The notes: generated by a model from the sequence alone, not told the origin. Shown: positions 1 to 64,000, numbered from the stretch's first letter. The stretch is DNA of 64,000 nt from an uncultured Holophaga sp. (GCA_963664825.1 OY761614.1:2720001-2784000), one strand, 5' to 3'. Program-made: numbers and translations.

Positions 1-387
1 GCCCTCTGCCTTCTGTTTCGGAGGCTCCACCGGCCCCTGATGCTGATTGCGGCCTTCCTGAACAATCCCTGGACCATGGTGCCCATCGCTACCCTCAGCA
101 CCTATTGCGGGAATCTGCTCCTGGGGCGCGGCTTCAAACTCGATCTCTCGGGGATTCACTGGCGAGAGATCGGATGGCGCAGTTTCGCCAGCCGGGAAGG
201 CTTCGAGGTCATGTACCGCATGGTGAAGCCCATCCTCGTGCCCTACCTAGTGGGGGGCGCCGTGCTCTGCTTTCTCGCGCTGCCCATCGGATACTGCGTC
301 GCCCTGGCCCTCACCCGCCGTCTGCGCCGCCGCCACCTGCACGGACTCTCCCTCCATCCGGGGGGACCCAAACCCGAGGGGCTGTGA
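1..387 (+). CDS. DUF2062-family membrane protein (5'-truncated by window)
   Basis: Frame is open from base 1. It has an NNPWT..P motif, hydrophobic helices and a C-terminal R-rich tail typical of DUF2062. Confidence 0.7.
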   Translation, partial: ALCLLFRRLHRPLMLIAAFLNNPWTMVPIATLSTYCGNLLLGRGFKLDLSGIHWREIGWRSFASREGFEVMYRMVKPILVPYLVGGAVLCFLALPIGYCVALALTRRLRRRHLHGLSLHPGGPKPEGL

Positions 388-461
388 CAAAATCACCTGT
401 GCTGTGCGGGGATTTTGCGAGGCTTCCTCCAGGATGTAATGATCACCCCTTAGGAGTCACC

Positions 462-764
462 ATGGACATGCGTTTCCTGATGAAGCAGGCCCAGGCCATG
501 CAGCAGAAGCTGCAGGACGCCCAGCAGAACCTGCGGGCCGAGGGCACGGCCGGCGGTGAGATGGTGAAGGTCACCCTCAATGGGGGCAAGGAGCTCGTCG
601 CCATCTCCATCGCGAAGGAAGCCATGGATCCGGAGGATCCCAGTCTGCTGGAGGACCTGATCCTGGCCGCTTTCAAGGACGCCCAGAAGAAGGCCGAGGA
701 CGCCATGGCTCAGGCCACGGGCGGCGTGACCGGCGGGCTCAATATCCCGGGCCTGAAGCTGTGA
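462..764 (+). CDS. ybaB: YbaB/EbfC nucleoid-associated protein
   Basis: MKQAQAMQQKL...GTAGGEMVKV...LEDLILAAF. RBS AGGAG upstream; directly upstream of recR. Confidence 0.95.
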   Translation: MDMRFLMKQAQAMQQKLQDAQQNLRAEGTAGGEMVKVTLNGGKELVAISIAKEAMDPEDPSLLEDLILAAFKDAQKKAEDAMAQATGGVTGGLNIPGLKL

Positions 765-780
765 GAAAGGCCTCGGCGCG

Positions 781-1377
781 ATGAGGCTCCCTGCGCCCCT
801 GGAGGCCGTGGTCGACGCCCTCCAGAAACTCCCGGGGGTGGGTTCCAAGTCGGCCCAGCGGATGGCCCTCCATCTCCTCAAGGAGGGCCCCCAGGCCATG
901 GAGCACCTGGGCGAACTGCTGAACCAGGCTTCCCGCAAGGTGGGCTTCTGCCAGGTCTGCGGGTCCTTCACGGATCGGCCCATCTGTTCGGTCTGCGAGG
1001 ATCCCCAGCGGGATGCCCGGGTGCTGGTGGTGGTGGCCGAGGCCAGCAATGTGCTGACCTTCGAGCGCAGCGGCCACTACCGCGGCCGCTACCACGTGTT
1101 GGGGGGATTGATATCGCCTTTGCGGGGCGTGGGTCCCGATCAGCTCAAGATCCGCGAATTGCTCAAGCGCCTGGAGGACGGCCATGTCGGCGAGATCGTC
1201 CTGGCCACCAATCCCACCCTCGACGGCGAGGCCACCGCCAGCTGGCTGGCGCGGATCCTCGAGCCCCTGGGCCTGAAGATCACGCGCATCGGGCTGGGAC
1301 TCCCCATCGGTTCTGATTTGGAATACGCCGATGACCTCACCCTGGACCGGGCCCTGGAGGGGCGTCGGCCGCTGTAG
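781..1377 (+). CDS. recR: Recombination protein RecR
   Basis: LPGVGSKSAQR HhH, CxxC...CxxC zinc finger, YHVLGGLISPL, ATNPTLDGEAT. Confidence 0.98.
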   Translation: MRLPAPLEAVVDALQKLPGVGSKSAQRMALHLLKEGPQAMEHLGELLNQASRKVGFCQVCGSFTDRPICSVCEDPQRDARVLVVVAEASNVLTFERSGHYRGRYHVLGGLISPLRGVGPDQLKIRELLKRLEDGHVGEIVLATNPTLDGEATASWLARILEPLGLKITRIGLGLPIGSDLEYADDLTLDRALEGRRPL

Positions 1378-1387
1378 GCTCGTTGCA

Positions 1388-2290
1388 TCAGCCGAACATG
1401 ACTTGGTTGCCGCCCCGCTGCTGGGCCTTGGCGAGGAATGTTGTGGCGTTTTCCGTAAGGTCCTTGAGCAGATCGGTCCGGCCAGGCACCAGGCTGGCCA
1501 CCCCGATGCTCAAGGTGACGAAGGGGGCCGTCTCCGAATGGCCGTGGGGAATGGCCATGGAATTGAGCTCGGCTCGGATTCGTTCGCCCACGGAAACGGC
1601 GCCCACGTTATCGGTCTCGGGCAGCAGGCAGGCAAAGACATGTTCGCCGTAGCGGCCCAGCACGTCGCCGGCTCGCTGGATGCCGTCCGTGAGGGCCCCG
1701 ATCAGGCGGCGGAGGGTCTCGTCTCCGGCGGCCTTGCCATGCAGTTCACAGAATGCGTCGAAGTGATCGACCTCCATCAGTAGCAGGGCGATGGGCGTGT
1801 GGTTGCGGGCATTCCGCCGCCACTCGGAGCCCAGGGCCCCGTCGAAGCGTTCGCGGGTGGGGATGCCCGTGACGGCGTCCAGCCACGTGAGGCGCTGGAG
1901 AATCTCCCGGAAGCGACGATTCTCTAGATGGGCCTTCATCCGCGCCTTGGCGGAAGAAGCGCGGATGGGCCGGGGCAGGAAATCTACAGCCCCCTGCAAG
2001 AGGCCCTTGGCTTCCACCGTCTCCTCCTCGGGCGTGCCCACCAGGATGACGGGCAGGCCCTCCGTGCGGGGGTTCACCTTGAGTCGGGCACAGGCCTCGA
2101 AGCCGTCCATGCCCGGCATCTGGGCATCCAGGAGCACCAAGTCCACATCTTCGGTCTCGGCGAGCCGGAGGGCTTCGGGGCCGCTCCCCGCCGGGATGAT
2201 TTCGTATTCGTCCTCCAGGAGTTTCCCAAGGGCCAGCAGGTCGGCGGCAATATCATCCACGATCAGGATGCGAGGCTTCTGGACGCTCAT
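1388..2290 (-). CDS. Response regulator with degenerate GGDEF domain
   Basis: N-terminal REC (ILIVDD, LLDAQMPGMDG), DAVTG and EVDHF motifs. The A-site reads RYGEHVF instead of RYGG(D/E)EF. Confidence 0.88.
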   Translation of the reverse strand: MSVQKPRILIVDDIAADLLALGKLLEDEYEIIPAGSGPEALRLAETEDVDLVLLDAQMPGMDGFEACARLKVNPRTEGLPVILVGTPEEETVEAKGLLQGAVDFLPRPIRASSAKARMKAHLENRRFREILQRLTWLDAVTGIPTRERFDGALGSEWRRNARNHTPIALLLMEVDHFDAFCELHGKAAGDETLRRLIGALTDGIQRAGDVLGRYGEHVFACLLPETDNVGAVSVGERIRAELNSMAIPHGHSETAPFVTLSIGVASLVPGRTDLLKDLTENATTFLAKAQQRGGNQVMFG

Positions 2291-2383
2291 GGTTTCTCCT
2301 ATCTTCCCCGGAACGGTGCATGCGATCGGGGGGCTCAACGATTGTTCGGCTCGATGTCATCCGGGGATGAATGATGGACGTTT

Positions 2384-3184
2384 TCATTCCTGGGCGCTGG
2401 GTTCACCCCAGGGGCTGGGCTCCCCGATGCCCCAGCGGGATTGGTACCAGACCTTCTCGAGGCATAGCCCGTGAGGCGGCGCCGTGAACCCCGCTTGCGA
2501 ACGGTCCCGGGCCGCCAGGATGTCGGGCAGGGCCTCGGCTGGAATGCGCCCCTTGCCGATATCGACCAGGGTCCCGGCCATGATGCGGACCTGGTGCATG
2601 AGGAAGCGATTGCCCTCGAAGACCAGATCCACGGCGGTTCCGTGCGCCTCCACATCGATCCTGTAGATATGGCGGATGGGGCTTTTCGCGGCGCATTCCT
2701 GGTGACGGAAACTGGAGAAGTCGTGTTCTCCGAGGAGGGCCTGGGCCGCCCTGGCCATGAGGCCGAGATCCAGGGGGGTCCTGCCGAAGACATGCCAGCG
2801 GCGATCCCGTTCGAAGGGATCCTCCGCGGGCCCTTCGTCCAGGCCATAGACATAGCGTTTGGCGAGCGCGTGGTGGCGGGGCCAGAAGGCTTCGTCCACG
2901 GGAAAGGCCGCCATCACGCGCACATCCGCAGGCAGATGCGCGTTGAGCGCGGCCAGCAGGCGATAGGGCTCCCAGGATCGGGTCAGGCGGATCAGCACGC
3001 CCTGGGCCTTGGCATGCACGCCAGCATCCGTCCGGCCCGTGCCCTGGGGCATGGGGGCGGGGGGATCGAAGGCCTGTAGCGCCTTCCAGAGCTCCGCCTG
3101 GACGCTGCGGGCGGAAGTCTGGATCTGCCAGCCATGGAAATCGGTGCCGATATAGGCCAGTCGAAGGAAGAAGGGGAAGGGCAT
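2384..3184 (-). CDS. truA: tRNA pseudouridine(38-40) synthase TruA
   Basis: AYIGTDFHGWQ, GRTDAGVHA, GEHDFSSF, FLMHQVRIM, TAPPHGL. Confidence 0.96.
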   Translation of the reverse strand: MPFPFFLRLAYIGTDFHGWQIQTSARSVQAELWKALQAFDPPAPMPQGTGRTDAGVHAKAQGVLIRLTRSWEPYRLLAALNAHLPADVRVMAAFPVDEAFWPRHHALAKRYVYGLDEGPAEDPFERDRRWHVFGRTPLDLGLMARAAQALLGEHDFSSFRHQECAAKSPIRHIYRIDVEAHGTAVDLVFEGNRFLMHQVRIMAGTLVDIGKGRIPAEALPDILAARDRSQAGFTAPPHGLCLEKVWYQSRWGIGEPSPWGEPSAQE

Positions 3185-3374
3185 GGCTCCAGTGTAGGGC
3201 TTTCGGATGGGGGTGGAGGGGCTCCGATCCCCCGGGATGGGGCCTTGGGCTCTCCTCTCGGGGCGTGGGGGGGCGTTGTGGCTTAATATTCTGCTTTTCA
3301 ATGGCTTACGATGCCCTGGTGGGGGGCGTTTGGGGGGCTTATGAGGGTATGAACCCGCCAATACCGGGACTTCG

Positions 3375-3426
3375 AAAAAAAAAATATCCTGAAACCCTTG
3401 ACGACACTACTTCCCAGACCTAACCT
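3375..3426 (+). promoter_or_regulatory. sigma70-type promoter of HU gene with upstream A-tract
   Basis: TTGACG (3398-3403), 17 bp spacer, TAACCT (3421-3426). An A10 tract at 3375-3384 resembles an UP element. Confidence 0.7.
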
Positions 3427-3568
3427 GCTGAGAGTTAAGTTCCCACCCAGTATTCACGGGGATTTCAAGAGTCCTCACTCTTGAAAATCAACAGCAGCGG
3501 ATGTCTCGAAAGAGCGTCCATCCTATTTCCACTACCCTGGGACTTAGTTCCCAAATTCGGAGGTTTCA

Positions 3569-3865
3569 ATGAACAAGGCCGAACTGATCGCCGCCATCGC
3601 TGAGAAGGCTGACATCAACAAGTCCAAGTCTGCGGCTGCCCTGGACACCATGATCTCTTCCATCGGCGGCGCCCTTCGCGCTGGCGACAAGGTGACCCTG
3701 GTTGGCTTTGGCACCTTCTCCGTCGTGGCTCGTGGCCCCCGCACGGGTCGCAATCCCCGGGATGGCCAGAAGATTAAGATCGCTGCCAAGAAGGTTGCGA
3801 AGTTCAAGCCCGGCAAGAAGCTGGCTGACGACGTCAACGGCAAGGGCGCCAAGAAGAAGAAGTAG
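3569..3865 (+). CDS. hup: HU family DNA-binding protein
   Basis: MNKAELI, VTLVGFGTF, RTGRNP, KFKPGK; GGAGG RBS; Lys-rich tail. Confidence 0.97.
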   Translation: MNKAELIAAIAEKADINKSKSAAALDTMISSIGGALRAGDKVTLVGFGTFSVVARGPRTGRNPRDGQKIKIAAKKVAKFKPGKKLADDVNGKGAKKKK

Positions 3866-3884
3866 GTTTTTTCAAGCGTGATGG

Positions 3885-3916
3885 AAAGCGGCCCGCAGAT
3901 GCGGGCCGCTTTTTTA
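3885..3916 (+). terminator. Rho-independent terminator after HU
   Basis: AAAGCGGCCCGCA-GA-TGCGGGCCGCTTT followed by a T run. Confidence 0.9.
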
Positions 3917-4103
3917 ACTGAGTTATCCGATCCGGTCCGCCATATCTGAGATTACCGGTCTGCACTGAGGTTGGCCGCAAAGGCATCTCCTAAACCCTTG
4001 CCCGCCTCCAAGGGGGTCGAAATTCATTCTCCTGCCCTCGAAGTCGATGTGGATCCCGTGGGACTTTCGGCGAGAATGGCTAGGGTATGGCGAAGGAGTC
4101 GGC

Positions 4104-4658
4104 ATGAAGAAGAAGCTCATGATGGGAGGGATTGGCCTGCTGCTGCTGGCGGTCCTGGGGCTGGGGGGCAAGTTCCTCTTTAAGAAATTCTTCGCGAAAC
4201 CGGCGGTCCAGGTCGATCCCAAGCTCGATGAAGCCGCCCAGGCCGCCAAGGATGAAGAGGATGAACCGGCCGGGGAGGGCGGGGAAGGAGCGGCTGGACC
4301 CGCCGTCATGGTCTATCCGAAGATCGTCAACCTGGATCGCAAGAACGCCTACCTCAAGGTGGAACTGCACATCATCTTCCGGGACCCGGAACTCGGGAAG
4401 GCGGCCACCAGCGAAAAACCCACTCCGGAGGCCAGCGAGATCCGCGCGATCCTGCTGGAAATGCTCTCGGGCAAGACGCTGGAGGAGGCTTCGGATCTGG
4501 AAACCCGCGAACTGGTTCGTCAGGCGATCAAGGATAAGCTCAACGAGAAGTTCGCCCCCAAGCCTCCCAAACCCGGCGAGAAGGAAGACCCCAAACACAA
4601 GAAACCCAGGAAGCCCATCAAGGATGTCCTGGTGGTGGATTGGGCCATCTCGGCCTGA
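4104..4658 (+). CDS. fliL: FliL-like flagellar basal-body-associated membrane protein
   Basis: N-terminal K-rich segment plus a single TM helix, then IVNL...YLKVEL, IRAILLEMLSGKT, IKDVLV. AAGGAG RBS. Confidence 0.75.
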   Translation: MKKKLMMGGIGLLLLAVLGLGGKFLFKKFFAKPAVQVDPKLDEAAQAAKDEEDEPAGEGGEGAAGPAVMVYPKIVNLDRKNAYLKVELHIIFRDPELGKAATSEKPTPEASEIRAILLEMLSGKTLEEASDLETRELVRQAIKDKLNEKFAPKPPKPGEKEDPKHKKPRKPIKDVLVVDWAISA

Positions 4659-4670
4659 AGGCTGTCCCCG

Positions 4671-4686
4671 TGGCACGGGCGTTGCT
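4671..4686 (+). promoter_or_regulatory. sigma54 (-24/-12) promoter
   Basis: TGGCACGGGCGTTGCT exactly matches TGGCACG-N4-TTGCW. It is intergenic, about 60 bp upstream of the fliN-like ORF. Confidence 0.75.
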
Positions 4687-4747
4687 TCTTTCGCTCCCTG
4701 CGGTCCATCCCATGACCCTCGGCATCATCCATTAGAGGACTCCCCTC

Positions 4748-5056
4748 TTGGCCAACAAGCGCATCGACAAGCCCGACACGGATCGCGTTCTCAGTTTCGA
4801 GAGCGTGATCGCCGAGCTCATGCCTTTCATCGACACGCCCTTCGCCCTGGAAATCCAGCTCGGCAAGGCCCGGATGTCCATCCGGGATCTCCTGGAACTG
4901 GATCTGGGCAGCATCGTGGAACTCAAGAAGAGCGCCGGTGAACCCATGGATGTGCTGAGCAAGGGCCGAGTGCTCATGCGGGGGGAAGTGACGGTGCTGG
5001 AGGATTCCCTGGGCCTTCGCATCGTGGAGATCGTCGATCCCAGCCGGAAGGTATGA
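4748..5056 (+). CDS. fliN: FliN/SpoA-family motor switch protein
   Basis: LGKARMSIRDLLELDLGSIVELKKSAGEPMDV...GEVTV...GLRIVEI. TTG start after GAGG. Confidence 0.85.
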   Translation: MANKRIDKPDTDRVLSFESVIAELMPFIDTPFALEIQLGKARMSIRDLLELDLGSIVELKKSAGEPMDVLSKGRVLMRGEVTVLEDSLGLRIVEIVDPSRKV

Positions 5057-5087
5057 GTCCCGGCTCGGCTGTGGCAACCTAGTCGGG

Positions 5088-5900
5088 ATGCTCGTCGACT
5101 CCGATTCCACCCCCCAGGTTCCAGTGGCCCTCTGTCTCGGGGGCATGGATCCCTCTGCGGGAGCCGGCCTGCTGCGGGATGCCCTCACCCTTTCTCGCCT
5201 GGGCGTCCATCCCATGGTCGTGAGTACGGCCGAGACGATCCAGAATGGCGTCGCCTGCCTGGAGATCACGGGGCCTACTCTGAATCCGGTCCTCCGTTTG
5301 GAATCCCTCCGGCCCCATCTGCGGGGCCTCTGGGGAGTCAAACTGGGCCTCAGTGCCCTGGAGATGCCTGTCCTGGGAGAGTTGATGACACGGTTGGACG
5401 AGCTCGATCCCCGCTACCGCATCTGGGATCCCATCCAGGCACCCACCTCCGGGGTCGGCCTCCATGACGGCGAGGCCTTGCGGCGCATGGCGCGAGCCGT
5501 CCTGAAGGGGGGGCATTGGGTGGTGAGTCCGAACCGAATGGAGGCCGCTTCCTTCGGGGGGCTGGCGCCGGAGGCTACCCCGGGCGCCTTGGCCGAGGCC
5601 TTCCTGGAGGCGGGGGCCCGGGCCGTCTGGCTCAAGGGAGGCCATTCCCAGGGGGACCTGGTCGAGGATTTCTGGGTCGATGCCCAGGGGGCCCGTGGCC
5701 TGGGTGCCCATCGGCGCCTGCCGGGCGAGCGGCGGGGTACGGGTTGCACGGTGGCCTCGGCCTGGCTCGGCTTCCGCCTGGGGGGCCTGGAGGACATGGC
5801 CGCCGCCCAGCGGGCCTCGGCCTGGCTCCGGGAACACTGGGATCGGGCCTTCACGCCTGGGGGCAGCGGTCGCCCCCTCTTCGCGCCGGAGCAGGCATGA
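5088..5900 (+). CDS. thiD: Hydroxymethylpyrimidine/phosphomethylpyrimidine kinase (ThiD-like)
   Basis: GGMDPSAGAGLLRD, SPNRMEA, LKGGH, RGTGCT. Confidence 0.8.
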   Translation: MLVDSDSTPQVPVALCLGGMDPSAGAGLLRDALTLSRLGVHPMVVSTAETIQNGVACLEITGPTLNPVLRLESLRPHLRGLWGVKLGLSALEMPVLGELMTRLDELDPRYRIWDPIQAPTSGVGLHDGEALRRMARAVLKGGHWVVSPNRMEAASFGGLAPEATPGALAEAFLEAGARAVWLKGGHSQGDLVEDFWVDAQGARGLGAHRRLPGERRGTGCTVASAWLGFRLGGLEDMAAAQRASAWLREHWDRAFTPGGSGRPLFAPEQA

Positions 5901-7084
5901 GAATCCACGAGGGGCGAGGCTTCCTGCTGCGCACGGGTCAGGACGGGCCCCTCAAGGGCTGGCTCTCCCTGCGCCGCCTGGACGCCTGTGTCTCCGTGCG
6001 GGAGGCCCCCTGGATGGCGTTGCAGGCCCTGGCGTGTGCCGCCTGCGCCTTCCCGGGAGGGCTGGCCCTCCTGTGGGACGCGCCCTTCGCCTGGCTGGAC
6101 GGCCTTCCCCCCGAGAGCCGCCGCGCATTCTTCGGCGTGCTGGCCCTCATGCCGGGAATCGAAGTCCATCTGCGGGAGGAGGGTTTCGAGGAATGGCTCG
6201 ATAGGCCCATCCCGGGCTGGTTCCACGGGCCGAATGCTCCCACCGGGCGCCTGGGGCAACTCTGGCGCCAGGGCTGGTTCGGATGGGTGCCCGAGGGGAG
6301 ACCGGGCTGGTCCCTGCCGGGGCTGGGAGCGGCCAGTTCGGAGGAAGGGGAACCCCTTTCCGGAAGCCTCTGGGGCGAACTCGTGCTTCCCCTAGGAGCC
6401 CTGGGGGAGGTAGGCCTGGAGGAGGTCGCCACGCTGATGGCGGATGCGCAGGCACGGCTGGAATGGGATTTCAGCCTGCGGCTCTCCTCCGGCGCTTGGC
6501 CCGAGGCCTTTCCCTTCCAGCGCCGCAGGGCGGGTTGGCGCATCGCCCTCCTCGGGGGGAGGGAATTCGAATTGGGGAGTGGCGCCTGGGAGGTGGTCGC
6601 CGACCAGGTATCGGGCCTCTTGGAGGGCCTGAGAGGGGCCCTTCGTTGTCCGGTCTGGGCGGGGAGTTGCCATGATTCCGAACTGGCTTCCCGTCTCGGC
6701 CATCAGGCCATGGGCGAAGGGATGCCCTGGCGGGCCAGCCTGCCCATGCCGCCCCTGGCTCCGCTCTTTTCGCCGGGTTTTGGCACCGATCCCCGGGAGC
6801 CCTCCTCCCTGGAAGGCCGGGCCCGCTATCCGGCCCCTCTCGCAGGCCTCCTGGCCCATCCTCCTGCGGCCTATCTGCGGGTGCCCAGTGCGCCCCAGGA
6901 GGGGGCTGCCCTGGCCTTCCTCCGGGGCCTGGACGGGCCCCCGGCCATCCGCTGGATGCCTCCGGAGGTGCCGCCGCCGGGGCCCTTCAGCGCCGAACGC
7001 CCCTGGCCCCAGGCCAGTGCCTTTCCTCCCTTGATGGATGTAACCCAGGCCCTACAGCCGGGCCTCTTCGACGATCTGGAGTAG
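5897..7084 (+). CDS. Hypothetical protein; possible degenerate class III RNR (NrdD)-like fold
   Basis: The ATG overlaps the thiD stop (ATGA) and the stop is 2 nt before the peptidase start. Fold assignment is by eye only (see findings). Confidence 0.6.
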   Translation: MRIHEGRGFLLRTGQDGPLKGWLSLRRLDACVSVREAPWMALQALACAACAFPGGLALLWDAPFAWLDGLPPESRRAFFGVLALMPGIEVHLREEGFEEWLDRPIPGWFHGPNAPTGRLGQLWRQGWFGWVPEGRPGWSLPGLGAASSEEGEPLSGSLWGELVLPLGALGEVGLEEVATLMADAQARLEWDFSLRLSSGAWPEAFPFQRRRAGWRIALLGGREFELGSGAWEVVADQVSGLLEGLRGALRCPVWAGSCHDSELASRLGHQAMGEGMPWRASLPMPPLAPLFSPGFGTDPREPSSLEGRARYPAPLAGLLAHPPAAYLRVPSAPQEGAALAFLRGLDGPPAIRWMPPEVPPPGPFSAERPWPQASAFPPLMDVTQALQPGLFDDLE

Positions 7085-7086
7085 CC

Positions 7087-8274
7087 ATGGATATGGTGGA
7101 AGGTAAATTGGCCCAAGTGCCAGAGATCCTCAAGGAGACGGGCCTCGACGCCTGGCTCCTCTTCGCCCGGGAAACCCATACCCTCCACGATCCCTGCTTC
7201 GATCTGGTGGTGGGGGGGGACGTCACCTGGCAATCGGCCTTCCTGCTCACCAGGCAGGGGGACCGCATCGCCATCGTGGGTACCCTGGACCAAGCCGCCA
7301 TCGCGATGCGGGGCCACTACCGCGAATTGATCGGCTACGTGAGCGGCATCTCCGAAGAGCTCCGCAAGACCTTAACCCGCCTGGATCCCCGGCGTATCGC
7401 CATCAACTTCAGCCTCGACGACACCATGTCGGATGGCATGACCCATGGCATGTACCTGACCCTCATGAAGGCCCTGGAAGGCACGCCCTTTGGGGCTCGC
7501 CTGGAATCCAGCGATCGCGTGATCTCGGCCCTGCGGGGCCGCAAGTCCGCCCAGGAGCGCGAGCGCATCCGCGCTGCCTGCGTCGATACGGAGGCCATCT
7601 TCGAGCGCCTGACGCCGCGCCTTCACGCGGGCCTCACCGAGAAACAGGTGGCGGCCATGATTGGAGAGGAGATGGGCAAAGTGCCAGGCCTCAGCCTGGC
7701 CTGGGACCCGGATCACTGCCCGGCGGTCTTCACGGGACCCGAGAGCGCTGGCGCCCACGCGGGGCCCACGGACCGGGTCATCGAGCCGGGCCACATCATG
7801 AACGTGGATTTCGGCGTGAAGAAGGACGATTACTGCTCGGATCTCCAGCGCACCTGGTACTTCCTGCGCCCGGGTGAGATCGCCGCGCCATCCTCCGTGC
7901 AGCGGGGTTTCGAGACCATCGTGGAATCCATTCAGGCCGCGGCGGCCTTCCTGCGACCGGGGGTCACGGGCAGCGACGTGGATGCGGTGTCCCGGAACTA
8001 CATCACCGGGCGCGGCTACCAGGAATTCCCTCACGCCCTCGGGCACCAGGTGGGGCGCACGGCCCACGATGGCGCGGGCCTCCTCTGCCCCCACTGGGAG
8101 CGCTATGGGACCCTGCCGGACCTGCCTGTGGAGAAGGACCAGTGCTACACCCTGGAACCCCGCCTCACCGTGGAAGGCCACGGCATCGCCACCTGCGAGG
8201 AGATCGTGGCTGTCACCGAGGATGGCTGCGAGTGGCTCTCCAGGCCCCAGGGCCAGCTCTACTTGGTGGGCTAG
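7087..8274 (+). CDS. M24 family Xaa-Pro peptidase
   Basis: VDFG..DYCSDLQRT, HALGHQVG..HD, TLEP, CEE metal ligands. Confidence 0.92.
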   Translation: MDMVEGKLAQVPEILKETGLDAWLLFARETHTLHDPCFDLVVGGDVTWQSAFLLTRQGDRIAIVGTLDQAAIAMRGHYRELIGYVSGISEELRKTLTRLDPRRIAINFSLDDTMSDGMTHGMYLTLMKALEGTPFGARLESSDRVISALRGRKSAQERERIRAACVDTEAIFERLTPRLHAGLTEKQVAAMIGEEMGKVPGLSLAWDPDHCPAVFTGPESAGAHAGPTDRVIEPGHIMNVDFGVKKDDYCSDLQRTWYFLRPGEIAAPSSVQRGFETIVESIQAAAAFLRPGVTGSDVDAVSRNYITGRGYQEFPHALGHQVGRTAHDGAGLLCPHWERYGTLPDLPVEKDQCYTLEPRLTVEGHGIATCEEIVAVTEDGCEWLSRPQGQLYLVG

Positions 8275-8318
8275 CCCAGGTCCTACCAGGTGCAGTCAAA
8301 AAGATGAAAGCTCGACAC

Positions 8319-9062
8319 CTAGCCTTGGCGGGTGGGGTGGCCTTTCCCTCGGAGGGTGGAGCCTCTCCGGCCTCCCCCGGAAAAGATATCTTCGAATTGG
8401 CGGATGGCGATGGGGTCCCCTTCCCGGCGGAGGGGACCCCGGAATTCCAGGGGATCGATCTGGGCGAATTCCCCGCCCTTGGCGATGTTATCGGTGATGT
8501 AGGCGATGAATTCCTGTTGGCGGTGGCGGATGTAACCCCGGAAGGGCCTGGAGATGAGGCTCAGGAGGGCCGAATCCAGGGCGGTCCAGGTCTGGAGGTG
8601 GCTCTCAAAGCCCTTGGGCCCCTCCCAATAGCGGTAGATGACGACCATCCTGGCCCCGACGGCGAAGGGATTGCTCATGCGGCCCTTCTCGACTCGGCCA
8701 TCGACCAGGTAGACCCTCAGGCCCGGCTGCCGGTGGGCCAGGGTGAGGGTGCCTCGGAGGCCGCGCCCATCATCGATGGTCAGCTGGCCGCTGGGCAATT
8801 CGAAGGCGTAGAGCCCCGGCGCGAACTGGCAGTGCCGCCACATGGCCGCCGCCACCCGGGGATGATCGAAGAGCTTTTCCATGGTGGCCAGGCGGACCCG
8901 CACGGGCGCGGTGCGGGTCTCGAAGTTGAAGTCCGGCTTATGCAGGATGCTCTCGGCCCAGGCGCGGTGCTGGGGGCTCATGTCGTTGAGGGGCACCTGG
9001 GCCCCCAAACTGCCAGACAAGAGCAGAAATCCGAGCATCCATGGTGCGCGACGGAATCCCAT
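8319..9062 (-). CDS. Exported hypothetical protein
   Basis: Signal peptide (MGFRR...LLLSGSLGA/Q); lies co-directional at the end of the minus-strand operon. Confidence 0.7.
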   Translation of the reverse strand: MGFRRAPWMLGFLLLSGSLGAQVPLNDMSPQHRAWAESILHKPDFNFETRTAPVRVRLATMEKLFDHPRVAAAMWRHCQFAPGLYAFELPSGQLTIDDGRGLRGTLTLAHRQPGLRVYLVDGRVEKGRMSNPFAVGARMVVIYRYWEGPKGFESHLQTWTALDSALLSLISRPFRGYIRHRQQEFIAYITDNIAKGGEFAQIDPLEFRGPLRREGDPIAIRQFEDIFSGGGRRGSTLRGKGHPTRQG

Positions 9063-9099
9063 GTCTCGAGCCTAGCTCATGTGCCGCGGGGAAGCCAGA

Positions 9100-9879
9100 C
9101 TACTCGCCCCGGAAGACGGGCGCTCGCTTCTCCAGGAAGGACTGGATGCCCTCCCGGTAGTCCCGGCCTTCATACACCTTGCGCCGCAGGCCCTGGATGC
9201 TCTCGAACATGTTGGGGGGCAGGGGGCTGGCGTTGCCCAGGAGGCGGAAGCTCTCCTTCATGGCGGCGATGGAGAGGGGACTATTGCGGGTGATCTTCTC
9301 GGCCAGATCGAAGGTGAAGGCCTCCAGATCCTCGCTGGGGCGCAGGTGGTTGAGGATGCCCACTTCCAGCGCCCGCTGGGCCGGGATGGGCTGGGCGCTG
9401 AAGAACATCTCCTTGGCGGTGTTGATGCCCAGGATGTTCATGAAGCGCAGGAGACCGCTGGGATTGTACGGCACGCCGATCTTGGCTGGGGTCATGGTGA
9501 ACTGGGCCTGGGGGCTGCCGATGAGGACATCGCAGGTGAGGGCCACATCGCAGGCCCCGCCCCACACGCTGCCATCGATCATGGCGATGACGGGCATGGG
9601 CAGGTGCTGGATCTCCCGCAGGATGCGCACCAGCGGATCGTCGTAGCCCAGCGGGTCCCGACCGGGCAGGGGCAGTTCCCGCACATCGTGGCCGGAGCTC
9701 CAGACCTTGGCGCCCTCGAAGGCCCGCAGGATGATGACCCGAGCCCGGGCCTCGCGCATCTCCTCGAAGGCGTCGAACATCTCGCTGATCATCGTCTCCG
9801 AGAGCGCGTTGCGGTGCTCGGGATGATCCATGGTGACGGTGCCGATGAAGCCGTCGAGGTGGCTCTGGATCATGGCCAT
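9100..9879 (-). CDS. scpB: Biotin-independent methylmalonyl-CoA decarboxylase (crotonase family)
   Basis: KVWSSGHDVRELP..GRDPLGYDDPL, GSVWGGA, MTPAKIGVPYN are ScpB-type signatures. Confidence 0.88.
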   Translation of the reverse strand: MAMIQSHLDGFIGTVTMDHPEHRNALSETMISEMFDAFEEMREARARVIILRAFEGAKVWSSGHDVRELPLPGRDPLGYDDPLVRILREIQHLPMPVIAMIDGSVWGGACDVALTCDVLIGSPQAQFTMTPAKIGVPYNPSGLLRFMNILGINTAKEMFFSAQPIPAQRALEVGILNHLRPSEDLEAFTFDLAEKITRNSPLSIAAMKESFRLLGNASPLPPNMFESIQGLRRKVYEGRDYREGIQSFLEKRAPVFRGE

Positions 9880-9912
9880 GGGGCCTCCCTTAGGGCTGGG
9901 GTCGTGGATGGG

Positions 9913-10389
9913 TCAAGGCTTGATGGGTTCCCAGCGGGTGCGCGCCAGCCAGACCATGACTTCCCGGCCCTGGTCGTCCTTGCCCGCATACTGCAATTTC
10001 ACGGGGCCCTGGGCGTCCTTGCGGGTCACTTTGACGCCAGTCCCCTGGCCCTCCGTGAGAAGCCTGTAGAGGCCTTCGCAGCTGCCCAGCTGGGGCAGGA
10101 AGGGCAGGGGCAGGGCGCCGAGGCTCAGGGCCTTCTCGTCCACGTGCTGCCTGGGGATCTGCACGTGGTATCCGCTGCCCCGGTCTCCGGTGAGCAAGAC
10201 CAGGCGTTCGCCCAGGCCATGGACCTCCAGGATGATCCTGCCGGTGGAGGGGTCCACCAGGAGACTGAGGGTGCCCTTTCCTTCTCCATCGGCCCCGGCA
10301 TAGCCCCACCCGTACTGGGCCCGGAGGGGTTGGGAAGGGGTGGGCGCAGGGGCTTGGGCGAGCTGGGCGGGGGGAACTAGAAAAATCAC
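9913..10389 (-). CDS. Hypothetical periplasmic protein, LolB-like
   Basis: GTG start overlaps the TPR gene stop. Beta-rich pattern ending in LPLP; position matches the TPR-lolB gene order. Confidence 0.55.
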   Translation of the reverse strand: MIFLVPPAQLAQAPAPTPSQPLRAQYGWGYAGADGEGKGTLSLLVDPSTGRIILEVHGLGERLVLLTGDRGSGYHVQIPRQHVDEKALSLGALPLPFLPQLGSCEGLYRLLTEGQGTGVKVTRKDAQGPVKLQYAGKDDQGREVMVWLARTRWEPIKP

Positions 10390-12290
10390 AGGTCGTCATC
10401 CTCTAGGTCGGGCTCGGGCGAAGCCGGTTCTTCTGGATTGGGCTGGATGGCTTCCGCATGTTTCTTGGCGATCCGCGTGCGGAGCTCCCGGGCCCGCTCC
10501 TCCAGGGCCTTGCGGTCCGGGAAGGCATAGGCCAGGGCGCGTTCCCATTGATCGAGGGCTTCCTCCAGGCGCCCCAGGGCCAGGAGGGCATCCCCGAGAT
10601 GCCGCCGGGTTTCCGGGCTGAAGGGGGAGAGCTCGGCGGCCTTGCGCAGGGCCTCTTCGGCCTCTTTGAGCTTGCCCTGACGGAAGAGGGCCCAGCCCCA
10701 GCTATCCATGGTGCTGCCATTCTTGGGGTCCTGCTTGAGGGAAGCCTCGATGAGGGTGGAGGCCTCCTGGAGATCCCCGCCCTTCTCCAGCAGCAGGTAG
10801 CCCAGGTTGTTCTGCAGCATGGGGTGGCCGGGATTCATCCGCTGGCCCTCCCGGAGGATCTGCATGGCCTCGTCCAGGCGCCCCAGTTCCTGGAGCGCGT
10901 TGCCCTGGAGAAGCAGCAGCTCGATATCCCGCACCGGCGCGGCCTTCCGGGCCAGGAGGACGAATTCCAGGCAGCGGTCCCAGCGCCGGAATTCGGCCAG
11001 CAGATTGGCCATGACCTCCAGATCGAGCTGGGTGAGGGTCCTCCGGGATTCCTTCTTGGCGAAGAAACCCTCTTCGAAGCGATCGGCGGGGATGCTCCGG
11101 GCCAGCTGGAAGATGCCCAGATCCGGGAACTGGCTCATACCCTCCCGGAGCACCTGCCGGGCCTGCTTCCAGGACTGGGTCTGGATGTAGGCCTGGGCCC
11201 GCAGGGCCAGGAGCTCCGGCTGCTTTTCTGTTTCGGGCCAGCTTTTGAGGAGCTCCAGCAGTTCCTGGGTGCGCCCGTCCAGCAGCAGGGAGGTGGCCAG
11301 GTGGGCGCGGGCGCTGGAGGCCAACTGCTCGTCCTCCTTGGTGAAACGCTGGGTCTTGAGCACGGCCTGCCAGCGCGGTTCCGCCTCCCTGAAGCGCCCC
11401 AGGTTCATGAGGCACAGGCCCGTGTGGTAGTTCCCCCGGGAGGTGGGGCGGAGTGCCTCGGCCCGCCGGAGGGTCTCCAGGGCCTCTTCGAAGCGGGCGG
11501 TCCGCATCTGGATGAGGGCCACGTTGTCCCAGACTGCGGGTTCCTTGGGCAGGTGATGGCCCAACAGGGCAAAGCTCTCCTCGGCATGGCCCAGGAAGCC
11601 CTTTTCCACCTGCTCCCGGGCCAGGTCTTCCAGGAGGCGGAGGGCATGGGCATCGGGGTATTTGCCCTGGCAGAGGGCCAGGACAGCCTCCCGCCGGGCT
11701 TCGTAGTTCTTGAGGGTCTCGGCCAGGGTGGCCACCCGCTCCCAGGCGATATCACCCAGATCCTTGCCCTGGATGGAGAAGGGGGGGTGCAGCCGCCCCA
11801 CGCGGATCCAGGCCTTCATGGCGACCGCGTCGTCCTTGCGGGTTTCGGCCACTTCGGCCAGGCGGGTCAGGAGCTCCACATCCGTGGGCATGAGGGCCGT
11901 GGCCTTCTGAAGGGCCTTCTGGGCCAGGGGTTGGGCCTCCGGGAGCTTCCTGCTCCGCAGGTAGTGGAGCATCCCCAGGTGGCCCCAGGCCTCTGCGCTG
12001 AAGGGCGCCAGTTCCGTGGCCCGGATGCCCGGCGCCACGGCGCCCTCCAGATCACCGGATTCCAGGAGGGCCTCGGAAAGCCGCAGGTGGGCTTCGGCGC
12101 TCTGGGGTTCCAGGGCGGCGGCTTTGCGATAGAGCAGCACGGCCTGGGCCGGATCATCTCCGCCCCCCCGTCCCTGCAAGGCCCTGCCCTGGAGGATGAG
12201 GGCTCGCGGGTCCTCGGGAGTCTGGGCGGCCAGGGAACAGTCCACCATGCCCAGCAGAACGGGAACGATCAGCGATTTCAATGAGTGCAC
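10386..12290 (-). CDS. Exported multi-TPR protein
   Basis: Signal-like N-terminus and many TPRs. C-terminal NNLGY...DSWGWALFRQG...HLGDAL pattern. Confidence 0.9.
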   Translation of the reverse strand: MHSLKSLIVPVLLGMVDCSLAAQTPEDPRALILQGRALQGRGGGDDPAQAVLLYRKAAALEPQSAEAHLRLSEALLESGDLEGAVAPGIRATELAPFSAEAWGHLGMLHYLRSRKLPEAQPLAQKALQKATALMPTDVELLTRLAEVAETRKDDAVAMKAWIRVGRLHPPFSIQGKDLGDIAWERVATLAETLKNYEARREAVLALCQGKYPDAHALRLLEDLAREQVEKGFLGHAEESFALLGHHLPKEPAVWDNVALIQMRTARFEEALETLRRAEALRPTSRGNYHTGLCLMNLGRFREAEPRWQAVLKTQRFTKEDEQLASSARAHLATSLLLDGRTQELLELLKSWPETEKQPELLALRAQAYIQTQSWKQARQVLREGMSQFPDLGIFQLARSIPADRFEEGFFAKKESRRTLTQLDLEVMANLLAEFRRWDRCLEFVLLARKAAPVRDIELLLLQGNALQELGRLDEAMQILREGQRMNPGHPMLQNNLGYLLLEKGGDLQEASTLIEASLKQDPKNGSTMDSWGWALFRQGKLKEAEEALRKAAELSPFSPETRRHLGDALLALGRLEEALDQWERALAYAFPDRKALEERARELRTRIAKKHAEAIQPNPEEPASPEPDLEDDDL

Positions 12291-12299
12291 GTCATCGTC

Positions 12300-13328
12300 T
12301 CAGGAAAGGGAAGCCAATAGTCGGGCATGGGCAGCGCCCCAGGCTTCGGCCGGGAGGAAGCGCAACTCGGCGGAGCTTCCGGGTCGGGGCAGAACGCAGT
12401 GTATCGCCCCCTCGGTTCCCCGAGAGACTGCCTTTTTGTCCCGGACTAGCCAGGGGAGGCATCGGTCCCAGGAGGCGATCTCTGGGGCCAGGGGGGCTAG
12501 GCGCTGAACGCAGCGCTGGAGCAGGTCTGCGGGGAAGGGAGGGAATCCTTGGGCTTCGGCCAGGAAACAGGCCGCCAGGGTGCCGAGGCCCACGGCTTCC
12601 CCGTGGAGGAGTCGGTACTCGGAAGCCGCTTCCAGCGCGTGTCCCAGGGTGTGGCCCAGGTTCAGGAGCTTGCGCTCCCCGGATTCCCGCAGATCCCGGT
12701 GGACGTGGCGGGCCTTGATGGAAAGGGCGCGCACGAGGGAGGCTTCCGAAGGCCTGGGTTCGTCTAAAATCTGCCCGGCCCAGGCCCCGTCGCCCACCAG
12801 GAGGGCGGTTTTAAGCAGTTCCCAGCGGCCGGATGCGAGGTGTCGGGCCGGAAGGGATTCCAGGAAGTCCCTGCACACCACCAAGCGCTGGGGTGGGTGG
12901 AAGGCGCCGGCCAGGTTCTTCCCGGCCGACAGATTGACGGCGGTCTTGCCCCCCAGACCGGCGTCGACCTGGGCCAGCAGGGTGGTGGGCCAGGCCTGCC
13001 AGGCCAGGCCCCGGAGGAAGAGGGAGGCCGCCAGTCCCACCATGTCCGTGAGGACGCCGCCCCCTAAGGCCACCACCACCGCATCCCTGTGCAGGGGGAG
13101 GGTGGCCCAGTGTTCCAGCCAGGGCAGGAGGGTCTCCAGACGCTTGTGGGATTCCTCCACCCGCACCCAGAGGGTGCCCGGGGGCTCCGGCAGGGCCGAG
13201 TTCCGCCAAAACGGGCGCAGGGCCTCATCCCCGATGAGCACCCAGGGACCCTCGGGTAGCAGACCGGCCGTGGGCGCGTCCAGGACATGGACCTCGGTGG
13301 GGAAGGATGCGGGAAGGGGTAATCTCAT
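12300..13328 (-). CDS. aroB: 3-dehydroquinate synthase
   Basis: ALGGGVLTD, PTTLLAQVDAGLGGKTAVN, GKNLAGAFH, LNLGHTLGHALE, HGEAV. Confidence 0.95.
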   Translation of the reverse strand: MRLPLPASFPTEVHVLDAPTAGLLPEGPWVLIGDEALRPFWRNSALPEPPGTLWVRVEESHKRLETLLPWLEHWATLPLHRDAVVVALGGGVLTDMVGLAASLFLRGLAWQAWPTTLLAQVDAGLGGKTAVNLSAGKNLAGAFHPPQRLVVCRDFLESLPARHLASGRWELLKTALLVGDGAWAGQILDEPRPSEASLVRALSIKARHVHRDLRESGERKLLNLGHTLGHALEAASEYRLLHGEAVGLGTLAACFLAEAQGFPPFPADLLQRCVQRLAPLAPEIASWDRCLPWLVRDKKAVSRGTEGAIHCVLPRPGSSAELRFLPAEAWGAAHARLLASLS

Positions 13329-13333
13329 GGGGC

Positions 13334-13852
13334 TCAGAGGCGTTCCCTGTATGCGTCCACGTCGCCGGGATCCTTCTGAAACTTTTCCACGAACTGGTCC
13401 AGCTCGATGTAGCGGTCGGCGATATCCATCACGCGGTTGGCCATGGCGCTGCGGAAGCCGGCCACCTCCACCCGGATGCCCTTCTGGGCCAGGGCCGTCA
13501 GGGGATAGGCGAAGTCCTCGTCGCCGCTCACCAGGATCACCAGGTCCAGCTTGTCGGCGTAGCTCAGCATATCGGTGGTGATCTCGACTTCGAGGTTGGC
13601 GCTCCGGGTGCCATCGCGCTCGATCTTCACGGCCTTTTGCACCACCCGGAAGCCATTGCGGCGCATCCAGTGGAGGAAGCCCCGCTGGCGATCCGCCCCC
13701 TCGTCGACGCCCGTGTAGAAAAAGGCCCGCAGGAGTTCGCGGTCCTCACCCACCAGGAAAGTCAGCAATCTGGCGTAGTCCAGCTCGAAGCCCAGCTGGC
13801 GGGCGGAATGGAAGATGTTATTGCCATCGATGAAAACCGCACAGCGCATCAA
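13334..13852 (-). CDS. NYN domain (LabA/DUF88) protein
   Basis: AVFIDGNN, LVSGDEDF, GIRVEV, ADRYIEL. Confidence 0.9.
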   Translation of the reverse strand: MMRCAVFIDGNNIFHSARQLGFELDYARLLTFLVGEDRELLRAFFYTGVDEGADRQRGFLHWMRRNGFRVVQKAVKIERDGTRSANLEVEITTDMLSYADKLDLVILVSGDEDFAYPLTALAQKGIRVEVAGFRSAMANRVMDIADRYIELDQFVEKFQKDPGDVDAYRERL

Positions 13853-14028
13853 GAGAGGGATCCTTCTATCAAGGGGAGGCGAGCCTCCGGGAACGGGAAT
13901 AGGCGCCTGTCATGGCCCAGCTCCATGATGCCAGGGCAGAGGACAATCATCGCAGACCGGCGGACTCTGCTGGGTCAGGTGCCTCCTTTCATGGCATGGC
14001 AACCCCCTGGCCGTGGAAGAATGGCTCC

Positions 14029-15801
14029 ATGGCCGACACCTTCTTCCAGAGTGACCAGGTCGATCAGCAGCCCATGCGTCACACGCTGCTCTTCCGGCTG
14101 GTGGGATACCTGAAACCCTACTGGTTCTCCCTGCTGGTGCTGCTGGTGCTGATGGTGGCCGGGGCCGTCTTGGAGGTGCTGCCCAGCGAATTCACCCTCC
14201 GGCTCATCGATCACCATCTGGCCAAGGGCTCCCTCGCCGGGGCGGGGCCCCTCATTGGGGCCTTCTTCGGCTTCCTGGCCCTGGCCTTCCTGGTCAATAT
14301 CACCCGCTACCTCCTGCTGGGATGGGTGGGCCAGATGGCGATGCTCGATCTGCGGATGCAGCTCTTCGCCCACCTCATGCGCCGGAGCACCCACTTCTTC
14401 CACCGGAACCCCGTGGGCCGCCTGATGACTCGGGTGATCAGCGATGTGCAGAACCTCAACGAGATGTTCTCCTCGGGTTTCGTGGCCATCGTGGGGGACG
14501 CGCTTTCGCTCTTGGCCATCGTGCTCTGGATGTTCAGCAAACACGTGGGCCTGGCGGCCGTGGCCCTGGCGATCCTGCCGGTGCTCCTCATCGCCACGGA
14601 AGTCTTCCGCCGCCACGCCGGAGACGCCTTCCGGGAGACCCAAGGGCGCTATGCCGCCATCCAGGCTTATCTCCAGGAGCAGCTCTCGGGCATGAGCCTG
14701 GTCCAGCTCAATGCTCGGGAGGCCCAGAGCCGCTCGGTCTTCACGGGGCTGAACCAGAAGTACCTCGCGGCCTTCATCCGCACGATCTTCGCCTATGCGG
14801 TCTTCTTCCCAGTGGTGGAATTCATCACCAGCGCCACCCTGGCGGCCCTCATCTTCTACGCGGGCTTCAAACTGCAGAGCGGGGCCCTCACCCTGGGCCT
14901 GCTCCTGGCCTTCATCCAGCAATCGGCCCGCTTCTTCAGGCCCATCCGGGAGCTGGCGGAGCGCTATAACGTCATGCAGACGGCCATGGCTTCCAGCGAG
15001 CGCATCTTCCGCCTCCTGGATAACCGCGAGGAGATCCCCGAGGCCCCGGATCCCAAGCCCGCGCGCTTCCAGCAGGAACTCCGCTTCGAGGAGGTCTCCT
15101 TTGCCTACGAAGAAAAGGGACGGCGGGTGGTGCAGCAGTTCTCCGGGGCCATTCCCAAGGGCCGCCGCATCGCCGTGGTGGGCCATACGGGAGCTGGCAA
15201 GAGCACCCTCATCAATCTGCTCATGCGTTTCTACGACGTGGCCGAGGGGCGCATCCTGCTGGATGGGATCGATCTGCGCGAGCTGCGCCTGAAGGAATTG
15301 CGGGCGCTCTTCGGCCTGGTACTCCAGGACGTGTTCATCTTCTCCGGCACCCTGGAGGACAACATCCTCCTGGAAAGGCCCCGGGACGCCCGGCGCCTGC
15401 AATTGGTGCTGGAACAGAGCCAGTTGGACGACCTGGTGGGCCGCCTGCCCGAGGGGCTCCAGACCCAGGTGGGCGAGCGGGGGCAGAAGCTCTCGGCCGG
15501 CGAACGCCAGCTGGTGGCCTTCGCCCGGATGCTCTACGAAGAACCCGCCATCTTGCTGCTGGATGAGGCCACGGCCAATATCGATAGCGAAACCGAGCAC
15601 AAGATCCAGACCGTCATCGAGCGGGTCAGCCACCGCCTGACCACCTTCACCATCGCCCACCGCCTGAGCACCATCAAGGATGCCGACGAGATCTGGGTGA
15701 TGGACCAGGGGCGCCTGATCGAACGGGGCACCCACGAGACCCTGATGGACCAGGATGGCCACTACGCCAAGCTCGTGAGGCTCCAGTTCAGCGAGGCTTG
15801 A
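14029..15801 (+). CDS. ABC exporter, fused permease/ATP-binding
   Basis: TM domain; GHTGAGKST Walker A, LSAGERQ signature, LLLDEATANID. Confidence 0.95.
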   Translation: MADTFFQSDQVDQQPMRHTLLFRLVGYLKPYWFSLLVLLVLMVAGAVLEVLPSEFTLRLIDHHLAKGSLAGAGPLIGAFFGFLALAFLVNITRYLLLGWVGQMAMLDLRMQLFAHLMRRSTHFFHRNPVGRLMTRVISDVQNLNEMFSSGFVAIVGDALSLLAIVLWMFSKHVGLAAVALAILPVLLIATEVFRRHAGDAFRETQGRYAAIQAYLQEQLSGMSLVQLNAREAQSRSVFTGLNQKYLAAFIRTIFAYAVFFPVVEFITSATLAALIFYAGFKLQSGALTLGLLLAFIQQSARFFRPIRELAERYNVMQTAMASSERIFRLLDNREEIPEAPDPKPARFQQELRFEEVSFAYEEKGRRVVQQFSGAIPKGRRIAVVGHTGAGKSTLINLLMRFYDVAEGRILLDGIDLRELRLKELRALFGLVLQDVFIFSGTLEDNILLERPRDARRLQLVLEQSQLDDLVGRLPEGLQTQVGERGQKLSAGERQLVAFARMLYEEPAILLLDEATANIDSETEHKIQTVIERVSHRLTTFTIAHRLSTIKDADEIWVMDQGRLIERGTHETLMDQDGHYAKLVRLQFSEA

Positions 15802-15870
15802 TCCGAACGCTGAATCCGGTTCCCAGTTGCCTGCCACAAAGCCCGTGCTGAAGGGCGAAGCGGATGCGGG

Positions 15871-17160
15871 TCACGAGTGGGCAGCCCGGTGGGCTGTCCC
15901 GAGTGGGGCCCCGCATCGCTGAGCATCACTTTCAAGGGAACCGGCGGCATGCCCCGTGCTGAAGGCCGCCTGGAGGTTGTAGCCTCCCACCGGTCCATCG
16001 ATATCCAGGAGTTCGCCGCAGACCCGCAGGTTCTCCCAGCCCTTCAGGGCCATGGTGTGCGGATCCACCGCCTCCAGGCAGACGCCTCCGGCGGCCACTT
16101 CCCCCCGGGAGAGTGGCACGGCCTTGGGTTCGCCCAGGGGAAAGCCGCGCACCAGGGAGATCACTTGGCGCCGGGCCTCCCGGGGCAGATCCTTCATGCG
16201 CTGATCCCCGGAGAGGCCCAGACCCGTGATGGCAGGCAGGCAGAGGCGCTCGGGCAGGAGGCGCTGGAGCCAGGTGCGCAGGGCCAGATGGGGGTTGCCG
16301 CTCTGGAGGCGCTGGAGTTCCATATCCAGCGCCTCTTCGCTGGCCGGGCTCAGCGCGTATTCGAGCCAGGCGGCCCCCGCCCGGCGAGAGGCTTCCACCT
16401 CCCGACTCAGCCCCAGGGCGGCCGGGCCGCTGATGCCGTTGCGGGTGAAGAGCAGATCGCCCGGGCATCCCGCGAGGCGCTTGCCCCCCTGGCCCGCGCG
16501 CAGGTGAAGCGTGCCTCCCCGCAGGGCCACGCCTTCCCATGGGGGATGGGGCCGCGCCAGGGGCACGGGGGCGAGCGCCGGACACCAGGGCTTCACGGGA
16601 ATGCCGAGCCCCTTCAGGGCCTCCAGCAGCTCGCCCCGGGACCCGGTCTCCGGGTAGCTGGCCCCTCCTGCGGCCAGCACGAAGAGATCGGCCCTCAGGC
16701 ACACGCCATCCGCCAGCTCGAGGGCCTCCATGCGGGGGGCCTCGCCCCGCAGTCCCCGCACCCGTGCGTGCAGGCGCACATCCACACCGGCGCGATGCAG
16801 GAGCGTTTCGAATACCGTCACCACATCCATGGCCGAACCTGGGCGATCCAGAGGGAAGACCCGGCCGTTCTCGCGCACATAGGTCTCCACGCCTTCCCGG
16901 CCCAGGAGGGTGCGGAGTTCTTCGCTGCCGAAGGCGTGGAAGGCCGGTCGCAGGAAGCGGGCCTGTTCCTTGCCGAAGGGGGTCAGTACGTCCTTGACCG
17001 AACCGGTGTGGGTGAGATTGCACTTGCCGCCGCCGCTGATGCGCAGTTTCACGCCCAGGCGTCCGTTGCCTTCGAGGAGGGTCACGGCGTGGCCGAGGGC
17101 CGCGGCCCGCCAGGCCGCCATCATGCCCGCCGCCCCACCGCCCAGCACCATCACATGCAT
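15871..17160 (-). CDS. HI0933/YhiN (BaiN-like) flavoprotein oxidoreductase
   Basis: GGGAAGMMAA, KLRISGGGKCNLT, GRVFP, GELLDIDGPVGGYNLQAAFSTG. Confidence 0.93.
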   Translation of the reverse strand: MHVMVLGGGAAGMMAAWRAAALGHAVTLLEGNGRLGVKLRISGGGKCNLTHTGSVKDVLTPFGKEQARFLRPAFHAFGSEELRTLLGREGVETYVRENGRVFPLDRPGSAMDVVTVFETLLHRAGVDVRLHARVRGLRGEAPRMEALELADGVCLRADLFVLAAGGASYPETGSRGELLEALKGLGIPVKPWCPALAPVPLARPHPPWEGVALRGGTLHLRAGQGGKRLAGCPGDLLFTRNGISGPAALGLSREVEASRRAGAAWLEYALSPASEEALDMELQRLQSGNPHLALRTWLQRLLPERLCLPAITGLGLSGDQRMKDLPREARRQVISLVRGFPLGEPKAVPLSRGEVAAGGVCLEAVDPHTMALKGWENLRVCGELLDIDGPVGGYNLQAAFSTGHAAGSLESDAQRCGAPLGTAHRAAHS

Positions 17161-17170
17161 GGAGAATCCT

Positions 17171-18442
17171 TCAGGACTGGAGCATCTGGGCCAATTTGCC
17201 GAGGATGGCGGTGGCCGAGGCCTTCCGGGGCACCATCATCCCCACCAGCGGGCCCTTGAACCCCACCTGGCGCAGGGCGGCCATGCGCGCTTCGAGCTTC
17301 GCCTTGTCCAGCCCCGGCAGGACCACGACGAAGGAGCGCTCCGCCACCCGGCAGATGGCTTCCCCCGGAAGCAGGGTGGAGTTCAGCAGTTTTGCCGTCC
17401 CATCGATGGCCTCTTTCGAGGCGGTCCATTCTTTGGAGGCAGGCCCGCCGCCGGCGGCCATGAGGGCGAGGGGCAGCTCCGTTTTCGCGAGGGTCTTCTG
17501 GAGCAGCTCCAGGTGAGCCTCCAGGAAGGCATCGGTGAAGGCACCGGTCTGGGGATCCAGCAGCAGATGCTTGCCGGTGCCGAAGCGATTCATGTCCCGC
17601 TCCCGGAGCAGGGCCCCGTGGCGCAGGAGCACCTCCACCCTCACCCTCAGCTCCGCGGGCTGGAAGGGCTTGGTGAGGTAGTCGATGGGCCCATCACCCG
17701 AAAGGATCTCCTTTCCCAGGGCGCTGGGGGCGCAGAGGATGAGCACAGGCAGATCGCGGCTGCGGGCGTAGTTGCGCAGGTGCGCGGCGAAGGCCGTGCC
17801 GCTGCCGTCCGAAAGCTGATGATCCAGGATCATGAGATCCGGTAGGCCAGAGCCCAGATGCTTGACGCAAGCCTGGAGGCTTTCGGCGCCCTGGGCGTCG
17901 TGGCCCAGGCCACGCAGTTCCCCGAGCATGGTTTCCCGGAGACCGGGTTCGGATTCCACCAGCAGGATTCGTGCGGGTTTGTTCTTCTCCCACTGCCAGT
18001 CCCGCTGCCGGGTCTGAAGGCGTCGGCGCTCCGCCAGCAGGCTCTTGATGAGGAGATGACTGCGGATCCGGGAACGCAGTTCCACGAAATTGGTCGGCTT
18101 ATTGAGAAAATCGTCGGCGCCACAGGCGAAGCTCTGTTCCTTGGCCGCGCCCTGGAGGGATGTGAGATGGATCACCGGGATATCGTGGGTCTCCAGGTTG
18201 CCCTTGATGCGACGGCAGACCTCCAGGCCGTCCATGCGAGGCATCACGATATCGAGCAGCACCAGATCCGGGTGGGTCTTATCCAGCACCTCCAGGGCCT
18301 CGATGCCGTCGTTGGCGAAGAGCAGGCGGCAGCCCAGGCGCGAGAGTTGGGCCTCCATGTAGCGCCGGACCACGGGGTCGTCGTCCACCACGAGGATGGC
18401 TCGGAGGGCCGTGTCATCGGTATCGATTGTCTGAAAATCCAT
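17171..18442 (-). CDS. PleD-like regulator: REC-REC plus degenerate GGDEF
   Basis: Two receiver domains and DPQTG. The A-site reads RVAERSF. The start could be 18479. Confidence 0.85.
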   Translation of the reverse strand: MDFQTIDTDDTALRAILVVDDDPVVRRYMEAQLSRLGCRLLFANDGIEALEVLDKTHPDLVLLDIVMPRMDGLEVCRRIKGNLETHDIPVIHLTSLQGAAKEQSFACGADDFLNKPTNFVELRSRIRSHLLIKSLLAERRRLQTRQRDWQWEKNKPARILLVESEPGLRETMLGELRGLGHDAQGAESLQACVKHLGSGLPDLMILDHQLSDGSGTAFAAHLRNYARSRDLPVLILCAPSALGKEILSGDGPIDYLTKPFQPAELRVRVEVLLRHGALLRERDMNRFGTGKHLLLDPQTGAFTDAFLEAHLELLQKTLAKTELPLALMAAGGGPASKEWTASKEAIDGTAKLLNSTLLPGEAICRVAERSFVVVLPGLDKAKLEARMAALRQVGFKGPLVGMMVPRKASATAILGKLAQMLQS

Positions 18443-18530
18443 GTCCCGATTGTGCCGCTCGGGGAAGGTGGCGTCCATGGCTGGGATAGAATCGAAAGTT
18501 CCTGGTCGTCTCCGGAGTCGCGCATGCATT

Positions 18531-18652
18531 CGAAACCCCTTGTAGGCATCCACTCGGTATCCGCTGCGCGGATGCGCGAGACCCCTGTGCCCATCCCGAC
18601 GTCCCCTTCGAACACCCCGAGGTTCCGATGACGAAACCCCTTGTAGGCATCC
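18531..18652 (+). repeat. 21-bp direct repeat duplicating the 5' end of purE
   Basis: CGAAACCCCTTGTAGGCATCC at 18531-18551 and 18632-18652. Confidence 0.9.
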
Positions 18653-19122
18653 TCATGGGCTCCAAGTCCGACTGGGACACGATGCGGCACACGGCCTTGA
18701 CCCTGAAGCAGCTTGGCATTCCCTGCGAGGCCCATGTGGCCAGCGCCCACCGCACACCCGAGAAGGTGATCGAATTCTGCAGGGGCGCCGAAGGCCGGGG
18801 GATGAAGGTGATCATCGCCGCCGCCGGAGGCGCAGCCCATCTGGCTGGCGTCTGCGCCGGTCAGACCCACCTGCCCGTGCTGGGCGTGCCCATGAAGGGC
18901 TGGGCCACCGAAGGCATGGACGCCCTGTTGGCCACGGTCCAGATGCCCACGGGCATTCCCGTTGGGACCCTGGCCATCGGCAAGGCCGGCGCCATCAACG
19001 CCGCCCTGCTGGCCGCCTCCATCCTGGCCCTGGGCGATCCCGCCCTCCGGGAGGCCTACCTGGCTTTCCGCCAGGCCCAGACCCAGAGGGCCCTGGCCGA
19101 CGACGATCTCGTGCTGCCCTGA
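18628..19122 (+). CDS. purE: N5-CAIR mutase
   Basis: [32 protein letters not shown]. Confidence 0.97.
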
Positions 19123-19126
19123 GGGT

Positions 19127-20614
19127 TCAGCCCTTGGCGCCGAAGAGATGCTTGGTCCGCTCCTTGACGCCTTCCCAGAAACCGGATTCCTTCGCCTTGG
19201 CGGCCCCTTTGGGCGCGCGTCGGAGGGTGATATGCCTCGGGGGGAGATGCTCCCGGGTCACGGTCATGGTCCAGGTCTCGAAGCCGCTCTTGCGCACCAG
19301 GAGCCTGTGGGCGCCTTCCCCTGGCACCTGCAGCTCGCCCAGGGGCGTGAGGCCCTTGAACGCGCCGTTCAGGAGGACCTCGGCCCCGGGCGGATCGCTG
19401 GCGATCACCAGATTCAGGGGCTCGGGGAACAGGTTCAGCTCCAGTGAGCGGTCCTCCCTGCGGAGGCCGTGCTCCAGGCTCTGGTAGCCGGGCTTCTCCA
19501 GGCGCAAGATCCGGCCCTTCCGGGGAATCCGGAGATCCCGAAAGGGCGAACGGCCCAACTCCACATCATCCAGGAAGACCCGGGCCCCTGGGGGAGAGGT
19601 GGTCACGCTGAGGCGCCGGAGGCTGAAGAACCCCTTGTACCAGGCTCCTCCCAGCAGCAGGGCCAGTATCGCGATGCCCAGGAGCAAGGCTCTGCCCGCA
19701 GGGAAAGGCCGGGAGCCTTTTCCTGCGGGGGCCGGAGCAGAGGTGCCCAGGCACGAGGTCTCGGGCATTTCCAGGAGGGCCAAGCATTGGTTTCGGGCCT
19801 CGGGTTCGAGGGGGAGCGCCTCCAGGAGTTCCCGGTAGAAGCTCCGGAGATCGGGATGGCGATCCTCGGGCCGCTTCTGGAAAGCCCGGCTGAAGGTCGC
19901 CCCCAGGCGGGAGTCCATGTGGGACGGGAAGAGCGGAGCCTCGTGGGCGATCTGGTAGAGCAGGCCACTCAGGGATTCCGAACGGAAGGGCAGTTCCCCG
20001 GTCAGGCAATTGAAGGCCGTGACCGCAAAGGCCCAGCGGTCCGAACCCTCGCCGGGGACCTGGTGATCCAGCAGTTCAGGCGCCGCGAAGCTGGGCGTGC
20101 ACATGAGGGTCGAAGTCATGGGGGAAATCTGGCTCGCCCGGGAGATGCCAAAATCCATGAGCTTGAGGCTCCCGGCCCGGCTCACCAAGAAATTCTCCGG
20201 CTTGATATCCCGGTGAGTGATGCCCGCCCCATGGGCGGCCTCCAACGCATGGAGCCCCTGGACCAGGAGTCGCATCGCGCGTCCGGCGGGCAGGGGGCCC
20301 CGGCGGATCTCTTCGGAAAGGGATTCCCCTTCCACGTATTCCATGGCCATGAAGGGGCCCGAATCCGGTGCCTCGCCTACATCGAAGATGGTGACGACGC
20401 CGGGATGATTGAGCTTGGCCGAGATCTGAGCCTCCAGGCGGAACTTGGCCAGGGCATCCTCCCGGATGGCCATATCGCCCCGCACCACCTTGATGGCCAC
20501 CCCCCGTTGGAGCAGGGGATCCTCGGCGAGGTAGACCACGCCCATGGCTCCATGGCCCAATTCGCCGAGCACCTTGAAACGGCCGATGGTCGTGGGATCC
20601 AGGCTCATAGTCAC
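19127..20614 (-). CDS. Hanks-type Ser/Thr kinase with TM helix and two PEGA domains
   Basis: LGHGAMGVVY, VAIK, HRDIKPEN, DFG, APE; TSPPGA/SDPPGA PEGA repeats. Confidence 0.93.
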   Translation of the reverse strand: MTMSLDPTTIGRFKVLGELGHGAMGVVYLAEDPLLQRGVAIKVVRGDMAIREDALAKFRLEAQISAKLNHPGVVTIFDVGEAPDSGPFMAMEYVEGESLSEEIRRGPLPAGRAMRLLVQGLHALEAAHGAGITHRDIKPENFLVSRAGSLKLMDFGISRASQISPMTSTLMCTPSFAAPELLDHQVPGEGSDRWAFAVTAFNCLTGELPFRSESLSGLLYQIAHEAPLFPSHMDSRLGATFSRAFQKRPEDRHPDLRSFYRELLEALPLEPEARNQCLALLEMPETSCLGTSAPAPAGKGSRPFPAGRALLLGIAILALLLGGAWYKGFFSLRRLSVTTSPPGARVFLDDVELGRSPFRDLRIPRKGRILRLEKPGYQSLEHGLRREDRSLELNLFPEPLNLVIASDPPGAEVLLNGAFKGLTPLGELQVPGEGAHRLLVRKSGFETWTMTVTREHLPPRHITLRRAPKGAAKAKESGFWEGVKERTKHLFGAKG

Positions 20615-20701
20615 ATTCTATTGTGCCAGACTTGGCCCCCTTCGTTCATTCCAAGCCCGGGTCTATGCCCCTTGAGTCCCCGTTTCCGCTAGGCTTTTCC
20701 C

Positions 20702-21847
20702 ATGCTTGAGATCGGATTTCCCTCCCGCCGCCCCGCCCAGATCCGTCGCCTGGGTCGCGTCTTCTACGAGGCGGGACTGCGCATGCAGAGGTCCCTGGCC
20801 CTGGGTGTGCGGGAGGGGCGGCTCCCCGATCAGATCCTGCTGCTGGAGCACCCCCCCATCTTCACCCTGGGGCGCAATGCCACCCGGCAGGATATTCATG
20901 TGGACGAAGCCTTCCTGGAAACCCAAGGAGTCGGAGTCTTCGAGACCGATCGCGGCGGGCAGGTGACCTACCATGGACCCGGCCAGCTGGTGGCCTATCC
21001 CATCTGCAATCTGGGGGAGGGCCGCAAGGACCTGACCCGTTTCGTGCGGGGCCTGGAGGAATGCATGATCCGCACTGCCCTGGATTTCGGGGTGGTCGCC
21101 GAGCGGCTCCAGGGTTTCCCGGGGGTCTGGGTGAATACGCCCCGGGGCTGGGAAAAGCTCGGTGCCCTGGGCATCCATCTCAAACACTGGGTCTCGACCC
21201 ACGGCATCGCCTTCAATGTCCGGTCCAACCTGCAGCACTTTAGCTGGATCACCCCCTGCGGTATCGCGGACAAGGGCGTGTGCAGTCTGGCCTCCCTCAT
21301 CGGCGAGGCCGCGCCCACCTGGGATCAGGCCGCGGAGCGGATGGAACAGCACTTCCAAGATGTCTTCGGCTTCGAGGCCCTGCCCGTGGCCGCCCCCTCC
21401 CGCAGCGTCTGCGCGCTCACTTGGCGGCGCGGTCCGGAGGGTCCCGAGATCCTGATGATGCTCCGTCAGCCGGAACAGGGCCTCTGGTGGTCCAGCGTGA
21501 CGGGCATGGTGGAGCCCGGGGAGAGCCTGGAAGAGGCCGCCCACCGGGAACTGCGGGAGGAGACGGGTCTCTCAGGGGTCCTGCGTCCCCTGGATTTCTC
21601 GCACACCTTCTGGGTGGATCCCGCCATCCTGGGCCTGCCCGAGGGCGAACCGCGCTTCAATATCGAGGCCTGCTACCACATGGAAGTGCCCCTCGGCGCC
21701 GAGGTCCAGCTCTTCCAGGGAGAGCATAGCGAATACCGGTGGTGCAGCCTCAGGGAAGCCCAGGGCCTCATGGGTTGGGACGGCTCCCGGGAGGCCCTGA
21801 AGCGCCTCGCGCAGCTCCTGGAAGCCAAACGTGGAAGTCAAAAATGA
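20702..21847 (+). CDS. lipB: Octanoyltransferase LipB fused to C-terminal NUDIX hydrolase
   Basis: LEHPPIFTLG, DRGGQVTYHGPGQL, HGIAFN, ITPCG, followed by the Nudix box GMVEPGESLEEAAHRELREETGL. Confidence 0.92.
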   Translation: MLEIGFPSRRPAQIRRLGRVFYEAGLRMQRSLALGVREGRLPDQILLLEHPPIFTLGRNATRQDIHVDEAFLETQGVGVFETDRGGQVTYHGPGQLVAYPICNLGEGRKDLTRFVRGLEECMIRTALDFGVVAERLQGFPGVWVNTPRGWEKLGALGIHLKHWVSTHGIAFNVRSNLQHFSWITPCGIADKGVCSLASLIGEAAPTWDQAAERMEQHFQDVFGFEALPVAAPSRSVCALTWRRGPEGPEILMMLRQPEQGLWWSSVTGMVEPGESLEEAAHRELREETGLSGVLRPLDFSHTFWVDPAILGLPEGEPRFNIEACYHMEVPLGAEVQLFQGEHSEYRWCSLREAQGLMGWDGSREALKRLAQLLEAKRGSQK

Positions 21848-21948
21848 AAACCACCGCGAAGGATACGGAGAAGAACTGAAAGAGCCAGGATCTTCTCCAG
21901 TTCCTGTACCCGCATTCCTCCGTGGATCCTTTTGAAGCGTGAGCCCGA

Positions 21949-22719
21949 TCAGGGGTATTGGCTCAAGTGCCCGAAGGCGTAGCCCTTGGCACGGAGCTTC
22001 TCGATCAGCTCCTTCAATTCGGTCTCTTCCCAGACCTTGCGGAACATCTCGTCGTGGCAGAGGAGCACGAGATGGCCTTCGGTGACCGTGCGCTTCTCCG
22101 AGAGACGGCGCTCGATGAGGTAGAGCATATCGCCCACGGTCTGCACGGGCGCCCCCGTGTGGGAGTCGTGGGTCCACTCCAGATCCCAGCCGAAGATCCT
22201 GAATCCCGCGGCGAAGAGCTTATCGGCGCAGGCCGAACCGCTCTTCACGTCATCGGAATGGCGCCCCTTGATCCGCCACATGTTCCGGCCCGGAAGGCGG
22301 GCCAGCTGGGTCTGCAGGTGGAGGGCCTTCTGGCAGCGGAGGAAATCCTGAAGCAGGAGCTCCGGTAAATCATAGAACGCATGGTAGCCCTCGGCGGCGT
22401 GGGTGTAGCTATGGTTGCCCACTTCGATCCAGGGGTTGGTCTCGTAGAGCTGGCAGTACGACTTCAACCGTGGATTGGCCATCGCCTGCATGCCCACCAC
22501 GAAGACATTGATCTTGATCTGCTCCCTGCGCACGGCGTCGTCGATATCTTCCGAACCGTTCAAGGGGCCGTCGTCGAAGGTCAGGTAGATCGTGGCCGTG
22601 GGCTGGGCTTTGGGGATGGGCGCCGGCGGCGGGGCCCCGGGCAGTACAAAGACCAGCGCCAGGGATAGGAGAAGGCCGCGACCATATTGGGACACTGAAG
22701 CTCCCGCAAGAAGGACCAT
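21949..22719 (-). CDS. Polysaccharide deacetylase (NodB/CE4), exported
   Basis: YLTFDDGP, GNHSYTH, RLPG, LLCHD; hydrophobic N-terminus. Confidence 0.9.
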   Translation of the reverse strand: MVLLAGASVSQYGRGLLLSLALVFVLPGAPPPAPIPKAQPTATIYLTFDDGPLNGSEDIDDAVRREQIKINVFVVGMQAMANPRLKSYCQLYETNPWIEVGNHSYTHAAEGYHAFYDLPELLLQDFLRCQKALHLQTQLARLPGRNMWRIKGRHSDDVKSGSACADKLFAAGFRIFGWDLEWTHDSHTGAPVQTVGDMLYLIERRLSEKRTVTEGHLVLLCHDEMFRKVWEETELKELIEKLRAKGYAFGHLSQYP

Positions 22720-22746
22720 CCTATCCTGGCGCTGGGCGCGAGGTTC

Positions 22747-23751
22747 CTAAAGTGAGTTCTTGACCTTGCGCAGTGTCTGCAGGGCTCCGGCGAGGCCTTC
22801 GTGGAGGGGCTTGATCTCTTCAGCCTTCCACTGGGCCTTGGGCTTGCGCACGAAGCTGGTCTTGTCCTGGCGGTTATCGAAGCGGGCGGCGGGCAGGTAG
22901 TACACCTTCGTCACGAAGCGCTCGCCTTCGGCCACGACGCGCTCCACCTTGACGGTGTCGGGCTTATCGGACTGCTCCATGAGCCAGGCCATATCGTCGG
23001 TGCCGTAGTGGGCCAGCATCACTTCCATGGGCACGCTGTGGTTCAGGATGCTGCCCTGGGCGTTGGGCAGGCCGCGTTCGATGTTCTTGCGGCGGCTCTC
23101 GCAGGGGTCCACCCACACGTAGAGGATGGAGGACTTCTCCAGGATCTGCGGGCTGAGCTGTTGGAAGGCGCTCCAGTAGCCGTGGGGCGGGCAGATGGGG
23201 AAGGCGCTGCCATTGGGTCCACCGCGGGCGCACTCGATGACGATGGTCTTGCCCGTGCGGTCCTGACTGCACGTGGCGTTGAGCACGTCCAACTCGTGCC
23301 GGGCCTCGGCCTCGATGGCTTCGGCCACCTTCCGGCGGATGCCGTAGGGGACCTGGCCCATGGATTCGGGCAGGCCCACCTTGGCGCAGGCGGCGTCCAT
23401 GCGGTCCATGAGGGCCTGGGCGGGGCTGAGGGGATTGAAGGTGCGGCGGTGCACGAGGTTGTCGTAATCCTCGTTGAGCAACTCGATGAGGACGGCCCAG
23501 GTCCAATCGTCCTGGAAGGGGCGGGTGGGGCCCTTGTAGTAGACGTCGTGCCAGCCGTTGGCCCTCAGCTCGTCATCGATGCGATGCATCATGTGGACGT
23601 AGGGATAGTCGTCCAGCTGGACCGTGGGCCCCATGGCCATCTCCTGGACACACTGCTCCGGCGTCAGGCTGGACATGTAGGTGCGGGTCTCGGATTTGCC
23701 CGAGGCCGGCAGGGAGAAGATGAGGACGGTATCGAGGATCTGGGTGGCCAT
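22747..23751 (-). CDS. Hypothetical P-loop-like (nucleotide kinase-like) protein
   Basis: The true start appears to be MATQILD after an AAGGA RBS. It has an N-terminal LPASGKS motif and strongly biased codons. Confidence 0.7.
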   Translation of the reverse strand: MATQILDTVLIFSLPASGKSETRTYMSSLTPEQCVQEMAMGPTVQLDDYPYVHMMHRIDDELRANGWHDVYYKGPTRPFQDDWTWAVLIELLNEDYDNLVHRRTFNPLSPAQALMDRMDAACAKVGLPESMGQVPYGIRRKVAEAIEAEARHELDVLNATCSQDRTGKTIVIECARGGPNGSAFPICPPHGYWSAFQQLSPQILEKSSILYVWVDPCESRRKNIERGLPNAQGSILNHSVPMEVMLAHYGTDDMAWLMEQSDKPDTVKVERVVAEGERFVTKVYYLPAARFDNRQDKTSFVRKPKAQWKAEEIKPLHEGLAGALQTLRKVKNSL

Positions 23752-23916
23752 CTGTTCCTTTCTCAATATGCAACGCTCCAGCTTCCCATGGGAGTCCATG
23801 GAGGACAGCATGGAATTTTCAGTACCGATCAAAAAAATGTCTATTGCGGCCCTCGGCCCAGACAGGGCGTCTGTTCGGCCTTCTGGGCCCGGGTTGCCGC
23901 TATTCTGAAGGGTCCG

Positions 23917-25656
23917 ATGCGAGACCGCGAACTCGTCCAGCGCGTGAAAGACGCGACCGATCTGGTGGCCCTGGTGGGCCAGGCGGTGAAGCTGCGCAAG
24001 CAGGGCAGTGCCTGGGTGGGGCTCTGTCCCTTCCATTCGGAGCGCAGCCCCAGCTTCCAGGTGGTGGGGGACCGCGGCTTCTACCACTGCTTCGGATGCG
24101 CCAAGCACGGAGATGCCTTCACCTGGCTGCAGGAGCGGGAGGGCCTGACCTTCCCCGAGGCCCTCGAACAGCTGGCCCGGCAGGCCGGGATCGAAATGCC
24201 CAAGGTGCGTGAGCGCTCGGCTTCCGAGATGGATCTGGAAGAGCGGATGCGCGCCGCCCTGGATTCGGCTCAGGCCTACTATCAGGCCCGGCTCCGGGAA
24301 ACGCCCAAGGCCCTCGAATACCTGAACAAGCGCGGCATCCGGGAATCCTTCATTTCGGAGGCGGGCTTCGGCTTCGCGCCGGAGGGATGGGAGAACCTCG
24401 TGGGGCACCTGCGCAAGGCGGGCTTCTCCAACGAGCTCATCGAACAGACGGGGCTGGCGGGGCGCAGCGAGCGCGGCACCCTCATCGATTTCCTCCGCAA
24501 CCGCCTCACCATCCCCATCCACGATGGCCGGGGACGCCTCATCGCCTTCGGTGGGCGGGCCTTCGGCGAGGACAAGCCCAAGTATCTGAACACCCGCGAG
24601 ACGCCCCTCTTCAGTAAGGGCTCCGTGCTCTTCGGGTTCAATCGGGCCAAGGGCGGCTTCAAGGAGGGGGCCCTGGTGGTGGAGGGCTACTTCGATGTGC
24701 TCCAGCTCCATCAGGACGGCGTGAACCAGGCCGTGGCCCCCCTGGGTACGGCGCTCACCGAGAACCATCTCCAGATGCTGCACCGCTTCACCAAGCGGCT
24801 GGTGCTCTGCTTCGACGGGGACGCCGCGGGCATTCGGGCCATGGAGAAGGGCTTGAGGCTGGCGTTGCCCGCGGGCTTCGACGTGAGGCTCCTGCTGCTG
24901 CCCATGGGCGAGGATCCCGACACCTGGTGTCTGAAACTGGGGGCCGAGGCCTTCCGGGAATTAGTGCGGAACGCGCCGGACTGGACGAGCTTCGTCATCA
25001 ACCGGGCCCTCGATGGCAAGGATGTGCGGCGCATTCCCGACCGCATGGCCGCCCTGCGGGAGCTGGCGGAATTCCTGGGTTTCCTGCCCAATACGCCGGA
25101 ACGTCGGGAACTCTTCGCGAGCCTGTCCCACCAGCTCCAGATCCCCCTCTCGGAGTTCGATCATGCGGTGAAGAGCCGGACCCTGGTTCCGGAGCGACCC
25201 TCGGAGGAACCCTCCCCCAGTGCTGTGGTGGAGATCGATGATCTGCTCCGCCCCTTCCTGGCCCTCTGCATGGATCCGGGGGTGCGCGCGAGGATGAGTG
25301 AGCTGCCCTTCGCCTGGTGGGAGAGCCTCACCGGAGCGCCCCTGTTGCAGTGCCTGTTGGATGCCGAGGGCGAGGATGACCGCATCCCGGAAGGTGCCCT
25401 GGCCGCCATTCGCCATGCCCAGGCAGCCTGGGCATCCAAGGACGAATCGGAACTCGCCCCGGAGGGCGCCATCCAAAATCTGGAAGCGGCCTACGTGCAG
25501 CGTGAGATCCAGGCCCTTACGCGCCAAATTCAAGCTCCGGCCACGTTGGCCGATCCAATTTACCTAGGGCAGATCCAATCACGGCTTTCCGGGCTGCTCT
25601 CCCGTAAGTCCGAACTCAAAAAACAGCAGCGCCGGCGGCGCTTCGCTTCCCTTTAA
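23917..25656 (+). CDS. dnaG: DNA primase
   Basis: CPFH...CFGC zinc finger, KYLNT, VVEGYFDV, FDGDAAG, EDPD. Confidence 0.97.
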   Translation: MRDRELVQRVKDATDLVALVGQAVKLRKQGSAWVGLCPFHSERSPSFQVVGDRGFYHCFGCAKHGDAFTWLQEREGLTFPEALEQLARQAGIEMPKVRERSASEMDLEERMRAALDSAQAYYQARLRETPKALEYLNKRGIRESFISEAGFGFAPEGWENLVGHLRKAGFSNELIEQTGLAGRSERGTLIDFLRNRLTIPIHDGRGRLIAFGGRAFGEDKPKYLNTRETPLFSKGSVLFGFNRAKGGFKEGALVVEGYFDVLQLHQDGVNQAVAPLGTALTENHLQMLHRFTKRLVLCFDGDAAGIRAMEKGLRLALPAGFDVRLLLLPMGEDPDTWCLKLGAEAFRELVRNAPDWTSFVINRALDGKDVRRIPDRMAALRELAEFLGFLPNTPERRELFASLSHQLQIPLSEFDHAVKSRTLVPERPSEEPSPSAVVEIDDLLRPFLALCMDPGVRARMSELPFAWWESLTGAPLLQCLLDAEGEDDRIPEGALAAIRHAQAAWASKDESELAPEGAIQNLEAAYVQREIQALTRQIQAPATLADPIYLGQIQSRLSGLLSRKSELKKQQRRRRFASL

Positions 25657-25690
25657 ATCCAACGCTGCCCATTCAAAAACGCAATGGCCC

Positions 25691-25718
25691 TTGCGGGATT
25701 TTGGAAGCCTCCTATACT
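25691..25718 (+). promoter_or_regulatory. Putative sigma70 promoter upstream of rpoD
   Basis: TTGCGG, 16 bp spacer, TATACT in the dnaG-rpoD spacer. Confidence 0.45.
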
Positions 25719-25833
25719 GAAAGGTTCCGGGCGCCTTTGGCATAATGGGATTTTCTAGCCCTTCGGCCGACTCCCGATTTCCGCCCATGCCTTCCCTCCC
25801 CTAGGATCGCCCGATCCGTGGCTCTTTGAGGTC

Positions 25834-27549
25834 TTGATGGTCCCCACCCCATCCCGTGACAGTTATTTCCAGCTCACGAAAGCGCTCATCTCCCTCGGCA
25901 GGACCCGCGGCTTCATCCTGGTCGACGAGCTCAATGCGTTCCTCCCGGCCTCCGCATCCTCCCCTGAGGATGTTGAAAATGTCATCGGTATGTTCGCCAA
26001 GCTCGGTCTGGGCGTGGGTGCCACCGAAGCGGAGGCCCTGGCCAACCGGGAAATGATGGAGCCCGAGGCTCTGATTTCCGAGGCCCCGGTCAAGGTCGAC
26101 AAGGAATCCGAGGTCGATATCGATTCGCCGGATACGGACAAGTTCAATGATCCCGTGCGGATGTACCTCAAGGAGATGGGCACAGTGCCCCTCCTCAAGC
26201 GCGAGGACGAAGTCGAGATTGCCAAGCGCATCGAGACGGGCGTCCGACGGGTCATGCGTGCCCTCTCCCGCTCCCGCCTGGCTGTGAGCCTCCTTATCGA
26301 TATCGGCAGGATGCTCAAAGACAACCCCGGCAAGATCCGCGAGGTGGTGGGTCTCTCCGATGAGGTGGATGAGGACGAGGATGCCGAGAGCACCTCGGCC
26401 ACTCAGCATGTGCATCACCAGTTCGAGAAGCTGCTGGGCTACGAACAGGCCCTCCAGGATCTGATCGAGCTCAAGAACAGCGGCAAGACGCTGCCCAAGA
26501 AGCGGAAGATCGATCGGGAGATCCTCCTGGGGCGCGGCCGCGTGGCCCGTCAGGTGCGCCGCCTGGGCCTCAATAGCCTGGCTGTCACCCGCCTCATCGA
26601 CAAGATCACCCAGAACCACAAACAGGTCCGGGAAGGGGAGCGGCGCCTGCGCGAATTGGCCGATCGCCTGAAGAACCCGGCCTTCGCCAGCCTGAAGGAA
26701 AAATACGAAAAGGAGATCACTCAGATTGAATCCGAACTGGCCCGCTTCTTCGCCAAGTTCGAGACCAAGACCGAGTGGTTCCACGACGACTATGGTGCCC
26801 TCAAGGACGCGGAGAGCATTAGCCGCTCGGCCAAGGCCGAACTCACCGAGGCCAATCTCCGCCTCGTGGTCTCCATCGCCAAGCGCTACACCAACCGCGG
26901 CCTGCAGTTCCTGGATCTCATCCAGGAGGGCAATATCGGTTTGATGAAGGCCGTCGACAAGTTCGAATACAGCCGCGGCTTCAAGTTCTCGACCTACGCC
27001 ACCTGGTGGATCCGCCAGGCCATCACCCGCGCCATCGCCGATCAGGCCCGGACGATCCGCATCCCCGTGCATATGATCGAGACCATCAATAAGCTCATCC
27101 GCACACAGCGCGAACTGGTGCAGAAGCTGGGCCGCGAACCCTCCAGCGAGGAGATTGCCCACGCCATGGAGATGCCCGTCTCCAAGGTGCGCAAGGTGAT
27201 GAAGATCGCCCAGGAGCCCATCAGCCTGGAGACCCCCATCGGCGAGGAGGAGGATAGCCACCTCGGTGACTTCATCGAGGACAAGACCGTCACCTCCCCC
27301 GTGGAGCAGGTGGTCCAGCAGCGCCTCAAGGAGACCGTCAATTCCGTGCTCCAGACCCTCACCGAGCGCGAGGAGAAGGTCCTGCGCATGCGCTTCGGCG
27401 TGGGCGATGAGGCCAGCGAACACACCCTGGAAGAGGTCGGCAGCGAGTTCGCCGTCACCCGGGAGCGCATCCGCCAGATCGAGTCCAAGGCGCTGAGAAA
27501 AATTCGGCATCCGCGTTACAGCAAAACCCTGAAAGCATTCCTGGGCTAA
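25834..27549 (+). CDS. rpoD: RNA polymerase primary sigma factor
   Basis: [60 protein letters not shown]. Confidence 0.98.
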
Positions 27550-27554
27550 CCAGC

Positions 27555-27752
27555 GGGCGCAGCGCCCAAGTGGGTCGGCGGATTTGTGAGCCCGAAGCAG
27601 GAGCGGAGGCTCCATCTCCGCGAGCTATAGCGAGTGGGAGGGCGCACTGCGCCGGATAGATGGAGGGCCACAGGCCGAAGGCCTGCCGAACCGGCGAGGC
27701 CCAAGAGGGGCCAAGTGAGCATCCGAAGGATGCGAACAGGATCCGCTCTCTG
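27555..27752. repeat. Multi-hairpin palindromic intergenic element
   Basis: At least six nested inverted repeats, including CAGGCC-GAA-GGCCTG and GCATCC-GAA-GGATGC. Confidence 0.6.
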
Positions 27753-27832
27753 CTATTCCGAGTCCTCCGCAGCCAACATTGAACCCCTTGTCCTTTCCGA
27801 TCATCCTGGAATTGAGCATCCCAGGAGATTCC

Positions 27833-28420
27833 ATGCGCTTGCCCCTTCTTCTCGCCCTGGGCCTCGTGGCCCCGCACGTCTTTGCCCAGGCGCCCGATAC
27901 GTTGGAGGGGGTCTTCACGGTGGGCGCCGCGGTGCCCCTTGGCGCCTGGTCGGACCAGGTCCAGGGCAGCGTACAGGCGGGCATCGGCGGACGCTACCAT
28001 CTGGGCGCCATCTCCCTGGGGGCCGAGCTTTTCATCGCCCAGGGCCATTCGAAGCGCCTGGCCTCTTCTGGTGAGGATGGGGACCTGAGCACCGTGGGCC
28101 TCGTGCCCCAGCTTTTCGTGCCCCTCTACACGGGAAGCCAATGGCAGGGCTACGCCCTCGTGGGTGTCGGTCTAGCCCATGTCTGGGCCACCGACGGATA
28201 CCGGACGGATCTCGTGCCCACGGCCGACGGCCCTCAGGCCAGCACCTATGGAGGCTCGACGACCTGGCACACCACCCGGCCCGTGGGCATGGCCGGAGTC
28301 GGATTGCTGCGCCATTCCAAGGCCGGGAGGCGCATCGGCCTCGAGGCGCGGTGGCAGCGCGTGGCCACTCCGGGGATCCGGTCAGACACCCTCTCCACCT
28401 GCCTTGTCCTGACCTGGTAG
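27833..28420 (+). CDS. Small outer-membrane beta-barrel protein
   Basis: Signal peptide, alternating amphipathic strands and terminal Trp; AGGAG RBS. Confidence 0.75.
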   Translation: MRLPLLLALGLVAPHVFAQAPDTLEGVFTVGAAVPLGAWSDQVQGSVQAGIGGRYHLGAISLGAELFIAQGHSKRLASSGEDGDLSTVGLVPQLFVPLYTGSQWQGYALVGVGLAHVWATDGYRTDLVPTADGPQASTYGGSTTWHTTRPVGMAGVGLLRHSKAGRRIGLEARWQRVATPGIRSDTLSTCLVLTW

Positions 28421-28483
28421 GCCTCCTCCTGATTTTTTATCGCCGCCTCGACCTCCCCCTGGGGCCCGATTCGCGGCATCCTG

Positions 28484-29458
28484 ATGGAATCACTGGAGCC
28501 ATCCGTGCTTTCCAAAGATCAGATGCTGGGCAAGTACCAGATCCTGGACCGTCTGGGGGCCGGGGGCTTCGGCACGGTCTATCTGGCGGAGGATAAGCTC
28601 CTGAACCGTCGCGTGGCCCTCAAGGTGCCCCATCACCAGCAGGACGAGCAGGGCATGCTCCAGGAACCCCGCATCATGGCGGGTCTCAAGCATCCCAATA
28701 TCGTCGAGCTCATCACCGTGGAGCAGAAGGGCGACACCTTCTTCATGGTGATGGAATACATCGACGGTGAAAGCCTCGACAAGTTGATCCGGAGGGAGCG
28801 CCACCTCCAGCCCGAGAGGGCGCTGGATATCTCCATCGATGTGGCCTCGGCCATTGGTTTCGCGCATTCCCACAAGGTCCTCCACCGGGACCTGAGGCCG
28901 GCCAATATCCTGCTCACCGCCGAGGGCCTGGCCAAGGTCACGGACTTCGGGACCTCCCGGCTCCTGGCGACCCAGGATCTCTTCGCGCGCACCCGCATCG
29001 GAAGCCCGCCCTACATGGCCCCCGAGCACTTCCGGGGCCGTGCGGTCTTCCAGAGCGATATCTGGAGCCTGGGTATCACGATGTACGAGATGCTCACGGG
29101 CACCGTGCCCTTCTACGATGCGGACCCGGTGAAGATCGCCCAGGCCTTCACCTCCCAGACTGTTGTGCCCCCCTATCTCCGACACCAGGGCGTGCCCAAG
29201 GCCTTTTCAGAAGTGGTGATGAAGGCGCTGGCCGTCAACCTTGGGGACCGCTACCTCTCGGCCCAGGCCCTGCTGGATGACCTCAATCGCCTAAAGTATT
29301 CCCTCACCAAGGACACCCGTCCCCTGGTGCCGGGTATGAACGCGACTGGCCCTGCGCCGCGGCCCGCCATGCCCACCCAGCCCCGGCTTTGCCGCTTCTG
29401 CTACCGGCCCCTGCCGCGCAACGCTTCCCTCTGTCCCAGTTGTAAGGAGAAGAACTGA
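28484..29458 (+). CDS. Soluble Ser/Thr kinase with C-terminal zinc ribbon
   Basis: LGAGGFGTVY, HRDLRPAN, DFG, YMAPE; ends CRFC...CPSC. Confidence 0.92.
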   Translation: MESLEPSVLSKDQMLGKYQILDRLGAGGFGTVYLAEDKLLNRRVALKVPHHQQDEQGMLQEPRIMAGLKHPNIVELITVEQKGDTFFMVMEYIDGESLDKLIRRERHLQPERALDISIDVASAIGFAHSHKVLHRDLRPANILLTAEGLAKVTDFGTSRLLATQDLFARTRIGSPPYMAPEHFRGRAVFQSDIWSLGITMYEMLTGTVPFYDADPVKIAQAFTSQTVVPPYLRHQGVPKAFSEVVMKALAVNLGDRYLSAQALLDDLNRLKYSLTKDTRPLVPGMNATGPAPRPAMPTQPRLCRFCYRPLPRNASLCPSCKEKN

Positions 29459-29459
29459 G

Positions 29460-32400
29460 ATGGAGGAGGTCCCGCGAAAAGGGCACCCGGCGCTGTGGAC
29501 CCGCCGCTGGTTCCGTCGGACCACCTATGTGCTGGTCTCCGGGGCGGTCGTACTCGGCGCCGCCGCGTGGACACTCCAGCGCCCCTTCGTCACCCGGTGG
29601 GCCATCGCCAAGCTGGACGCCAAGGTCCGGGAGAAGACCGGGCTCGGTCTCCAGATGGAGGGCCTGGAACTGCATCTCTTCCAGGGCCGAGTCGTGCTCT
29701 TCAAACCCGCCTTGGGCGGGGATCTGCTCCAGGCCGACCGGGTGGAGGTCGTGGTGGATCCGGGCCTCCTGCTGGCCGGCAAGGTCTGGATCCATCGCCT
29801 GGACGTGGATCGCCCGAGGATCCTCCTGGACGCAGCTAGGTTCGGACGCATTCATCTGAAGCCACGGCCCCCCGGGGCTCCCAAGCTGCACTGGCAGGTG
29901 GATCAGGTTTCCATCCGAGAGGCCCAGATCCTGGTGCGGGAACCGGCCTGGGGCTTGCCGACCCTCACCTCCACCTTTGCCATCCATGGCCAGGGCCATG
30001 GGATCAATCGCCTGAAGCTCTTCCTGGATACCCTGGCCCTGAAGGCCGGGGAGGGGCCCACCTCCCGGCAGGGGGGACTCGCCCTGCAGGCGGAATACAA
30101 CGATGGCGTGATCTCTCTGGCCAAGGGGGATCTGAAGCTGGGCAATAGCCGTGTAGCCTGCCAGGGGCGATGGGAGACGGCCAGCGGCAAGCTGGGATCA
30201 GCGGCCAGCGGCAAGTTGGATATGGCCCAGCTTCAGGGCCTCCTGGCTCCCCAGGCCGGTGCCCTGACCGGCACCCTGGAGTTCAAGGCCGAGACCTGGG
30301 GGCAGGCCCGCGGGCCCCAATGGAAATTCACCGTGGGCGGCCGCGAATTGGCCAGTGCGGCCCTGAAAATCCGTCCCGGGAGCCTGGAATTGACCGCCAG
30401 CGGGACGCCCAACGAGGCTCGCATCCAGCGCATGGCCTGGACCTCGCCGGAGGGGCGGCTGGAGGCCCAGGGGGCCTGGAAACGGGATGAGGGCAGCCGC
30501 CTGCAGGTCCAGGGTCGGGACGTGGCTCTGGGGCCCCTGGCCGCCCTGGTGAGGGCCGGATTTCTCCAGGAGGCCTCCGGGAGCTTCGATGGGGAGGCCT
30601 TCCTCCCCGGAAACCCCTGGTCTCCTCCGGCTCTGGACCGGGTGGAACTGAAGCTTCAGGCCAACCTTTCCCGAGAGGGCCAGGCCGCCGGGGGAGCCGC
30701 CTTGAGGCTTCAGGGCGGAGAACTGCGGGCCGAGGGGCTCACGCTCCATTTCCCCCAGTTGGACTTCCAGGGCCAAGGCAGCGCCCGCCTGGGGAAGGGC
30801 GGATTCCGGGAGCTGGCCGCGACCGGTCTGGTGGACACGGACGCCTCCACCGTCGCGGAGGTCCTGGGGGCCTGGGAGATCGGCGACAAGGAGCGGCTTC
30901 CCGCTCAAGGGGCTCAAAAGCCCAAGATCCTGGTCCATCCCTTCCAGATGGCCGGGAGGGCCCATGCCCAGGCCGAGGTCCGCTGGACTCCAGGGGAGGG
31001 GCTGAATCTTTCCGGGGAATGCGAGGTGCAGGCGCCCCGCTGGCACGGCGCCCAGGCCGATCGGCTCCACACCCGGGTCGGCATCCGGGGCACCGAGCTC
31101 AGTCTGACCAATATCGAGCTCTTCAAGGGGGAAGGGCGCGGCTGGGGTGAACTCTGGCTCACCTGGGCCGACCTTCCGCCGGGGCGGGAGGCCATCGATA
31201 TGTGCTACCGGGCCTCCCGCCTGCCCGTGGAAGAAGGCCTGAAGGCTGCCGATCTGGACCTGCAAAAGATCCGCATCCGCGGCACGGGCAGCGGCTGGGT
31301 GCGCCTCCACGGACCCTACGACCGGATCCTCATGGAGGGCGGGGCCCAGGCCGAAGCTGCCGAAGTGTACGGCCTGAAGATCCCGGCCCTCAGTGGGGAT
31401 TTCGGCATGGATATCCAGCGGGACCAGCTCCAGGTGCGGGATCTGCGCATCGGCGAGAGCCTGGCCGTCCTGGGTCAAGGGGAGGATGCCCCGGCGGGGC
31501 TCCTGGCTCTGCAGGGCGGAATGGACATGGATCTGGGGCGACGGACCTGGCAGGTCTCCCTGAAGGGGGATCTGGATTCCGAGCCCCTGGGCATTCCGGG
31601 CCCCCGGTTCCAGGCCCGGGTGGAAGCCAGCCTGGAGGGCCCCTGGGTCCGGCCCCTGGGGCCCACCCAGCTTCCCCTGGGCCAGGCCAGCTTCCGGGGG
31701 GGGCGGATCTTCCTGGGCAATCAGAGCCTGGAGGGCCTGGAGGGCTCCCTGGAAAATGGGGAGGACGGCCTTGGCCTGCGGCTGGGGATGCTGGGCATGG
31801 CGCAGCCTTTCCTCACCTTCCAGGGCTGGGATACGCCCCCGGGAATGGTCGGCGCCCTGGAACTTCGGGTGGGGCCCGAAACCGCCGATACCAGCCAGCT
31901 GGCCACCCGCCTTAGCCGGGATCTCCTGCAGGATCTCCACATGGAGGCCTCCGCCGAGGGGCTCTGGAACGCCGAAGGCCTTCGTTGGAAGGGGCGCCTC
32001 AACCAGTTGGTGGGCACCTTCGATGGCTTCGAACTCTCCCAGGAACGGCCCACGGCCCTGCAGGGGGATGCCACGGGAGCCACGGTGGATCTCCGGCTGC
32101 AGGGCCGCTCCCAGACCACCTCCATCGCCTCCTTCCGCGCCTCTGGCCGGGTTCCCTTCAAGGGGGATGTGCCCCTGGGCCTGAGGCTCGAGGGCTCCGC
32201 GGAGCTGGCCAACCTGAAGCCCATCGCCGACCGGCTCATGGAACTGGATTCCTACAGCCTGTTGGGGGATCTGGATGCCCGGGGCGCGGCGAGCTTCGAG
32301 CTCTCCCTGGGGGGGCCCTACCGGGAGCCGACCCTGGATGGGACCCTCGGCGTCCTCGGCGGCAGCCTTCAGATGCGGGGCTATCCCCAGAGTGTGGAAG

Positions 32401-33569
32401 ACCTCGATTTCTCCCTGCGCTTCAAGGGCCACGAGATCGAGATCCCCAAGGATGATCCGGCCCGGGGCCTGATGGCTCAAGGGGCTCTGAGCTTCTGGGG
32501 CAAGGCGAATTGGGGCTTCGGCGGCTTCGGCAGCTACAACCTGGAGGCCCGGCTGGAGGAATTCGAATTCAGGGATATTCCCGAAGGCTTCGAACTCCAG
32601 GGGGATCTCCAGGCGAGCCTGAAGGGCAGTGATGTGGGTGGCGGCAAGCTCACAGGCAAGCTCCAGGCCAACCAGATGCTCTACCACGCCGATATCAATC
32701 TGACCGACCTCCTCCTCTCCAATGCCCTGGGGGGCCTCTCTGGGTCCTCCGGCCTGGATCCCGACGACCCCATGGCGCGCATCAAGCTGGATGTGGAACT
32801 CCAGTTGGCGGAGCCCTGGACCTTCGATACGAACCTTTTGAAGCTCCAGGGGCGGCCCGTGCCCGGGAGCAGCTTCAAGGTGAAGGGTAGCCTTGCGAAA
32901 CCGACCCTCCAGGGGAAGATGGACTTCCTGCCGGGAGGCCGGGTCACCAACCTGCTGCCCGCTGGAGACATCGTGGTGGAGCGGGGTTCGGTCACCTTCA
33001 GCGATCTGGCCCAGAGTTCCCTCCCTCAGCTCGATATCCTGGGGAGGGTGGACGTGTCGCCCTATGTGGTGAATCTCCAGATCCGGGGCAGCCTGGATAG
33101 GCTGGAGATGAACCCCACCTCCACCCCCTCCCTGCGCAAGGATGAGATCACGGCCATCCTCATCGATCCATCCCTGGCTTCGACCATCGGTTCCACCTCC
33201 AACGCCTCCAGCGCGATCTCCTCGGGCCTGGCCAAGACCAGCAGCGGGCTGCTGACCAGCCTCGCCCTGGCCGATCTCCAGGAGCGCTTCCGACGGATCT
33301 TCAAGCTGGATCGGATGAACGTAGCTTGGCGGGCGGGCAGTTCCGGGACTTCCGAGAGCACCATCACCGGAGGCTATACCTTCAAATTCCCTGGCTGGCA
33401 GCTGCCCCTGGTGGTCACCCAGCGGAAGGCCAGTGAAGTGACGACCCTCAGCGGCCAGTTCGAATGGCGCCTGGGGAATTTCGTCCTCCAAATGGGCGCC
33501 AGCCGCCAATCGGGCTCCACGGGCCTGAATCCGGCCTTCGAGTTCCGCCATACCTGGAGTCCCCAGTGA
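29460..33569 (+). CDS. TamB/AsmA-family translocation and assembly module protein
   Basis: 1369 aa; N-terminal TM anchor, glycine-rich beta-taco repeats and a DUF490-like C-terminus. Confidence 0.8.
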   Translation: MEEVPRKGHPALWTRRWFRRTTYVLVSGAVVLGAAAWTLQRPFVTRWAIAKLDAKVREKTGLGLQMEGLELHLFQGRVVLFKPALGGDLLQADRVEVVVDPGLLLAGKVWIHRLDVDRPRILLDAARFGRIHLKPRPPGAPKLHWQVDQVSIREAQILVREPAWGLPTLTSTFAIHGQGHGINRLKLFLDTLALKAGEGPTSRQGGLALQAEYNDGVISLAKGDLKLGNSRVACQGRWETASGKLGSAASGKLDMAQLQGLLAPQAGALTGTLEFKAETWGQARGPQWKFTVGGRELASAALKIRPGSLELTASGTPNEARIQRMAWTSPEGRLEAQGAWKRDEGSRLQVQGRDVALGPLAALVRAGFLQEASGSFDGEAFLPGNPWSPPALDRVELKLQANLSREGQAAGGAALRLQGGELRAEGLTLHFPQLDFQGQGSARLGKGGFRELAATGLVDTDASTVAEVLGAWEIGDKERLPAQGAQKPKILVHPFQMAGRAHAQAEVRWTPGEGLNLSGECEVQAPRWHGAQADRLHTRVGIRGTELSLTNIELFKGEGRGWGELWLTWADLPPGREAIDMCYRASRLPVEEGLKAADLDLQKIRIRGTGSGWVRLHGPYDRILMEGGAQAEAAEVYGLKIPALSGDFGMDIQRDQLQVRDLRIGESLAVLGQGEDAPAGLLALQGGMDMDLGRRTWQVSLKGDLDSEPLGIPGPRFQARVEASLEGPWVRPLGPTQLPLGQASFRGGRIFLGNQSLEGLEGSLENGEDGLGLRLGMLGMAQPFLTFQGWDTPPGMVGALELRVGPETADTSQLATRLSRDLLQDLHMEASAEGLWNAEGLRWKGRLNQLVGTFDGFELSQERPTALQGDATGATVDLRLQGRSQTTSIASFRASGRVPFKGDVPLGLRLEGSAELANLKPIADRLMELDSYSLLGDLDARGAASFELSLGGPYREPTLDGTLGVLGGSLQMRGYPQSVEDLDFSLRFKGHEIEIPKDDPARGLMAQGALSFWGKANWGFGGFGSYNLEARLEEFEFRDIPEGFELQGDLQASLKGSDVGGGKLTGKLQANQMLYHADINLTDLLLSNALGGLSGSSGLDPDDPMARIKLDVELQLAEPWTFDTNLLKLQGRPVPGSSFKVKGSLAKPTLQGKMDFLPGGRVTNLLPAGDIVVERGSVTFSDLAQSSLPQLDILGRVDVSPYVVNLQIRGSLDRLEMNPTSTPSLRKDEITAILIDPSLASTIGSTSNASSAISSGLAKTSSGLLTSLALADLQERFRRIFKLDRMNVAWRAGSSGTSESTITGGYTFKFPGWQLPLVVTQRKASEVTTLSGQFEWRLGNFVLQMGASRQSGSTGLNPAFEFRHTWSPQ

Positions 33570-33796
33570 GCGTCCGCCTCCGTGCCTTCGCCCGCTATCG
33601 CGATCTGCTGGGCTTCGAGAGCCTCGAACTGGCCCTGCCGGAGCCGCCGACCCTGGATAGGCTCTTGGCAGACCCGCGCCTGGTGGCCCTCCCCCGGGAG
33701 GCCCTGCTGGCCGTGAACCAGGCCTTCGCCACCCGCCAAAGCCCCCTGGCCGAAGGTGACGAGGTGGCCCTTATGCCCCCTGTGAGCGGCGGCTGA
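33566..33796 (+). CDS. moaD: MoaD/ThiS sulfur carrier
   Basis: FARYRD, LAVNQ, GDEVALMPPVSGG with C-terminal GG; GTGA overlap with the upstream stop. Confidence 0.88.
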   Translation: MSVRLRAFARYRDLLGFESLELALPEPPTLDRLLADPRLVALPREALLAVNQAFATRQSPLAEGDEVALMPPVSGG

Positions 33797-33838
33797 ACTC
33801 TGGGAATGGCTTTCAGCCAATGTTTCACGCCCTTGGCT

Positions 33839-34222
33839 TCAGTCCTTATCCCCAGAGGGATGGCTGCTGAGTTTGAAGTAGCCATCCCTTCGCATGGGGC
33901 GGATCTCCACCGTGAGATCGCAGCGCTGGGCCTCCAGGGACAGGGCGTAGAACTCCTGCATCAGTTCCAGGCAGGCCTCGCCAAGGGCCTGGAGGGCTTC
34001 CGGGTCCCGGCCCTCCAGGACGAGGATCGTGAGATGGGCGAAAGCGTTCCGCGGGTCCCCGTCGCCCACGCGGAAGTGTTCGCAGCCGATGGCGCGGCTC
34101 TTGATGTCATCCAGGCGGCACTTCCCGGTCTCCGCCAGCAATTGGTGGAGCCGGGCGAACATGTGCGGGAAATCGGCGTCGTCCAGGATATTGGCGGAGT
34201 ATTCCAGGATTGCATGGGGCAC
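33839..34222 (-). CDS. 5-carboxymethyl-2-hydroxymuconate isomerase (tautomerase) family
   Basis: N-terminal PH..LEYSAN, IKSRA, FAH...LEGR. Confidence 0.85.
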   Translation of the reverse strand: MPHAILEYSANILDDADFPHMFARLHQLLAETGKCRLDDIKSRAIGCEHFRVGDGDPRNAFAHLTILVLEGRDPEALQALGEACLELMQEFYALSLEAQRCDLTVEIRPMRRDGYFKLSSHPSGDKD

Positions 34223-34245
34223 GGGGTCCCCTCCTTCAGCGCCTT

Positions 34246-34712
34246 TCAGCCCTCGGGCGCGGTCATGCGGTTGCGGTAGTGCTCGTAGTCCGGAAGAAGG
34301 CGCTCGTAGGTCTCGTCCATGAGGGGGCTCGATATCAAGAAATCTGCCGAAGCCCAGTTGCAGGCCACGGGGATGTTCCAGACCACGGCCAGGCGTAGGA
34401 GCGCCTTCACATCGGGATCGTGGGGGGCGGGTTCCAGGGGATCCCAGAAAAACACCACGAAGTCGATGACCCCTTCGGCGATCTTGGCGCCGATCTGCTG
34501 ATCCCCCCCAGGGGGCCGCTCTGGAATTTCGTCACCGGGATGCCCAGCAGTTTCTCCACCATGCGGCCCGTCGTGCCCGTGGCGTAGAGCTCGTGCTTGC
34601 AGAGGAGCCCCTTGTTGAATTCGATCCACTCCAGGAGATCCCGCTTCTTGTGGTCGTGGGCCACCAGGGCGATCTTCTTGCGGGGCTGCATGGTGATGGA
34701 TGGCCGTGTCAT
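34246..34712 (-). pseudogene. mgsA: Methylglyoxal synthase split by a -1 frameshift in a G7 run
   Basis: IALVAHD...ATGTTG...SGPLGG is in one frame and DQQIGA...[14 protein letters not shown] is in another. The C7 run at 34503-34509 needs C8 to join them. Confidence 0.9.
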
Positions 34713-34776
34713 GAAACCCCCTGAGGCCCGTGCCGGGTCCCTCCCAGTCTATCCCTCCAGGCCCTGAAAGCCCGTA

Positions 34777-35337
34777 TCAGCCTTCGGGTTCGACCTCGGG
34801 CAGGGAGGACCAGGCCGAGAAGCGCTGGAAGAGGCGGGTCCCCCCCGCCAGGAGGAGGCCCGGTCCACCGATCCAGAGCGCTTCGCCCAGCAGGGCCCCC
34901 AGGAAGGGCAGCCTCAGACCCGGCCAGAAGGGCAGGGGGGCGTCCCTGAAGGGTTGCCAATAGCAGCCCCAGCGGCTGGTGGAGAAGGGGTAGAAGAAGG
35001 CCACTCCCACCGGGCCCGAGGTGCAGGCATCCAGCATTCCATGGGAGAGGGAGGCCAGGAGCAGGTAGGCCCCGATCCTCGGATTGCGCTGTTCCTGCTT
35101 GAGCCCGAGCACATAGACGGCGAGGGCCAGCAGCACGGCTCCCAGCAGGGAATGGGTGATCCCGCGGTGGGCCAGAAAATTGCCGGGGTGCACCCGCAGG
35201 AAGGCCGTGAACCAGTCCAGGTCGGGCGCCGTGGCGCAGAGGGCCCCCAGGATCCAGGTCCGGCGCGGGGTTCTTTCGTCCGTGAAAGCGGCGCCCAGGG
35301 CGATACCGGCGGCCGCGTGGCCGAAAAAGGAGGGCAA
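34777..35337 (-). CDS. YdjM-like membrane-bound metal-dependent hydrolase
   Basis: GH, PDLD, HRGITHSL, SHGMLD, GVAFFYPF. Confidence 0.88.
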   Translation of the reverse strand: MPSFFGHAAAGIALGAAFTDERTPRRTWILGALCATAPDLDWFTAFLRVHPGNFLAHRGITHSLLGAVLLALAVYVLGLKQEQRNPRIGAYLLLASLSHGMLDACTSGPVGVAFFYPFSTSRWGCYWQPFRDAPLPFWPGLRLPFLGALLGEALWIGGPGLLLAGGTRLFQRFSAWSSLPEVEPEG

Positions 35338-35346
35338 GGGTGGCTC

Positions 35347-36639
35347 CTAGCGCCGGGGCGCCGGTTCCTGGAGATTGGCCAGGAATTCGTCGTTGGTCTT
35401 GGTCTTGGCCAGGCGATCGAGCAGCAGTTCCATGCTCTCCACGGGGCCGGAACCGGCCAGCACCTTGCGCAGCACCCAGATCTTCTGGAGCCTGGGCGCA
35501 TCGATGAGGAGATCCTCCTTGCGGGTGCCGCTCTTGAAGATATCCATCGAAGGGAAGATGCGCTTGTCGCTGAGCTTGCGGTCCAGCACGATCTCGCAGT
35601 TGCCGGTGCCCTTGAATTCCTCGAAGATTACGTCATCCATGCGCGATCCGGTCTCGATGAGGGCGGTGGCCACGATGGTGAGGCTACCCCCACCTTCGAT
35701 ATTGCGGGCCGCGCCGAAGAAGCGCTTGGGCCGCTGGAGGGCGTTGGAATCCACGCCGCCGCTGAGCACCTTGCCGGAGGGCGGCACCACGGTGTTGTAA
35801 GCCCGAGCCAGGCGGGTGATGGAATCCAGCAGGATCACCACGTCCTTCTTGTGCTCGACGAGGCGCTTGGCCTTTTCGATGACCATCTCGGCCACCTGGA
35901 CGTGGCGGGTGGCGGGCTCGTCGAAGGTGCTGGAAATCACCTCACCCTTCACATGGCGCTCCATGTCGGTGACTTCCTCGGGGCGCTCGTCGATGAGCAG
36001 CACGATGAGGAAGACTTCCGGATGGTTGGCTGTGATGGAATTGGCGATGTTCTGGAGGAGCACCGTCTTGCCTGTGCGGGGCGGGGCCACGATGAGGGCG
36101 CGCTGGCCCTTGCCCAGGGGCGTCATCAGGTCCATGACCCGGGTGGAATGTTCCTGGGCGTCCCGCTCCATCTTCAGGTGCTGGGTGGGGTAGAGGGGCA
36201 CCAGGTTATCGAAGTGGATGCGCTCCTTGACCGAATGGGGGGGATCGAAATTGATGGCGTCGATGCGGAGCAGGGCGAAGAATTTCTCCTCCCCCTTGGG
36301 GGGGCGCACCATGCCGGAGATGGTGTCCCCGCTGCGCAGCCCGAACTTGCGGATCTGGCTGGGGGAGACGTAGATGTCGTCCACACCGGCCAGGTAGTTG
36401 AAATCCGGGGCCCGGAGGAAGCCGAAACCCTCGGGGAGGACCTCCAGCACGCCCTCGGCGAAGAACATGCCCTCCTGAGTGGCCTGGGCCTCCAGCAGTC
36501 GGAAGATGAGTTCCTGCTTCCTCAATGACAGAGGGCTTTGGATCCCGTAGGCCTTGGCCATCTCAGCGAGGCGGCCGATGGATTGCTCCTTCAGCTCCTG
36601 CAGATTGAGAACAGTGGGAACGGTGGTTTCATTTGGCAT
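35347..36639 (-). CDS. rho: Transcription termination factor Rho
   Basis: [44 protein letters not shown]. Confidence 0.98.
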
Positions 36640-36718
36640 AAAGAACTCCCCTTCCAGGGGGAACAATCAAGTCGAGCTTGGTTTTGGAGAGATTCAAGTA
36701 TGCGGCAAGAGCCGGATT

Positions 36719-37594
36719 TCAGCCACGGGTTAAGGGAATATTGGCCAGACCGTCAATAAACTCGGAGACTCGCTTGGTGAAATCCTTGGGGGCTTCCACC
36801 GGGAACGAGTGCCCGATGCCTAGCACCACCTCGAAGCGGCTTTGGGGCACCAGGCGCGCCGTCTCCAGGCACTTCCAAGGGGGCGTCAGCAGGTCCTCGG
36901 CTCCCGCCAGGAAGAGCACGGGATCCTTCAGGGCCCCCAGGCGGTCCCGGATATCCCATTCCAGGAGGCCCTCCATCTGGCGCGTACTGGCCGCAGCGTC
37001 CACGCCCTGGGAGGAACGGAGGTCCCCCCGCCCGGAGGTGATGGCCTGGTGGTAGGCCCGCAGGACTCCGTGGCGCTGGGCCAGGAATCGGTCCCCCCAG
37101 AGGTAGGGCGCCACCGCGTCGAATTGCATGAGGGGGCCGCCGACGTGGAGGCATTCGATCCAGTGGAGGATCCTCAGCCGGGTGGAGAAATCCACCCAGG
37201 GCGCGCTGCTGGTGAGGATGGCCCCGGCGAAGGCTCCGGGATGGGCCACCAGGAGTTCCAGGGAGATGTTCGACCCGTTCGAAAGCCCCAGGAGCCAGGG
37301 CCTCTGGATGCCCAGGTGGCCCAGCAAGGCCCATCCATCCTCCGCCAGGATTTGGGGGGTATAGGCCCCCTCGGGCGCATCCGAATGCCCCTGGCCTCGG
37401 CCATCGAAGGTGAGCACATGGAAGCGCGGCACTAGCCCGGGCAGGACGCCCGCCCACATGGTGGTATCCGAAAGCAGCCCATTGACCAGGACGATCCAGG
37501 GCCCCTGGGGGTTGCCCTGAATGCGGTAGTGGAGCCTGATGCCAGAGGGGAGCGTGGCGAAGCGGCGCTCGGATTTCCGGGTAGGCTCTCCCAT
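36719..37594 (-). CDS. Alpha/beta hydrolase (enol-lactonase-like)
   Basis: DGRGQGHS, GLSNG nucleophile elbow, GAED, GH. Confidence 0.88.
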   Translation of the reverse strand: MGEPTRKSERRFATLPSGIRLHYRIQGNPQGPWIVLVNGLLSDTTMWAGVLPGLVPRFHVLTFDGRGQGHSDAPEGAYTPQILAEDGWALLGHLGIQRPWLLGLSNGSNISLELLVAHPGAFAGAILTSSAPWVDFSTRLRILHWIECLHVGGPLMQFDAVAPYLWGDRFLAQRHGVLRAYHQAITSGRGDLRSSQGVDAAASTRQMEGLLEWDIRDRLGALKDPVLFLAGAEDLLTPPWKCLETARLVPQSRFEVVLGIGHSFPVEAPKDFTKRVSEFIDGLANIPLTRG

Positions 37595-38076
37595 CACAAG
37601 CCCTCCCATCGTTCCGCGGCCTTGAGGTGGGCGGCTAGGCTGAAACGCCCGCCCTCGAAGTGGAGTACGGCGCAGGCGGCATTGGGGAAGGCCACCTCCT
37701 GCCCCGTGAGGTGCAGGATCAGGTCCGAGCAGAAGGGCTGATGGCTCACCAGAGCGAGGGTCAGGGTCGAGGCCTCGGAACAGGCTCCGCGCAGCCAGTC
37801 CTCGGCTTGGCTCGGATGGCCCTGGGGCAGGAGGCCCTCCCATGAATCCACGGGGAAGCCCACCTGGGCGGCCTCCTGGAGGCATTGCAGGGTTTCCACC
37901 GCGCGCCGGTAGGGGCTGCTCACGGCCCGGGTGGGCACATAGCCCCGGGCCACCAGACCCTTCATGGCGGCGCGGGTTCTCTTCCAGCCCTGGGTCGTCA
38001 AGGAACGCTCCTCATCGCATAGCCCTCTCCTAGGGTCTTCGGCGAGGCCGTGGCGGATCAAGAGAATGGTGATCAT
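37594..38076 (-). CDS. sixA: SixA-type phosphohistidine phosphatase
   Basis: LIRHG, RSLT..G, SSPYRRAVET, VSHQP. Confidence 0.85.
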   Translation of the reverse strand: MITILLIRHGLAEDPRRGLCDEERSLTTQGWKRTRAAMKGLVARGYVPTRAVSSPYRRAVETLQCLQEAAQVGFPVDSWEGLLPQGHPSQAEDWLRGACSEASTLTLALVSHQPFCSDLILHLTGQEVAFPNAACAVLHFEGGRFSLAAHLKAAERWEGL

Positions 38077-38218
38077 GGAGGACCATTGTAAACGGAAGCG
38101 TCCCCTGGGGTTTTATTCCTGGTGGAGGATGGGCTTTCATGGGATACTTCAAGATTGGGCCAGGACCGGAGGGCGTCTTTCTGCCATTCACAACCCGGCG
38201 AACGCCCGGGAGAAATTC

Positions 38219-39751
38219 GTGACCGATCTGACTTTCGCAGCCCTAGGCTGCGCCGAACCCTTTGTGGAAGCCCTCGAGAAGCGCGGCTTCACCTCCCCCA
38301 CCCCCGTCCAGGCCGAGTGCTTCAAGCCGGGCCTCGAAGGCCGCGACCTTTTGGTGCAGAGCCGCACCGGCAGCGGCAAGACGCTGGCCTTCGGCCTGCC
38401 GATCATGCATCGCCTCACACCGGAACGCCATGCCCAGGTGATCATCCTGGCGCCCACCCGGGAATTGGCCCAGCAGGTGGCCACGGAACTGGAGAGCGTC
38501 CGGCCCCATCTGTCCACGGCCCTGCTGGTGGGCGGCCTCAGTTACGTGCCCCAGCTCAAGGCCCTGCACTTCGGCGCCCAGGTCATCGTGGGCACGCCGG
38601 GCCGGGTGATGGATCACCTGGACCGCAAGTCCCTGGATCTCTCCAAGGTCTCCATGGTGGTGCTCGACGAATGCGACGAGATGCTCAATATGGGCTTCCT
38701 GGAAGACGTGGAGAAGATCCTCTCCCAGGCCACCGGTGACCGCCAGACCTACCTCTTCAGCGCTACCCTGCCTGGTCCCATCGCCACCCTGGCCCAGCGC
38801 TTCCTGAAGAATCCCCACAGGGTCGAACTGAGCGGTTCCCACGGCAGCACCCAGCACGCCGATATCGCCCACACGGCATCTCTGGTGGCCGATCATCTCC
38901 AGACCAAGGCCCTCGTGAACTTCCTGCTCACGGATGAACCCAGCGGCGCCCTCATCTTCACCAAGCGCAAGCAGCAGGCCGAAGATGTCGCCGATGTGCT
39001 GCGGGCTGCCGGACTCTCGGCTGAGCATCTCCACGGGGACCTGGCCCAGGCCACCCGCAACCGCATCCTCACGAGCTTCAAAGAAGGCAAGCTGCGCTAC
39101 CTGGTGGCCACCGATGTGGCCGCCCGGGGTCTCGATGTGGAGGCTCTGCCCCTGGTCATCCACATGGGCATCCCCACCCAGATGGAGAGCTACATCCACC
39201 GCTCCGGGCGCACCGGACGCGCCGGGCTCAAGGGCACTTCCCTGGCCCTGGTGGACTTCAAGGAATCCCGCATCCTGCTGGCCTGGGGACGCCGCGGCGG
39301 CCTGAAATTGGACTGGCGCCCCGTGCCCACCCAGGAGGAGATCCGCCTGGGACGCATCCAGAACCTCCACGCCGAACTCACGGCCCTGGAGGCTCCGGCC
39401 TTCCTGGAACAGGCCAAGACCCTGCTGGCCGGTCGCGGCGCCGAGGAATTGGTCGCGGCCCTGCTCTCCCTGGTGCAGAAGGAGAGCCACGGGGGATTCT
39501 TCATCCCCGAGCCCCCCAAGGTCGCCTACAAGACCGAAAAACCGGCCCGGCCTCGCTTCTCGGAGCATTCCTTCACGCCCCGCAACGATGCCCCCCGGGA
39601 CGAGCGTCCCCGCAAGCCCTACCAGGATCGCCCCTCGGCCCCCCGCAAGGCCGATGACAAGGCTTTCGGTCCTCGCAAGCCCTTTAACAAGACCGCCAAG
39701 CCCGCCTTCCCCAAGCCGAGCGGCGAACCCTTCAAAAAGCGGAAAGTCTGA
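38219..39751 (+). CDS. DEAD-box RNA helicase (DECD variant)
   Basis: GFTSPTPVQ, SRTGSGKT, PTRELA, TPGR, DECD, SAT, HRSGRTGRAG. Confidence 0.95.
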   Translation: MTDLTFAALGCAEPFVEALEKRGFTSPTPVQAECFKPGLEGRDLLVQSRTGSGKTLAFGLPIMHRLTPERHAQVIILAPTRELAQQVATELESVRPHLSTALLVGGLSYVPQLKALHFGAQVIVGTPGRVMDHLDRKSLDLSKVSMVVLDECDEMLNMGFLEDVEKILSQATGDRQTYLFSATLPGPIATLAQRFLKNPHRVELSGSHGSTQHADIAHTASLVADHLQTKALVNFLLTDEPSGALIFTKRKQQAEDVADVLRAAGLSAEHLHGDLAQATRNRILTSFKEGKLRYLVATDVAARGLDVEALPLVIHMGIPTQMESYIHRSGRTGRAGLKGTSLALVDFKESRILLAWGRRGGLKLDWRPVPTQEEIRLGRIQNLHAELTALEAPAFLEQAKTLLAGRGAEELVAALLSLVQKESHGGFFIPEPPKVAYKTEKPARPRFSEHSFTPRNDAPRDERPRKPYQDRPSAPRKADDKAFGPRKPFNKTAKPAFPKPSGEPFKKRKV

Positions 39752-39757
39752 TGCTCT

Positions 39758-39795
39758 GGGGCAGGGGGGCCTTCGCTCCCCCGCCCTTGGGTTTT
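39758..39795 (+). terminator. Probable terminator after helicase
   Basis: GGGCAGGGGGG-CCTTCG-CTCCCCCGCCC followed by TTGGGTTTT. Confidence 0.55.
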
Positions 39796-39804
39796 GAGAG
39801 AAAC

Positions 39805-39832
39805 TTGTCATCTTCCCCGAATTTGGTAAGCT
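39805..39832 (+). promoter_or_regulatory. Putative sigma70 promoter of the xdh/Se operon
   Basis: TTGTCA, 16 bp spacer, TAAGCT with an extended -10 TG. Confidence 0.5.
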
Positions 39833-39991
39833 TTCATCCGTAGCAATGGATCCATGAGGCCCCTTGGCCATGGTTCCTTGTACCCTGGCTGATACGTTCC
39901 CTCCCGCCGCCCTTGTCTGGGATGCAGGGCGGAAGGCCCCGTCTCAGCTAGGTGCGAGTCGAATGCGCTGGATCCGTTTGGAGTGACTCCG

Positions 39992-41398
39992 ATGCCAAAG
40001 CTGCTCGTCAATAACAGGGAAGTCGAAACCGACCTCCCCCTGGGCAGTTCGCTGGTGGACTTCCTGCGCAACGAGATGCATCTCTACGGCACCAAGATCG
40101 GGTGCCGGGAGGGGGATTGCGGCGCCTGCACGGTGCTGGTGGGCAGCCTCGTGGAGGGCGCCATGGGCTACCGGGCGATGGCCTCCTGCCTGACGCCCCT
40201 GGGCAATGTCGTGGGGAAGCACCTGGTGACCATCGAAGGCATCAACCAGCCGGAGCTCACCGTCATCCAGGAAGCCTTCGTGGAGGCGAATGGCACTCAG
40301 TGCGGGTTCTGCACGCCGGGCTTCATCCTGTCCGTCTATGGCTTCTGCCTTAGCGACAAGGCCTTCACCCTGGAGAACGTCCTGGATTCCGTGGCTGGGA
40401 ACGTCTGCCGCTGCACTGGCTACGCCTCCATCAAGCGCGCCCTTCAAGTCATCGTGGACAAGCTCCAGCCCATGGATCGCAAGAACCCCGTGCAGTGGTT
40501 GGTGGAGAACCGCTTCCTCCCCGAATACTTCCTCGGGATTCCGGAACGCATGAAGGTCATCGCTCTTTCCGAAGAGCCCTCGATGGAGGCTCCAGGCTAC
40601 GTCATCGCCGGGGGCACGGATCTCCTCATCCAGGATTTCCAAGGAGCCCAGGACGCAGGTCAGGTGCGGCTCCTTTCCCGCAGGCCGGAGTACCGGCAGA
40701 TCCAGATCCAGGGCGGGTGGTGCGAGCTCGGCGCCGCCTGCACCATCTCCCAGGTCTTGGAATCCCGGGAACTCAATGAGGCCCTCCCGGGGCTGGGAGA
40801 GTACCTGAACCTCATGGCCTCCCACCCCATCCGCAATATGGGCACCATCGGGGGCAATATCGCCAATGCCTCTCCCCTCGGGGATATGTGCGTGATCCTC
40901 ATGGGCCTGGGCTCCACGCTCACCCTCTCCCTCCGGGGGCGGATCCGGGAGCTGCCCCTCCGGAAATTCTTCGCCGGATACAAGCAGACGGTCCTGGAAC
41001 CCGGGGAGATCATCACCCATATCGGTTTCGAAATGCCCGATGGGAATACCCGCTTCAGCTTCGAGAAATCGAGCAAGCGCAAGCATCTGGATATGGCCAC
41101 GGTGAATTCAGCCCTGCGGATCACCTTCGAGGGAGAGCTCGTCCGGAAGGCGATCCTGGCCGTGGGTTGCATGGGGCCCACCGTCCTTCCCCTGAAGGAG
41201 ACCTCGGCCTTCCTCCTGGGCCGGAGACTCGATAACGCCACCTTCAAGGAAGCCAACCGCATCGCTCAGACCGAGGTCTCGCCTGTCAGCCGCCACCCGG
41301 GGGATGGGGACTACAAGCGCGCCCTCCTGAGGCAACAGATCCTGATCCACTTCATGAAATTCTCCCCCCATACCCTCACCCGGGAGGCCCTGGCATGA
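39992..41398 (+). CDS. xdhA: Xanthine dehydrogenase small subunit (2x[2Fe-2S] + FAD)
   Basis: GCREGDCGAC, QCGFCTPG, GNVCRCTGY, AGGTDL, IRNMGTIGGNIANASP. Confidence 0.92.
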   Translation: MPKLLVNNREVETDLPLGSSLVDFLRNEMHLYGTKIGCREGDCGACTVLVGSLVEGAMGYRAMASCLTPLGNVVGKHLVTIEGINQPELTVIQEAFVEANGTQCGFCTPGFILSVYGFCLSDKAFTLENVLDSVAGNVCRCTGYASIKRALQVIVDKLQPMDRKNPVQWLVENRFLPEYFLGIPERMKVIALSEEPSMEAPGYVIAGGTDLLIQDFQGAQDAGQVRLLSRRPEYRQIQIQGGWCELGAACTISQVLESRELNEALPGLGEYLNLMASHPIRNMGTIGGNIANASPLGDMCVILMGLGSTLTLSLRGRIRELPLRKFFAGYKQTVLEPGEIITHIGFEMPDGNTRFSFEKSSKRKHLDMATVNSALRITFEGELVRKAILAVGCMGPTVLPLKETSAFLLGRRLDNATFKEANRIAQTEVSPVSRHPGDGDYKRALLRQQILIHFMKFSPHTLTREALA

Positions 41399-43668
41399 AG
41401 AATATCGATTCATCCATCCATGTGCGGGGCGAATCCACCTACATCAACGATCTCCCGGTCCTGGAGAGGACCCTCTACGCCGCCGTCTTCGGTTCCCCCG
41501 TGGCCCACGGGAAGATCCGGAACCTGGACCTCTCGGAGGCCCTCGGCTGCGAAGGGGTGGAAGCCATCCTCACGGCCCAGGACATTCCCGGCGAGAACCA
41601 GATCGGCAATATCCTCCCCGACGAAGAATTGATGGCCGATGGGGAAGTCCATTTCCGGGGCATGCCCGTCGCCCTGGTGCTGGCCCGCACCGAGGATCTG
41701 GCCCTCCGGGCCCGGAAGAAGATCCGGGTCGAGATCGAGGAGTTGCCCCCCCTGGTGACGGCCCGCCAGGCCTTTGAGGCCAAGAGCTTCATCCTCCCCT
41801 CCCGCACCTTCCACCTGGGGGACACCGAAAACGCCTGGCAGGACTGCGCCCATATCATTGAAGGCCAGGCGGAGATGGGGGGCCAGGAGCACGTCTACCT
41901 GGAAACCCAGGCCTCGTACGCCTACCCCGCCGAGAACGGGGGCATGAAGGTCCATTCCTCCACCCAAGCCACCAAGGCCGTCCAGCGCGGCATCTCCCGG
42001 GTCCTGGGCCTGCCCATGCACCGGATCGAAGTCGACACCATTCGCCTGGGGGGCGGCTTCGGCGGCAAGGAGGATCAGGCCACCTCCTTCGCCTGTCTGG
42101 CCGCCATGGGCGCTCAAATCCTCAAGAGGCCCGTGAAGCTCGTCCTGTCCAGGGCCGACGATATCGTCATGACGGGCAAACGCCATCCCTATTCCTTCGA
42201 TTTCAAGATCGGCCTGGACCGGGAACTCCGGATCCTCGCCTACGATCTGACCGCCTACCAGGACGCGGGGGCCTCGGCGGACATGTCCCCGGGGGTCATG
42301 GAGCGAACCCTCCTCCACGGGACCAGCTGCTACGGCATCCCCAATGCCCGCATCACCTGCCATAGCTGCCGCACTCACCTGCCCCCCAATACGGCCTTTC
42401 GGGGCTTCGGCGCCCCCCAGGCCATGTTCGCCATGGAGGCCGCCATCATGGCGGCGGCTTCCAAGCTGGGCGTGGAGCCCTTGGAGATCCAACGGCGGAA
42501 CCTGCTCCGGGAAGGGGATCCATTCCCCTATGGCCAGAAGACCGAGCGCTGCAATGCCATCCCGTGCTGGGAGAGTGCGACGAGTCTCTTTGAGGTCGAT
42601 AGGCTCCGGGAGGAGGTGGCCGCCTTCAATGGGGAGCAGGCCTTCTTCAAGAAGGGGCTCTCCATGTTCCCCCTCTGCTTCGGCATCTCCTTCACCACCA
42701 TCAGCCTCAACCAGGGCCGCTCCCTGGTGCATGTCTACACCGATGGTTCGGTGAGCGTGACCACCGGCGTCATCGAGATGGGCCAGGGGGTCAACACCAA
42801 GCTCGTCCAGGCCGCCGCTCAGACCTTCTCCATCGCCCCCGAACGCATCACCATCCACAGCACCAACACCACCCGCATCGCCAACGCCTCTCCCACCGCC
42901 GCCAGCACCGGGGCGGACCTGAATGGCAACGCCACCATCCTGGCCTGCCGGGCCATCCTGGAGCGCATGAAGATCGGCGCCTCCAGGACCCTTGGCATCG
43001 AGGACCCGCAGCGGATCACCCTGAAGGACGAGGTCGTCCACCTGGATGGCCAACCCACGGAGTTGGGCTGGGAGCGCCTGGTGGCTCTCGTGCAGGACAT
43101 GCGCCTGGGCCTTTCCGAACACGCCCACTACGCCACGCCGGAGATCTACTTCGACAAGACCAAGGAGAAGGGGCACCCCTTCGCTTACCACGTCTACGGC
43201 ACGGCCGTGACTGTGGCCACCGTGGACTGCCTGCGGGGCACCTACGAGATCGATCTCGTGAAGATCGTGCACGATTTCGGGACCAGCATGAACCTGGATA
43301 TCGATATTGGTCAGGTCGAAGGGGGGCTCCTCCAGGGCATCGGCCTGATGACCATCGAGGAACTGCTCTACAATCCAAGCGGCAGGAATATCTACGCCTC
43401 CCTCTCGGGCTACAAGGTGCCGGATATCCACTTCACACCCAAGACCCTCGAGGTGAGGCCCCTGAAGACGGTGCCCGATCCGCTGGCTCTGCTGGGCTCC
43501 AAGGCCGTGGGGGAGCCGCCCCTGAGCTACGGCATCGGCGCCTACTTCGCCATTCTCAACGCCATGAGGGCCTATAACCCGGGTCTCAAACTGGAATTAT
43601 CCGCCCCCCTGACGCCCCAGAAGTGTCTGATGTCCCTCTACGATGACTACGGGGATTTGATGCGGTAG
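41395..43668 (+). CDS. xdhB: Xanthine dehydrogenase molybdopterin-binding subunit
   Basis: QEHVYLETQ, GGGFGGKE, MTGKRH, TAFRGFG, SKAVGEPP; ATGA-coupled to xdhA. Confidence 0.92.
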   Translation: MKNIDSSIHVRGESTYINDLPVLERTLYAAVFGSPVAHGKIRNLDLSEALGCEGVEAILTAQDIPGENQIGNILPDEELMADGEVHFRGMPVALVLARTEDLALRARKKIRVEIEELPPLVTARQAFEAKSFILPSRTFHLGDTENAWQDCAHIIEGQAEMGGQEHVYLETQASYAYPAENGGMKVHSSTQATKAVQRGISRVLGLPMHRIEVDTIRLGGGFGGKEDQATSFACLAAMGAQILKRPVKLVLSRADDIVMTGKRHPYSFDFKIGLDRELRILAYDLTAYQDAGASADMSPGVMERTLLHGTSCYGIPNARITCHSCRTHLPPNTAFRGFGAPQAMFAMEAAIMAAASKLGVEPLEIQRRNLLREGDPFPYGQKTERCNAIPCWESATSLFEVDRLREEVAAFNGEQAFFKKGLSMFPLCFGISFTTISLNQGRSLVHVYTDGSVSVTTGVIEMGQGVNTKLVQAAAQTFSIAPERITIHSTNTTRIANASPTAASTGADLNGNATILACRAILERMKIGASRTLGIEDPQRITLKDEVVHLDGQPTELGWERLVALVQDMRLGLSEHAHYATPEIYFDKTKEKGHPFAYHVYGTAVTVATVDCLRGTYEIDLVKIVHDFGTSMNLDIDIGQVEGGLLQGIGLMTIEELLYNPSGRNIYASLSGYKVPDIHFTPKTLEVRPLKTVPDPLALLGSKAVGEPPLSYGIGAYFAILNAMRAYNPGLKLELSAPLTPQKCLMSLYDDYGDLMR

Positions 43669-43714
43669 ACGTGGTTTCCTTCGGGTGTCACACACGGAAA
43701 AGGGCGCAACAACC

Positions 43715-46276
43715 ATGTTTTCTCTATCGATCAACGGCGAGGACCATCGCACCGATCAGACCGTCAATCTGTTGGCCTTCCTCAGGGATGAGCTCCGATT
43801 GACCTCGGTGAAGGATGGCTGTTCCGAGGGGGCCTGCGGCGCCTGCATGGTCCTGGTGGACGGCAAGGCCAGCCGGGCCTGCCTGTTCACCACCGCCAAG
43901 CTGGATGGCCGCAAGGTGATCACCGTCGAAGGACTCTCCCCCAGGGAGCAGGAGATCTACGCCCGCGCCTTTGCCGATGCGGGCGCCGTCCAGTGCGGCT
44001 TCTGCATCCCCGGCATGGTCATCAGCGCCAAGGGACTGCTGGACGCCAACCCCGATCCCACCCCGGCGGAGGTGAAGAGGGCCATCCATGGCAACATCTG
44101 CCGCTGCACAGGCTACCTGAAGATCGAAGAGGCCATCCTCCGGGCCGCGCGGCTCCTCCGGGGGGAGGAAACGCTTCCGGAATTGGTTCCAGGGGCCTGC
44201 GGGATCGGGGACCGGATGCCCCGGCCGGATGCCCGGGGCAAGGTCCTGGGCACCAGCGATTACGTAGGCGATATGGCCGTGCCCGGCATGCTCCACGGGG
44301 CCGCGCTCCGGGCCCCCAAGCCCCGGGTGCGGGTCAAGTCCATCGATATTTCGGAAGCCCAGGCCATGCCCGGCGTCGTGCTGGTGATCACGGCCCAGGA
44401 CGTGCCCGGCGAGCGCTTCCAGGGCCACATCGTGCCCGATTGGCCCGCCATGATCGCCGTGGGAGAAGAGACCCGCTACGTGGGGGACGCCCTGGCGCTC
44501 GTGGCCGCGGAAACGGTCCAGCAGGCCCGGGCCGCCGCGGCCAGGATCCAGGTGGAATATGAAGAACTGCCGCCCCTGATCACGCCCGAGGCGGCCCTTC
44601 GGGAGGATGCGCCCAGGCTGCACCCCAAGGGCAATGTGCTGGCCCGCACCGAGCTCTCCCGGGGGGATGTGGAGACCACCATCGCCGCTTCGGCCCACGT
44701 GTCCCACCACGTCTTCCGCACGCCCCCTACGGAACACGCCTTCCTGGAGCCGGAGAGCGCCCTGGCCGTGCCCGAGGCGGATGGCAGCCTGACGGTCTAC
44801 ACGGGCACGCAAAGCATCTACGACGACTACCACGGCATCCTGGGGGTGCTGGGCCTGCCCAGTGACCGGGTCAAGGTGGTCAGCGGCCTGGTGGGCGGCG
44901 GCTTCGGCGGCAAGGAGGACCTCACCGTCCAGCACCATGCGGCCCTGCTGGCCTGGATCTCCCAACGGCCCGTGAAGCAGACCCTGGCCCGCCAGGAGAG
45001 CATCCGGGTCCACCCCAAGCGCCATGCCATGGAGATGGACTTCACGGTGGCCTGCGATGCCGAGGGCCATCTCACGGCCATGAAGGCCAGCCTCCTGGCC
45101 GATACCGGCGCCTATGCCTCCCTGGGGGGGCCTGTGCTGCAGCGGGCCTGCACCCACGCTGCCGGGCCCTACAAGATCGCCAATGTTTCCATTCTGGGCC
45201 GGGCCATCTACACCAATAATCCCCCCGCCGGGGCCTTCCGGGGCTTCGGCGTGACCCAATCCTGCTTCGCCATGGAATGCTGCCTCAACGACCTGGCCAC
45301 TCAAGTTGGCCTCAGTCCCTGGGAATTCAGGTTCCGCAACGCGGTGGAAGCCGGGGATGTGCTGCCCAATGGTCAGATCGCCGACGGGGATACCGCCCTC
45401 AAGGAGACCCTCCTGGCCGTGAAGGAGGCCTTCGAGAGCCGACCCGACGCGGGCATCGCCTGCTGCATGAAGAATTCCGGCATCGGCGTGGGCCTTTCCG
45501 ACGTGGGGCGCGTGAGGATCCGGGTGGAGAAGGGCAGGGTGGGGATCTACACCAGCGCCGCCTGCATCGGCCAGGGACTGGCTTCGGTGCTCGTCCAGTT
45601 CGTGGGGGAGACCACGGGCCTATCCTGGGATCTCATCGACGTGGCCACGCCCGACACCTCCACCACCCCCGACGGGGGCACCACCACCGCCTCCCGGCAG
45701 ACGGTGTTCAACGGGGAGGCCGCGCGTCTCGCGGCCCAGGACCTGAAGAAGGACCTGGACGCCTTGCCCCTGGAGGCCCTGGAAGGCCGGGAATACTACC
45801 GGGAATATTCCGGCGTGACCGATCCCTTCGGTTCCACTAAGGCCCATCCCGTGAGCCATGTGGCCTATGGCTATGCCACCCAGGTGGTGCTCCTGGATGA
45901 GTCTGGCAAGGTGGAAAAGGTCATCGCCGCCCATGATGTGGGCCGGGTGGTGAACCCCACCAATGTGGAGGCCCAGATCGAGGGGGGTGTGGTCATGGGC
46001 CTGGGCTACGCCCTCACCGAGGATTACCCCCTGAAGGATGGGGAGCCCACGGCCAAGTTCGGCACCCTGGGTCTCTTCCGTGCCGCCCAGGTGCCCGAGA
46101 TCCTGAGCCTCCTGGTGAACTCCAAGCCCAGCGACCTGGCCTTCGGCGCCAAGGGGGTGGGGGAGATCGTCACCATCCCCACGGCCCCGGCGGTGGCGGG
46201 GGCCTATTTTCGCAGGGATGGTCTTTTCCGCACCCAGCTGCCCCTGGAGGGCACGCCCTACAGCCGCAAGAAGTAA
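43715..46276 (+). CDS. xdh: Selenium-dependent xanthine dehydrogenase (FeS + Mo fused subunit)
   Basis: SVKDGCSEGACGAC, QCGFCIPG, GGGFGGKEDLTVQHHA, AFRGFGVTQ, HVAYGYATQ, AKGVGE; adjacent to yqeB/yqeC/selD. Confidence 0.88.
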   Translation: MFSLSINGEDHRTDQTVNLLAFLRDELRLTSVKDGCSEGACGACMVLVDGKASRACLFTTAKLDGRKVITVEGLSPREQEIYARAFADAGAVQCGFCIPGMVISAKGLLDANPDPTPAEVKRAIHGNICRCTGYLKIEEAILRAARLLRGEETLPELVPGACGIGDRMPRPDARGKVLGTSDYVGDMAVPGMLHGAALRAPKPRVRVKSIDISEAQAMPGVVLVITAQDVPGERFQGHIVPDWPAMIAVGEETRYVGDALALVAAETVQQARAAAARIQVEYEELPPLITPEAALREDAPRLHPKGNVLARTELSRGDVETTIAASAHVSHHVFRTPPTEHAFLEPESALAVPEADGSLTVYTGTQSIYDDYHGILGVLGLPSDRVKVVSGLVGGGFGGKEDLTVQHHAALLAWISQRPVKQTLARQESIRVHPKRHAMEMDFTVACDAEGHLTAMKASLLADTGAYASLGGPVLQRACTHAAGPYKIANVSILGRAIYTNNPPAGAFRGFGVTQSCFAMECCLNDLATQVGLSPWEFRFRNAVEAGDVLPNGQIADGDTALKETLLAVKEAFESRPDAGIACCMKNSGIGVGLSDVGRVRIRVEKGRVGIYTSAACIGQGLASVLVQFVGETTGLSWDLIDVATPDTSTTPDGGTTTASRQTVFNGEAARLAAQDLKKDLDALPLEALEGREYYREYSGVTDPFGSTKAHPVSHVAYGYATQVVLLDESGKVEKVIAAHDVGRVVNPTNVEAQIEGGVVMGLGYALTEDYPLKDGEPTAKFGTLGLFRAAQVPEILSLLVNSKPSDLAFGAKGVGEIVTIPTAPAVAGAYFRRDGLFRTQLPLEGTPYSRKK

Positions 46277-46302
46277 TCCCAGGGATCTGAATGGGAGGGC
46301 AT

Positions 46303-47346
46303 ATGGAACTCAATCTGTTCAAGGCCATCGCCGAGGGCGCGGAGCCCATGGCGCTCGCGACGCTCCTGGCTGTGAAGGGCTCCTCCCCCCGTCATGCCGG
46401 TGCCAAGATGCTCCTGGGGGCGCGCAGCGGCCGCCTGGGCACCGTGGGGGGCGGCCAGGGGGAGGCCCGGGCCCTGGAGGCCTGCCGGAGCTGCTTGGAG
46501 GGCGGCCTCCCGACCCTGCTCCGGGTGGAGATGACGGGGACCGATGTGAATGCTCCGGCCATGGTCTGCGGCGGCACAAGCACCATGCTCGTGGAATCCT
46601 TGGAGGACAGGACCCCCTATCGGGCAGCGCTGGAGCGGCTCTCCAGGGGCGAGCGCGTGCTCTTCGTCAAACGCATCCTGGACGGTGCCCCTGTGGAGAC
46701 GGCCCTCTTCGATCAGGACGGGAAGGCGCTCCATGGCCAGGCCAGGGCCACCGAGGCCCAGGGGATCGCCCGGGCCCTGGGCGCGGGCCAGCCCCGCTTC
46801 GAGGAGGATCCCGGGGTCTTCTTCGATCCCCTGTGCCCGGAAGAAAAGCTGCTGATCCTGGGCGCCGGTCATGTGGGCAAGGCCATGGCGGCCTTGGCCC
46901 CGGCCCTGGGTTTCCGGGTCACGGTGGTGGATGATCGCCCGGAATTCCTCGCCCCCTCGAACTTTCCGGCAGGGGTCCAGACCCTCCAGGCCGGTTTCGA
47001 GGAGGCCATCGGGGCATTCCCCTTCGATGGGGCGACCTACGCCGTGGTGGTCTCCCGGGGGCATTTGCAGGACCTGGAGTGCGTGCGGGCCCTGCTGAAG
47101 CGGAAGTACCGCTACGCGGGCTTCATCGGCAGCGCCCGCAAGACGCGCTTCATCTTCGACCAGGTGCTCCAGGACGGGCATGATCCCGCCCAGGTGGAGG
47201 CCCTCTGGGCTCCCATTGGCCTCGATATCGCCGCGGAGACCCCTGCGGAACTGGCCATCGCCATCCTGGGGGAGCTGATCGCCGTCCGGAGGAATGCCGG
47301 GATCCTGCCCGAATTGAAGCGCGCCCTTTCGGCCCGCAGGGCCTAG
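46303..47346 (+). CDS. xdhC: XdhC/CoxI molybdenum cofactor insertion chaperone
   Basis: GSSPRHAGAKM, GTVGGG, MVCGG, GAGHV, IGSARK, APIGLDI. Confidence 0.92.
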   Translation: MELNLFKAIAEGAEPMALATLLAVKGSSPRHAGAKMLLGARSGRLGTVGGGQGEARALEACRSCLEGGLPTLLRVEMTGTDVNAPAMVCGGTSTMLVESLEDRTPYRAALERLSRGERVLFVKRILDGAPVETALFDQDGKALHGQARATEAQGIARALGAGQPRFEEDPGVFFDPLCPEEKLLILGAGHVGKAMAALAPALGFRVTVVDDRPEFLAPSNFPAGVQTLQAGFEEAIGAFPFDGATYAVVVSRGHLQDLECVRALLKRKYRYAGFIGSARKTRFIFDQVLQDGHDPAQVEALWAPIGLDIAAETPAELAIAILGELIAVRRNAGILPELKRALSARRA

Positions 47347-47350
47347 CCTC

Positions 47351-48130
47351 GTGAAGCTCCTGGAGGCTCTTCTGCCCTTCCTTCCCCCGACAGGTGGCGT
47401 GATCGCCCTGGTGGGGGCCGGGGGCAAGACCCGCGCCCTGTTTGCTCTCGCCGAGGAGCTTTCGGAGAGGGGCGCCGATGTGCTCCTGACCACCACCACC
47501 CATATCTTCGATCCCCGGCTGGAGGAGGGCAGGGGCTTCGATCGGGTGCTGATCGATCCGGCCTATGCCCAACCCGGAAAGGCCTCGGCATCCGATCCAT
47601 GGGAGGGCATCCCAACTCTTCCCGGCCGGGGACGCCGCCTCGTCCTGGCCTCCAGCGAGGAACCCGGTGGCAAGCTGAAGGGCCTCCATCCCACCCGCGT
47701 CGCCGGACTCGCCCGGGGTGGGGCCTTCGTGCTGGTGGAAGCCGATGGGGCCAAGGGGCGCCCCCTCAAGGCCCCGGCCGAATGGGAACCGGTCCTGCCG
47801 TCGGAGACTTGCCTGGTACTGGGCCTGGTGGGGCTGGATTGCCTGGGACGCCCCATGGACGAGGCCACCGTCCATCGCCCCCAATGCTTCGAGGCCCTCA
47901 CCCACTGCCCCCCGGGAGCGCCGATCCGCTGGGAGCACATCGAAGCCCTGGCCCTTTCGCCCCAGGGCCTCTTCAAGGGGGCGCCCCCGGGGGGCCGCCG
48001 GGTGCTCCTGCTCAACAAGGCCGACCTGGGCCCTGGGGAGCCGGTGGCTCTGTCCGCCGCCTGCGCCGACAGGATCCTGGTCTGCTGCCTTCGGGATCCG
48101 AATCCGGCAGCGCGAGTCCTGCCCCTATGA
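47351..48130 (+). CDS. yqeC: Selenium cofactor biosynthesis protein YqeC
   Basis: VGAGGKT, LTTTTH, LVEADGAKGRPLKAPA..EP, LLNKAD. Confidence 0.9.
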   Translation: MKLLEALLPFLPPTGGVIALVGAGGKTRALFALAEELSERGADVLLTTTTHIFDPRLEEGRGFDRVLIDPAYAQPGKASASDPWEGIPTLPGRGRRLVLASSEEPGGKLKGLHPTRVAGLARGGAFVLVEADGAKGRPLKAPAEWEPVLPSETCLVLGLVGLDCLGRPMDEATVHRPQCFEALTHCPPGAPIRWEHIEALALSPQGLFKGAPPGGRRVLLLNKADLGPGEPVALSAACADRILVCCLRDPNPAARVLPL

Positions 48131-48960
48131 TGGGGATCCGCGGGGAACTCGTGGTGGTGCGGGGCGCCGGGGATCTGGCCACGGGCTGCATCCTGCGTCT
48201 GGTGCGTTCGGGCTTTCGGGTGGCGGCACTCGAGGTCCCCGGCCCCAGCGCCATCCGGAGGACGGTCTGTCTCTCGGAGGCCATGTACGAGGGCAGCGCC
48301 GAAGTGGAAGGGCTCCGGGCCATCCGCGTGGGTACGCTCCAGGAACTCCTGGCCGCCCTGGAGGCCTTCGGCCCGGAGGGGCCCGTGCCCATCCTGGCCG
48401 ACACGGAGGCTGCGGTGCTCCCCTTCCTTCGCCCCTTGGCCCTGGTGGACGCCATCGTGGCCAAGCGCAATCTGGGCACGCGCCTCGACATGGCCCCGGT
48501 GGTGGTGGCCCTGGGACCGGGCTTCGAGGCTGGGGTAGACGCCCATGCCCTGGTGGAGACCAACCGGGGCCATGATCTGGGGCGGGTGATCCTGAAGGGC
48601 AGGACCGAGCCCAATACCGGGATCCCGGGCCTCATCGGCGGCATGGGGGCCCAGCGGGTGCTGCACGCCCCCGTCCCTGGGCGGGTGGAGAACCTGAAGC
48701 GCATCGGGGACCCTGTGCGGGCCGGGGAACCCATCCTGGAGATCCTGGGCCCGGAGGGAAGGACTGCCCTGGCCCCTTCCATTGATGGCACCCTGCGGGG
48801 CCTGATCCGCCCCGGTTTCCAGGCCTGGAGGGGCCTCAAGGTGGCCGATGTGGATCCCCGCTGCATCCGGGAGCACTGCTTTTCCGTCTCCGACAAGGCG
48901 CGCGCCATCGGCGGAGGCGTGCTGGAGGCCATCCTGGGCCTGGGGGGAGGGCGCTCGTGA
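48127..48960 (+). CDS. yqeB: Selenium-dependent Mo-hydroxylase system protein YqeB
   Basis: [53 protein letters not shown]. Confidence 0.93.
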
Positions 48961-50087
48961 TCTACCTGGACAATGCCGCCACCAGCCACCCCAAGGCCCC
49001 CGGCGTGGCCGATGCGGTGGCGGGCTGCATCCAGGCCGGCACCTGCAGCCCTGGGAGGGCCAGTCACCCCTTGGCCCGGGAGGCCAGCCGCCTGCTCTTC
49101 GAGGCCCGGGAGGCCTGCTGCACCTTCCTGGGTGGCACGCAATCCGAGCGCCTGATCTTTACGCCGAACGCCACGGAAGCCCTCAATCTGGTCCTCCTGG
49201 GGAGCCTCCCCCCGGGGGCCACGGTGGCCCTCAGCTCCCTGGAACACAATGCGGTCATGAGGCCCCTCCGGCATCTGGAGGCCACCCGGGGCGTGCGCCT
49301 CCTGGTGATCCCCTTCGATGGTTGCGGGAGGCCCGATCCCCAGGCCTTGAAACAGGCCCTGGAGGCCAGGCCCCAACTCATGGTGCTGAACGCCGCCAGC
49401 AACGTCACGGGCTGTCTCACGCCCTTTTCCGACGTGGCCGAACTCTGCAAGCGGCAGGGCGTTCCCCTCTGCCTGGATGCTAGTCAGCTGGCGGGCCACG
49501 TTCCCATGCCTGCTGGATGCGATTTCATCTGCTTTCCCGGCCACAAGGGCCTGCTGGGACCCACGGGCACCGGAGGCCTCCTCCTGGGGCCGGGGGCGAA
49601 CCCCGCTCCCTTGATACGAGGCGGCACGGGCAGCGCCTCCGAGCGGGAAAGCCAGCCCCCCTTCCTCCCGGATCGCTATGAATCCGGCACGCCCAATGTG
49701 CCGGCCCTGGCGGGACTCCTCGCCGCCCTGCGCTTCCTGGCCACGCCGGAGGCTCTGGCGCGACAGGTGCGAGCGCTGGCCCTCTGCGACGAACTCCTCC
49801 GGGGCCTCCGGGCCCTCCCGGGCGTCGTCTCCCAGGGGCCTGGTCCCGGCCAGGCGCGGGTTCCCGTCGTCTCCATCACCGTCGCCGGAAGGGATCTGGG
49901 GGAACTTGCGCTCGAATTGGACCGTCGCGAGATATGTGCCCGGGTGGGCCTCCACTGCGCCCCTTCGGCCCACCGGAGCCTGGGCACCCTCGATTCGGGA
50001 GGCACCCTCCGCTTCTCGCCGGGCCTCTTCACGACCCCAGAGGAGATCCGGGAGACTCTTAATGTCATGGAGGAACTCCTCACGTGA
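48957..50087 (+). CDS. Cysteine desulfurase / selenocysteine lyase (class V PLP)
   Basis: [35 protein letters not shown]. Confidence 0.92.
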
Positions 50088-51103
50088 AGCTCACGGCCTA
50101 TACGAAATTCTCGGGATGCGGCGCCAAGCTGGGACCGGGTGTGCTGGAGAAGGCCCTCTGCGGCCTCTCCCAGCCCGCCTACCCCGAACTCCTCGCCGAT
50201 TTCAAGGGCAGCGAGGATGCCGGGCTCTTCCGCATCGGGCCTGATAGCGCGCTGGTGCAGACGGTGGATTTCTTCCCGCCCATCGTGGATGACCCCAGGC
50301 TCTTTGGCCGGATCGCCGCGGCCAATGCCCTGTCGGACATCTACGCCATGGGGGGGCGGCCCATCTCGGCCCTGGCCCTCGTGTGCCACCCCCTCAAGGC
50401 CCTCGGACTCGCGCCCCTCCGGGCCATGCTGGAGGGGGGACTGGAGGCGCTCGTGGAAGCGGGTTGCGCCCTTCTCGGGGGCCATAGCATCGAGGATTCC
50501 GAGCCCAAGCTGGGATACGCCGTCACGGGGCTGGTGGACCCGGCCCGGGCCTGGCGCAATAACACACTCCGCCCCGGCGGCAGGCTGATCCTCACCAAAC
50601 CCATCGGCACGGGACTGGTGAACATGGCCTTCCGCGCCCAGTGCGCCTCGCCTGAGGCCGAAGCCGCCGCCCAGGCCTTCATGGGCACCCTCAACCGGAG
50701 CGCCGCGGAGGTCCTCGCTCGTTTCCACGTGCAGGCCTGCACGGACGTGACGGGATTTGGCCTGGGGGGACACGCCGCCGAGATGGCCTCCGGGGAGGCC
50801 TGCGGCCTCTCCATCCACTTCGAGCGGGTGCCCCTCCTGCCCGATGTGCGGGAATACGCCGCCATGGGCCTCGTGCCGGAAGGCACCTACCGGAACAGGG
50901 AAGGGCGCGGGGGCTGCGTGGTCGGGGCGGTCTCCCCCCTGATGTTGGATCTCCTCTTCGATCCCCAGACTTCCGGGGGCCTGCTGGCGGCCCTGTCTGA
51001 AGAGGAAGCGGGGGCCGCCCTCGGGGCCCTGAAGGGGGCGGGTGTCGCGGCCTGGATCATCGGAGAAACAGGCGGCGCGCCTGGCCAGGTGCGGATCCTG
51101 TGA
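50084..51103 (+). CDS. selD: Selenide, water dikinase (Cys-type)
   Basis: [56 protein letters not shown]. Confidence 0.97.
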
Positions 51104-51345
51104 GACTCCTGGCCACCTTTGAATCCAGCCATGCCGCCCTCCGGGCCGAAGGCGCGCTGAAGGCCGCGGGGCTCCCGGTGGAGCTCATCCCCGTGCCCCG
51201 TCAGATCAGCAGCGATTGCGGCTTCTGCCTGCTCTGCGAGATCGAGAACCCCGAACTTCTTCAGGGAAGCGGCGCCAAGGGGTTCTGGCGGGTCCTGGAA
51301 CCCGATTCCCAACACACCTGGAGGCGCTATGAGCCCTATCCATAG
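51100..51345 (+). CDS. DUF3343-like small Se/S-carrier protein
   Basis: TFES...AL..E..LK, LIPVPRQISSDCG; GTGA-coupled to selD. Confidence 0.8.
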   Translation: MRLLATFESSHAALRAEGALKAAGLPVELIPVPRQISSDCGFCLLCEIENPELLQGSGAKGFWRVLEPDSQHTWRRYEPYP

Positions 51346-51946
51346 AACGATCGACGCGAGAAACCTGCCCTGTCCCCAGCCGGTGATCCTCCTCCGAAAG
51401 GCTCTCGCGGAGCTCGGCTTCGATACGCTAGACATCACCGTGGACAACGAGGCGGCCCGGGAGAACATCCTGAAATTCGCCGAGTACGCCCATTGCCCCG
51501 TGGAGGGCGTGGCTTCTCAAGGGCGTGAACACCGCATCCGCCTGGTGCCAGACGGGAGCACGGGTGTGGTGGCCTCCCCAGAAGGGGACGTCTGTCCCTC
51601 CCCCCAGCAGCTCTCGGGCGCGACGGTTCTGCTCAGCTCCGATGGCATAGGCCAGGGGGATTCCGACTTGGCCCACCTCCTCATGCGGGGCTTCGTCTAT
51701 ACCCTCGTGGAATGCGAGATTCCCCCGAGGCGGATCATCCTCATGAATGCCGGCGTGAAGCTGGCCATCGAAGGCTCCCCTTCCCTGGAGCACCTTCGCA
51801 AGCTCGCGGAGCTCGGCGTGGAGGTGCTCGCCTGCGGCACCTGCCTGGAGTTCTTCAAGCTGAAAGAGGCCCTGGGCGTGGGGCGCGTCACCAACATGTA
51901 CGAGATCGCCAACCTCCTCCTCCAGGGCCCCACCCTGGCCCTTTGA
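51329..51946 (+). CDS. yedF: Sulfurtransferase-like selenium metabolism protein (TusA + DsrE domains)
   Basis: IDARNLPCPQPVI, MNAGVKL, ACGTCLEFF, GRVTNMYEI. Confidence 0.9.
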   Translation: MSPIHRTIDARNLPCPQPVILLRKALAELGFDTLDITVDNEAARENILKFAEYAHCPVEGVASQGREHRIRLVPDGSTGVVASPEGDVCPSPQQLSGATVLLSSDGIGQGDSDLAHLLMRGFVYTLVECEIPPRRIILMNAGVKLAIEGSPSLEHLRKLAELGVEVLACGTCLEFFKLKEALGVGRVTNMYEIANLLLQGPTLAL

Positions 51947-51994
51947 GGCCCGGGCCTTGCAAGGCTCTTGCTACCCTGGATCTGCGAGGTTTCA

Positions 51995-52969
51995 TTGAGC
52001 TTTCCGGTCACCCCCTTCTCCATTGGTTCCATCCAGGTGTCCCCCCCCCTGGTCATGGCGCCCCTGCATGAAATTACCGACCAGCCCTTCCGGCGCATGA
52101 TCCGGGAGGTGGGGGGCGTGGGCCTCACAGTCTCCGAGATGATCAGCAGTGAGGCCCTGGTGCGGCGCGCCCGCAAGGCCGAGCGCATGATGGCTGGCGA
52201 AGGCGAACGCCCCTACGCCATGCAGCTATCGGGCTCCCACCCCGAGCACCTGGCCGAATGCGCCCGGCTCTGCGAGGAGGCCGGCGCCGATATGGTGGAC
52301 CTGAACATGGGATGCCCGGCCAGCAATGTCACCAAGGGGGGCGCGGGCAGCGCCCTGCTGCGGGATATAAGCCTAGCGGAAGCCTGCGTGAAGGCCATGG
52401 TGAAGGCAGTGAAGGTGCCCGTCACCGTCAAGATGCGGGCGGGCTGGGACGCCAGCCAAAAGGAGCGGGAGGACTACCGGGATTTCCTGAAAATGTTCGA
52501 GGATGCCGGGATCCAGGGCCTGGCCATCCATCCCCGCACCCGAGCCGAGCAGTACGAGGGCCATTCGGACTGGAGCCTCATCGCTCGGGCCGTGGAGGCG
52601 GGGATGTCCTACCCCATCATCGGCAATGGCGACATCCTCGAGGCCGAGGATGCCCATCGCATGGTGCGGGAGACGGGCTGCCAGGGCGTGATGATCGGGC
52701 GGGGCGCACTCTACAATCCCTTCCTCTTCCGACAGGTGCTGGATCCGACATTCGTGGTCTCTACCGAGATGCGCATCGATGTCACCCTGCGCTTCTTCCG
52801 CCTCCTGCTGGAACTGCTGGAGGAGCGGGAAGCCTTGCACAAGATCAAGAAGATCGGGGCCTGGTTCACCAAGGGCATTCCCGGAGGGGCCAAGTTTCGC
52901 CAGCGCCTCAACGAGCGCAACGATCCCCGGGAGCTGATCAACGAGATCGAGGCCCTGCGGCAGGTCTGA
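51995..52969 (+). CDS. dusB: tRNA-dihydrouridine synthase (DusB-like)
   Basis: MAPL..ITD..FR, DLNMGCP, VTVKMRAGW, IHPRT, GNGDI, MIGRG. The start is uncertain (51968 or 51995). Confidence 0.88.
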   Translation: MSFPVTPFSIGSIQVSPPLVMAPLHEITDQPFRRMIREVGGVGLTVSEMISSEALVRRARKAERMMAGEGERPYAMQLSGSHPEHLAECARLCEEAGADMVDLNMGCPASNVTKGGAGSALLRDISLAEACVKAMVKAVKVPVTVKMRAGWDASQKEREDYRDFLKMFEDAGIQGLAIHPRTRAEQYEGHSDWSLIARAVEAGMSYPIIGNGDILEAEDAHRMVRETGCQGVMIGRGALYNPFLFRQVLDPTFVVSTEMRIDVTLRFFRLLLELLEEREALHKIKKIGAWFTKGIPGGAKFRQRLNERNDPRELINEIEALRQV

Positions 52970-53082
52970 TCTTTGGAACGGCACCGGGAGCCTCGTTGCG
53001 GCATCGAAGGGCTTAGAACGGCTATGATGCTCGTGCTCCGTGCGCAATGACGAGGCCCTTGATTTTATCCCGAGAGGAAGCC

Positions 53083-53733
53083 ATGACGACGATCCCTGAA
53101 AGCCAACTCACAACCCAATTGAAGTGGCGCTACGCCACCAAGAAGTTCGATCCCGCCCGCAGGATCGCACCTGCCACCTGGGCGGCGTTGGAGGATGCCC
53201 TTGTGCTTTCCCCGAGTTCCTTCGGGCTCCAGCCCTGGAAGTTCCTGGTGATCACGGACCCCGCCCTCAAGGCCAAGCTGCGCCCGGCCTCCTGGAACCA
53301 GGCCCAGATCGAAGACTGCTCCCATCTCGTGGTCTTCCTGGCCCGGCAGAACCTGGGCCTCCCGGAGATCGAACGCTTCGTGGATCGCCTCGCCGAGGTG
53401 CGCGGCGTGCCCAGGGTTTCCCTGGAGATGTACCGCGGTTTCATGGTCAGTAAGCTGGTGGAGGGTCCCGGCGCCCAGAGGATCAACGAATGGGCCGCCC
53501 GGCAGGTCTACATCTCCCTGGGCGCCTTCACCAGCGCCGCGGCCATGCTGGGCGTGGACGCCTGCCCCATGGAGGGGCTGGACCCGGTCCAATACGACGA
53601 AATCCTGGGGCTCACGGGCGGCCCCTGGACCACCATCTGCGTCTGCCCTGCGGGCTACCGTGCCCTGGATGACAAGTACGCCGAGCTTCCCAAGGTGCGC
53701 TTCAAAGCCGAAGAACTCATCGAACACAGGTAA
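53083..53733 (+). CDS. Nitroreductase family (NfsB-like)
   Basis: WRYATKKFD, SPSSFGLQPWKF, DACPMEG. Confidence 0.92.
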   Translation: MTTIPESQLTTQLKWRYATKKFDPARRIAPATWAALEDALVLSPSSFGLQPWKFLVITDPALKAKLRPASWNQAQIEDCSHLVVFLARQNLGLPEIERFVDRLAEVRGVPRVSLEMYRGFMVSKLVEGPGAQRINEWAARQVYISLGAFTSAAAMLGVDACPMEGLDPVQYDEILGLTGGPWTTICVCPAGYRALDDKYAELPKVRFKAEELIEHR

Positions 53734-53763
53734 AGGAAGGGGCCCGCAAGGGCCCCATTCCTT
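53733..53763. terminator. Hairpin between convergent genes (likely bidirectional terminator)
   Basis: AAGGAAGGGGCCC-GCAA-GGGCCCCATTCCTT. Confidence 0.65.
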
Positions 53764-53781
53764 ACTCAAGCGCGTGGGGGG

Positions 53782-55290
53782 CTACTTCACTTCGAGCTTG
53801 CGGGCTTCCAGCAGGTTGCCCAGGGACTTCTCCAGGGTCGTGACAGCCTTGGCATAGCTGATCTGGGACTGGAGTTCGGTGCTCTTGGAGGCGTCGAGAT
53901 CGTTCTGCTTGGAGAGCACGAGGAAGTTGGTGCTCATGCCGTTCTCGTATTTCTTCTGCTCGGCGTCGAGATCCTTCTCCCGGAAGATGCGGGTCTTCTC
54001 GGCGGCCTTGACGGCCTTCTCGTTGGCATCGACGTTGCGGAAGGCCGTGCGCACTTCCAGCATGATGGCGAGTTCCTGGTCGCGCAGGCTCAGTTCGCTG
54101 CTGCGGCGATTGGCCCTGGCCTGGGTCATGAGGCCCTTGGAGGCGCGGTTGGGAAGGGGCATGGAGAAGGTGAGGCCCACGCTGTATCCGGGGTTCTTGG
54201 CCTGCCACAGATCGGTGTTCACGGGAGAGATGGCGTCATGATTGGCTGCCGTGCCATTGTAGCCCAGGTTCAGGTCCAACTGGGGCTTCAGGCGGTTCTT
54301 CGCCACGCCCTCGAGGATCTGCTTGGATTCCACATCGAGCCTTGCGCTCTTGAGCTCCACCCGGCGATCCAGGGCCATCTTCTCGGCGCCCTTCTCATCG
54401 GTGGCGATGTGGCTCAGGGTGGGGGCGTCGGTCAGTTCCAGGCCCGCCGGGCGCTCACTGGAGGGATAGAGGGCCCGGATGAGGGCGTCCTTGGCATTGG
54501 CAAAGTCGGCCTCGGCGGCGATGATCTCCTGCTGACGCTGGGCCTCGGCGGCCTCGGCGCTGGTGACTTCGATGGGCGCCAGGGTGCCCACTTCCACCCG
54601 GATCTGGTTCTCCCGGAGTTGCTTCTGGGCCAGGGTCAGGGCCTGCTGCTTATTCTCCAGGTTGTGCTGGGCATAGACCACATCCCAGTAGAGGGATTCG
54701 GTGGTGGCCACCAGATCGATGATGGTCTTCTGGTAGGCGTAGTCTGCGGCGATAGCGCCCTTCCTGGCCACGATCACATTGGCTTCGGTGACCTGGCGTC
54801 CGAAGCCCTTCAGCAGGGATTGTGTGTAGCTGGCGCTGATGGCGCCGGCGTAAGGGTTCGAAGTGGTTGTGCTGTAGAGGCCGGTGTAGTTCGTGGTGGT
54901 GGCTTCATAGGTGGGGTTGTAGGTGAGGGCGAAGCTGCCGCCCCACTCGAAGGGCTTCACCACGCCGATGCTCAGGTTCTTGGCATTGGTGGTGGAATTG
55001 CCGCTGTAGAGTGACCCCCCTGCCGAAAAGAGCTTGTCATCGAAGGAGGATTTGTTGTGGCCGTAGGAGGCGTTGCCGTTCAGCGTGAAGTCGAAGGCGC
55101 CCTGGGAGATGATGACCCCGGCCTTGGTGTAGTCCCGGGTCTCCACCGCCACCTTGACTTGGAGGTTGTTCTCCAGGGAAGTCCGGATGGCTTCCTGGAG
55201 GGATAGCTTCACCGGTCCCGCGGGAGCAGGGCTCTGCGCCACGAGGCCGAAGCAGACCATCAGGGTTGGAAACACGCGGGCTCGTAGCAT
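53782..55290 (-). CDS. TolC-family outer membrane efflux protein
   Basis: Signal peptide, LSLQEAI..LENN, two OEP repeats (YWD..A, KYENG.ST); GAGGAG RBS. Confidence 0.9.
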   Translation of the reverse strand: MLRARVFPTLMVCFGLVAQSPAPAGPVKLSLQEAIRTSLENNLQVKVAVETRDYTKAGVIISQGAFDFTLNGNASYGHNKSSFDDKLFSAGGSLYSGNSTTNAKNLSIGVVKPFEWGGSFALTYNPTYEATTTNYTGLYSTTTSNPYAGAISASYTQSLLKGFGRQVTEANVIVARKGAIAADYAYQKTIIDLVATTESLYWDVVYAQHNLENKQQALTLAQKQLRENQIRVEVGTLAPIEVTSAEAAEAQRQQEIIAAEADFANAKDALIRALYPSSERPAGLELTDAPTLSHIATDEKGAEKMALDRRVELKSARLDVESKQILEGVAKNRLKPQLDLNLGYNGTAANHDAISPVNTDLWQAKNPGYSVGLTFSMPLPNRASKGLMTQARANRRSSELSLRDQELAIMLEVRTAFRNVDANEKAVKAAEKTRIFREKDLDAEQKKYENGMSTNFLVLSKQNDLDASKSTELQSQISYAKAVTTLEKSLGNLLEARKLEVK

Positions 55291-55499
55291 CGCCACTCCT
55301 CGAAAGGATCGAAAGAACTGTTTTGAACGGACGAGGGGCCTACGTATGGGGGCGACCAGTGGTTTAGACCTTGTCCATCTTGCAGAATGAACACCTCGCG
55401 ATCCGAGGGCAAGTGCAAGGCTCGGCAGGCGTTGAATCTGGGTCCAACGGTCGTTTTGGGGCGCTGGAATGCACCTTGGCCTAGGGTTTGCCGGGACCT

Positions 55500-58253
55500 T
55501 CAAAGCTTTCCCAGGCGCTCACGGAGGCCGGGCACCTCCTCGGGGGCTCCCTTGGTCGCCAGGGACAGGGCCTTCTCCAGTCTTCGGCGCGCTTCGCTCC
55601 GCAGGCCCTGCAAGGCCAGCGCCCGGCTCTCGGCCCGATTCACGAAGGGATTCTCCGCATCCTTCTCTCGGGCCTCTTTCAGGAGGGCCAGGGCCTTGGG
55701 GGTGGGTTTGACGCGCATCAGGGTCTCGGCCTGGCCCGCCAGATCCTGGGCCAGGCCCGTGGCGTCCCGCAGGGTCAAGTGGAGGGCCGCGGCGCCCTGA
55801 AAATGACGGGAAGCCACCTCGGGTTTCCCGGCTTCCAGTTCCAGGCAACCCATCTGGAAGTGCACCATGGCTTCCATGGGAGGGCGTTTGAATTCCTGGC
55901 AGAGGGCAAGGGATTCCTCGAAGAGGGCGCGGGAGGCCTCCCATTTCCGCTGCACCCGTCCCAGGATGCCCAGATTGGCCAAGGGGATCAGGGTGCCGGC
56001 CCGGTGGCCGATCTCCCGCTTGATGCGAAGGGAATTCTGGAAGTATGTCTCGGCTTTGGGGAAGGCCCCCTTGCCGATGGCCACATCCCCGAGGTTATTG
56101 AGGGCCATGGATTCGGCCCAGCGGTCTCCCATGCGCTGGGCGCCGCTCAGAACCTGGAGGTAGTGCTGTTCGGCGATCTCGAAATCGCCCCGTTCCTTGG
56201 CGATCACGGCCAGGTTGTTGAGCGTGAGGATCTCGTCGGCGCGATTGCCCAGGCGCCGCTCGAGGATGAGGGCTTGGCCCAGGCATTGTTCGGCTATCTG
56301 GGGACGCTTCCGCTCCAGGGCCAGGAAACCCTGATTATTGAGGATGGCGCTTTGGAAGTCCTCATCGCCCAGGGCGCGGGAGATGCCCAGGGCTTCGGCA
56401 AAGGCGGCCTGGCTTTCATCCCACCGGCCCTGTTCCATCCGCAGGAGTCCCAGTTGCGTGAGCGCCTTGATCTCGCCCCGGCGATTGCCGAAGGCGCGCC
56501 CCGCCCAACGCCCCCACTGGATCGCCATATCGCAGGCTGGATCCCCCAGCTTCTGGAGACAGATTCCGTACTGCACCACGGCCCCCACGAAGTGAGGCGC
56601 GCTTTCGGCGGCGGCCCGCAGGGGGGCGAGAGCCTCCTTGAAATTGCCCCGGGCCATGAGTTCCTTGCCCCTCGCGTAGTCGGCGAAGGCCGTGGGGGGG
56701 ATCTGGAGTTCCTCTTCCCGAGGGCGCTTTCTCAGTGGATCGACGGCGCGGAGGAGATCCTGGGCCACTTGTCGCGCCAGGGGCTGCAGATCCGGGACGC
56801 CCCCCTTCTCCTGGGTATCCCGTCCCTGGAAGCGCACTTTGCCGTTCCGGTCCAGGAGGCGGAAGATGAGCAGCCATCCCCCCTGGGGGGTGCGGTGGAG
56901 TTCTGAAACCAGGCAGAGTTCGGCGCCGAGTCGGTTCTGGAGGCGTTGGGTCTCCTCCCTTGAGATCGGTGTCTCCTGGGATGGCCGCTGGGCGATGACC
57001 GCTTCCATGGACAGCACTCTCAGCTTGGGGCTGCTCTGGAGTCCCGAGCCCAGGAGGTCCGGGATGACCCAGCGCAGCTCGGGAAGCAGGGCGGGGTCCC
57101 CCGTGCAATTGAGCACGGGCAGGACCACGATGCCTGCGGGGTGCGGGCCGACGAGATCGGCGACCACACCGCGGCCCAGGAGCAGGTAGCCGAGGAGGCC
57201 CAGGATCACGGTGAAGGCGACGCTCCGTCCGGCCACTCCCATGGGGCCCAAGGGGCGCAGGATCTTCCGAATCTCCTGGGCCACTTCGGTAGCCTTGAGC
57301 CGGTCCTTGGGGCGCATGGCGAGCATGCCATCCAGGAGGGCCCTTAGCCGCCGCGAAGCCTTGGCCTTCAGCGGCTTCCGCCGATTGGCGACCACGGCCT
57401 CGAAACGTGTCTGGCCCTCGCCCGGGAAGGGATGCTCCTGGGCCAGGAGCTCCCACAGGAGGATGCCCAGGGCAAAGACATCGCTCGGAGCGCCCGCGAG
57501 ATTGCCGCGGATCTGCTCTGGGGATGCGTAGCGGGGGCTGCCCATGAAGAAACCCTGCTGGGTCAAGGGCTCCGAGAGGCGAGAGGAATTGGAAGAGGAT
57601 TCTCCGAGGGTGCGGAGGAGACCCGTGGGCAGTTCGCCCTCCCTCAGCGCCGTGTGGCTGCAATCGATGGATGAAGAGGCACGGGGCGTCGGTGGATCGG
57701 CGGGGGGGGCCGAGGACTCCGCGAGGTGGCGGGCGAGGCCGAAATCCAGGATCTTGGCGTGTCCGTCGGCGCTGACCATGATATTGCTGGGTTTCAGGTC
57801 CCGGTGAACCAGGTCCTTGGCGTGGGCCGCCGCAAGGCCTTCGGCCACTTCCTGCACCAGGCGCAGCCTCTCCCGGCGATCCCTATGTTTCACAGCCACA
57901 TCGAGGGTCTCGCCCTCCATCCACTCCATGGCGATGAAGGTGCCCGCTTCCGAGGTCACCAGATCGTAGACCTGGCAGACATGGGGATGGCTGAGCTGGG
58001 CCAGGGCCAGGGCTTCCCGACGGAAGCGTTCGAGGTTCTCCTCGGGGGCCTGGCGGCTGGGGCGCACCGCCTTGAGGGCCAGATAGCGCTCCAGGAGCGG
58101 GTCCCAGGCCTGGTAGACCTCCCCCATGCCTCCCATGCCGGCCAGCTTCCGGATGCGGAATCGCGCGATCACTCGGCCTGGGTCAAGGATCTCCGGGGAG
58201 GGCGCGGCGGGAAGCGTAGGACCGGAGACGGGTTCCGGAGGGAGTTCGGTCAT
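55500..58253 (-). CDS. Membrane Ser/Thr kinase with TPR region
   Basis: GMGGMGEVY, HRDLKPSN, DFGLA, YASPEQ, TM helix, then LNNL-type TPR repeats. Confidence 0.93.
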   Translation of the reverse strand: MTELPPEPVSGPTLPAAPSPEILDPGRVIARFRIRKLAGMGGMGEVYQAWDPLLERYLALKAVRPSRQAPEENLERFRREALALAQLSHPHVCQVYDLVTSEAGTFIAMEWMEGETLDVAVKHRDRRERLRLVQEVAEGLAAAHAKDLVHRDLKPSNIMVSADGHAKILDFGLARHLAESSAPPADPPTPRASSSIDCSHTALREGELPTGLLRTLGESSSNSSRLSEPLTQQGFFMGSPRYASPEQIRGNLAGAPSDVFALGILLWELLAQEHPFPGEGQTRFEAVVANRRKPLKAKASRRLRALLDGMLAMRPKDRLKATEVAQEIRKILRPLGPMGVAGRSVAFTVILGLLGYLLLGRGVVADLVGPHPAGIVVLPVLNCTGDPALLPELRWVIPDLLGSGLQSSPKLRVLSMEAVIAQRPSQETPISREETQRLQNRLGAELCLVSELHRTPQGGWLLIFRLLDRNGKVRFQGRDTQEKGGVPDLQPLARQVAQDLLRAVDPLRKRPREEELQIPPTAFADYARGKELMARGNFKEALAPLRAAAESAPHFVGAVVQYGICLQKLGDPACDMAIQWGRWAGRAFGNRRGEIKALTQLGLLRMEQGRWDESQAAFAEALGISRALGDEDFQSAILNNQGFLALERKRPQIAEQCLGQALILERRLGNRADEILTLNNLAVIAKERGDFEIAEQHYLQVLSGAQRMGDRWAESMALNNLGDVAIGKGAFPKAETYFQNSLRIKREIGHRAGTLIPLANLGILGRVQRKWEASRALFEESLALCQEFKRPPMEAMVHFQMGCLELEAGKPEVASRHFQGAAALHLTLRDATGLAQDLAGQAETLMRVKPTPKALALLKEAREKDAENPFVNRAESRALALQGLRSEARRRLEKALSLATKGAPEEVPGLRERLGKL

Positions 58254-58274
58254 GATCGGTTTTTCCTGGACTTT

Positions 58275-59255
58275 CTATAGTTGCGCGAGGGCGGTCTGGA
58301 GTTCCTTTAGCTGGGGATAGAGGGAGAGCTGGGCCTTCAGAAAGATCCTGGCGACCTCTGGTCCTTCGGCCCCGGCCAACACCTGGGCGAGCAGGGCGAG
58401 GGTGCGCCCATCCTTCGGTTGTCGCTCCAGGATCGTCCCCAGGTAGCGTTTGGCCTCGAGGTATTCCTTTCGCTGGATGGAGACCCGAGCCAGTCCCAGT
58501 AGGGCCGATTTGTCGTACCCCGGTTGGAGGGCCTCCCGGAAGAGCTCCTCGGCCTGGGGGAGACGACCCAGACGGAAGAAACAGTCTCCGGCCCGGGTGA
58601 GCACCTGCTTATTGTGGCGGTCGAGTTTCAGGATGGCTTCCCAGTAGGGCGCGGCCTGTTCGAAGCGGCCTTGGCCTCGCAGGGCGTCGGCCATGCCGAA
58701 GATGGCGTAGGGGTTCTCGGGCGCGGCCTGGAGGGCCATCCCAAAGCATTCGACGGCCTTCTGGAAATTGAATTTCCGACGGTGGATGTTGCCCACCATG
58801 GTCAAGATATTCACCAGCGTCGGATCGAGCCTCAATAACGGTTCCCAGTAGGCCAGGGCTTCCTCGAAGGCCTGGTCCTTGTAGTAGAGGTCGCCCATTC
58901 CCATCAGCGCATAGCGGCTGCTGGGATCGATCTGGAGGGCCCGCGTGTAATGCGCGATGGCTAAGTTGTGCCGTCCTGTCTTCTTGTAGGCATCGGCCAC
59001 CCGGGAGTGAATCCCGGCGTCCTTCGGGTGGGCCTCCAGGTATTTATGCCAGTAGAAGAGGCAGTTCTCGAGATCCTTCAGGCCGCGATAGGCATCGGCC
59101 AGGTGCAGCAGCAGGGGGCCGTGGCTGGGATCCAGCGCGAGGGCCTCCAGGTAGAAGGGCAGGGCCGCGGCAAAGGCGTGTGCCTTGCGGTGGGTTTCCC
59201 CAGTTCGGATAAGGCGCTGGATGGCAGTCTTGGGATTGTCCAGGAGGGGCTCCAT
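58275..59255 (-). CDS. Cytoplasmic TPR-repeat protein
   Basis: About eight consecutive TPRs (LADAYRG, MGDLYYK, MADALRG). Confidence 0.88.
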   Translation of the reverse strand: MEPLLDNPKTAIQRLIRTGETHRKAHAFAAALPFYLEALALDPSHGPLLLHLADAYRGLKDLENCLFYWHKYLEAHPKDAGIHSRVADAYKKTGRHNLAIAHYTRALQIDPSSRYALMGMGDLYYKDQAFEEALAYWEPLLRLDPTLVNILTMVGNIHRRKFNFQKAVECFGMALQAAPENPYAIFGMADALRGQGRFEQAAPYWEAILKLDRHNKQVLTRAGDCFFRLGRLPQAEELFREALQPGYDKSALLGLARVSIQRKEYLEAKRYLGTILERQPKDGRTLALLAQVLAGAEGPEVARIFLKAQLSLYPQLKELQTALAQL

Positions 59256-59410
59256 CGCTAGGGTTCCGTTCGAGGTGTATGAAAAAAAACGCAAATAACT
59301 TGGTGACAACCGATGGGGGCGGTAAACTCCATCCAACTCCCCTAAGTCGTGGTGCCCGGTTGATTGTAAGGCCCAGAACCGCGACTTTTCATGACGGAAT
59401 GGCTGGAACC

Positions 59411-60169
59411 ATGAAAAATCCAATCCCGTCCCATCACGCTCAGGCCGTTTCCACTCCTGGTCCGTCTTCGGATGCGCCCAGGAGCGGGATCGCGATCACG
59501 GTGCTAGTGGTGGAAGACGAACCCACCACGCGCAAACTCCTCCAGAAGAGCCTCGAAAAATCGGGGTTCCAGGTGCGAGTGGCCGAGGATGGGGAGACGG
59601 CCATCCAGATGTTCCAGCGGGAACCCTCCCAGGTCGTGGTCCTGGATATCATGCTGCCGGGCATGGACGGCTTCGAAGTCTGCCGCCGCATGCGGATGCA
59701 TCGGGAAGGCGCCGCCATTCTGATGCTTACGGCAAAACGTGAGGACGATGACAAGATCAATGGCCTTGATCTGGGCGCAGACGACTACATGGTGAAGCCC
59801 TTCAACCCCAGAGAGCTCGTGGCGCGCATCAACGCCATTCTGCGGAGATGCCTGCCGCGGGGGGGCTCTGCGGACTCGCTCGCGTTCAAGGATCTCCGCA
59901 TCGATTTCAGGGCCCAGAAGGCGTTCAAGGGGGGCACCGAATTGGACCTCACGCCTCGGGAATTCGCCCTGCTGGCCACCTTTCTCCAGAACCCTGGCAC
60001 GGTGCTCACGCGCGATGAGCTGAACGAGAGAATCTGGGGCAAGGATCATCACGGCTCTTCCAAGAGCCTGGATGTCTACATGCGCAAACTCCGCCAGAAG
60101 ACGGAGGAGGACCCCTCCCATCCCACACGGCTCAGGACCGCCTGGGGTGTGGGCTACATCTGCGAATAA
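59411..60169 (+). CDS. OmpR/PhoB-family response regulator
   Basis: VVEDE, LDIMLPGMDG, GADDYMVKPF, LTPREF, TAWGVGY. Confidence 0.95.
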   Translation: MKNPIPSHHAQAVSTPGPSSDAPRSGIAITVLVVEDEPTTRKLLQKSLEKSGFQVRVAEDGETAIQMFQREPSQVVVLDIMLPGMDGFEVCRRMRMHREGAAILMLTAKREDDDKINGLDLGADDYMVKPFNPRELVARINAILRRCLPRGGSADSLAFKDLRIDFRAQKAFKGGTELDLTPREFALLATFLQNPGTVLTRDELNERIWGKDHHGSSKSLDVYMRKLRQKTEEDPSHPTRLRTAWGVGYICE

Positions 60170-60550
60170 CGAGGAGCTTCCCGCGCTCAAGAAGGCCTCG
60201 ATAGCAGCCTCTTGGGGGTCCGGAACCCTTTGTTCATGGGATTGGAAATCGTGCTCGGGCATCCCACCGCAGGCCGATTTTTTAATAAATATTTACCAAA
60301 TCCCTGCTTGACCCATGCCGATGAAGAAGCCATTCTTGGGTTTTCACAGCACAATAGAGGGTTCACCCTCGAAACGTTGTCGGTAATACACAAGTCAATG
60401 CCTGTAGATACCACATACATATATGAATGTGGCAGATGTAGGTTTGTCCCTTTATCCCGGGGACCCCGATCGCCGGGGTTATTCGGGCCACTTAATATCG
60501 TTCGGACGAACATATTGTTCATTGTCCGGGCACTCGCTCAAGGAGTTACC

Positions 60551-61135
60551 ATGCGTAACCTCATCACCCTCGCGCTCGTCGCCGCCACCCTCCCCATGAT
60601 GGCCGCCAATACCACGACCTCCGTCAAGACCTCCGCCACGGCTCCCGTCAAGGTGAAGATCGTGGCCCCCTGCCACATCGAAACCACCGGCACGCTGGAT
60701 TTCGGCACTGTCATGATGAACGAGTACTACCAAGACGGCGCGGTGGGCATCCTGCCCAAGACAACGGCTGGTGGCACTTCTCAGGTCGCTGCTGCTGGCG
60801 TATTCAACTGTGTGAACATGGCTAGCACGCAGTCTGTGGCCGAGTTCCATTATCGCCACGATGCGACCATGCCCGTCACCGTCACCATCGATGGCAACGT
60901 GATCAAGCCAGCAACGGGTGACATCATCAACCACGTTACTGATCACAAAGTCCACATGTCCAATGGACTCTATCTGATGCCCGCCACCGATCTGCCCTCC
61001 GATTCCTGCGGCCTGTTCACACCCATCGCTGGCGTCGCGGATCGTCATTTCGGCCTCGGTGGCGTCCTGTTCATTCCCAAGACCACCTTCGGAGCTCAGA
61101 CTGGCTCCGTCACCGTTACAATCGCTTACCTGTAG
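60551..61135 (+). CDS. DUF4402-like secreted pilin/fimbrial subunit
   Basis: Signal peptide, A.V.IV.P...LDFG motif, C-terminal G.V.VTIAY; AGGAG RBS. Confidence 0.72.
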   Translation: MRNLITLALVAATLPMMAANTTTSVKTSATAPVKVKIVAPCHIETTGTLDFGTVMMNEYYQDGAVGILPKTTAGGTSQVAAAGVFNCVNMASTQSVAEFHYRHDATMPVTVTIDGNVIKPATGDIINHVTDHKVHMSNGLYLMPATDLPSDSCGLFTPIAGVADRHFGLGGVLFIPKTTFGAQTGSVTVTIAYL

Positions 61136-61158
61136 TCTGATCTTTTCCCAGTAATCCG

Positions 61159-61200
61159 CGAATGAAGGCCGCTCTATCCGGAGTGGCCTTCATTTCGTTT
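61159..61200 (+). terminator. Intra-operon hairpin/terminator after pilin
   Basis: AATGAAGGCCGCTC-TATCCG-GAGTGGCCTTCATT followed by TCGTTT. Confidence 0.75.
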
Positions 61201-61217
61201 CTCACGGGTGCTCGACC

Positions 61218-62135
61218 ATGATCCGCCGCATTCTGTTTTCCGTGCTTGCCATCGCCTTCGCCTTTGCGCAGGAAGTTGCTCCACCAGTGCCCCCTGCTCC
61301 TTTGGCTCCTCCTGTGGTGGCGACGGGGGCTGCTCCAGTGATCACGACGGAAAAACCGGGCAGCAATCTCTCCATATTCCCTACGCGACTGGTGCTGGAG
61401 GGGCGTTCACGCTCCGAGGAGATCGTGCTCCGCAATTCTGGAAAGGCGGCGGCCACCTACCGGATCCTGTTCAAGGAAATGGAGATGAACGAGAACGGCG
61501 AGATTCAGGAACGTCCGAGGAAGGAGGGTGAGATCACGGCGGCCGATCTCATCCGCTTCAGCCCCCGGCAGGTCGAACTTGCTCCCGGCGAGACGCAGAC
61601 GGTGCGCATCCAAGTACGCAAGCCCGAAGGGTTGGTGGATGGGGAATACCGTTCCCATCTACTCTTCCAAGCCGTCCCGGTGGCAGAACCCCCGGCCCCC
61701 CTCGGAGGTGAGGTCGAAAGGGCGCTCTCCGTGAAGATCACCACCCTCCTGGGGATGTCCATCCCCATCATCCTTCGCCATGGCGAGACCCAAGGGAAGC
61801 TTGCGATCTCCGAATTGCGCTTCTGGAGGCCCGGTCCCAAGGTGACGCCGGGTGCTCCTCCTGTCCTGAGCCTCCGAATGACGCGGGAGGGCAACCGCAG
61901 CCTCTCCGGGGCCTTCACCGCCGTGGTGGAATCCGGGGGAAAACTCAAGAAGGGGACCCTCCTCTGGGAATTGCCGGTGGTTCCCATCTACACCAGCATG
62001 CCCTGGCGGAATGTCCATATGCCGATGTATCAAGGGAAGAACGGAGAACTCAACGGGGCTCGGGTGAAGATCACCTGCACACCCGTCGATTTCAAGGGGG
62101 CGCCGATCGTGGCCTACCTGGATATTCCGGCCTGA
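61218..62135 (+). CDS. PapD-like periplasmic pilus chaperone
   Basis: Signal peptide, IFPTRLVLE, FSPRQVELAPGETQTVRI, GEYRSHLLF, SIPII. Confidence 0.85.
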   Translation: MIRRILFSVLAIAFAFAQEVAPPVPPAPLAPPVVATGAAPVITTEKPGSNLSIFPTRLVLEGRSRSEEIVLRNSGKAAATYRILFKEMEMNENGEIQERPRKEGEITAADLIRFSPRQVELAPGETQTVRIQVRKPEGLVDGEYRSHLLFQAVPVAEPPAPLGGEVERALSVKITTLLGMSIPIILRHGETQGKLAISELRFWRPGPKVTPGAPPVLSLRMTREGNRSLSGAFTAVVESGGKLKKGTLLWELPVVPIYTSMPWRNVHMPMYQGKNGELNGARVKITCTPVDFKGAPIVAYLDIPA

Positions 62136-62145
62136 TGCCTGCGGA

Positions 62146-64000
62146 ATGCCTTATCAACCCACACTCACGAGCCTAGCTTGCCTCCTGCTCGGTGCCTCCC
62201 TGGCGGCCCAGGTGCCCCCCGGGCACCTCGATCCAGCCGATGCCATTCTGTTGCAACCCTTCCTGGGGAAGATCCCCTTGGCGGATTCACTCAATGCCTT
62301 TCCCGCTCCCGGAGGCGCCATGGTGCCTCTTGGGGAGTTGTGCAGCATGCTCGGCTTCGGAATTCAGGTAGTTGCTGAGAAGGGCCGTGCCGAAGGCTTC
62401 TTTGTCTCACCCAAGCGCCGTTTCCTGCTCGATCTCAACGCGGGGGTAGCCGAAGTGGAGGGACGGCGCCTGCCTCTGGGTTCACTGCTGGCGGTCCGGG
62501 AAGGTCAGGAGATCTTCGTCGATGCCCGGTTGCTCGCACTCTGGTTCCCCTTGAAGGTGGTTGTGAATACCAAGGCCGCTGTCTTGCGGCTTACCAGCAC
62601 TGAAAAATTGCCTGTGGAGGCGGAATGGGAGCGGGAGGGGAAAGCTGGCTACCTCGCCCAGAATCCCGGGGGCGCGAGTGATAGCCCGGTGGGCACCTTC
62701 AAGGACTTCCCATACAGTTTCCTCGATATGCCCTTCGCGGATGTTTCCACATCTTGGTCCAAGAGCCAGCATGGAGCCTCCGGTCCCCCGAGCATTTCGA
62801 CCAATTTGGCCGGGGATTTTCTCTGGATGAGTGCCAATTTCTACGCCGCCCGGGACAACAACGGCCAGATCAAGAATACGAGTCTCTCCCTCTTCCGGGA
62901 GGATCCCAATGCAGCACTGCTGGGCCCCCTGCATGCCACGCATGTGGAACTGGGGAACCTCATGCGTTCTGCCTCCCTCGAAATAGCCGGGGATTTGCCT
63001 CGGGGGCGAGGCCTCCTGGTGGATAACTACCCCATGAATTACCGATCCAAGTTCGCCAGCCGCACCTTCCAGGGTTACCTGCAGGAGGGCTGGTCTGTGG
63101 AGCTTTACCAAAACAAGGCTTTGTTGGGCTACCAGCGTTCCAGGCCCGATGGGCGCTATGAGTTCCCCGATACTCCGCTCCGTTTCGGCCTGAACCAGTT
63201 CAAGCTGGTCTTCCATGGTCCTTTCGGCCAGATCCGCGAAGAAAGCTACCGGGTGGAGATCTCCAGCGATCAGCCTCCACCAGGGGCCTTCTATTACCGC
63301 CTAGCGGGTTCGAGACCTAGCTCGGTCGATCAGACCTCAGGGGGACAGCCCGGTGCAACCCTGCCTGAGTCCAGAATCAATAGCATGGCCGAGATGGAGT
63401 ATGGCCTCACCCCCTACTTGGCGGCCAACGCAGCGGTTTCCAAAATCGCGGATTCGAACGATGTGCTGCACACCTACGATGTGGTCGGGCTTCGCAGCCT
63501 CTTCTCGTATCTCTCCCTCCAGGGCAATGCCGCCCAGGATGTGGTCCAGGGCCGTGCCTCGGGCGTGGCTGCCCAGGGCATCCTTCGAACCGGGTATGAG
63601 TACTCCAGCCTGACGCTGGAACGCTCCGAATACCGACGAGGCTTCGAGCAGATTGGTTACCAGGTTTACGGCGCAACGCCTCAGCATCTGCGCTCCGTCA
63701 CCATGCTCCAGTGGGATGGCAGTTGGACCATGCGGAAAACGCCCATCAATCTGGCCTTTTCGAGGCGGGATCTTCGCTACGCCGAAGGGGGCGGAAGTAC
63801 CACCGATACTCTTCGTAGCACCCTCACTTTCCCCGCCTTCGTTGTGGCTCCTTCCTTGAGTCGAACGGTGAATCTGGGGTGGAACGGCACCACTAATCTG
63901 AATGGGAATGTCTACGTCAGCTTCCGAAAAGGCGAATACGATCTGCAAGGACAGATGAACGCCACGCATTCCCAAGGCAAGACGGAACTCAGTGGCTGGA
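62146..64000 (+). CDS. Usher-like outer membrane protein (3'-truncated; absent from ORF track)
   Basis: Translated by hand: MPYQPTLTSLACLLLGASLAAQ...MVPLGELC..GRAEGFF...GWSVELY..GRYEF...GLNQFKLVFHGPFGQ. No stop was seen before the window end. Confidence 0.75.
   Translation, partial: MPYQPTLTSLACLLLGASLAAQVPPGHLDPADAILLQPFLGKIPLADSLNAFPAPGGAMVPLGELCSMLGFGIQVVAEKGRAEGFFVSPKRRFLLDLNAGVAEVEGRRLPLGSLLAVREGQEIFVDARLLALWFPLKVVVNTKAAVLRLTSTEKLPVEAEWEREGKAGYLAQNPGGASDSPVGTFKDFPYSFLDMPFADVSTSWSKSQHGASGPPSISTNLAGDFLWMSANFYAARDNNGQIKNTSLSLFREDPNAALLGPLHATHVELGNLMRSASLEIAGDLPRGRGLLVDNYPMNYRSKFASRTFQGYLQEGWSVELYQNKALLGYQRSRPDGRYEFPDTPLRFGLNQFKLVFHGPFGQIREESYRVEISSDQPPPGAFYYRLAGSRPSSVDQTSGGQPGATLPESRINSMAEMEYGLTPYLAANAAVSKIADSNDVLHTYDVVGLRSLFSYLSLQGNAAQDVVQGRASGVAAQGILRTGYEYSSLTLERSEYRRGFEQIGYQVYGATPQHLRSVTMLQWDGSWTMRKTPINLAFSRRDLRYAEGGGSTTDTLRSTLTFPAFVVAPSLSRTVNLGWNGTTNLNGNVYVSFRKGEYDLQGQMNATHSQGKTELSGW

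Follow-up and report, generated by a model that had tools for sequence, protein, structure and literature searches.

What is the gene that lies between a thiD-like gene and an M24 peptidase gene in an uncultured Holophaga sp., and what does its product do? In the window, a stretch of 64,000 nucleotides (GCA_963664825.1 OY761614.1:2720001-2784000), this gene occupies positions 5897 to 7084 on the + strand, and its product, P0001, had been proposed to be a catalytically dead class III ribonucleotide reductase (RNR) barrel serving as a nucleotide sensor or scaffold. The predicted 395-aa ORF was borne out. P0001 has 85 homologues (45 to 82% identity), with dN/dS values of 0.12 to 0.18 against seven genomes of its own genus and of 0.31 to 0.42 against three genomes from other genera, a comparison in which dS seems to be saturated. 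The homologues and the low dN/dS indicate that the ORF is a real gene under purifying selection. We call the host family Holophagaceae after the names of the homologues, the few named ones being Holophaga. A promoter scan at the gene found none.

Family databases did not identify the protein. Neither Pfam nor NCBIfam has a family for P0001 (EAD2, at E 0.025, was under the cut-off), and when 1.84 billion representatives were searched with a profile, the 15 matches were all to the P0001 family itself or its fragments. No longer form of P0001 was present among 8,000 candidates, which carries little weight. Designed Kelch repeats, brought up by a search of PDB sequences, were rejected because the matches were additive, with only 3 to 5 bits per stretch.

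Structure prediction was informative. An AlphaFold2 model built from 80 sequences (pLDDT 92.3, pTM 0.90) comprises ten barrel strands and a low-confidence C-terminal tail, i.e., the predicted protein has the ten-stranded alpha/beta barrel with a finger loop that characterizes the RNR/glycyl-radical superfamily. Foldseek placed class III RNRs on top (NrdD 9dau, E 8e-8). In an unbiased search of 48,161 chains, the 28 chains with Z ≥ 8 were 27 RNR/glycyl-radical enzymes and the uncharacterized SP0239; Streptococcus thermophilus NrdD came first (Z 19.6, 352 aligned residues, rmsd 3.5), and an unrelated fold first appeared at a Z of 3.7. Further comparisons gave Z 21.0 for Thermotoga maritima NrdD (4u3e) and 20.5 for T4 NrdD, so that NrdD ranked first in three structure searches. 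A viral fold library yielded RNR-like matches only. Atlas neighbors were NRDD/YjjI at 0.88 to 0.89, which we treat as a lead only, and the next match, among unnamed clusters, was at 0.78. The barrel is shared with the NrdDs of T4 (1H7B), T. maritima (4U3E), S. thermophilus (9D3X), and Prevotella copri (8P23), on which about 350 to 369 of the 395 residues superpose at 3.4 to 3.9 Å, the path of the glycyl loop included, at an identity of 5 to 12%. YjjI-type and PFL-type glycyl-radical enzymes and SP0239 (2HA9) belong to the same barrel superfamily (Z 9 to 15) but score below NrdD, and P0001 differs from the enzymes in having neither a neighboring activase nor a Cys loop.

The NrdD-like barrel of the original prediction is thus upheld by the AlphaFold model and Foldseek. 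The segments that had been matched by eye to NrdD motifs are present, and the fold supports their NrdD order, but they correspond to no significant sequence match. Profile comparison, suggested as a check, does not see the relationship: hhalign probabilities were <1% in all comparisons with NrdD groups, and HMM scoring was likewise not significant. At the fold level, and on the strength of the model, P0001 is almost certainly a pseudoenzyme that derives from a class III RNR.

We then compared P0001 with NrdD feature by feature. Its alignment begins at NrdD residue ~150 to 170, and hence the ATP-cone, with the rest of the N-terminal region, and the flap are gone (domain limits as given in PMC11226230). 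The first barrel strand region, aa 17 to 24 (5945..5968, +), mapped by eye and strand order, is the site of the second catalytic Cys of NrdD; a Cys is found there in 2/80 homologues. In the finger loop between barrel strands 5 and 6 (aa 133 to 155; 6293..6361, +), S-L-P141-G142-L-G replaces xCCR/MGCR, P141 being present in 80/80 homologues and any Cys in 8/80. MGCR and xCCR are the dominant class III finger loops according to an RNR survey (10.1101/2022.04.23.489257). No Cys column reaches 90% conservation, the partly conserved residues being C251 (64/80) and C258 (45/80). The HxHD triphosphate motif is not kept, with F-L-L-R at that place as judged by eye, and the same goes for the TPAES phosphate loop and the NLP Asn, both located by eye and by secondary-structure order; this Asn is invariant in all 113 NrdD-like sequences compared. 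Two CxxC pairs occur in 0/80 family members, and RxxG[YF] is found in the last 60 residues of 0/80, in agreement with the claimed absence of the zinc site and of RxxGY. The claim that the protein is far shorter than NrdD also holds (395 aa versus ~700).

What remains is limited. G220-G221-R-E223 (6554..6565, +) corresponds to G-L-N-E, which follows barrel strand 7 in NrdD, with G220, G221, and E223 in 80/80 homologues, and R12 is conserved in the family as well. By eye, W-D-A after strand 2 is closer to the xCCR-type (SECCRL) subgroup than to host NrdD; custom global alignments assign this WDAP segment to strand 3, and we have followed the strand count of the model, which gives strand 2. Judged from its sequence, P0001 has lost both catalytic cysteines, RxxGY, the zinc site, and the ATP-cone and qualifies as a pseudoenzyme, catalytically dead because every residue of the radical chemistry is gone. 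The loss of these residues and the structure searches together back the earlier description of a dead class III RNR barrel.

One claimed loss was not confirmed. The glycyl-radical loop had been described as absent; there is instead a proline-rich remnant whose Gly coincides with the radical position or lies close to it. In the model the barrel stops at aa 355, and its last strand leads without interruption into PPP-G362-P-F (6971..6988, +), with G362 in 77/80 and P363 in 80/80 homologues. In structural superpositions, residue 363/364 of the model pairs with residue 580 of T4 NrdD and residue 363 with residue 696 of S. thermophilus NrdD; the radical glycines are G580 in T4 and Gly697 in S. thermophilus, according to PMC4493059 and PMC12662201. 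With P. copri NrdD, the alignment stops at 355/675 when the radical domain is disordered and reaches 378/735 when it is ordered. The pairing with the radical-Gly positions of T4 and S. thermophilus argues that the glycyl loop persists in the modeled P0001 as PPP-G362-P-F, the zinc domain appearing cleanly deleted.

A Gly at the radical position in 77/80 homologues raises the question of whether P0001 is still an enzyme, carrying a glycyl radical on G362 or performing a new non-radical chemistry in its barrel. The partial conservation of C251 and C258 could be read in this sense, as could T. maritima NrdD, which as crystallized has no Cys at the loop tip (PMC4493059). Nevertheless, G362 is flanked by prolines without the Arg or Tyr of RxxGY, the low frequency of Cys in the finger loop and in every other column is compounded by the lack of a zinc site, and no activase gene is nearby, NrdG2 being present in only 7/121 family genomes. 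We regard residual catalysis as highly improbable.

The distribution of the gene bears on a relationship with active RNRs. The P0001 gene is present in 109/121 family genomes and in 73/76 high-quality ones; in genus g4, the search of four genomes of ~1 Mb did not find it. Intact NrdD occurs in 7/121 genomes, after a YjjI-type enzyme in G004 had been removed from the eight NRDD matches, and NrdG2 is confined to the same seven, adjoining intact nrdD in each. Elsewhere in the host genome, nrdD-nrdG are present together with genes for a class II enzyme (NrdJ) and a normal NrdR. Of the suggested checks, the absence of an NrdG activase holds for most of the family but not for the host itself. Dead paralogues often regulate the active enzyme, and with NrdD, NrdG, and NrdJ all in the host, P0001 might be an inactive prozyme-like partner forming a heterodimer with NrdD or an adaptor for NrdJ. 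This is improbable, as no RNR gene adjoins the P0001 gene in any locus examined and the gene is far more widespread than NrdD/NrdG. In particular, because P0001 is found in 73/76 good genomes and NrdD/NrdG in only 7/121, P0001 is not an NrdD subunit. As a side observation, active NrdDs in several loci (L029, L030, L053, and L056 to L059) seem to be interrupted beyond the zinc site, their glycyl-radical part being encoded in another frame or by a short ORF.

The gene neighborhood was examined for a functional partner. The thiD-like HMP/HMP-P kinase gene (5088..5900, +) overlaps the P0001 start with its stop (ATGA) and adjoins the P0001 gene in 21/22 and 19/20 family genomes, in two overlapping sets. 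The M24 peptidase gene (7087..8274, +) begins 2 nt past the P0001 stop and is a neighbor only in part of the genus, in 6/22 genomes, all of the host's own genus, and in 1/20 of the wider set. Of the proposed translational coupling with both genes, then, the thiD side stands, while M24 is near but not overlapping; likewise, the synteny suggested as a check is conserved for thiD and only local for M24. The M24 peptidase is not part of the P0001 system. Upstream, the order truA-hup-fliL-fliN-thiD is stable across family loci; in the window this block, context only, spans 2384..5056, with truA on the − strand, and its truA and hup are presumed from recognition of their sequences. An ORF of 247 aa (8319-9062, −), without a Pfam or NCBIfam match, is convergent with the M24 gene.

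The constancy of thiD and the ATGA overlap make the co-translated ThiD-like kinase a candidate partner, P0001 forming a 1:1 complex with it in thiamine or pyrimidine salvage. A thiD gene is also adjacent to a long dead NrdD in 3/13 genomes outside the class, and the ThiD of the family is itself strongly diverged, scoring 75 bits on TIGR00097 versus ~300 for the ThiD beside dead NrdD in G157 and G152. Genus g6, on the other hand, has the P0001 gene without an adjoining thiD, the dead NrdDs of f2 and f3 and most of the distant ones (see below) have other neighbors, and the C-terminal tail of P0001 is left unexplained, which makes a ThiD complex an unlikely explanation. Both linked genes, thiD and that of P0001, appear from their sequences to be fast-evolving in Holophagaceae. 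The thiD-like gene is the only ThiD-type gene found in the host genome, and its product keeps KGGH and GTGC.

A second neighbor of potential significance is dnaG-rpoD, named from recognition of its sequence at 23917..27549 (+), 17 kb downstream in the window, which directly abuts the P0001 gene in 5/20 family loci from three genera. Head-to-head with dnaG lies a gene (22747-24783, −) for a conserved unannotated protein with a P-loop-like LPASGKSET; this protein is also encoded near the P0001 gene in loci L007, L009, and L018.

P0001 is not an isolated case, a scope that the original prediction had missed. In a search of the phylum, weak NRDD matches proved to be paralogues of 590 to 720 aa with a zinc ribbon and without the xCCR loop or radical Gly. 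The finger motif is missing in 58 relatives, among 119 listed database relatives of <860 aa plus the genome-derived entries, and the radical Gly is still present in 11/32 non-acidobacterial relatives lacking the finger motif. These dead NrdDs include those of Chloracidobacterium validum and of many Syntrophales. Table 1 of PMC12816986 lists the Chloracidobacterium protein as "NrdD-like paralog, present (no NrdG)", i.e., kept without an activase, and gives no function in that entry. Like P0001, the long dead NrdDs of Chloracidobacterium, other Acidobacteriota, and Syntrophales lack the finger-loop xCCR, and most lack the radical Gly; they differ in their length, zinc ribbon, and ATP-cone-like N terminus and in still being found by Pfam NRDD. 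The two probably belong to the same lineage. Many genes of Acidobacteriota and Syntrophales are thus annotated as "anaerobic ribonucleoside-triphosphate reductase" without the catalytic motifs.

Within the class, the short and long forms have a complementary distribution. A profile of the long dead NrdD matched 12/12 genomes of sister family f2 and 10/11 of f3 (four f2 and nine f3 proteins were inspected as sequences) and 6/67 of the host family, those six all being active nrdD loci; the short form is found in 34/36 genomes of the host family, 0/13 of f2, and 0/11 of f3. This distribution, together with the position of thiD immediately before the long dead NrdD gene in 3/13 genomes outside the class, suggests that P0001 is likely the Holophagaceae orthologue of the longer dead NrdD kept by other Acidobacteriota. 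No thiD lies within 1.5 kb of the f3 gene in 9 loci. Custom profile tests of P0001 against NrdD groups gave a z of at best 3.7 in local mode (f3, −0.7), and in global mode 2.3 to 4.3 for four dead groups versus 2.2 to 2.7 for active ones, with f3 worst at 0.8; f3, the presumed nearest relative, thus scored lowest. In a FastTree phylogeny of 113 NrdD-like proteins from which P0001 was excluded, half of the active xCCR sequences left out, and two long intein-bearing ones dropped, the dead groups formed a long-branched grade with low support.

The long forms have features of their own. The f2 protein (590 aa) combines an ATP-cone-like N terminus and zinc ribbon with a deleted finger loop, and its gene directly follows dnaJ in nine genomes, in four longer loci after hrcA-grpE-dnaK-dnaJ. 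The f3 protein (~710 aa) is very conserved, with a G-x-x-G finger loop and no conserved gene neighbors within 1.5 kb. In a type found mostly in Syntrophales and unnamed Deltaproteobacteria, RITQY or RLTKY replaces RITGY, and 54 of 56 parsed sequences are without the xCCR loop; its 80 loci contain an HD-domain gene cluster (54), grpE (31), a dnaK-like gene (29), or a SIS-domain gene (28). A link to chaperone operons is therefore common to the Syntrophales-type and f2 genes.

These relatives provide an argument for a nucleotide sensor, in which the dead barrel would bind NTP or dNTP at the former active or specificity site and signal pool size to a partner, the tail being incidental or binding something other than the clamp. 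The longer dead relatives keep the ATP-cone-like N terminus, those of Syntrophales also HxH and TPAET, and the HD-domain cluster is upstream in all 36 placeable loci; in P0001 itself, R12 and E223 are conserved. P0001, however, has neither the ATP-cone nor a DNA-binding domain, the two elements of an NrdR-like regulator, the host has a normal NrdR, and HxHD, TPAES, and the NLP Asn were not kept. A sensor is thus rather unlikely. Of the proposed sensor or scaffold role, the scaffold half fits the data and the sensor half is weakened.

A scaffold role is also consistent with a feature overlooked in the original prediction, a conserved C-terminal QxxLF motif. Q387-P-G-L390-F391 (7055..7069, +), a candidate beta-clamp-binding motif, lies beyond the NrdD-aligned region in the low-confidence tail (pLDDT 58 and 49 in the last two blocks). 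QxxLF is present in 75/80 homologues, with Q387 in 76/80 and L390 and F391 in 80/80. The motif occurs as QPGLF, QPSLF, QPRLF, QLALF, QMSLF, and others, position 3 varying, and some family members have PQSLF or RSLF instead. All nine f3 proteins inspected have Q-x-x-L-P-[W/L/F] at their C terminus, and among the long dead NrdDs a clamp-like tail is limited to this form, those of f2, Blastocatellia, and Syntrophales having none. According to 10.64898/2026.05.27.728225, clamp-binding motifs take the forms Q-phi-x-L-F and Q-phi-x-L-x-L; the residues at positions 1, 4, and 5 matter most, and the motif of Hda is QLSLPL. The P0001 and f3 tails match these two forms, and the pattern of fixed L390 and F391 with a variable middle is the one reported there for clamp motifs; position 2 in P0001 is mostly Pro, as opposed to the aliphatic residue of the consensus. 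A C-terminal QxxLF occurs in 3 of 2,466 genes called in the genome, P0001 not being among them, versus 3.7 expected, and therefore a single such motif is by itself at chance level. Based on the conservation of the sequence, the tail may well dock on the DnaN sliding clamp, encoded in the host at G000:C1:1484098-1485198, by fitting into its hydrophobic cleft.

We favor, at about an even chance and by analogy, a reading of P0001 as an ImuB-like clamp-tethered adaptor over a nucleotide sensor. P0001 would be unable to form or pass a radical, and its stable barrel, with the proline-locked finger loop and the glycyl-loop remnant, would serve as a binding platform, for which invariant Arg and Trp residues such as R209-R211, R215, and W278-R279 are a candidate surface. 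The flexible C-terminal QxxLF peptide would dock on DnaN, and the tethered protein would bring a partner or DNA contact to sites of replication or repair, as ImuB does. The loci in which dnaG-rpoD abuts the P0001 gene count for this adaptor role; against it, the most constant neighbor is thiD, not a replication gene. ImuB, according to PMC10421592, is a dead polymerase that acts as the hub of the mutasome through a clamp-binding motif, and is thus a functional model of an inactive enzyme homologue turned clamp-tethered adaptor; it differs in its Y-family polymerase fold and imuA-imuB-dnaE2 cassette and has no homology to P0001. A second parallel is the inactive RNR large subunit of the betaherpesvirus M45 type (described in 10.1101/324590), where the RNR barrel is likewise reused without catalysis and a short motif outside the barrel carries the function; this protein is viral, of class I origin, and dedicated to RHIM-based control of cell death.

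A bolder scenario, somewhat less likely than not, is that a widespread lineage of dead class III RNRs joined the replisome when the common ancestor of two Holophagae families gained the clamp tail; in Holophagaceae the protein would then have been reduced to a bare barrel that rides DnaN, working as a core factor of replication or repair and perhaps reading out the nucleotides or DNA present at the fork. A literature search, with supplements and most subscription journals outside its scope, returned no account of the P0001 family or of an RNR-derived clamp partner, and, for relatives, only the Chloracidobacterium table entry and M45. To our knowledge, RNR barrels are regarded as enzymes, and the documented cases of non-catalytic reuse come mainly from herpesviruses. 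In the present case, a dead RNR barrel is encoded by a near-core gene of a bacterial family, invisible to Pfam, NCBIfam, and profile comparison, and its relatives form a graded series in which the dismantling of the enzyme can be followed. Should the tail bind DnaN, P0001 would represent a new class of clamp partner and allow a physical connection of RNR-family proteins with the replication fork to be tested directly.

Other host proteins carry related motifs. MutL has QPHLW, and DnaE has MTSLF, without the Q. A 299-aa protein (G000:C1:85177-86076, −), which we take to be an SPL-like radical SAM enzyme, has QPSLF at its C terminus and is a second candidate clamp partner. A ScpA-like protein (G000:C1:2933641-2934420) has an internal QATLF, and a second DnaE-type polymerase, DnaE2-like and below the cut-off, is encoded at G000:C1:3158009-3160006.
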